A stretch of DNA of 46,242 nucleotides, counting the filler, from Catajapyx aquilonaris (taxonomy: Eukaryota), in the NCBI GenBank assembly GCA_000934665.2. It is 2 parts of 2 records of this genome, joined end to end, with 100 filler letters (N's around TTAATTAATTAA, not from the genome) between each part and the next. Parts side by side here need not be neighbours in the genome. Positions count along the whole stretch, not along the records: positions 1 to 23,074 come from KZ539408.1; 1 more part is not named here. One strand, 5' to 3'. The notes beneath the pieces are model-generated. The model made no database searches. It had not been told where the DNA came from and worked only from the letters and a program-made list of their open reading frames with translations. The position numbers and the translations under genes are program-made. Positions 1 through 46,242 of this stretch are shown here, piece by piece (the first letter of the stretch is position 1; each line of letters starts with the position of its first letter).

Positions 1-240
1 GCCTAGGGGGCAGGATATGAACCTGACATTGCGCCCTGAGCACGAGACGACCTTGCTAAACCGATTGCCACTCCTGCCGCACAAAAGCCGGTGGGTGGGT
101 GGCCGCGATTGTCTTAGGGGCGCCCTCATCTTTATCATAGTTTATCTCGTTACCGGTTACTGCCTCGACATTTCTCCTCCCTTCATTTACGACTTGTTTT
201 GGGCCAATGAGTGCACTGCCGGACGAAGGGCGACTAGTAA

Positions 241-253
241 GGGACACCCTGTA
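241..253. mobile_element. Orphan Tc1/mariner-type terminal inverted repeat end
   Basis: GGGACACCCTG|TA is the reverse complement of TA|CAGGGTGTCCC. The same CAGGGTG terminus is seen at 9721, 10789, 18531 and near 22696. Confidence 0.45.
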
Positions 254-292
254 TAGGCGCTGTTTCTTAGGGATCCGAGTTACGTACAAATC

Positions 293-349
293 TGACTTAT
301 GAACGTTTTCAGGAATGTAACCCCGTTCGTAGACCAGGGACTACCTGTA
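293..349. mobile_element. pogo/Tigger-like MITE 3' end (second copy at ~12517-12573)
   Basis: GGAATGTAACCCCGTTCGTAGACCAGGGACTACCTG|TA closely matches GGAACGTAATCCCGTTGGTAGACAGGGGATTTCCTG|TA ending at 12573; both end in CTG|TA. Confidence 0.55.
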
Positions 350-720
350 TTGTAACATCTGTGAAATTATTTTGTTAAACTCCTCAATCATACCTACTTT
401 TTCGCATTAACTTATGTAAACAGATTTAACATACACAATAATTTTGTATTCAAGAATTACTGAAGCTACTAGGACCTCTGTAAAAAAATCTGTCATTACC
501 ACTACCACCAATATATTAAAATGCAAAACGGCTTAAATATTATTTTTTAAAATTATACAGCTGTTACAGGTATATTTATCAGACTAACTGTAAGAACAAG
601 AATAACATTACCATGTTCACAATATTACACTTGCAGAGTTAATCTCACACCTGAACTTATCACGAGATTGGCTATAATGCAATATTGTTAAGAACAGTCT
701 CTGCTAATTTTCCTATATAC

Positions 721-1098
721 CTTGGTGATCTCCAGCCCCTTCCCGTGCAACTCTCCAAGTATGCCAACCTCCCCGGTAGCCAATAAACTGGTGATCTGCT
801 TGAAAAAGACCGAGTTGAGCACCGCCACCCTTCTAGGGTTGGCCAGGTTTGACCCTCCTTGATGGTGTCCAGTCGACTCTGCTCCAGTCAAGGCCTGCTC
901 CTTGTGTAGAAGGTCCACTTCTCCCGTCCTGTACCAAACCTTCTTCAGTTTCCGGTTGCCAGAAGTCATCAGCTTCTTCATGAAGCGTGCTTCGCGAGTC
1001 GTGTTGTCTGCCCGCGACGACGATGCCCACCGAGAACCCGGGACACCCTGACAAATATGAACACATGGCCATACTAGTCTTCTGCACCCGGACAACAT
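721..1098 (-). CDS. RBFA: Mitochondrial ribosome-binding factor A, first coding exon (gene continues leftwards)
   Basis: Presequence-like MLSGCRRLVW..., then KKVWY and RRVAVLNSVFFKQITSLLATGEV...GLEITK, matching metazoan mtRBFA (human KKFWY...[21 protein letters not shown]...VELSKV). Donor AAG|gtatat at 720. Alternative in-frame ATG at 1122. Confidence 0.8.
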
Positions 1099-1180
1099 CG
1101 CTGGAACACCAGAGCAGTTCATATCTTGTTGTATAGTACAACACGGTAGCACGCTGTAGCAGATGACTGACTTGTGATAC

Positions 1181-1188
1181 TATCGATA
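1181..1188. promoter_or_regulatory. DRE motif (TATCGATA) upstream of RBFA
   Basis: Exact DRE palindrome 60-80 nt upstream of the candidate RBFA start codons. DRE is typical of arthropod housekeeping promoters; function here is inferred. Confidence 0.4.
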
Positions 1189-1316
1189 TGTGACTCTATC
1201 GACTGCGATGCTGGAAAATAATAAGCGCGAAATTGAAACAAGGGAAAGAGATGTACCGTTTCTTTCAGACAGTACCGGTTAAAATGCGGTGGTCTCTCTA
1301 GTGTCCTGTTGGTACT

Positions 1317-1573
1317 TTATAATTGATATAATTATTTAAGGAGGTTGGCCCAGCATTGCCTTTCAACCTCCAAGGATAGGGAAGGAAGGAAGCGGCTGTG
1401 GCCTATTATACGGAAGCAACCCCGGAATTATCCTAGGAAGACCGCGGAAAACCACAGAAAACCACAGAAAACCACGGTCAAGGTTGCCGGCACCGGGATT
1501 CGAACCCAGGACCTCCCGATTAGCAGTCGGACGCCTTATCCCGCCTTATCCACTATGCCAACCTGCTTCGGTG
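1317..1573 (-). mobile_element. tRNA-derived SINE with 17-bp target-site duplication
   Basis: The minus strand has an A box (TGGCATAGTGG), a B box (GGTTCGAATCC), a body GTGGTTTTC...GGCCACAGCCGCTTCCTTCC resembling Lm1-type insect SINEs, and an AT-rich tail. AGTGTCCTGTTGGTACT is repeated directly at 1300-1316 and 1574-1590. Confidence 0.9.
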
Positions 1574-2196
1574 AGTGTCCTGTTGGTACTGTCGTGGTCG
1601 TACGTAGCAGTTCAACCGATACGGACGTTAGCATAATTCTGAAACATCCGGTATAGTTGCTGCAATCAGAGACCAGTACTGACATCACTGCAATTGAATT
1701 GTTTTTGATACATTATTATTGATATTGTTGTAAGTCACTGTTGCCATTGTGGCGTAGTTAGGACATTTATCCTGACTCCATACAGTATAGCGACTTTAGC
1801 ATGTTATTTGCTTAAGCCGGCTTAAAAAGAAGAAACCCCTTGAACCCTTTAAACCCTTTTAAACTGAATTAGTAGCATACCGGTATATCATTCGTTTGTT
1901 ATGTTGTACCAAACACTCCTTGACCGTGGGGCTGGTTCAAAAAGTGACCCAAGGTGCATCAGGTGCATCAGGTGGATGATGATGATGATATGCCTACTTG
2001 TTGCCTCTTGAGAGATTTCTTTTTGCCCGACTTTATTCACTTTCAGCAATTGATGGGTTTTAATTGTGGGAGGAAATAATGAGAGAACCACGAAAAAAAC
2101 CACACGAACACGGAGATAAACTATCGAAAGTTAGAAACTCTTTCCATATGAGAAAATCTCCGTCCGATATGAGGATAGCGAAGCCGGGTTTCACCA

Positions 2197-2314
2197 CTAC
2201 TGAAAGTCGATCGTCAACCAAGGGTTTATAGGATATTACCAATTACTGGCCACAATATTAACCAGCAATTGATAACATCCGATAAACCCTCGGTCGACTA
2301 TCGACTTTCAGTAG
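2197..2314. repeat. 54-bp-arm imperfect palindrome (hairpin or palindromic MITE)
   Basis: Arms 2197-2250 and 2261-2314 match at 46/54 positions around a 10-nt loop; weaker pairing extends to ~2182/2333. Confidence 0.85.
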
Positions 2315-2678
2315 CCTATAGTGTAATACGACTCGTACGTACAACCTGGCATGGTGTGATATTCCACTGTTAACTTTCCTTGTGGTTTTACACGTTGTAT
2401 TATTTCTTATCATACTTATCGTGTCAAGAAAGGAGATAGAACCAAAAATGATAAGGTGTCAGGGAAAAGTTAGGGCAACCAGATGGCGACACAATGTTTT
2501 ATTTCCTACAACCACCACCCGAATGGTGAGTAACACTACATGACAATATGTGACTGCATTTTGTTATTAGATAATTATGTTAACTTGATAAACTCTCACA
2601 GTACCTGGAGCAGGATAGCCACGCATAGGTGTACAGGTTAATTAGGAGCTACAAATTGTCAACGTGTCTGCTGATGAA

Positions 2679-3120
2679 ATGATTCGCTGGTAAATAGTTT
2701 TTCACAGATAACACTATATATAGAAAGTTCCTTTATTTGCACAATGGCTCAGGTGTTTCAGGAAGTTTCTGTGCTGCAGCTCTAGGTTCGGATTTCTCTT
2801 CTTAGTAGTTGTTCTTGCTGCGTCATCTTTAATATTTTTCATTCACCTTAAATATTCAGGTAAGTCTAGCCTAATGTATTAACAAATGACACACTATTTT
2901 AGAAGCAAAAACCAGCCATCATATTTATTAATTGCGACTAATATAGCCTATCTATTTCAGGCATAGCCGTTGCTGAATTTGCATTGGTTCAAGAAATTGA
3001 CATCGTCAAAAGGCTCGCCCTAAAAATTCGAGAGTCGCAAAAGGAGTCACAGGAAGAGTTTATCAACATTTACAAACACATTTTAAATATGACGGACTTA
3101 AGTGAGGGTTGTCGTTGTTG

Positions 3121-3190
<70 letters not shown>

Positions 3191-5169
3191 GCACATGGCT
3201 GGTCATTAGTAATGATTATTCTATTTTAGAAAAACCTGAATTGCAGAATCAAAATCAACAAGTTACTCAGTTGAACGGAATGGGTATTCCAAATCTTTAC
3301 CATTTTGCACCACATCTGTCAAGAGATGAAAGAAGCCTTCGTCCAGCATTCATCAAATCTCGGAGACATGCAGATAACAACGGTAATAAAGCCACTAGAG
3401 AGCAGCAAGTGAATTTATTCAGAGAATAAGTTGGTAATTTTTTAACAATTTATTACAGCCAAAATAGTTTTGGGAATTCCAACAGTGAAGCGCCAATTCC
3501 AAAGCTACTTGTTGAGCACACTTCAGAATTTGATTACTTCAATGTCCGAGAAGGAACAGGCTGAATCTCTAATAGTAATCTTTGTTGGAGAAACAAACTT
3601 GACATACGTGGAGAGTGTGTGGGAGCAATTGCTACATCATTATCAGCCATACATCGACTCTGGTCTCATTGAACTTATATCACCACCTGCCTCATATTAT
3701 CCAGACATGGAGAAGTTGAAGGGAACTCTTGGAGATACATTTGTACGTGTCAAATGGAGGACCAAGCAAAATTTTGATTTTGCTTTTCTTATGATGTATT
3801 GCCAGGTAAAAAAATTATATAATTCATGTCAGTTTGTATTTTATTGGTAGTAATTGTTATTTGTAGGAAAAAGGGCAGTATTATGTGCAGCTAGAAGACG
3901 ACATCGTTGCGACGCCAGGTTTCATCACAACAATGACTCAGTTTGTTCTTGTTAACGCGACAGCGCATGAAGATTGGTTTGTGCTAGACTTTTGCCTTTT
4001 AGGTTTTATCGGTAAATTAAAAATTGCTGCTAATTGCTCAAGAGCGACTAATTTGCATGATATTTCTTATATTATAGGAAAAATGTTCAAAACTTCGCAA
4101 CTTCCCTGGCTCATTCAGTATATATTTATGTTTCACAACGAAAAACCTATCGATTGGCTTCTGGAGCACCTCATCCAGACCCGCATTTGTCGACTTGACA
4201 CAAATATTGTAAGTTCAGTTTTTCTACAATATTTTGAAGACAGGTTATTTTGGCGACGCATCAGAAATAATGCATCATTTTTCTTAATGTAATATTATAC
4301 AGTCGGAGTGCGAAGAAGCTAAAAATCAAATAGTTTTACACCATAAACCCTCGCTGTTTCAACACGTCGGATCGCATTCGTCCCTTCACGACAAGAACCA
4401 AGCCCTAAAGGTTAGATAATAATGGTTACATGGCGGCAAAAATCGCTATTTTAACTCCCCCTTTCAGGACAATGAATTTGGAATGGTTCCACTCTACACA
4501 CCACATATAAATCCACCTGCATTTGTCAATACGTCACTTAAACACTACCAAAATTTTACCTTGACTGGGGCTTACCTAGGGGACACCTATTTTTGGGGTG
4601 TGGCTCCCACGCATGACTCTTATGTTTCATTCTTCTTCACGCCACCTATTTTTATTCAAAGGTAAGTGTGCAATATTGAATATTTCCATGATGGTTCTGA
4701 CACCCAAACAGGGCTGTGTCCTTGTTGAAAAATATGTGCTGGCAGTTTTAGGGGCCAAGAACCGTTGACAAAATAATGTTTATGTCCAAAGGTACCATTT
4801 CCGGAGTGGGAACCTGGAGCATCCATCAGATCGTTTCTACGAGACTGCTGTGGAATTATGTCCAGTAGATGGTGTGGACAAATTTTTGGAGACCCATATC
4901 ACCACTGTTGATGGCTATGTAGTTGCAGGACCTGATTTTGATGACATGGGAATTGCTAATGGAAACGTGGATCCTGCCTTGGGTAGGATCCAATCCTTGC
5001 GTTTGCATGTGCTGGAGTCGACTGAACAATGGGTCATCCTGAGCGAGGTGACCTGATAATATATTTAAAAAATCATCAAGTTGTATAATATTCTGACGAT
5101 TTATTACATGCTCGATACAAGCTTGCATTATTTCGTTTACAGATTTATATAGAAGAAGCCATTCGCTGA
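2679..5169 (+). CDS. MGAT4: Alpha-1,3-mannosyl-glycoprotein 4-beta-N-acetylglucosaminyltransferase (GnT-IV, GT54)
   Basis: 11 exons: 2679-2689, 2753-2859, 2961-3101, 3230-3382, 3459-3805, 3867-4011, 4078-4208, 4303-4410, 4468-4661, 4792-5047, 5143-5169; all introns GT-AG and in phase. Type II TM helix (FGFLFLVVVLAASSLIFFI); motifs VLGIPTVKR, WRTKQNFDF, YYVQLEDD, LGFIGKMF, KPSLFQHVG, FRSGNLEHPSD, WVILSEI. Confidence 0.93.
3116..3190. repeat. (TTG)n(TTA)n microsatellite in MGAT4 intron 3
   Basis: Directly visible trinucleotide run. Confidence 0.97.
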
Positions 5170-5472
5170 AGCTTGACTTGGTTGTCTCTTCCATACATGG
5201 GGATGTTGTTCCAGATATCCATAATGTGACTTATTTAATGCTAATAAATATTTTGTCTAGGTTCTTGCAATGTGAGTTATTGTACAATATTAGTGGCATT
5301 GTGCAGCAAAAGGTTATGTATGGTACTACTCAAGGCATAGAGTCACAAGAAGACATTGATCATAGTCATATGGTCATATTCTCGTTGTTCGTTGCCGATT
5401 TACAATTCGTGGTGTCTACACTAGTAAATGCCGAAATAATGGAATGGTGTAATCCAGTTGTTAACCTACTCG

Positions 5473-5473
<1 letters not shown>

Positions 5474-5537
<64 letters not shown>
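5474..5537. repeat. (TTA)n microsatellite
   Basis: Directly visible trinucleotide run. Confidence 0.97.
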
Positions 5538-6494
5538 GCAAATTCGCACTCATATTTACAAACAAGCTGATTCGGTTATTATCATTAAATAAATTGTTAT
5601 GTTTTAACATGATTTATTTCTCAAAATTCTAGGTTTAATTTTCTAAATAATTTATCGTGATTTAGCGCCCCTGTGCATAATCTCACATCGAGAAGGGTTT
5701 TCTGGATTGTCTTTCCACGACTTTTGTGAAGAACAGTTACATTTCAGGGGAGTAGCATTCACCGAGTGCCCAAGCAAAAGTCTCGTTATTCCTTACCAAA
5801 TGTTATACCATTAGGTACAAAATAATATTGGTAGGTGTGTGTGTGCCAAGAAAAATTTGGAGATTATTCCATGCTGTGTATCAGAATTTCACTGACTCCT
5901 TATCGACGAGAATTTTGTGTAAGCTCATAAGTTACGCTGGTTCTCCTGATTGCTAGGAAGAGGAGGTGAGCGTGGGGGAAATTAGATGCACACGATTATA
6001 ACTCTGGATGGTAAGTCATGATTACTTGTTAGAGGTAATAATTAATGTGAGTCCAAAAACATGCTTCAGTGAAACAAATTATAACTTAAAAAGTCTCTAA
6101 ATAAGCAAAAGGACAATATGAAGTGATGTCAGTAATATAACTGCATAGTTTCTATGAGCCAAACCCAGGCCAAACCCACTGTCGTGTGCTATCCCATCCA
6201 CTATCACCTATTCTATGTGACTTTGATCCCTTGTTTATGGTACAGGTATCACTCTAACATTTGAAGTCAGGCAATTAAAAAATCAACTTCAGTTCAGTAG
6301 TTGTTAGACCTTACTATAAAATTAAAAAACTATCCACCTATTAGTAGCAGTCACTTCTAAAAACAAATAAAGCAACAGGACTAAATACATATTGGAGTAA
6401 CTTCTAGGACTCCCGTTAAAGCAGCCGTCGGCTGTAATAGAGGCACAATTAATGGGAAAAGAATTATTTTTCGACAATGTTTTCGACCATGCCA

Positions 6495-8913
6495 TTATTC
6501 CGACTTACTCTTCCACCCTATGATGTCACCATTCGCTTCGTTTTCTTTGATCAACCATGTCTCCAATGGCATAAAATATTCTCGAATTGGGTCTACGGCC
6601 ATTAACTTGGTTCCTGTCAAGGCTTCCAATGCTTCTGGCCATGGCTTGCTGGAACCTAACCTCATCATATCCCTGTAAAATATATAGTTCAGCAAATAAC
6701 AGACTCTTATGTTCTATAACAGTTGTTTTACCACTTACGATAGCTTTTGCCCCGCGTTGGTTGAGTTGTAAAAGTCGCAAGTGTGCAATGGACCTGTGTG
6801 CCCAGCAGCACGGCACAAAGACTGACCGAACTGAAACTGAACGATGGTTCGGATGAAGTATCGTATCATGTCGTAATCAAGGGCTACGTGGAAAATTGCT
6901 GCAGGATCTAGGTCACTTGCATCTCGTGTGATTGGTGCCTTGACACCAACTATATCTTCTCTGAAAATGCAGAAATGATGATAAATACCAGGGAGACAGT
7001 GTTAAGAGAAAAACGTACTTCAGCTTCCAATATTCTGAATTCCATCTCTCGGAAGGTATTTCACCAGCGAAAACTTTCCATCTCCACAAATCGTTGACCA
7101 GATGAAACGGTAAGGTCGATATTGTAGTGAGAGCCATTCTGAGCAAAAAGTTGATATCTTGTTCTGAAATTAAGAGGAATATAATGTTGAGCTCATTGAA
7201 TACGACATATGGTTTTATTATTTACCATAATTTCTTTCGTAATCCGGAAGCAGGCCTATTGCCTGCATATGTTGTGGGGTAGACACACACATGCTCATTA
7301 GTTCGCCGATTGCTTCATGAAATCCGTCGTTTGCTCCGTTCCTGCAAATCCATACGCATATAGCTTAATCAGATTCATCATCATCATTAACATTAATAAA
7401 AGAAAAGTCAACCGTATGTATGTGTTAAAATAGCGTACAGTATCCTGGTTCTGGTGTAACTAACCTGTATACAAATGGCTGATGAGAATATTGCAAGAAA
7501 TATTGCACGTGGCCCAATTCGTGATGAATGGTGAGAAAATCATCCAGGGTAACGTTAGCGCACATTTTAATCCTGAAATGAACCACAATTTGAAACACCA
7601 CGTGACCCTAAGATCTGATTACCCTATATGCATATAAGTCACCTGAAATCTTGACCATCTCCAAAGTCCCATGCCGTGGCATGGCACATAACTTCTCTTC
7701 CTTCAGGTCGTTGTAACATGGACTTGGTCCAAAAAGTAGAAGGTAGTGGAAGAAGACCCATGGACACATAGAAATCTTCCGCCACTTGAAACATTTTGAT
7801 AACGTCATACCCAAGCTTTCCGAATTGGTCAGTCGGGTCTATAGGTTTCTGATTTGGAAATGGCTTTACTATAGGGTACAGACCCAGCCAAAAACGACCC
7901 CACATGTCTCCCAACAAGTGAGCAGGTAGAGGCCCATGGACATCTACTTCAGAAGGCCCATAAGTTGCGTACAATTTTCTTCTGACGTAAGAATGAAGTT
8001 GTAGATACAGCGGTCGCAGCTGTTTGTATAAATCCATTACGTCATCCTCGAATGTGTCAGTCTCGTACTTACTCCTACAATGAGTGTTTAAAAAAACTAA
8101 CTGAACAAAAGAGTAGATATTAAGATCGACAATTTTTAAAATACCTCCAGAAGTGACCATAATCATCGTATCCATTAAGTTTGGCCAACTGATTCTTCAA
8201 TTGCACATACTCCATGTACAAAGGTCTTATGGGTCGTCCTACATTTTCCCTCCAAGTTTTCCACACTAACAATCTTTCTGAAGCCTCCGTGGAGCTGAAC
8301 ATAATGTCCTCCAAATGTGGATTTAAACTGAGCAACTGTTTGCTGCCAGGTATCGAGATCTTAGCTTCTGCATAAATCTTCCCCATTTTGGACAAGACAG
8401 AAACAAGCCTCGACTGATCTTGTGGACTCGATCGTCTACCGCACTTCTTCAACTGCCTCTTCGTATCTTCTGAAAAATCTGTTGCGTCGAAAATGCTGGC
8501 ATTCTGATACGCCTCACTTTGAAAATTGTCCATAATTAACTGGGCTTCCTCCTACAAACAGAAAAGTTTTATTCCAATGCAATGATGGAAGTGTACCATG
8601 CGAGCCAACTTACCGATTTTTTAGCGTTGTAATCGGTTAGGTTGGTACTATAGCTCCACTCAGCTGTCACCAACTTTTGATTGAGGCGACTGCACTCATC
8701 GTTATATCGCTTTAAGAAATTCACTGCGTCCTGTTCATTCATATTACTCTGAGCTGCTACGCACACTCTGTAGTGTATAAGCACATGCATATACGCACAG
8801 TTTATTATGTAGACCCAATAAATCGCAAGTCCACCGGAGATAAAAATGACTTACCTAGATACGGAGGCTACATAGATGAATGTCATGGCCAAGGCTAAAG
8901 TGCATGTACTCAT
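6495..8913 (-). CDS. Secreted single-domain M2-family zinc peptidase (ACE family, ACE2-like active site), ~606 aa
   Basis: 9 exons: 8913-8855, 8767-8614, 8551-8145, 8074-7643, 7572-7465, 7341-7226, 7163-7019, 6960-6739, 6672-6495 (1821 nt, phases consistent). Signal peptide [25 protein letters not shown], intact HHELGH and GFHEAIGE zinc ligands, [14 protein letters not shown]; ends IIGWKSKSE* with no TM anchor. Confidence 0.95.
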
Positions 8914-10253
8914 TTTGTCACGTGTCTTCTAGCAAGACAGGTTACTTGATTCTTAATAGTGATGTCGCATAATCCAAATACGGACCATGCACTATCTTCC
9001 CCAAAATACGACCTGCTACTGATGGATATCACACTTTTTGTCGGCGGGGAGGTTATTTCTGTGCCAACGGGAACATCTATTCTTAGTCCTGAAGGCTGAA
9101 TCTATCTGCAAATGTAGCGGGAGTAAAATTCAAATAACTATTGTAAATAGGCCTATATGCTTACCTCCCACGAGGACATTCAGTTGTGACCAGGATGAAG
9201 AAGGTCGGATGCCCAACTGCGAGTTGCGGTGCAAAATAATTGTGTATACTCTTGGCTAGTACCGGTATCCGAAAGATGTCGTTAACGTGACAGTAGTATA
9301 GTCAGCCTATAAGGTCACAAAAATCCGGTTCAGTGGCCAGAAAGGATAGGATGTAAAAACAAAAAAATGCAGTTAGGTATGTTGCACATTCAACTCACGT
9401 TTGAGGCGCTCTAATTCAAGGCCAAGGACATTTACACGGATTATTATTGGTCACAAAGATTTCTCTGACTCTGTCACGCAAAGGATGTTTTTAAATTCAA
9501 TAATATGTTGTGTATAGTCTGCTGTTTTTTTCCCTAAACATTAGGTCATTATGTATGCCATTAGATTTGAAAGAAGCCTAATGTTCTTTCAAGGTGATAA
9601 CTACATGTTGTTTTGCTTTAATGACTCTTTTGCATGGCAGTGGTTTTGACCAATATCCAACAGATATTACAAGTAGACTAATAATAATGAATTGGAAAAA
9701 TTCAGACCACTCTTTGTATACAGGGTGATCCAAAATACTTTGCCGCCTAATATGGCTATTTGTTAGGACTATAAGCTCCTTATTTTGTAGCAGTTACTTT
9801 CGCATTGTTATTTTTAGTGGTTAGTATTAGGTAAAAGTATTAGGTGCTAATATTACGCCGAAATGAATCATTCAAGCTTTGAAAGAGTATTAAAAGCAAC
9901 AGCGATCCAAGTTCGGATATTATGCTAGATGGACATTCACAAACGACCAAGATTACTTTTATACCACAAAAATATACATTTTTACTCAGCGAGCTGCCAC
10001 TTCAGCCACTCGCGCAGAAAACAACTATAGCGAGCGTGGTAGTGTATTAGGAGGAGAAGTTAGCAAGTTATAGACCATTGTCAACAACCTGCAATAAAAT
10101 GACAATGGCTCAAGCACAAGACGGCTGAAGGTATATACAAGAGTTTCTCCTGCCTCGCACCAACATGCAAGTTTGACTATACCGTGGAGGTGGACACCAT
10201 CTTTCTTTCCTCTCACACAAATATTGCAGGTTTCCACAGTTTATATCGGTTTA

Positions 10254-10521
10254 TATATGAAGACCTCGGGGGAAGAACCATCAAGGTCCACTTTTTGTCA
10301 AAAATGAGTTACATATCTCAGAAGATACTTTTCACTAGTGTAGAATATGATGGTTTGGTCGGGGCTGTGGAGTTATGGTCTTAGCTCATAAGTCACAATA
10401 TGGAAGACCCCGAAAGTAGGATTTACAATGGAGCCTTATGGGCCTTCGAAATTTAAAATGGAATCATCTCAGCTTCACCTGAATTGGACCTTGATCGTTT
10501 TTCTCCCGAGGTCTTCATATA
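10254..10521. mobile_element. MITE with ~37-bp TIRs and TA-rich ends
   Basis: TATATGAAGACCTCGGGGGAAGAACCATCAAGGTCCA (10254-10290) matches the reverse complement of 10485-10521 with 3 mismatches. Confidence 0.85.
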
Positions 10522-10788
10522 CAATATCACGCACATTTATAGAAAGGCAAGGGAAATAACCTTTCCTGCAGTAAATTAATTCCGCCGTGCATTATTTTAA
10601 ATTAGTCTATTAATAACTAGAGACTTCGGTATACAGAATGCTATCCAAAAATTTATATCCTGGCTACTAATATGATGCAAGTGACAAGAACACAATCATA
10701 AGGATTAAGAATGTTCACTGGTCTTTGAATTCATCTGCCCGATGATCTGCTGTAGCCTGTATAGGCTATACACATGTTGATGTCTATA

Positions 10789-11221
10789 CAGGGTGCAATT
10801 GAATCGACCAGTCAGACTTGTACCCGTGGCTTAATTGTCACCATCAGAGAATCATGTTATGTAAAGGAGTCGTTATGTCTGGGCAGCCTCACTACTGAGA
10901 TAATTGCCTTCAAACGACAAGTACAAAGTATCCTGGGAGGTATGGAAACCTTCAGCCCCGATGTAGCATCACCGGTCAAATAATAGCAGCTTTTCCATTT
11001 GGCTACTAGCATGTCGCATGGCACACACCAGCACACACTGACACGCACTGGTCACTGCTATTTGACAGCAATCACTCTTAGGCCCAATCTCTAAATCGCA
11101 AATGATCAATTATCTCAGTAATGAGGCTGCCCAGACATAATGACTCCTCTACATAACATGGTCCTCTGGTGACAATTAAGCAACGGGTACAGGTCCGACT
11201 GGTCGATTCAATTACACCCTG
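10789..11221. mobile_element. Tc1/mariner-type MITE with ~115-bp TIRs and TA TSD
   Basis: TA|CAGGGTGCAATTGAATCGACCAGTC ... GACTGGTCGATTCAATTACACCCTG|TA; arms 10789-10906 and 11107-11221. Confidence 0.92.
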
Positions 11222-11325
11222 TATATATATGCGCTGTTCCTAAGGGGTCCAAGGGGCCGTCCATAATCCACGCGGACATATTTTTCACTTTCTTACCCCC
11301 CCCCCCCCCCCCNNNNNNNNNNATA

Positions 11326-12321
11326 CAGTAAAACTTCTATAAGTCTAACTTCCCTAAGTCGAAGTTCTCTAAAAGTCGAAGAAAATAATGAGCTTAGTTG
11401 GTCACAATGTAAAACAATAGTCCTGAAATAAATTTCCCTAACTCGAATTTCTATAACTCGAAGTTCTCCATAACTCGAAGTGCAGGCAGGGCCTTACGAT
11501 GAGATATCAATGCATTTTCAGTCTCCCTAAGTCGAAGTTCATGTTGGCGAGTACGGAAAATTTACCCATTCCTAGCAGAAGGGTCGAGAGTAGGCCACAT
11601 GTACAGAAAGGCTCAATTTCCTGATCTCCGTCTACCAGACGTACCGAAAGAAGTGTTTGACTCGATTGTGACAATAATTGAATCCTTGATTCTAAGACAG
11701 CGGTTCTCAAACTTTGCCACATCGGGCCCCCCTACAAAGTAATTTCAGATTTCGCGCCCCCCCCTCCCCTCCCCCAAACCGAATAAGCCCGCCGCAGGCG
11801 AAATTTTGTTGTTGTTCAAGGTCACAATCTTAGGTGAATGTAATAACTGACAAAGTACAGTGGAATCCTCCTATATACTGTAAGCACATCGGATATAAGC
11901 AAGTAGAAAGGTCGGGCCCAAATATTTCCAGCAGTGCCAATGTCCAAGCGCAGTTGAATCCGGATATAACAGACTTGTCTGCTATTATCTGACTGCACAA
12001 ATCCTTATTCAGAACTGCACATTTGGCTTTTAGAACTGCATGAATTGTGTAGAACTGCACGATACAGTAAACCCTGAGAAGTAGTTCTTACCTAATCAGT
12101 GCGACTTTTGTCCTGTTTCGAGTCACATAAACACGAACATTGTAAGTGTGACCGTGACAATTATTTTTAAGTTTTGAACACCTTTCGTCGCGGGATATAA
12201 AGGTATAGGCTTCCTTGTAAAGTTCTGTCCTTAAAAAACGCCAAACTTCTCTAACTGGAATCTTCTATAACTCGAAGTTTTTTCCCGGTCCCATGGAGAT
12301 TCGACTTATAGAAGTTTTACT
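11326..12321. mobile_element. pogo/Tigger-like non-autonomous element nested in the Harbinger-like MITE
   Basis: TA|CAGTAAAACTTCTATAAGTC ... GACTTATAGAAGTTTTACT, with many subterminal CTATAACTCGAAG-like repeats. Confidence 0.8.
11698..11830. mobile_element. hAT/Charlie-like MITE fragment
   Basis: Starts CAGCGGTTCTCAAACTTT (MER5/Charlie-type end). Internal GCCCGCCGCAGGCGAAATTTT...GTTCAAGGTCACAA recurs near 44888-44927. Confidence 0.55.
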
Positions 12322-12741
12322 ACGGTATATATTTGACGGGTCTGACTAAAAAACGGCCAAGTCCTTAATATTAATTTGACGTTTCTTGTCCACGCGTACA
12401 ACAGACTTCTACCCCCACCCCCCTGTAAGGACAAAAGCGGACAAAGTGCAACCCCCCTCCCCCCCTTCACTTGTCAGCGCGGATTATCGACGGCCGCCAA
12501 GTTACGTATATAAACTCGACTTACAGACATTGTCAGGAACGTAATCCCGTTGGTAGACAGGGGATTTCCTGTACAATATAGTCAGTAGCCTACATATTGC
12601 ATATTCCCATTCCCATTTACAAAATAACGCAAAATAACAACAAAAACATCCCATTAAGAGTTCTTTCTGGAAATGTTCCAATATATTATGCTCAACAGTC
12701 AATGATTGTGAGCCATTTAAATGTCTTCTCTTCACTGTATC

Positions 12742-13855
12742 ATCTAGGCCTAAAATTCGTGACAAAAACACTGTTGATTGCTTTTTATGTAGTTTAAAAA
12801 TTCCAAACACGACTGTCATTTATATACACTGGACTTTTATTGCAAATGACTAATGGAATCTGACGTTCATTTGGACTGTTTAGTGAGCTTCTCGAGCTGT
12901 TCCTCCCTCTTCTTCAGGACCTCGTCTAGTTTGAAGACCTGAATGAAGAAACAACACCGTCACCAGTTGCTCACCAATAATAATCAGGCTCCCATGCAAT
13001 GACTCACCTTAGTTTCTAGAGCCCTGATCTTGGCATCTCTTCGTTCAATCTTCTTAACAAGGATCCGAGTGAGATCTTCGAACTCGCGGAGTATCTTACC
13101 GAGCGTCAACCGTCCTGGACCTAAAATTAATGACAAAGGCACAGTTGATTGCTTTTTATGTAGTTTAAAAATTCAAAACACGACTGTTATTACACTAGAC
13201 TTTTATTGTAAATGACTAATGAAATCTGACTTTCATTTGGACTGTTTAGTGAGCTCCTCGAGCTGTTCATCCCTCTCCTTCAGGAGCTTGTCTAGTTGGA
13301 AGACCTGAATGAAGAAACAACACCGTCACCAGTTGCTCACCAGTATAATAATCAGGCTCCCATGCAATGACTCACCTTAGTTTCTAGAGCCTTGATCTTG
13401 GCATCTCTTTGTTCAATCTTCTTAACACAAATCTGAGCGAGATCTTCGGACTCGCGGAGTATCTTAGGGAGCGTCAAGCGATCTAGGCCTAAAATTCATG
13501 ACAAAAACACTGTTGATTGCTTTTTATGCAGTTTAAAAATTCAAAACATGACTGTTATTACACTGGACTTTAATTTTAAATGACTAATGAAATCTACGTT
13601 CATTTGGACTGTTTAGGGAGCTCCTCGGGCTGCTCCTCCCTCTCCTTCAGGAGCTTGTCTAGTTGGAAGACCTGAATGAAGAAACAACACCGTCACCAGT
13701 TGCTCACCAGTAATAATCAGACTCCCATGCAATGACCAATGACTCACCTTTGTTTCTAGAGCCATAATCTTGGCATCTCTTTGTTCAATCTTCTTAACAA
13801 AGATCTGAGAGAGATCTTCGGACTCGCGGAGTATCATGCCGAGCGTCAACCGCTC
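12742..13855. repeat. Tandem repeat, ~367-bp unit, about 3 copies
   Basis: Equivalent stop codons at 12867, 13233 and 13600 (periods 366 and 367 nt). Confidence 0.95.
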
Positions 13856-14102
13856 GGGCAACCGATTACCGGTGACATCTTTGTCGGAGGGAGGAACTTG
13901 GTCTGTGGGGTCAAAATGAAAGGACAGGTTGGTCATGTCAGGTGCACAAGCTGGAACGCACTGGCGGAGTAGGCAACTTCCGACCTGAATATGCCAACTC
14001 GAGCCATGCTATGCCTTTCCAGGGTTTAATAGACGTTACTACCTTACCTAGTAAAGATGTAGCCTTTTCTTCTTTGCGTGTGACGATAGTTTCATTCTCC
14101 AT
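12867..14102 (-). CDS. Small coiled-coil/leucine-zipper protein gene with three tandem alternative 3' modules (unknown function)
   Basis: Exon 1 14102-14048 (MENETIVTRKEEKATSLL, phase 1); exon 2 from 13902. Module 1: to 13748 + 13671-13600; module 2: 13488-13376 + 13304-13233; module 3: 13120-13008 + 12938-12867. Each reads RLTLxxILRExEDLxxIxVKKIExRDAKIxALETK|VFxLDxxLKxRxEQxExLxKQSK* with GT-AG sites. Confidence 0.65.
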
Positions 14103-15155
14103 TTTGACTTCTAAATTTTAAGTTGTATTTTGGACTAACAATCTTATTGCCCTGGATACCTAACATTCTTGGCCTGTCCCATTGTTTGAGTCGTCAACAA
14201 TGGTGATAGTGTGCAGCCAATGATTGATCCAAAGAGTTATATTATAGCAGAACTCTTTGGATTGAGCTTACTAGTAGTTATAATTACCAGTTCATTAATC
14301 AGTAGTAAATAACAACTTCTTAATCTTTGTTTGTTATTACTTGCAAGCAATGAACAAGGACCAAAAATTAGTTTCAAATCTACTACAGCACTAGGTAGAA
14401 TAGTAATACCAAGTACGAAAGTGAACCTTATGTCTACTTGTCACCATCGCTTGAGATCTCAGAATATTTGAACAGGAATCGGTGTTCTAATACTTCAATC
14501 CATACTGGACACGATGACAATCACAGCGATGAGTCATGAACTAATTCTCTTTGTCACATAAAAAATCAGTCTCAATTTCTTTTGACTGGCCCTCGTATTT
14601 TCAACCTATTTTTACCTCTCCTGTTACATTTCTAAAATGGTTTATTCGCCATTTGGCCTTATGCCGACGTCATGTAGGCCTACTGTACAGTACAATTTGT
14701 ATTGTGGGCATACAGGAAAAATCAACCAAGTCCCATTTTGGCAGTTTTGAGTTCTTATTTTTCTGTTCTATCGTCTGGTATTAGTCCTAAAAATTTATAA
14801 TGAGCCAGCAAGCCAGGATTTTCTGTATTCACTACCATGCAAACATGAGCAAGGTCAAACATTTCCTTTAGATTTTCTCGAACTGTTTTTAAAAATCATG
14901 TTTTTGGACGTGGATTTCTCTTGTGTGCCCAGTATAATCTTATGTCAATTATGTCTCCACGGACAGACGGACGGATAGAGCCGTTCTAGAGGACATTATT
15001 TGTAAAGAAAAATCCTAAAAGTAAAAAAAAATATTTATTTCAGTGGAAGTGAGGCCACTTTTCCCCACTTACAACTGCTGTTGTTTACACTTAAAATAAG
15101 TGGAAATGTAGCAGTGATATGTTGGTGGTCAAGTAGTTTAGTGATCTGTGCACAG

Positions 15156-17086
15156 TAGGGCGGCTCGAAAAACACTTTTTTTCGAAAGTTGTAGCTCGCT
15201 AGTGAAAAAAAGTTGCGTTGGGTGATCCTTTTGACAGGTAAAAAATTTGAGTCATGTGGGTTAATATCCTACGGTCCCGCCAGAGGCGTTTGTGACGCAA
15301 CTTACGGGTTTTCGTTTTTTGGTGTGCGAGTACACTTACCCGGCCTAAACATGAAAGGTTGTGGCCATTTGGGGGTGAAATGTCGTTATTTTTGCGATAT
15401 CTTGCACCGTTGACGAGATATTGACCAAACCCCCAGGTTCAAAAATTACACCGTTCTGCAAAAAAACACTCTCTTTCGCTCTTTTGAAAACATTTATGTG
15501 CTTTTTATGGATTTCTGGGTGCTGAATCCGAATTCGGCAACAGATTTGCTCTATCACGCACAGTTCTAGAGATATATCGTTTTAAAACCTTGGACGGTTT
15601 ACTTGGGGTCTCTCCGAATCAAGTGGGCCTAATGTTGCTAGACCGCCTCGGATCTTGGTGAAAATAATCCCAGATGTACTCATCTATTCCTTAACGCTTC
15701 CTATAAAAATTCAGCCATATTGCTCAATACTATGATGAGGGGGAAAATCGCAAACATCTGGAAATGGCTGAGAATGATGCCATTTTTGGAGAATTTTTTT
15801 TCGGTTAGTGCAAATGGTCAAACCCTAATGAACATATATATCAAAAGAAAGGGAAACACCAGGACAATGCGCCTATGGAATTAGTATTCCTCTAAAATGT
15901 AAAAATTAATTTTTATAGCATTTCATTTGTCACTTGCACAGTCACATGCCCAAGAATATATTGTGACCTCAACATGTTCTGCAGAAAAATCCTATTTTGG
16001 ATAAAGGTAGATGGAATATATAGATTAAGGTGTACTGAATCCAGATCTGAAGTCAGAATGGCTCTATAACGTACATATTTTGAGAAAACTCAAATTTTGG
16101 GAGATACGACACTTAAATCAAGAATTGTGGTTTTTCACAGTTGTCGCAGTGTATATCCAGGACTGCATAAGGGTTTTCCCCGCAGGACTGCCCGAACTAG
16201 TGATATACGCTTTTGTATAAGTGTAAAAGGTACGAGAGGGAGTCGGCCAAGGACAGTCGATTATAATTGTTGAGGTCACAATATATTCTTGGGCATGTGA
16301 CTGTGCAAGTGACAAATGACATGCTATAAAAATTTATTTTTACATTTTAGAGGAATACTAATTCCATAGGCGCATTGTCCTGGTGTTTCCCTTTCTTTTG
16401 ATATATATGTTCATTGGGGTTTGACCATTTGCACTAACCGAAAAAAAATTCTCCAAAAAAGGCATCATTCTCAGCCATTTCCAGATGTTTGCGATTTTTC
16501 CCCTCATCATAGTATTGAGAAATATGGCTGAATTTTTATAGGAAGCGTTAAGGAATAGATGAGTACATCTGGGATTATTTTCACCAAGATCCGAGGCGGT
16601 CTAGCAACATTAGGCCCACTTGATTCGGAAAGACCCCAAGTAAACTGTCCAAGGTTTTAAAACGATATATCTCTAGAACTGTACGTGATAGAGCAAATCT
16701 GTTGCCGGATTCGGATTCAGCACCCCAAAATCCATAAAAAGCACATAAATGTTTTCAAAAGAGCGAAAGAGAGTGTTTTTTTGCAGAACGGTGTAATTTT
16801 TGAACCTGGGGTTTTGGTCAATATCTCGTCAACGGTGCAAGATATCGCAAAAATAACGACATTTCACCCCCAAATGGCCACAACCTTTCATGTTCAGGCC
16901 GGGTAAGTGTACTCGCACACCAAAAAACGAAAACCCGTAAGTTGCGTCACAAACGCCCCTGGCGGGACCGTAGGATATTAACCCACATGACTCAAATTTT
17001 TTACCTGTCAAAAGGATCACCCAACGCAACTTTTTTTCACTAGCGAACTACAACTTTCGAAAAAAAGTGTTTTTCGAGCCGCCCTA
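15156..17086. mobile_element. Non-autonomous hAT-type foldback element with ~819-bp TIRs and 8-bp TSD
   Basis: GTGCACAG|TAGGGCGGCTCG ... CGAGCCGCCCTA|GTGCACAG. Arms 15156-15974 and 16268-17086 are nearly identical around a 293-bp spacer; mirrored ORFs appear in the ORF track. Confidence 0.95.
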
Positions 17087-17098
17087 GTGCACAGTAAC

Positions 17099-17209
17099 CA
17101 AGGGGTTAACCACTTCGGTACTCCAGTGTACACCTGCAGTGGTACTCTTTGGTACTCCTTGAATTTGGTACTCCAGTATACACTTTACAGTCGAGTGGTT
17201 AACCCCTTG
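17099..17209. mobile_element. 111-bp MITE with 8-bp TSD (P- or hAT-type)
   Basis: ACAGTAAC|CAAGGGGTTAACCACT ... AGTGGTTAACCCCTTG|ACAGTAAC, with four internal GGTACTC repeats. Confidence 0.9.
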
Positions 17210-18064
17210 ACAGTAACTATCATGTATAATCTATGTCTTGGCTCTCCAATCCACTACTAGAATGAGTCATAATTCCCGTATGGCAAAGGCACATCAGGTA
17301 TGGTCCCTTACTCCAGCGCAGTATCTTCTAGTTTCCTATCAAAATGCAACGCTTCACTAAGTGGCAACATAAATGCAATCTCTGGAAACATCAAGCCCTG
17401 GTCCAACAAATGAGGGGTCTCAGATCCAAGAAGGCTAAGTCCAAAAAACAACAAAAAACAACAACAAAAAAAACGGGTCGTAAAATGAGCAAAAACTGCT
17501 CATTACTTAACTTTCACTGGTACAATCTTGAAACTTTTTGCGTCCATATGTCAGCTACATACGCAAATGTGCAATTAATACCCAATGACATTAAAATACA
17601 TTATTGCTGGAAGTATTTGTGTTACACCCCCCAAAAATGGACAAAATTGGGACATTCTTTTTTGATATTTTTTGACTTTTTTCAAACTTTAATGCACATT
17701 GTTATGCACCTACGACTTTTTGTGAATAAAAAATGAATACATCTTTACCAAGATGGTTGCTTAAGCCTAATTTTAAGACTGTATGACCACAAATTCCTCA
17801 GAGAGATCATGTCATCATGCGACAGGTGCCACAATGTCGCAAAAACTAAAATTTTGAATTGTAGAAAATCTATAGCTTACAGAGAAAAACAAAAACTAAC
17901 ATCAGATTTGGATTCAGCACACTCGAATTAAGCAAGAACAAGGTAGCGCTGGCATCAATGCAGCAAAAAACCTGTTGGCCTGTGTTATCAATCCATTCAG
18001 ATAGTTATTGTGAAGTGTGAATAATTGGGATATAAGTAGGAGCCTTGTGCACTGGCCTTATTAT

Positions 18065-18225
18065 TGGTGACTACTTTGGGCCACCTGGGCAGGGTCACTT
18101 TAGAAACTCTCCAACCGATCTCCAGCTGCACCTTAAATTTCAGTGCACACCTTTTGATGGTCACTTATGAAAGAACATCATCATCCAGTATTTGACACAT
18201 ATCCTGGTGAATCTCCTTTCTGCAT
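18065..18225 (-). mobile_element. Decayed mariner transposase N-terminal (HTH) fragment
   Basis: The minus strand reads KEIHQDMCQILDDDVLS*VTIKRCALKFK followed by a frameshifted ES..SDP/CPGGPK, resembling the mariner W...FK.GR.S..DD.R.GRP region. Confidence 0.6.
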
Positions 18226-18530
18226 GTCCTTGGTCATCACAGTGAGATGTTCTTTTTCTTTAGCTCCAAAATATACACTTTCACACCTGTAAGTGTCTGC
18301 ACAGTATCTCATGAAATAATGCAATTGGTGTGATACTTCAGGGTTGTAGCTTTTCAAAGTGCTATTGGAAGATCATTGTTTCATCCTCGCATCATCTACC
18401 TAGGGTTCAAAACTCTGCCTGACTCGTGTAGAGTGTGAATGCTGCATTCTTATTCCATCATTTTTGCTGCAATCTGTGCACAGTACATTACAACATTTTT
18501 CTAGGTGTAGATGTCATACCTTGGAATGTA

Positions 18531-19065
18531 CAGGGTGTCTACAATGAACTTCTCTAGTTTAGAGCGATAAAAAATAATAGAAATGCAGCTAGGTATTTAA
18601 GGTTTTGGTTGTTTCAACGGTCTGGAGACTCAACAGGTTTCATCCTGAAATTTTTGAACGGCCTATGTGATGTGGTGGTGCTCCTGTGGGGTATGCTGTC
18701 AGAAGATGCAAACATATTATCCTCAGAGGGAAAAATGCAAGTTAGCAGAGCTGAAGTTCATCACAGAGGTGCTGGATATTTTGCTTTTCCATAACTCCAA
18801 GACAGTCTATGAAACTAAAGTGGTCAGCCCATAATAATGTGTCCTCCATCACCCCTGACATTCTGAAGAGAACCTCTGGGAGGGAGATTATCGGATTAAT
18901 ATTGTGCTTGCTACTAAAGGAGGAAAGGTGGAAGGCTACATATATATTTTTTTTTACATAACTTGATGAGTGTCTCTTCTCATTTGTACAATTTCGACAC
19001 CATGGTTCAGTAACTTTCGTAATAGTAGCAAGTTGAAACTAGGGAGGTACGTTGTGGCCCCCCAG
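18531..19065 (+). mobile_element. Internally deleted, decayed Tc1/mariner-superfamily element
   Basis: TA|CAGGGTGTCTACAATGAACTTCTCTAGTTT ... AAACTAGGGAGGTACGTTGTGGCCCCCCAG|TA imperfect TIRs. Internal ITPDILKRT...RINIVLATKGGKVE resembles a transposase C-terminus. Confidence 0.65.
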
Positions 19066-19070
19066 TACTG

Positions 19071-19578
19071 TACTATTGGTCTCAATTAGTTTCGGCCACT
19101 TTATCCTGGTCTTGAAGCAACCCTTCACACACACCCACACCTGTTCTGAATTAGCTGTGGGGACGTGAAAATTCCACTTTTCGAAGCTAGTGTTAACTAA
19201 CCTAACCTAACCTAACCTAACCTACCCTACCCTACCCTACCTAAACTACCCTACCCTCACTCACCTAGGCTGAGAAAAATGGACTTTCGTGAAACTCTAC
19301 GAATGAAAATAGTGGGGACATGTCCCCACTATTTTTTTCACGTCCCCACAGTAATAGTACACAGCGCGTTTTTTTAGTGGGGACCTGAAAATGTCCCCAC
19401 AATTAAATTGTGGGGACACACGTCCCCACAGCTATAGTAAAATCACAAAAACACACAAACTTCTGTCCCCTGAGCTAATGCAAGACCTGTACACCCACAC
19501 ACACACACCGTGGGGCCTGTGCGAAGGGTTGCTTCAAGACCAGGATAAAGTGGCCGAAACTAATTGAGACCGATAGTA
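19071..19578. mobile_element. TIR element (61-bp TIRs) carrying (CCTAA)n/(CCTAC)n and GTGGGGAC/GTCCCCAC repeats
   Basis: 19071-19131 is the near-perfect reverse complement of 19518-19578; (CCTAA)4 lies at 19201-19220. Confidence 0.85.
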
Positions 19579-19728
19579 ATACAACAAGGTGCACTGCCAG
19601 GTAATATATCACTATGCAACACCATATTTGTCCATGGAAATTCACCACTATTTCCATGTTCCTTAGGTCACTCGTAACTCATAATGACCATTCATTTTGT
19701 CTTTGATTTGTTTTTGACCTCGGGGCAG

Positions 19729-21170
19729 GGTAATTCCAGGGCAGTTCAACCAAAAATAACCCAGAATGTCACCCCTAATTTTTTTATTTAAATGAAAATT
19801 GGCACACAGTAACATAATCACAATAGTAGTGTAAAACTAATTTCTGTTGCCCCCTAGTCTGTCAAGGTCAAGCGTGAAGTCAAGGTCAAAAAATGTATGG
19901 AGTGAAATTAAGTCCCTTCATTTCTTGCCATATCTCAGGAACTACTGGATCTATCTCAACAATTTATATGTCAATCAAGAGAGGGTAGTTACATGGTGTC
20001 CACAAAATGCCTGCAAATACTTTTAAAAATCAAATTCGACTCATTTTCTTGATGTCAAAACTTTTACCTTTGACCCAGCTAGTCTGGTAAAAGTCACGAG
20101 TTTTAAATTTAGAACAATGACTCTATACCCTATTCTTCGTCATTGAAAAAAGTTTTAAAAAAGTAAAGTTTTTTGTATTAGAGATATTAATTGACAAAGT
20201 TTGACTGGCGCAATGGTTCCGGTTTGGTCCCAACATTCATCCGACACCGAGCTAGTCATGTACAAGTGGTGGTGTTGAAATTTAGTACAGTGAAATCCGT
20301 TTATTTAGAGAGCCCTGTGTTTGACTCTAAACAACTCCCAGGAAAATTATCCAAATAAATAAAGTTATATATCGTTCGAAAACGTGTTTAAATCCACGTC
20401 ACATATATGCGAGTTGTTTTCCTGTCGTCAGTTTCTAATTTTTTATCATAAAAAGAAGGCGGAAAATTGTCATTTTATGACTAATTGCCGACGTTGCATC
20501 GCAAAGTGAATTTTTTGTGACACTTTCAGGAGGCCAAAATAATCTCCATGTGAACCCTGGATAGTGCACATCTTTGCCTATCTAATGATATATTTGAAAC
20601 ATTGTGATTGCCATTTGTGTAATCATAATTAAGTTAATTGCACACCTCTGTTATCTTGGCTGTTTATAATCCGAATTATTTCACGAATGTATCGATGGCA
20701 AGCCAGAAATGTGTGTGATAAGATTACATTGTGCTCTATTACACTAAAATTTTTAAAAGTATTTAAAAGTATCGCCGTCTATTCCCGCCAGAAAGCGGGC
20801 TGTGTCCTTTTATATTAAACTTACTAAAACAATACTTTTAAAAATTTTAGTGTAATAAAGCACAATGTTATCTTTCAGCACATTTCTGTCTTGCCATCGA
20901 TATATTCGTGAAGTAATTCGGATTATAAATAGTGGAGATAACAGAGGTGTGCAATTAACTTAATATGATTACATAAATGGCGATCTCAATGTTTCAAATA
21001 TATCATTAGATAGACAAAGATGTGCACTATCCAAGGTTCACAGGGGGATTTTTTTTGGTTTCCAGAATTAGTTTTACACTACTATTGTGATTAAGTTACT
21101 GTGTGCCAATTTTCATTTAAATAAAAATATGAGGGGTGTTATGGGCTGGTTGAATTGTCCTGGAATTACC
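19729..21170. mobile_element. 1.44-kb non-autonomous TIR element with ~115-bp termini and an internal ~230-bp inverted repeat
   Basis: CAG|GGTAATTCCAGGGCAGTTCAACCA ... TGGTTGAATTGTCCTGGAATTACC|CAG (possible 3-bp TSD). Subterminal match ~19770-19845 vs ~21063-21138; internal arms ~20533-20763 and ~20831-21058. Confidence 0.85.
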
Positions 21171-21261
21171 CAGAAGGTAATAATTTATTTTTTCTACTCC
21201 GCAGCAATCTCAGGTAGTATTTTCCTGATCACGGTCAAAAAATGACTCAAAACTTCGTATA

Positions 21262-22456
21262 TTAGTTAACATGTATTTCCTTTTTTGCATTGCAATATAC
21301 ATTGATCATCTTGGGAAGCAACTTAATATGAATAGGCTTCAGGTCAAATTCTTCTTGATCAATTGAAAGGACTGTTTCTTTCCCCTGGAAAAAAAAGGGC
21401 ATTATGATTTTTCAGTTTCATTATTATTTAATTGCATGATGCATTTGTAAAATACCTCAGTTACAGGCACCTGGGGATATATTTTTATCTCTTTTGCCCT
21501 CACTTGTTGTACTGTTGTGCCTTTTGAATGTCCGTGCACCCGCCTCCATCCCTCCTGTATAAACTCCCAAGTTCCAAGTGACTCAGGAGCTATTAAATAT
21601 CATAACCACAATGCATTGAAAATACAATAAAACCTGGTCACTTCATTAGTTAATACTCACCAATATCCAACTTTAAAAACTTCTCCCCTTTCTCTTGATC
21701 TGGGTCCACATTTGTTGTAACTATTGACATGCTAACAGTTGACAGCTGACTTTCCTGCCACTGACCACAATTGGGATTGTCAACCTTGCTGTAATCTTCA
21801 GCAAAAACTGTAAGAACAAAATAAACATTTACTCAAAGTACAGAGAGCTTTCTGCAGTAGTTTAGTAAGTTAATGTGTAATGTACAGCTGTTGCACATGT
21901 GTAATACAGGAGGACAGCACTGCAGAGGAAGTGTCAGTGTGTAGCTAAGATGCTTAAAATATGGTATAGCTCTTGTGCAAGTAGAATAATAACTTAGTAT
22001 TCCTTGCATTTCAAGCAACTGGCCTTCAGGATAGTTAATCAGGAACGCACCCTGCACCCCCAACATAATCTAGAGATTCTGAAGGGCCATCAAAATGTAC
22101 TTTTTGGCAAAAAGAGAGAAAACAGCTGGAATAACAAGTTAGGCTTCAGTTACTCATTTACCTTTTCCTTTTGGCTTTCTGGAGACATAGAACTGCCACC
22201 ACCTGAATTTGTCTCCTTGAGACAGTGGCTCACATTCTTGGGCACACTTTGAGCATCCCTGGCATGGTGGAGTGTAGCATATGAGGGCACGGCAATCCCA
22301 GGTAAGGTCCTTAAAGGCTTGAAAAAAGATGGCAGCATAGCCCCTCAGCCTTCCCCAGTACCAATACTGATCTTTGCAAGACTCTGCTTCAAAGAGTGCA
22401 CCCCACTCGATCCTGCCTAGAGCAAACACAGGCTTGCCTGATGATGTCTCCTCCGT
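21262..22456 (-). CDS. AGK: Acylglycerol kinase (AGK/Mulk), last four coding exons; 5' part absent from this segment
   Basis: Exons 22456-22162, 21807-21661, 21589-21456 and 21384-21262 splice in phase. They encode KPVFALGRIEWG...YWYWGRLR, WQESQLSTVSMSIVTTN, FIQEGWRRV and SIDQEEFDLKPIHIKLLPKMINVYC, matching human AGK PVFAMTGLRWG...YWYLGPLK, QLSTIELSITTRN and [25 protein letters not shown]. Confidence 0.9.
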
Positions 22457-22886
22457 CTAGTCATAGATAGAATAAGAAGCTGGTGAGTTTTAAAAAGTAA
22501 CTGGTAAAAATCTGCATCATTACATTGTGCAGTAACGTCTATGTTAAAATTTGCCATGGTCAAGTTCTAGACATTACCCCACTGGGCTGTTGAATACTTC
22601 TTAACAGTTAACAGTTTAAAAATTTAAAACGTTAAAAGGTCATTTCATTGACAAACTGACTTCTCACTAGCCAATTATGTCAGCCCACTTCCATACAGGG
22701 TGTTTCAGAGTCACGGTCAAGAGCGCGCGAGGGGGTGTGGAAAAATCGTAGGCGGCGACAACCATGTTTTGGTTTTATGAAACAATTAGAAATACGAGAA
22801 TAATAAATTATTTTATTACGGCGTGACATCACATCCTTTCTGTTCGAATTGAGTCAATTGACTGGCGCGGACTGGCAGGTGCAGTG

Positions 22887-23062
22887 GGTTGAACGGCTTT
22901 TAAGACTTGCGGCTTGCACTGAAAAAGGCGCTCTCATGCTATGCCGGTAGGGTACTGTACAAAGTAGTGTACTACTGTACAGTAGTGTGTACAGTACCCT
23001 GCCGGTATAGCAGCTGAGCGCCTTTTTCAGTGCAACCCGCAAGGCTAAAAAGCCGTTCAACC
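22887..23062. repeat. Palindromic element (~75-bp arms), probable MITE
   Basis: GGTTGAACGGCTTTT...TTGCACTGAAAAAGGCGCTC...AGGGTACTGTACA is mirrored by TGTACAGTACCCT...GAGCGCCTTTTTCAGTGCAA...AAAAGCCGTTCAACC. Confidence 0.85.
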
Positions 23063-23074
23063 AGGTTCAACCCA

Positions 23075-23174
23075 NNNNNNNNNNNNNNNNNNNNNNNNNN
23101 NNNNNNNNNNNNNNNNNNTTAATTAATTAANNNNNNNNNNNNNNNNNNNNNNNNNNNNNNNNNNNNNNNNNNNN
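23075..23174. other. Artificial contig spacer
   Basis: 44 N + TTAATTAATTAA (stops in all six frames) + 44 N, exactly 100 nt. Confidence 0.95.
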
Positions 23175-23266
23175 GGTAAACAACAACTGGAATACATGGT
23201 AACAAGTATCTAAGTTACACAAACAAGTGGCCAATAGAATAACAGCCAACATTACATTTCCTTACA

Positions 23267-26200
23267 TTACAGTATTCTCCCACCACTTCCGTCCTGTGAA
23301 AAACAAGAATGATCAAATCCATTTACTGACGTGGTGATGTATACCAAGAGAGCCCTATAAATTACCTTTGAAAGTGGATCACATCCGTGATTCATCAGCA
23401 CTTCCAACAGTTTCAGATTTTCGTCTTCCGTCTTGCTAGCACGAGCTAAGACATGTAATGGTGTACATCCTACAAAAAATTAAAACACAGTGTCTTCATT
23501 TAAAATTGTGATAGTAGTATGGTCATGTCATCAGCATCATGTACTGTAAATTGCACAAAAAAACTTGACTTTTTCTCTGATTTAATAAGGTGCTGAGAGT
23601 GAACATGACAAACTGTGAAAATGCAGTCAATTTCAGATGATAATGCAAGAATATAGAGCAATTATTTAAAACCACCTTCGTAAGGTTAACTCTAGGAACT
23701 AACCATATTGATTTCTCTTGTTTATGTCAAAGACAGGTTTTCCATTCGGGTTCACAATTTCCAGGAGACTTTTCAAGACAACTGCATACTCATCATCCAG
23801 TTTGCACAATTTGTGAATGTAGGTGTTACCATCAGAATCCACCTGCAATAAAATCAAGTCAGAATGAACTGAACTCAATATTGCTTAGCCCAAAACATTT
23901 CCATTTGCTTGTTAGTGGTGATATTAATTCATTCGTGCAGAACCAGAAGTGTGTAACGAGTGACAAAATAAGGGCAAGGGATACCTTACCTGTGTCACTA
24001 ATTTTGATTGACCAAAGTTCACCATGGCTTCAGCTAAGCACAGGGCAGCCCAAGCTTTATTTTCGTAGATGGCAAAATCAAGTGCACTCTGCAAACCAAG
24101 CTCAAATTACTGGGTCTGTCAATCACTGATTAGCAGTTGCGCACCTGGCCTGAATAATTTTTCCTCTTAAGCATGCCACGAAATTTAGCCAGTCGAACTA
24201 CCAGTGCAGCGAGATACTCCAGATTGGAATCATCAATGGCATGATGAAGTATTCTGCAAAATAAAATTACTTCAGTATCAAGGAAAATCTACGTTTGACA
24301 TGTGCTTTAACTCACGTGTCTCCATTGCTATCCTGGCTGGTCAATTCGCAGTCTGGAATCTGTCCAATTTCTCGGATATGAATATGTTTTTGCTCCTGAT
24401 TTAACTGTGCCTTTACATGTTCCTCTGCAGTTTTCCGCGGAACAGGTGGATTTGATTCAGTAGGTTTCGGCTTTGGTAGCAATGGCCTCTGGCGTCTCAC
24501 TTGTTGAGAATGATTTGCCTTAGGCACACCTGTGGTGACAGTCGAACGCATTGCTTGTTGCAATGGTTGAACTGTACTGGTGGTAATGGCTCGCTGGGAA
24601 ATAACTCCTTCATTGGAAGAATCAGCGATTGCATTGAAAAAATCTGGAGAAGGAGTGTTTGGTATGGAAATGTCTGGAGATAACAAATTCAAATTGTAAT
24701 CATTCCAATGAGCATCAGAAAAATCAGTGGCAATATTCGGAGGTAATACAGCAGCAGTGGTAGGGAATGACTTTTGTGGTGATTTAACCATGGAATCGGC
24801 AGGAGATAGTATACCGTAATGGTCATTGTGCAATTCTCTTGGTGGACTGTCCATTACACTTGGAAAATCCAGTCCCCCAATAGCGCCAAAGTTTTCACCT
24901 AGTTCATAGACTGAGTTGCGTCCAAGGCCAATGGCGCTCAAGCTCTCCTGAAAATTTAAGCCATGTTAATAAATGTCAGGGGTAGCAGCAGTAGCCTACA
25001 TACCTCCTCATTTCTCGGGGAGGAAGAAGAAAAGGCTTCTCCACCAACTGACTGGGAAGTCACCGTTACATGCTTAAAAGAACATGATGAGTGTTAGTAG
25101 ATGTAGGATATAAATTAATAAATTAATATTTACCTGCTTATTCCTGTGTTTCTTCCCTCTTCTGATCGCTCCGCTGGGTGATCTGGAGCGCTTGGCTCTC
25201 CCGACCTCTCTCTCTGAATGTGCTGAAATGAGGAATGAGGTGTTATTTATTGGTACTTATTTCACTATACACTGCTTCATTACCTGTGAGTGCCGGTCCC
25301 TGAAAGTCAGCCGAATCAGTTACGTAAGACTCAGCATGTCGGTCCGGATCCCGGTCATCCTGGCGTAGTTGGTGCCGACCCTGCAATCGTCTTGCTCCGT
25401 ACACGTTCAGCTCCTCTTCATGCTCTTCTGCAGTGATTGACATCTCAGGTCTAATGCCTCTGCCCATTTCATAATCATCATCACCACCTTCATGCTCAAA
25501 AACAGGTCTTCTATTAAGAATGGTGTCTGTATTATTGCCAGATGTAAAAATGGTGTCATCTTCGTCATTCATCTGATGCTGAGCTCGGGGGGCCTGTGGG
25601 GCCGCCGCCCCACCGGAGGGATAGGATCGGCGCCACTGCTGAAGTACTGGTCTCCTAGATCCTGGCCTGATAGACTGTTCTTCAACACGATTGATGCTGC
25701 TATGAGTAAATCTCCTTGCATTAAGATTCGCTCTAGGGAATAGTGAGTCTCGGACCCATTCAACCCCATCTGCAAGGTGCGACCCAAACTCCTTTGCCAA
25801 TGACGCCGAATGGTGTCCACGCCAACCCACAATTTGGCCATCAGCTGACCACGCTGGTTCCTCTCCACGTAGATATTGCGGAATGGCCCGAGGCAATTCC
25901 TTCAACACATTTGTATAGTAAACGACTTCCCCCCTCGCTTCATCTGGCTCATTTTGGCGCCCCCCTTGCCCCCCTTGAAGCAACTCTCTGCCAACATTGA
26001 TGCCCAATGGTACATAATGCTGCAGCCACTCCTTCGCCGCTCCTGCACACTGCATCGCAACTCTCCTTGCCATTTCACTTGCATCCAGTCCATTGTTAAC
26101 TTCCACCAACCTTCTGTGTGCAATGTGTGGCCCTTCATACTGCACAGCGTCTCTCGTCCTTGCCCTTCTAATTTCATTCTGAACTTGCAGTGCACGATGC

Positions 26201-26533
26201 GGACCTGCATTGTGCACAGCTGTCCTGGATCCATCCGTGTAGCCCCTTACAATAAGTTGCGGTATCCTCCAAAGCCATCTCTTCACGACACCTGCACAGT
26301 ACCCAAGGTAGTACCCAATCCCCCGGCCAGCATCTTCCGCTTCCTCCTCTTCCACGGTATCATTCCGTCGTACTTCAGGTGGTGGCTGGCCACGACCTTG
26401 CCCTTCATTGCTGAAGTACCTCTTTGCAATGAAAGCACTACCAATGCTGCAACAATTCAACCATACCGGTATGTAGCCTTTTCTCTTAATGTTCAGTACT
26501 TTGTACTTACACAATTAGAGGCACCAACAACAT
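23267..26533 (-). CDS. Nuclear IkB-like (IkB-zeta/IkB-NS/Bcl-3 type) ankyrin-repeat protein with long novel N-terminus, ~817 aa
   Basis: 10 exons: 26533-26511, 26446-25284, 25222-25134, 25072-25004, 24947-24316, 24253-24145, 24088-23990, 23842-23704, 23469-23366, 23293-23267 (2454 nt, GT-AG, phases consistent). Ankyrin repeats QDSNGDTILHHAI, KNYSGQSALDFAI, VDSDGNTYIHKLC, RNQYGCTPLHVLA; basic patch RRGKKHRNK. The first and last exons are less certain. Confidence 0.78.
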
Positions 26534-26662
26534 TGTCCAGGCAGCAAAGACACGTCCAACTTGCAGCAATTATTCCTCCAACACTTCCTCTTCCAAACTG
26601 TTCCATTCAAGTTGTTCGAATTGTATCGAGGGGAATCCCCTCGAAACATTACACACATTAAT

Positions 26663-26753
26663 ACGCATGCGCTGGAAAAAAAATTAAACTTTGCACGTGT
26701 AAACAACCCATTCGAAATCCACGCATGCGCCAACAACACTGAACTTGCACGTG
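26663..26753. promoter_or_regulatory. Duplicated NRF-1/Ewg-like site plus E-box in the bidirectional promoter
   Basis: ACGCATGCGC at 26663-26672 and 26721-26730, each followed by TTGCACGTGTAA (CACGTG at 26694 and 26748), between the divergent ATGs at 26533 and 26897. Confidence 0.55.
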
Positions 26754-26896
26754 TAATCCCAATCCAGTGGGTTAAAAACGCCTCTGGTGTCAGAATGCTC
26801 AACTAACCACATTGAGAGAGACACACGCCGGCCTGCGCATTATTTTTGACAAGAGAACAAGTTTTTTTGAGCGAATTTTTTTTTTCGCAATTCGCA

Positions 26897-28584
<1,688 letters not shown>

Positions 28585-28840
28585 ATGCAATAATTATCTT
28601 CCACATACATTTTCTGGGGATTAAAGGATCTTTTTTTTTTATGTAGAATGTTTGTTATCAGTTGGGAATAAAAATGTTCACTCGATTATAAATGGCAATC
28701 TATATTTATTGCTACAACATCTTGTGTTTGAAAAAGAGGACAATAGGATGACAAACTTGTATCGAACAATCATGGCACAGTATTTGACGCAACTTCATTC
28801 AACAACCATGCACCATTACAATAACATTAAAATCATCGAT

Positions 28841-28949
28841 TGTTCAATACACTAACCACAACGCAGCCCCAAGATATCATTAAAATCATGCTTCATCAGC
28901 ATGATTTTAATGATATCTTGGTGCTGCGTTGTGGTTAGTGTATTGAACA
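28841..28949. repeat. Near-perfect 52-bp-stem hairpin
   Basis: Arms 28841-28892 and 28898-28949 are 51/52 complementary with a 5-nt loop. Confidence 0.97.
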
Positions 28950-28959
28950 TCTGTAGCAC

Positions 28960-30067
28960 TTAAATTTCTGGACCCTTGAACTTACGGGAAAGCAGATCAG
29001 CCAGCATTTGCGAAGACAGATTCGTGGCCTCATTCCAATTTGGACCTTGAGTTAATTTCTGCAGGTTATCCTTTGCAAAATGCAAGCAAACGTTCTTCAG
29101 TTGGTTTGCATTGTATCGATCAGTAAGGATCAGTACCTGAATGACGTTCTCCAAGTTTATGGTAGCTGCCAGGTGGTACTCGCACAACTCCTTCAGTCGA
29201 GGGAGGTCGTACATGTCTGCAACCATCAAAAATTCTTCAGCCAATTCGCTCATGTTCTCCGGTTCCTCATCTGTGTACATATGGCGTACCATAGCACCAA
29301 GTATGTCAGGACGTACATGCTCAATTTTGATGATTCCCGATTGGTTTTCGACTGTATCATGCCTAAACATTCCAGCAAAGACGGGGGATTGCATGCTCAG
29401 GATGAGTCGATGAGCTGCTATCGGCTCGCCTCGGGTGAGTATGGTCACGTCAGAGTCCATATTGGAGTCGTAAAGCTGCTTCAAGTTTGACGAGAGTTCG
29501 GGATACCTGACAACCACTTCGGGTGTGGTAACTTCCACACTGGTCATAACTTCGCCTTCAAACTTGATCTTCAGCACACCATTGGGGTAGAGGTCTTTGG
29601 CCCTATGCTTCAACATGTCATGAGATATGAAGGTGCAGCAGCCCCAAATGCAAAAGTTGCTGGACAACAACTGCTTCCCTCGCTTGAAGCTGTGATGGCG
29701 CCCCATCTTGCTGATGATGGTGAATGATGACGATTCGAGTTGGTAAGAAGTTTCTCCTCTGTACTCGATGAACACTGACATGTGTCCTGGATGCCCTTCA
29801 CGGATGCCTAGTGGTACCAGGGACAGCTTCCACGTTCCAGGAAAGGGTTCAGCGGTCTTGAGCGACGATGACTCCAACTCTTTCGAGACCTGCTGGTCTT
29901 CAAGGATCTTGTTGAATTTTGGAATACTCCAGGACATCTTAAAAGTATGCTTTGTCTCAATGTGGGTGGACGTCTGCAATGATCAACGTATTTTTAATGG
30001 GGCTGAAAAATGTATGCAAGGCCTCGATATGAAACCAAATTGAGTGCACTGAACTTACGTCTGCCAT
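28960..30067 (-). CDS. MATH-BTB(-BACK) protein, divergent SPOP/roadkill-like Cullin-3 adaptor, ~340 aa
   Basis: A 9-nt first exon ATGGCAGAC|gtaagt (30067-30059) joins one long exon 29973-28960. MATH: MSWSIPKF...WKLSLVP...MSVFI...WGCCTFI; BTB: SDVTI...AHRLILSMQSPVFAGMF; ADMYDLPRLKELCE. Confidence 0.9.
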
Positions 30068-31647
30068 TGCTCCGTGTCCCACACAACGACTGTGCAGCCC
30101 AAACGTACGAAGTGAAATCTACGCAGCACTGGAAGGGCTCCGTGTCCCACACACAATGACCATGCAGCCCAAACGTGCCGAGCAGCACTGGAAGGTGAAG
30201 AATTTAATGGCACTTATCTCACTGTCACTGTACTACCATGTAATTAATAATAGCCCAAGCCCAATCTTGCAATATAAAATTAAATTACAATCAACAGTTG
30301 CTTGCATGTTGTGAACTTGACCCTAATTTTTGCACTAATGGTACTTCAAATTATGACTTAAATAAACTCTCACATTTTTGACCAATTCGATTCCATTTGC
30401 ATTACCTCCCCCATTCGACTTGAAACCAGTATTGCAAAAATCATGATTCATTATAATTATAATTAACTGACAACTCCACAAATCAGGCATCACCCAGATA
30501 ATTGCATGGAAAATTAATATAACATTGATTCCAGTGTGACAAATTTTAAATATGGAAAAGTTCCATAAATAACACTGCAATATCAAATGGGGATATAACT
30601 GGGCTTAACTTTTCGTCACGCATTACTGTTAAAATTTATTAAAAGTGCGTAGTGGTTAAAACTAATTATGACAAATTATGGCACAGAAATCAATAAAATG
30701 GGGGAAAATTCAAGGCCAGTGTCTGCTGGGGATGGATTGAAGCTTTTACATTGTCCAGTATGTCTCACTTTAAGTTACCACAAATGTGTACAATGCAATT
30801 TAACTATTTAAGAAGCCAGACTTACGATATCAAAGCAGCAGCCTACGAGCAGAAGTGTGTTTCACTACTAGACGAGAGCCAAATGAATGAGAATATTTGG
30901 GCCAACATATCTCTGCAGATGGCTCTACCCCCTTCATGCCCTCCTTATCACAAGTAGTCATATGCTGCAGTGGATTGTTGAACATACCGTTAAATGTGGC
31001 TAGAATGATAAGAGTTGTTGTTACTAGTATTAGTAGCGAGTATTATCATTGTAAGATCATCAATTTATGCATGGTCATAAATGGCTTAATGCACCATAAA
31101 GTCACCTTGCACATTTAAGATGCCATATACGTACAATTGCAGCCACAATTAATTAAAAAATATTCAATTGCAACATGATTCACAATTATTCGAATTGCCG
31201 CCGTCTAGTTCTTCAACCTGCCGCATTCGGCGCTCTTTCCAGTCTCATTGCATCATCCCAATTATTTAAATAATCCCATTAAATTTACAAAGACCCCGCT
31301 AATTTCTTCCTAATAATTAAATTAAAAATTTAATAAGCTACACAAAAGTGCAAAAATCGAACGCCGATCAACAACGTGGCAGCAATCTCGAAATAGCAGG
31401 TTGCACTAAACGCTATTTGGCCTACCATATTCAGTGCCATGTACTGCTAGTACATTCGATATGTACCTGATTTTAATGTGATCGTACATGTTGGCTGTAT
31501 AGATAGGCATGTTTAGGTGTTGTACATGTATAAGTACTGATGAGTACAGAGCGTAATAGTAATGTGGTCGTTCGCAGCTCTTTTGTTGAGTAGCCGCTAG
31601 TTTTAATCGCGACGTGAAAAGTGTCTCCGTTTCCTGATCGAATCAAG

Positions 31648-33414
31648 ATGGCGTCTTCTGAAAGCACGGGTGTGACCACGGGTCAGCCGCATTTGGCCAA
31701 ACAGGACCTCTCCACTCTGGTAAAACGGGCCGGGGATATGCCAGGATGAAAGAGGACAGTCAGATCTGTCAGTAGGATACGGCATGTTGGGGGCAAAACA
31801 CCCAACTGAACCTTAAAAAACGGAACAAATGTTGCCACCGTATGGTCGACATGTGACTGATTTTTTATCATTTTTTTTTTTCAGGATGTGAAGACGTTGA
31901 ACCCTCTTTCTCCTGAGGTTATCAGTCGACAGGCGACCATCAACATTGGGACCATTGGGCATGTGGCGCATGGGAAGTCTACGGTTGTAAAAGCCATCTC
32001 GGGGGTCCAGACTGTTCGGTTTAAGAACGAGTTGGAGCGGAACATCACTATTAAGCTGGGGTATGCCAATGCGAAGATATACAAGTGCGATAATGACAAG
32101 TGTCCACGACCTGCTTGCTACATCTCGGGAGGGTCGTCCAAGGAGGATTCGTTCACGTGCCTAAGGCAGAACTGCTCCGGAAGGTTTAGGTTGGTTAGAC
32201 ATGTGTCGTTTGTGGACTGTCCGGGGCATGACATCCTCATGGCTACCATGTTGAACGGAGCAGCCGTAATGGACGCAGCACTGCTTCTAATCGGTAAGTT
32301 TCGGAAACTGACACCATCGCCTGGTACTCACAAATTGTATCCACAGCTGGAAATGAGTCGTGCCCACAGCCGCAGACCTCGGAGCATTTGGCCGCTATCG
32401 AGATCATGAAGCTGAAGCATATTCTGATCCTGCAGAATAAGATTGACCTCGTTAAGGAGAGCCAGGCTAAGGAGCAGTACGACCAAATCCTTAAGTTCGT
32501 GCAGGGTACTGTAGCGGAGGGGGCTCCTGTCATTCCGATATCAGCACAGTTGAAGTACAACATCGAGGTCATCTGCGAGTATATTGTGAAGAAGATACCC
32601 ATACCCCAGCGGGATTTCTTGTCCAGTCCGCGGCTCATCATCATCCGATCGTTCGATGTGAACAAGCCTGGATGCGAAGTGGATGACCTTAAAGGAGGCG
32701 TCGCAGGAGGAAGCATCCTCTCGGGAGTACTTCAGGTAAGATGATCACCGAACTGACAATATCAATAGAAACTGATCATTATTATTGTTATTCCAGGTTG
32801 GTCAGGAGATTGAAGTACGACCAGGGCTGGTGTCAAAAGACTCCGAGGGAAAGCTGACGTGCAAGCCCATATTTTCTCGCATCGTCTCTCTCTGTGCCGA
32901 ACAAAACGACCTCCAGTTTGCCATTCCTGGAGGACTCATTGGTGTTGGCACCAAGATCGACCCGACTCTGTGCAGGGCTGACCGTATGGTGGGACAGGTC
33001 CTCGGGTCAGTCGGAGCCTTGCCAGACATTTTCATTGAGCTGGAGATTTCGTATTACCTGCTGCGTCGACTTTTGGGCGTCCGCACGGAAGGAGACAAGA
33101 AGGGGGCAAAGGTGCAAAAGCTGACGAAGAACGAGGTTCTCATGGTCAACATCGGCTCACTTTCTACCGGCGGGAGAGTGCTGGCCGTCAAGGCTGATTT
33201 GGCCAAGATCAGCCTGACTACACCAGTGTGCACTGAAGTCGGGGAGAAGATTGCGCTCAGTCGGAGAGTCGAGAAGCACTGGAGGTTAGTACAGCGCTGA
33301 CGTTGACTTTTGCGATGCAATTTACGAGACAAATTTCTCTTCCTTTTCAGATTGATAGGGTGGGGCCAGATCCGACGCGGAGTTACCATCAAACCGTTTG
33401 TGGAGAACAAGTGA
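31648..33414 (+). CDS. EIF2S3: Eukaryotic translation initiation factor 2 subunit gamma
   Basis: Exons 31648-31719, 31885-32293, 32347-32735, 32797-33284, 33351-33414. Motifs [46 protein letters not shown]. Confidence 0.98.
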
Positions 33415-35669
33415 TTATTTTTTTTCCACATTCACGTGCATGTATTTTGAAGACATGCTTAATAAAAACCACTTCTGGGTTTTGGAAGTTTGCACTACCC
33501 GTCCTCTGATTTCGTCAGTCGCTTTCGTTTGTAGTATAAATAGTACAAAATATTTTTTACTGGATGCCCTAATTGGATGATTTTTCGGGGGGAAATATAC
33601 GCCTTTTGAAGCAAAATTTTTTGCTTTTTCATAAAACATGGCATGACTAGTCTTGTTTATGTTAATCCTCCTGCGTAAGAGCAGCCTCATGCTGCACTTT
33701 TCCATGTAACTTCTTATTAACTTTGTTGATTGTTTATTACACCTCGATTAACTCATTTGTTCGGAAGATTGATCTACTTGTAATATTTTAAGACGTGCTG
33801 AGCAAAGGTCTTGTTGCCAGGCCGAATAGGTTCACCGTGTTCAGTGTGGGAGGTCACTTAATTTGCGACCTTCGGAGAGATCACTTCGTGTTTTTTCCCA
33901 CATTTTTTTTAAAGCACTTTATCTATGGGCTCTAACTGGACAATTGGCATATATTTGGGCTCCTTGCCCTTCTTTGTATCATGCGTCACTTTCATAAAAT
34001 ATCACGATTGTGTTCAGTCCATGGCGTTTCATATTGTGACCTTCGACCCCATTTTTGACAAATTGAGACATCTTCGATTTTTAAAATTTATGTACCACAT
34101 GAAAGTACATATTATTGCATTCTACTACACTGCCAAGAATCAAGCTGGGGAATCCATAGGCTACTGAGAAAAAATGTTAAAAGAATGATGCGTAAAGATG
34201 CTCAACTTACTTGGCGAAGGTTACATGGATGGGGTGGTGTCTATTACCCTTGGAAGTTGACCCACCCTCACAACCTTCCCTGTGTCCTCATCGGAGTACA
34301 TGCGAGCAATCACTTTATAGCGACAGTTTAGCACTGAGTAAAATGAATGCAACTGTTACAGCCGCTTTCATCCTCTCTTCCAGTAACTCCTCTTCTTTTT
34401 CGACTACCATACGTTTTAGTCACATACATGAATCCCACTTTATCTGAAGCGCCTTCTGCTAGTGACATCAAATTGCCATAGCAGTTGGACTAGTATTTTG
34501 GATTACTCTGTATAATATCCTAGGTAGGCAAGCAAATTCGTATGCTCCATTTTCACAAAATCCGTGGAGCTTCCTGATACAGCTGAGTGCAGAAAAATAA
34601 ATTTATATAAGTACGTACTACAGTTGATGAATAATGTGTACATTCGTATTAAATTCTTTGCCATTCTGAAAAATTCTTTTATTCGCCCTGCACAGGCTTC
34701 ATTTGCACATATGTGAAAAATTCCTGCAACTGTTAATATTTTCACTTATTTGTAGTTTTCTGCACACCCTGTATTTTCCTATGTTGTTGTCCAATGTTGT
34801 TGGGACGTTGGGAACAACCTTTTCCCAATCAAACTCATTGGCCCTGCATGCTGGGATACGAAGCAGTTTTTCCACTAGTGCAAGGAGGTTGAACCATTTT
34901 GATATCTACTCGTAATAAACCTTTCCGTGTAATTTTAACTTGATTAATAATTTATTATACCTCAGTTAAACACCATGCCTACTATAGGAGTGTTTAATTT
35001 TGCAAAACTTACATAGCCCATAATGTAGCGCAGTTAGCACTTTCAAATGACACAACAACGGCAGAGTTACGATCACTGTTACGATACAAGTCAATAATTC
35101 AGATAATGAAAAGCTGACTTTTGAGGGCCAAAGCCTTCTATGCACAATGGCATTGTTATCATGTATTGGTATCATACTCTGTCCGTGTCGTCAAAAGGCT
35201 TACAAGACTATCATCATCATCATCATCATACCTGACTAATATGGAGAGACATCATCCCAGAGGATAATAAGGTCCACTCGTTACTCCTCTTCAATATGCA
35301 CTTTGTCTGCAATTTTCCACTCTCAAGATGCACTGACACTTCATGTCATGTTTACACTAAGGTACACTCACTTTCACTTCATCACACCAAAATAATAAAC
35401 AAATCCTTGGACATTGCATTATGGAACATTTGACAGAAATATGTTTCCTGCATATGTGTCCATTGCTTCAAGGTCATGTACACATTTTAAAATAATAATA
35501 AAAACACTGAAGTTTACGATGTATTATAAAATAATAAATGTCAAAAATATAATTTAACTGTGCATCAGACACATTGGAAATCGCCGATATAGTGAATGAC
35601 AATTTTAAAAAATATATTACGCGTGGTTAACTTGGAAGTTAATTGTTCCATATGTTGAGACAAAGTGAC

Positions 35670-36287
35670 GCGGACGTGACAAAATGCGAGTTAACCGTCC
35701 CAGTGACTATGAAACCGACTTCAGGCCATTTTATAGACTCTTCAGAAGGTGCGTGTTGAGTCGACCCGGACTGTCAGCTCGCACCAATTTGAACCACTGG
35801 ATTCTTACCCGGATTGTCCGGGGTCAGCTGGTTCGACCCCCTTCACATTATTACAGTAATAAATAGCGAGCATCAAAATAATTACTGTCCAGCAATATTC
35901 AGTTATGCCTCTTTCACTTCTAAAATTATTGCAGCCATGCACTTTTTAATTATTATTGGCCGTAATCAACATTTATACATACATTGTTATAAACATTTCA
36001 GAGTTATATCTACTTGTAAAACATATCCAGTATTTTATGACTGCAGGCTTTTCCAATATAAATAATAACTACAATGTATTGCTGTTATATATAATAAAAT
36101 AACAGAAATTGCGAAATATTATCGTAGATGAGTTATTTGGAGATCCGGTTTGTGATATAAGCGCCCAAAATCTCGCGTGCTGAATGTCCTGGTCGACTCG
36201 CATTACACCGTCTGAGGCGTCTTGAAACGCGCTTTAAAGTCGGTTCCTAGTCACTGGGATGGTTAGCACGCACTTTTGCACGTCCGC
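35670..36287. mobile_element. Old MITE with diverged ~110-bp TIRs
   Basis: GCGGACGTG...TAACCGTCCCAGTGACTA...AACCGACTT...GAGTCGACC is mirrored by GGTCGACTC...AAGTCGGTT.CTAGTCACTGGGATGGTTA...CACGTCCGC. Confidence 0.75.
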
Positions 36288-36921
36288 AACTTAAAGTGAC
36301 ATTTTTTAAAGGTGGATAAATTAATTACGACCCTCACCTGTCTGAGCTATTCACATTTTTGATGGATTTTTTTGTTGCATCTGATTGGAAGCGTTCGAGA
36401 GACCCAAGGAGATACCTCACTTATGTGGCCTTGTCAGGCATTTTTCAATTATTATGCTGCGTGACATTTTTATTTTTAAAAAATCCTGTACAGGAGCACT
36501 GTAACCATTGAGCCCAAAAATTTTTTAAAGATAGTATTTGGCGCTATTGCAAAAAAAAAAATTGCAAGTTACCTCCCCCAGTGACACAAATGTAATTTTC
36601 ATAGCCTTGGACATGTCAGTTTGATTCCGCACCTAGACAGTACAGTACGGTACATCGGACATCATTATGAGAAATTGTTGGTACAATACTGAATATCTGT
36701 TGCAAAATATGATCGACTTATATTTGCATTATGTATGGAATCAACACTGTCGACAGAGGACAACATGTTATTGCTTCACCTGAAGAAAGGAAGTTAGTCA
36801 TGTACACAGTACTGAACAACACAGAGCAGATCGCGTAAATAATTGATAGGTGCAAACAGTATTAATTTATGACGTGTAGTGAGTCACATTGGCTAGGGAA
36901 AACTGACCGAGCTGGAGGAAA

Positions 36922-38303
36922 ATGTCGCACGTTCAGCAGGACGTGTTTTGGTCCTTCTCGCCCTTGGCCGGATGTTCGGCCATCTTCGGGTTGTGGACTT
37001 GTCCACTGCATCCCAGAAGAAAGTCATTACGTCACATGTGGCCACTGGCTGTCAGTGTCATCATTTCCGTGACCGGATATTTCTTAAACACTTGGATGAG
37101 GCTGACACTGACGGTACCTTCGGATATGACCAGATCAAGCACCAACGCGACGGCAAATTTTGACTTGAACATAATCATTAAACTGATGCTTCTGGTGACC
37201 TTGATGATTCTATCGAAAAAACGAGATCAAATCAGACGCGTGTTGGAAAAAATTGACACTTTGGACGGGATTTGCGGAGATCTGGAGGTGAACAACTCTC
37301 TTAGGAAATTGTCGTGGAAAATATTGTTCTACTCGCTCTCGCACATTCACTGGCGATGTCGATGGGAACTGAAATGATTTTGTGGAGCATTGATCAAACT
37401 ACAGCAGGGTTGATCCTTACATTTGCTGATTTTCAATTCACATCTATACGCAACGTTGCCGCAGGTCAACTTCTCTTCTTCGCGTCTACCATAGGACGTC
37501 GGTTTCAGCATGTTCGCGAGGAAATCGCGACTAGATGCGCCTCGCTGGAAGAACTGTTTCCCTCTTCCGAATCTGAAGAAGTGTCCAAGCCTACAAATAT
37601 TTGCAATGCAACCTTTGCCAAACCTGGCAAAGTGTATCTGGAGCTTTATGAGCTAAGTGCAGATGTGAACAAAGCATTTGGAATCTCTACATGCATTTCC
37701 TACCTGGGGATGTGCCTGGGAATCGTCGCACACTTATTTTTCATAATAGACACTTGGAATGCTGTGCCTCTCATGAACGCGGTGATTTTGACTTTCTTGG
37801 AAACAACCGACATATTTATTACGGTCATTTTCACCTCTGCAATATCCAGACAGAGCGAAATAGTAAGTATACGGTAATAGAGATGTACTGTGCATTCAAC
37901 AATGTGAAACGCTTTACCATTGCAGGCTCTTCAACCTTTGGCCCATCTGATGAAGATTCGCAAATTGGGCCTGAGTCCGGACTCCCAAGAACAGGTCAGA
38001 GGTCACGCATCATTCACTGACTCTCTTCCATTTACTCAAAGACTAAATGTCCCACTTGCTCCTACCAGGTCCAGACCCTGATCCAAAGGATGCTGGGTCC
38101 TCCAGTCCAGTTCACTGCAGCCAACTTCTTCATCATCAACCGAGGGCTACTCACCTCTGTAAGATTATTAGCACACTTGCATCACTTGGGTACTTCTAAG
38201 AGATAATTGGCCTGATGCTGTATTGTTGTCTTTTCAGATTGCAGCAGGTCTCACTACTTATCTGGTCATCCTGACGCAGTTCAGGTCTGCCGAGAACAAC
38301 TGA
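36922..38303 (+). pseudogene. Gustatory receptor copy 1, frameshifted
   Basis: Exons 36922-37862, 37926-37994, 38069-38158, 38238-38303, ending TTYLVILTQF. Two extra nucleotides (AT, ~37321) relative to the paralogs split exon 1 into two ORFs; an assembly error is possible. Confidence 0.8.
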
Positions 38304-39038
38304 AATGATTTTCCCTTAGCACCTGTTGCAGGATTGAAGGAGAGTTAATAATGCCCGGATTATGTGACATATAGTGTCGAATGAACTGCATCTTCTTTCT
38401 TGCACAGAGTGTCATGCTGTATAAAAATGGGGGTTGAGTAAAATGGTATGAATAAATCGATCTAATCATGTGTGAGTACATTTATCTAATCAAACATCGG
38501 AATCTGTCATGGGGATTGCGCATGATGGTTTGGAGCGGGTATTGCATTATTTTTACAAGGCATATACATTTGGAAGTAATCTGTATCAACTTGGTTTGTG
38601 TATGTGTGACATGTAAAATAATCCGGTACAGGAACCTTGTGACCATTGCGCCCAATTTGTTTTAAAGAGAGTAATTGCCACTATATATAGCAAAAAATGC
38701 AAGTTAACTTCCCCAGTGATGCAATGTAATTTTCATGGCCTTGGACATTACATGTCAGGTTCATCAATATTCCTCACCTGTATAGAGTACAGAACGGTGC
38801 AATGGAATATCCGTTGACAAATATGATCGACTTACTTTGAATGCATTATGTATTGCGTCAACAATGTCGACAGAGGGCAATAGGTTATTGCTTCACTTGA
38901 AGAGAGGAAGTTAATCATGGACAATGTAGAACAACACAGAGCAAATCGCATAAATAATTGATAGGTGCAAACATCATTAATTAATGACGTACTTAGTCAG
39001 TGACATTGGCAAAGAAAAAGTTACCAAAGTGCAGGAAA

Positions 39039-40420
39039 ATGTCGCGCGACCAGGACGTGTTTTGGGCCTTCTCGCCCTTGGCCGGATGTTCGGCCATCTT
39101 CGGGTTGTGGACATGTCCACTGCATCCCAGAAGAGCGTCTTTACTTCACCAGTGGCCACTGGCTGTCAATGTCATCATTTTCGTGGCAGGATTTATCTTC
39201 TGGGCTTGGATGAAACTGTCCGCACCACTGGAAATGGTCAGATCAAATACCAACGCGACGGCAACTTTTTACTTGAGCAGAATCATTCAGCTGATGATTC
39301 TGGTGAGCCTGCTAGTTCTCTCTACGAAACACGGTAAAATCAAACGGATATTGGAGAAACTGCACACTTTGGATGGGATATGCGGAGACCTGGAGGTGAA
39401 CCACTCTCTTCGGAAATTGTCATGGAAAATTGTGCTATTCTCTCTCGCACATTCACTGGCGATGGCGATGATAGCTGGATTATTTGTATGGAACATTCAT
39501 CAAACTATAGGGCTGATCTATGCACTTGCTGTTTTTCAATTTGTGTCCATCTCTAACATAGCTGCAGGTCAACTTCTCTTCTTCGCGTCTACCATCGGTC
39601 GTCGGTTTCAGCATGTTCGCGAGGAAATCGCGACGAGATGCGCCTCGCTGGAAGAACTGTTTCCCTCTTCCGAATCTGAACAAGTGTCCAAGCCTACAAA
39701 TATCAGCGAGATCACCTTTGCCAAACCTGGCAAAGTGTATCTTGAGCTGTATGAGCTGAGTACAGATATCAACAAGGCATTTGGAATCTCTACATGTATT
39801 TCCTACCTGGGGATGTGCCTGGATGTCGTCTCATTGTTATTTTTCACAATTGACACTTGGAATGCTGTACCTCTCATGCACAAGCTGATTATGACTTTCT
39901 CAGGAACAAGCAAAATATTTATTACGGTCATTTTCACCTGCGCAATATCCAGACAGAGCGAAATAGTAAGTACAATAGAGATGCTACTTATTCTTAGTAC
40001 TGTGCATTCAACAATGTGAAACATGTTTCTGGAGGAATCGCTTTATATTTTGCAGGCTACTCAACCCTTGGACCATGTGATGAAAATTAGCAAATCGACC
40101 CTGAGTCCTGTCTCTCAAGAACAGGTCAGAGGTCACGCATCATTCGCATCCACTTACCAAAAGGCTTATGATTATTATTCTCCTGACCAGGTCCAGACCC
40201 TGATCCAAAGGATGCTGGGCCCTCCAGTCCAGTTCACCGCAGCCAACTTCTTCACCATCAACCGAGGGCTACTCACCTCTGTAAGTGCTTTACTTGCATC
40301 ACTTGGGTACTTCTCAGAGATCATTGGCCTGAGGGTGATTTGCTGTCTTTTCAGATTGCAGCAGCTGTCACTACTTATCTGGTCATACTGATCCAGTTTC
40401 GGTATGCCGAGATCAAGTAG
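39039..40420 (+). CDS. Gustatory receptor copy 2, intact, ~383 aa
   Basis: Exons 39039-39965, 40056-40124, 40191-40280, 40355-40420. Three C-terminal phase-0 introns, FTAANFFTINRGLL and the TTYLVILIQF TM7 signature of arthropod GRs. Confidence 0.93.
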
Positions 40421-40725
40421 AACAATATTCTACAGTACTTGGTATGATTTATGACACGGCACAGTAGCTTTCGTAATTCACAAAGTGCGCAGTTACTTGC
40501 ACCATGTGGTATAGGATGTGACAGACATTAATAAGATTAAACTAAAAGTCTAAAACAAAATAACACATTTTCTGAGCATGAAGAATGTCGTGACCACAGC
40601 ATGGAACTGTCTGTATATATAATATTAATCGTCGGATCAGTGTAAATGGCAGTGAGTAATGAAGCTTAGCATATGTTCCTTTGGAAAAGAAGAAAATCAT
40701 AATATACATACTACAGTGCAGGAAA

Positions 40726-41707
40726 ATGTTTCGCGTTCAGGACGTGTTTTGGGCCTTCTCGCCCTTGGCCAGATATTCGGCCATCTTCGGGTTGTGGACA
40801 TGTCCACTGCATACCAGAAGAGAGTCATTACTTCATCTGTGGCCATTGGCTGCATATTTTTCAATGTGTGTCAATACGTGACCTGGCTGCAGGTCAACTT
40901 CTCTTCTTCGCGTCAGCCATCGGACGGAGGTATCAGCATGTTTGCGAAGAAATCGCGACGACATGCGCCTCGTTGCAAGAACTCAAGGAGTGTCCATACC
41001 TGCAGATATTCGCAAGGCCACATTTGCCAAACCTGGCAAAGTGTGCCTGGAGCTTAACGAGCTGAGTGTAGATTTGAACAAGGCGTTTGGAATTGTCGCA
41101 TGCATTTCCTACCTGGGAATGTGCATTGAAATTGTCACGTCGGTATTTTACGTCATTGACTCTTGGAATGTGACAGCTCTTATGGTCAACTTGTGTATTT
41201 CTTTATTTCCAACATTCAACATATTGTTGACGGATATATTTTTCACCTGCGCAGTAAACAGTCAGACTGAAACAGTAAGTATGCATGCACTAAATAGTGT
41301 GAACCCTGTTTCTGACGAAATCGATTTGTCTTTGCAGGCTACTCGACCCTTGGACCATCCGATGAAAATTCGCAAGTTGGGCCTGAGTCCCAAGAACAGG
41401 TCAGAGGTCAAGCATCATGCATGGACTCCCTTCCATTGACCACAAAGACTAAATATTCCACTTGCTCCTACCAGGTCCAGACCCTGATCCAAAGGATGCT
41501 GGGTCCTCCAGTCCAGTTCACCGCAGCCAACTTCTTCGCCATCAACCGAGGGCTACTCACCTCTGTAAGTGGACTTGTATCACTTGCTGGGTACTTGTCA
41601 GACATAATAATTGTACTAAGGGTGTATTGTTCTCTCTGCAGACTGCAGCGGCTCTCACTACTTATCTGGTCTTCCTGATTCAGTTCAGGTCTGCCGAGAA
41701 CAACTGA
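40726..41707 (+). pseudogene. Gustatory receptor copy 3, internally deleted and frameshifted
   Basis: Jumps from WPLA (~40852) directly to the FQxxSIRDL region, lacking ~360 nt present in the paralogs. Further indels near 40985 and a 7-nt loss in exon 2; still ends TTYLVFLIQF. Confidence 0.88.
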
Positions 41708-42477
41708 AATGGTTCTTCCACACCCATTGCATTGGTTGAATGAAGGGCAGTAATTAAACGAATAATTATTCCCGAATTATGCGACGCAGTATTGCATGAA
41801 CGGCGCGATTGCATCTTCTTGCTTGCACAGAGTGTCTTGCTGTCGAAAATGGTGGTTGGGTAAACACAGTACTATTAATAACTCGATCCAATCATGTGTG
41901 GGTATCTTACATTAATCTAACCAGACATTACAATCTATCATGTGGATTGCGCATGATGGATTGGTGCGGGTATTCCATTTTACAAGGGACAAAATTTAAA
42001 ATCGCGCCAAAATAGCCTCGTGAATATTAAGCGTCACTTATAATATACTATATTGCATTACTGTAAGAAAGAGTGTAATTATTGGTGTTGTCGAACAAAA
42101 ATGCGAATTAATTCCCACAGTAAAATGCAGATGGAATTTTCATAACCTTGGGTGTGGCATATTGATCAAGACTCCGCATCTGTACAGTACACATCGGACA
42201 TCTATAAAAGTGCAGGTGCAATAATTATTATTGAATAGCTGCTGCAAATGAGCGACGTCCTTTGCATGCATTACGAAAGAGTCCATAATAATATTATATT
42301 CCTCAGATGACAAGTTGCTTCACGCAAAGCGAGGAAGAATGGTCACATGGACAATGAACTGACCAATACAAAGGAGGTTGCGAAAATGATTGATCCTACA
42401 GTTGCATGCATCAATAATTAATAACGAGGCGTATGCTACGGTATGTTGGCAAAGGGTAAAGACTAAAGTGGTGGAGA

Positions 42478-43852
42478 ATGTTTCAAGATAAGGACGTGTA
42501 TTGGGCCTTCTCGCCCTTAGCCAGATATTCGGCCATCTTCGGGCTGTGGACATGTCCACTGCATCCCAGAAGAGAGTCCTTACGTCACATGTGGCCACTT
42601 GCTATCAATGTCATCATTTTCGTGGTCGGGTATTTCATAAGCACTTGGATGATATTGTCTGGATCAGAGCGCGACACCGCATCAAGTACCAACGCGAAGG
42701 CAAGTTTCTACTTGTACAATGTCACCGAACTGATGTCTCTGGTGAGCCTGCTGTTTCTCTCGAAGAAACACGGTAAAATCAGACGGATATTGGAGAAACT
42801 GCACACTTTGGATGGGATTTGCGGAGATCTGGAGGTGAACCACTCTCTTCGGAAATTGTCATGGAAAATTGCGCTATTCTCTCTCGCACATTCACTAGCG
42901 CTCACTATGATTAATGGCGGCTATTATTGTAGCACCTATCAAACTGCAGGGCTGATCCCTACATTTGCTGTTTTTCAATTTATGTCAATGCGTGACCTGG
43001 CTACAGGTCAACTTCTCTTCTTCGCGACTGCCATCGGAAGGAGGTTTCAGCACGTTTTCGAAGAAATTGCGACGAAATGCGCCTCGCTGCAAGATCTGTT
43101 TCACGTTTTCCAATCAGAAGAACTGACCAAAGCTAAGCAGGCTCGCAATGCAACCTTTTCCAAACCTGGCAAAGTGTATTTGGAGCTTTATGAGCTGAGT
43201 GAAGAAGTCAGCAAGGCTTTTGGAATATCTGCATGTATTTCCTACATGGGAATTTGCCTGGACATTATAATAATTGTATTTAATGCAATTGACACTTGGG
43301 ACATGATCCCTTTCATGACCAGAGTGACTTTCCTGTTATTAGCAACTTTCAACATATTTGTGATGGCCATTGTCACTTCCCTGATATACAGTCAGAGTGA
43401 AACAGTAAGTAAATAAACTTACACTCAATAATGCGAAATCCATCTCTGACGGAATCTCTTTGTCTCTGCAGGCTACTCGACCTCTGGATCATCTGATGAA
43501 AATTCGCAAATCGGGCCTGAGTCCTTACTCCCAAGAACAGGTCAGAGGTCACGCATCATGAACTGGCCCCCCTTCCACTTACCCAACGACTCATTATTCT
43601 CCTACCAGGTCCAGACCCTGATCCAAAGGATGCTGGGTCCTCCAGTCCAGTTCACCGCAGCCAACTTATTTACCATCAACCGAGGGCTACTCACATCTGT
43701 AAGTGCACTTGTATCACTTTGAGTACTCTTTAGGCGTAATTGGCCTGATGGTATTATTGTTGTCCTTGCAGATTGCAGCGGCTATCACCACTTATCTGGT
43801 CATCCTGATCCAGTTCAAGTCTGCCGAGAACAGCTCCAAAAATCCAACCTGA
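42478..43852 (+). CDS. Gustatory receptor copy 4, intact, ~388 aa
   Basis: Exons 42478-43404, 43472-43540, 43609-43698, 43772-43852; TTYLVILIQF motif. Confidence 0.93.
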
Positions 43853-44479
43853 CCCGTTCATAAATGAAGGGCAGTAATTAAACGAATAATTGTCGGATTA
43901 TGGCAATTGCGCATTATCGAATTGATCGAGTATTTCATAAAGTTTTATCTTGGTAAGTGCACAATCCTGTATTAGACGCATAATTTATACTTGATGTTGT
44001 AATACGACGCCATTTTTCACACAGTATAATATGAAAGAAAACTAGAAGCGATTATTAGTGGATAAATCATTATATGCACGAATTATGTTGTTTCCAGTCA
44101 ATTAATATATTGATCTCACTTAAATGAATGACTACAAAATCATGTCAGATGTCACAGCCGTCGTGTAGGGTTTTCCATCAAAGCAACAACTATAAGGTAG
44201 GCTAAAATCACACAATCACACTGCTAATAAAACTGACACATTGTAAGGTTCTCAATCATATTACCTATATTTGATATATTATGAACCACTCTGTGGGGAA
44301 ATTAGGGGGAGTATAACTGACCTACTGTGTCAATGAATGTATGCGCTACATTAGAGACAAAACAAAAATAATGGAACATTGCGATGGACTTTCTAGGTTA
44401 ATGTCACATATCTTAATAAAACGAGACTAGCCAACGGCAAAGTAGCGTACGACAAAAGAACCTGTTAATGATTTTCCTC

Positions 44480-46242
44480 ACTCCCATTCCACTCAATAAA
44501 GGGCGTGGTAAGTCTCGCAATGGACAGTTGGCAAATCATACGCCCATGAAGCAAAGGAGTGTCACTGCCCCACAAAATGTCGCAAGTGCAAGACGTCCTT
44601 CGGTCCATTGGCCGCAACATCAGCATCATTGGGACTATGGACTCACCCTCTTCATCGGACCAAGACATCCAAGCATCACAATGATGTGACCAACGAATCT
44701 GCTGAAGAGATCATTTTCGCTGCCGGATTACCTCTTAGGCAACACCAAAATGTGCAATTCAGGAGATAACAAAAATGCGACGTGTCCATCACCACAATAA
44801 TTTTTCTGATATTTGCACTAAAACGAAAATCTAAATATCACTGTTAGTGGTGCATGCAGAACTTTATCTTGGGGGTGGGGGAGCAGGGCCCGCCGCAGAC
44901 GAAAATTTTTCCCGTTCAAGGTCACAACCCTTCCTTGCGACCCCAAATTTGGGGTCGCGACCGCAAAACGGAAAAGAACCCATAGAACAGTGCAATTTTG
45001 CACTGTTCTAGAGGGTTTTTGCGAGTTTCCCACCCGTTTTTTTCTATTTTTTTCCGTTTCTTTTCTTCCGGGGGAGCTCAGNNNNNNNNNNNGGGGGGGG
45101 GGGGGGGCAATTGTCCGATTGCCCCCCCCTGGATCCGCGCCTGGGTGGGATACAGGCGTTCTTCAGAGAACTGGAATGTCGGTTGTCCAGACGTGTCTCG
45201 GAATAAGTATATCTCTAGATCCAGGAACAAATTGTATCCAATGCAAGCCAGCTGCTCTTCTTGCATCCTCCCCAGGCAGCTTTGCAAACCCTCTCCCATG
45301 ATCAGCTTTGTTTTAAGGCTCACCATCAAAGGATCATCAACATAACCGAGATATTTATGCAGAATCAAGAAGTTGATTAGGTCAGTTTCAATTGCCCATC
45401 CGGTATCCACAAGTTCCCGAATGTTTCTTGGGACAAACTCTCTCGGTGGGAAGGTGAGGAAGGAGACCACCTTGGCCTTGTAGCCCGTGACGACCACGGT
45501 GGAGAAGAAGAGGAACGAGGAGGCCAGGAAGAGGAAGCGACGAGACTTGGGGAAGGGAACGGGCTGCTCCAGAAGATGTCTGGCCACCACGTGGAGGGAT
45601 CCCAGGAGGGTCAGCGTGTCAGCGACCTTTGACCTCCCTCCAGATGGGTTGAAGAGGGAGAGTATGTTCATCGCAATTGGGAAAAGAATGAGAGTCGCCG
45701 CCAGAGAAATCCAGAAGGAATAGTGGTAAGGTCTGTAGATGACCTTCCAGGTGACCACACGTCCTCCGGGTCGTCTGGTCGTGAAGGTGAAGTATCCGAA
45801 CACGAAAGGCGGAGAATGAAGGAAGTAGCGGGTGGTGTTCTCGGTAAGGACCATGGTATTTGCTATATCCACTCTTCGTGACACCAAATCCCCAGCTAAG
45901 CCCACCCACGTTCCATTTGCAAGAAGATGGTCAAAGTCTGCGCTTTTGGGCTCGTTCAAGTAAATCTCCGTTGTGTAATTCATGGCCTCTTCAACCACCA
46001 GATATCCACGCTCGTACCACTCAATTTCTCATCTCTCCTTCTTCGGACATCTTCCATGTCTGGAGTGTATTTATACGTCCCTATCACTGCCTTCCTCTTG
46101 TTCATCCTGTACTTGTCGTAGTTTCTGAACAAGTACTCCACTCTTCGTGTCCTGAGGACGTGTCCCAGGTCGATGACCTCAGACTGACCTCCCCGTCCGC
46201 AGAAGAAGCAGACCGTCTCCAGCCTGACCTTCCCTCCGTCGT
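44480..46242 (-). pseudogene. Divergent intronless ionotropic receptor (IR), disrupted; 5' end beyond the window
   Basis: S1 (NGTWVGLAGDLVSRRVDI), M1 (IYRPYHYSFW), pore (LLEQPV), M2 (STVVVTGYKAKVVSFLTFP) and S2 (PRNIRELV). Frameshift near 46000 (SGTSVDIW / VVEEAMNY) and a MITE end at 45143. Decayed C-terminal pieces (DAWMSW; PKDVLHLRHFVG/AVTLLCF) at ~44480-44750 are lower confidence. Confidence 0.8.
45093..45143. mobile_element. hAT-like MITE end inserted into the IR coding sequence
   Basis: G-run...GGGGCAATTGTCCGATTGCCCCCCCCTGGATCCGCGCCTG abruptly replaces IR coding sequence. The other end is lost in or beyond the N gap at 45082-45092. Confidence 0.7.

Follow-up and report, generated by a model that had tools for sequence, protein, structure and literature searches.

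A complete gene for an M2-family peptidase with an ACE2-type active site lies at positions 6495-8913, on the minus strand, of the window (the whole stretch of Catajapyx aquilonaris DNA that was analyzed: 46,242 nucleotides, filler included, from assembly GCA_000934665.2). From comparison of protein sequences we regard it as likely that an arthropod here carries, in intact form, the gene of a secreted, single-domain mono-carboxypeptidase of the ACE2 orthologue group, whose founding duplication predates the protostome-deuterostome split. The gene is an ordinary member of its clade, with no oddity peculiar to its lineage: its value lies in the clade and not in this copy.

The gene and its product

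The exon model, which is one of coordinates only, has nine exons. In the list that follows, and throughout, residues equated with ACE2 are numbered as in mouse ACE2 (P0072), by HMM alignment; domain positions are those of Pfam Peptidase_M2 (PF01401).

8855..8913, minus strand: exon 1; ATG at 8913-8911, hydrophobic, signal-peptide-like N-terminus, end phase 2, GT donor confirmed
8614..8767, minus strand: exon 2; start of the M2 domain (PF01401 2-46, E 4.5e-06), AG/GT borders
8145..8551, minus strand: exon 3; M2 domain (PF01401 46-186, E 1.4e-26), AG/GT borders; Arg at ACE2 position 169, the equivalent of R169 of the ACE2 chloride site
7643..8074, minus strand: exon 4; PF01401 185-331, E 1.4e-61; a motif of 10 residues, Arg267 (codon CGT, 7896-7894; ACE2 R273) and Phe268 (F274); CHAT motif (H345, A346, T347); first Cys of the C344-C361 pair
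7465..7572, minus strand: exon 5; PF01401 329-368, E 1.1e-16; equivalents of M360 and T371; HEXXH zinc site H368-E369-L370-G371-H372 (ACE2 H374/E375/H378); a motif of 12 residues encoded within the exon
7226..7341, minus strand: exon 6; PF01401 365-404, E 3.2e-12; a motif of 12 residues that includes E396, third ligand of the zinc (ACE2 E402), and E400 (ACE2 E406; Asp in ACE); a motif of 16 residues whose leading R is formed across the exon 5/6 junction
7019..7163, minus strand: exon 7; M2 domain (PF01401 405-455, E 8.4e-18); equivalents of Y477/K481 (W477/K481 in ACE2, W/R in ACE)
6739..6960, minus strand: exon 8; PF01401 449-528, E 5.3e-29; substrate C-terminus and S1 region; a motif of 21 residues; I496, F497, H498, Y503, M505, R507, Y508 and R511 (ACE2 L503, F504, H505, Y510, F512, R514, Y515 and R518); exon end at 6739
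6495..6672, minus strand: exon 9; final portion of the M2 domain (PF01401 528-581, E 1.2e-16); stop TAA at 6497-6495

All eight introns are GT-AG, and the open frame of 1821 bases encodes 606 residues followed by TAA. Eight minus-strand frames match PF01401, their E-values running from 1.4e-61 to 4.5e-06; the matches are collinear, span positions 2-581 of 581, and score 26-209 bits per frame against a curated cut-off of 23 bits. Such collinear coverage across eight frames rules out a chance match. The four motifs quoted in the sequence-only reading of this DNA are all on the minus strand where that reading placed them, its active-site Arg codon (7894-7896) included.

The N-terminus is hydrophobic (best 12-residue Kyte-Doolittle mean 2.03 within the first 35 residues), and the protein stops with its M2 domain at residue 606, leaving zero residues beyond the domain envelope; neither a collectrin-like domain (PF16959) nor a transmembrane anchor was found in the 606 residues. 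The earlier claim of a protein lacking both is borne out, and a secreted, tail-less architecture, as predicted from these features, is confirmed. Vertebrate ACE2, in contrast, has 805 residues, with the collectrin-like domain and the membrane anchor. AnCE and Acer of insects are also described as secreted single-domain proteins, in the relevant part of a review (PMC8648576).

A tblastn search with four relatives as queries found no second M2 locus within the window. Elsewhere in the same window are chemoreceptor genes of the 7tm_7 type, and adjacent to the M2 gene is a CPOX gene (one exon matching at 57-63%) with its best named matches in insects and cladocerans. An arthropod source, as the sequence-only reading had assigned it, agrees with these neighbors and with the placement of the M2 protein in a crustacean clade. 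Contamination and horizontal transfer were considered and rejected because eight spliceosomal introns interrupt the gene and the genes around it are those of an animal.

Residues of the active site

What the M2 enzymes share is all in place. The zinc site is complete (HHELGH from residue 367, EAIGE at 396-400), and the catalytic and transition-state residues common to ACE and ACE2 (equivalents of H345, H505, Y515 and R514) are kept. In fold family, zinc site and catalytic residues the protein resembles vertebrate ACE2 (e.g., PDB 1R4L/2AJF; mouse P0072); it likewise has the M2 fold, the HEXXH...E zinc site, the H/Y catalysis and the Ala346 of human ACE (N and C domains) and of insect AnCE and Acer.

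The discriminating sites are another matter. The window protein reads R273, F274, T347, T371, E406, K481, I503, Y510, M512 and R518, with H345, M360, H374, E375, H378, E402, F504, H505, R514 and Y515 as its further ACE2-numbered residues; mouse ACE2 reads R273, F274, P346, T347, T371, E406, L503, Y510, F512 and R518. The two have R273, F274, T347, M360, T371, E406, K481, Y510, R514 and R518 in common, as well as a hydrophobic residue rather than Lys at 503 and the lack of Tyr at 512. Human ACE domains (P0122), by contrast, read Q, S/T, A, S, T/V and D at 273, 274, 346, 347, 371 and 406, and R, K, T/V, Y and S at 481, 503, 510, 512 and 518. (A technical note: a second listing of human ACE at the discriminating sites runs Q, S/T, S, Q, D, R, K, T/V, Y, S.) Separate pairwise alignments to ACE bear out these readings. 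ACE-type proteins in general differ from the window protein in having Gln281, Lys511 and Tyr520 (tACE numbering) and, in place of E406, T347, K481 and R518, the residues Asp, Ser, Arg and Ser, and not one of these listed ACE-type residues occurs in the window protein. Drosophila AnCE is ACE-type at the discriminating positions.

Among the marks of the ACE2 type, then, Arg at position 273 with its adjoining Phe274 is present (R267/F268), and so are both Thr347 and Tyr510, which go with a small S1 pocket; the Lys511/Tyr520 pair with which ACE holds a carboxylate is absent, its places being taken by I496 and M505. The HMM alignment thus upholds the ACE2-type signature that had been read directly from the translation (equivalents of R273, F274, T371, E406, Y510 and R518), together with the loss of the Lys/Tyr pair. 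The one mark missing is Pro346 of S1', where the window protein has Ala, as in ACE. That Ala had been singled out as an exception; it is real, but within the clade it is normal: across 54 invertebrate Arg-type domains position 346 is Ala in 40, Pro in 13 and Gly in 1. The pocket residues unlike those of vertebrate ACE2 are A346 (for P), M512 (for F), I503 (for L), Y477 (for W) and N363 (for K), and also N145/E149.

Taken over the family, the three positions of the ACE carboxylate triad fall into two classes: (R,L,F) in 116, (R,I,M) in 30, (R,L,M) in 22 and (R,M,F) in 4 domain segments, versus (Q,K,Y) in 77, counting those segments, out of 396 examined, that have all three positions filled. Mixed combinations occur no more than 3 times each. 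Among the best 150 unbiased family representatives, 118 have Gln at position 273.

Descent and distribution of the Arg-type proteins

Overall identity, as far as the alignments go, hardly discriminates between ACE and ACE2: the window protein is 46-47% identical to mammalian ACE2 (over ~600 residues), compared with 42-45% for ACE domains of vertebrates and 37-44% for ACE-type proteins of arthropods. Exon 8 scores 87-93 bits with ACE2 chains vs 64-75 bits with ACE domains, while exon 4 alone scores higher with ACE (171 bits) than with ACE2 (~142 bits). The highest identity, 57%, is to two metagenome/transcriptome proteins (P0142 and P0149), with the crustacean clade at 50-57%; no protein of the same species or genus was found among the relatives.

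The M2-family phylogeny that the sequence-only reading had proposed as a check was built, and it groups the window protein with ACE2, not ACE. With FastTree (120 rows), all 51 of the 51 Arg-type rows form one clade (support 100). An unrooted maximum-likelihood tree (IQ-TREE, LG+G4; 51 rows x 599 columns), from which the 12 diagnostic columns had been masked, separates Arg-type proteins, vertebrate ACE2 included, from Gln-type proteins with support of 100/99. The window protein lies inside an arthropod Arg-type clade of 21 rows, also at 100/99, on a distinct and fairly long branch (0.62) that is comparable to those of its relatives.

The ACE2-type signature was found in 54 invertebrate domain sequences, among them those of Daphnia, Artemia, a copepod, an ostracod, krill, crayfish, crab, shrimp and amphioxus. 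In this M512 class of invertebrates R273, F274, E406 and R518 are each present in 54/54 and M512 in 53/54, conservation that indicates purifying selection, as judged from the aligned residues. The crustacean members are predicted proteins, named as ACE-like, ACE2 or ACE2-like, of ~600-680 residues and mostly tail-less, that carry the signature of the window protein (RF / E / I or L, Y, M / R) and form one clade with it: Daphnia spp., Artemia franciscana, Tigriopus californicus, Cherax quadricarinatus, Procambarus clarkii, Penaeus spp., Portunus, Eriocheir, Hyalella, Meganyctiphanes, Oratosquilla and Notodromas. A cluster look-up also names Penaeus, as well as Panulirus and a Saccoglossus protein, among the relatives. 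A hydrophobic C-terminal 19-mer occurs in only 3 of 44 near-full-length relatives, most of which have no residues after the domain, and PF16959 is listed for vertebrate matches only. Crustaceans also have separate paralogues of the Gln/Lys/Tyr type (e.g., the Oratosquilla P0031 and Darwinula P0128 domains).

The ACE2-like proteins of invertebrate deuterostomes (Branchiostoma, Asterias, Patiria, Diadema, Ptychodera, Saccoglossus) are also Arg-type, single-domain and tail-less, and belong to the same large clade; they come from other phyla, and those of echinoderms and hemichordates have F512/W477 like vertebrates, while amphioxus has M512 like arthropods. With an ACE2-like group present in crustaceans as well as in sea stars, acorn worms and amphioxus, ACE and ACE2 probably parted long before there were vertebrates.

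If the amphioxus protein is an ACE2 orthologue, why does it join the arthropods (FastTree 96; IQ-TREE 85/76) and not the vertebrates? One answer would be that the M512 proteins of arthropods and amphioxus descend from another old Arg-type paralogue, and so form a family that is sister to ACE2 but not strictly orthologous with it and that may have its own specificity. The residues lend it some color: amphioxus and arthropods have M512, Y/F477 and I/L503 in common, as against F512 and, for the most part, W477 in vertebrates, echinoderms and hemichordates. The support for joining amphioxus to arthropods is only moderate, however, and is of a kind that differences in rate could produce; moreover, no species was seen to have both subtypes among the proteins compared here. 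We consider this explanation unlikely, if less so than any other competitor of ACE2 orthology.

Predicted reaction and implications

According to the sections of Lubbe et al. (2020, PMC7642307) that deal with these sites, ACE binds the P2' carboxylate of its substrate through Gln281, Lys511 and Tyr520, the corresponding residues of ACE2 being Arg273, Leu503 and Phe512; S2' is blocked by Arg273, which also coordinates the P1' carboxylate, and Thr347 and Tyr510 shrink S1. By analogy with human ACE2, the Arg of the window protein would fill what is the S2' pocket of ACE and bind the terminal carboxylate of the substrate. We therefore infer a carboxypeptidase activity: with Arg at position 273 and with the Gln/Lys/Tyr triad of ACE exchanged for Arg/Ile/Met, the enzyme should take off a single C-terminal residue and not a dipeptide. 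Tyr510 and Thr347 would make for a small S1 pocket, like that of ACE2, and R169, Y477 and K481 probably preserve an ACE2-like chloride site. Inhibitors of ACE of the captopril type are predicted to be without effect. Candidate substrates are peptides with a free C-terminus in hemolymph, gut or other extracellular space.

Might the product nevertheless be an ordinary ACE-type peptidyl-dipeptidase, ACE2-like residues notwithstanding, with an activity like those reported from crab and crayfish tissues? Its fold and catalytic core are common to ACE, its identity to ACE over the whole protein is nearly at the ACE2 level, its position 346 is Ala, and crustacean ACE-like activity is cited in a portion of one review (PMC9518657). 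Yet all three residues with which ACE holds the dipeptide carboxylate have been replaced, one of them by the Arg that is the S2' blocker of ACE2 in the account of Lubbe et al. just cited, and the reported activity can be explained by the Gln/Lys/Tyr paralogues of crustaceans. An ACE-type dipeptidase is accordingly quite improbable, and mono-carboxypeptidase remains the preferred reading. Much more doubtful still is the notion of a silent gene or recent pseudogene with a signature devoid of present function: nine exons are open, splice sites are canonical, all catalytic and zinc-binding residues are intact, and the branch is about as long as those of relatives.

The sequence-only reading had offered an ancient split and convergence as alternatives; the split is favored. 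Convergence within the arthropod ACE lineage, unrelated by descent to vertebrate ACE2, would fit the closeness of the overall ACE and ACE2 identities and the M512/Y477 of arthropods against the F512/W477 of vertebrates, but it is the least credible alternative of all: 1) Arg-type proteins and ACE2 still form one group when the diagnostic columns are masked; 2) forcing arthropod Arg-type and Gln-type rows together makes the tree 94.7 lnL worse and is rejected (AU test, p = 4.0e-7, for a group chosen after the tree had been seen); and 3) echinoderms, hemichordates and amphioxus bear the same signature.

Retention "in this lineage", as it was first put, turned out to be too narrow a description: the type occurs widely among crustaceans and invertebrate deuterostomes. 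We lean toward a broader proposition, drawn from the trees and residues: that non-insect arthropods and many invertebrate deuterostomes hold true descendants of the ACE2 ancestor, that the duplication predates the protostome-deuterostome split, that insects have lost the type, and that crustaceans have a secreted, captopril-insensitive arm of peptide processing. Portions of Fournier et al. (2012, PMC3354321) place the ACE/ACE2 duplication within chordates, report ACE2 orthologues in amphioxus and Ciona, and describe flies as lacking both. If the broader proposition is true, the duplication moves to early bilaterians. Fly Acer, termed an "ACE2 homologue" in parts of the reviews PMC8648576 and PMC9518657, which treat invertebrate ACE biology by way of insect AnCE and Acer, would then be no ACE2 orthologue, the ACE2 type having been lost in insects. 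Captopril-insensitive carboxypeptidase activity would be expected in the fluids or the gut of crustaceans; it could influence how peptide hormones with a free C-terminus are turned over and how "ACE-like" assays in aquaculture species are to be interpreted.

The ACE2-like group to which the window protein belongs, and which many crustaceans share with sea stars, acorn worms and amphioxus, is little studied: in the open literature searched, we found no paper describing an arthropod clade with these residues and no enzymology on any protein of the invertebrate clade. Some relatives are already labeled "ACE2" or "ACE2-like" at NCBI, and the single gene is less novel than it first seemed because of these labels and the wide distribution of the type. 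In the ESM Atlas the nearest clusters are M2 fragments, with Rotifera the commonest source, on 7 records.

A peptidase gene and its active site

The segment at 6739-7915, in which the sequence-only reading had placed an ACE2-type active site, is the interior of a single minus-strand gene. Eight minus-strand stop-to-stop frames within 6495-8850 match Pfam Peptidase_M2 (PF01401; E 1.4e-61 to 4.5e-06) collinearly over profile positions 2-581 of 581. Reading the minus strand base by base and joining the exons by coordinates gives nine exons, introns that are all GT-AG, and a frame of 606 open codons followed by TAA (6497-6495).

Exons of the M2 peptidase gene
8913-8855, minus strand, exon 1
8767-8614, minus strand, exon 2
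8551-8145, minus strand, exon 3
8074-7643, minus strand, exon 4
7572-7465, minus strand, exon 5
7341-7226, minus strand, exon 6
7163-7019, minus strand, exon 7
6960-6739, minus strand, exon 8
6672-6495, minus strand, exon 9

The protein has a hydrophobic, signal-peptide-like N-terminus and ends with its M2 domain, with no residues beyond. A tblastn search with four relatives as queries returned no further M2 locus from the 46-kb window. (Some 1 kb downstream of the stop codon, at ~5500-5570, lies a trinucleotide microsatellite that would translate as a run of Ile, Leu or Tyr, depending on the plus-strand frame.)

Residues were read from 396 M2 domain segments (355 fetched proteins and the window protein) aligned to a profile; the numbering, that of mouse ACE2 (P0072), was checked by printing its own residues from the same alignment.

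Active-site residues
Window protein: R273 F274 H345 A346 T347 M360 T371 H374 E375 H378 E402 E406 Y477 K481 I503 F504 H505 Y510 M512 R514 Y515 R518
Mouse ACE2, same positions: R F H P T M T H E H E E W K L F H Y F R Y R
Human ACE domains (P0122), discriminating sites only, in order: Q, S/T, A, S, Q, D, R, K, T/V, Y, S

The four motifs first quoted for this protein all lie on the minus strand, with the Arg codon (CGT) at 7896-7894, and the accompanying table of ACE2 versus ACE residues, its AnCE part aside, agrees with the profile alignment and with PDB alignments, which give the same ACE residues as P0122. Drosophila AnCE has ACE-type residues at the discriminating sites, as that table also had it. 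Ala346, flagged as an ACE-like exception, is indeed present, but it is the norm in the protein's own clade: among 54 invertebrate Arg-type (ACE2-like, Arg273) domains of the class with Met at 512, 40 carry Ala at position 346, 13 Pro and one Gly. Throughout these 54, R273, F274, E406 and R518 are invariant; Met512 is found in 53.

The ACE2-type signature is a real class. Leaving out segments with a gap at position 273, 503 or 512, the combinations are (R,L,F) in 116, (R,I,M) in 30, (R,L,M) in 22, (R,M,F) in 4 and (Q,K,Y), the Gln-type or ACE-like set, in 77, with mixed combinations in three or fewer each; the first search for relatives was skewed to ACE2, its candidates having been gathered by shared words. 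With exon 4 as the query, HMMER, which needs no shared words, was run against 1.84 billion representatives, and its top 150 proteins include 11 with Arg and 118 with Gln at position 273; the Arg type is thus a sharply defined minority class of the family.

What reaction would such a site catalyze? According to Lubbe et al. (2020, PMC7642307), ACE holds the P2' C-terminal carboxylate with Gln281/Lys511/Tyr520, in place of which ACE2 has Arg273/Leu503/Phe512; the side chain of this Arg occludes S2' and takes up the P1' carboxylate, and this accounts for the removal of single residues by ACE2 as a carboxypeptidase and for its insensitivity to the classical inhibitors of ACE, while Thr347/Tyr510 narrow S1. 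The window protein, with Arg/Ile/Met at 273/503/512, Thr/Tyr at 347/510, and zinc site and catalytic residues intact, accordingly reads as an ACE2-type mono-carboxypeptidase. From the residues, the hydrophobic N-terminus and the tail-less end, which support the original suggestion of a secreted ACE2-like carboxypeptidase, we infer activity, inhibitor profile, secretion and substrates: it is probably a secreted, chloride-binding, captopril-insensitive enzyme that would cleave one C-terminal residue, as ACE2 does. Against this, several pocket residues differ from those of ACE2, whole-protein identities to ACE2 (46-47%) and ACE (42-45%) are barely separated, and exon 4 alone is nearer ACE (171 versus about 142 bits for ACE2); exon 8 is nearer ACE2 (87-93 versus 64-75 bits for ACE).

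Ancient split or convergence

In a FastTree phylogeny of 120 rows, all 51 Arg-type rows form one clade (support 100), with the window protein inside a 35-row arthropod set (99). Because circularity had to be avoided, the 12 diagnostic columns were masked in an IQ-TREE analysis (51 rows, 599 columns; LG+G4, not a C20 mixture). The unrooted tree separates Arg-type from Gln-type at 100/99, unites 21 arthropod Arg-type rows (100/99), and groups the window protein, on a separate branch 0.62 long, with branchiopods, copepods and an ostracod in a subset of 13 rows (93/97). The proteins most similar to it, at 56-57% identity, are two unnamed ones (P0142 and P0149); no closer relative was found. Protostomes and deuterostomes stand on both sides of the split, so both types are older than that divergence, whatever the root.

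Strict orthology with vertebrate ACE2 is a separate matter, and there may instead be two old Arg-type paralogues. The amphioxus ACE2-type protein (P0011, Branchiostoma) groups with the arthropods and not with vertebrates (96 in FastTree, 85/76 in IQ-TREE); like the arthropod proteins, it has Met512 and Tyr/Phe477. Convergence, the other possibility first raised alongside an ancient split, is disfavored: the Arg-type clade holds with the diagnostic columns masked, and a tree constrained to unite the Arg-type and Gln-type proteins of arthropods loses 94.7 log-likelihood units and fails the AU test (p = 4.0e-7, for a group named after tree inspection). The ancient split is favored.

Distribution and earlier descriptions

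A profile (A1) built from ten invertebrate Arg-type proteins matched 4684 proteins at E <= 1e-30. Single-domain Arg-type proteins named among the 120 listed, their signatures verified in the alignment, come from crustaceans (Daphnia galeata, D. pulex, D. sinensis, Artemia franciscana, the ostracod Notodromas, Oratosquilla, Meganyctiphanes, Hyalella, Procambarus, Macrobrachium, Portunus, Eriocheir, Tigriopus californicus and Cherax quadricarinatus) and invertebrate deuterostomes (Branchiostoma, Asterias, Patiria, Diadema, Ptychodera, Saccoglossus); cluster look-ups added five Penaeus species and Panulirus. None of those 120 matches is a hexapod, and the two hexapod proteins in the aligned set (Orchesella, Timema) are Gln-type, which hints that the ACE2-type enzyme may be missing from insects. 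A short hydrophobic C-terminal stretch ends 3 of 44 near-full-length invertebrate ACE2-type proteins (P0158, P0163 and P0016, from krill, crayfish and Daphnia pulex); this may act as a signal for a membrane or GPI anchor, one that the window protein lacks.

NCBI's automatic names for the Tigriopus ("ACE2-like") and Cherax ("angiotensin-converting enzyme 2") proteins make the similarity already visible in databases. In the portions available, Fournier et al. (2012, PMC3354321) report ACE2 orthologues in Ciona and amphioxus, in a model that dates the duplication of ACE and ACE2 to chordates and gives flies neither; reviews call fly Acer the ACE2 homologue (PMC8648576, PMC9518657), and Daphnia and shrimp ACE sequence papers leave the two types undistinguished (PMC8073597, PMC7676880, PMC9798321). 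Literature searches, with subscription journals and the supplements of the last three papers outside their scope, turned up no account of an ACE2-type clade in arthropods. The window gene is another ACE2-type M2 peptidase, one among dozens of crustacean copies; it is the clade that is worth pursuing, as a conserved, uncharacterized ACE2-type enzyme of crustaceans, apparently missing from insects.

Neighboring features

Other features of the window
3446-4292, plus strand, MGAT4-like glycosyltransferase exons
24312-26661, both strands, GC maximum of the window (0.46-0.50)
27188-28439, plus strand, coproporphyrinogen oxidase (CPOX) gene
28960-29982, minus strand, MATH-BTB-BACK (SPOP-like) gene, 340 residues
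31861-33300, plus strand, eIF2-gamma exons
36907-43416, plus strand, about four 7tm_7 genes (gustatory-receptor type) in tandem
45078-46028, minus strand, ionotropic-receptor-like (Lig_chan) frame

The GC maximum holds open frames of 217 and 423 residues (minus) overlapping one of 262 (plus), none with a Pfam match. The CPOX exon's best named matches are insects and cladocerans (57-63% identity); its long frame has 198 residues against 174 profile positions and may contain a short in-frame intron or insertion. These matches, the 7tm_7 array with the ionotropic-receptor-like gene, and the position of the peptidase in the tree all support an arthropod origin of the window. The SPOP-like gene is apparently intronless (Pfam BTB 1e-22, MATH_2 3e-09). 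The Lig_chan frame runs into an assembly gap (109 N near 44.9-45.1 kb). One member of the 7tm_7 array (PF08395, lowest E 1e-15), at about 40656-41678, is broken up between several frames and is a possible pseudogene.
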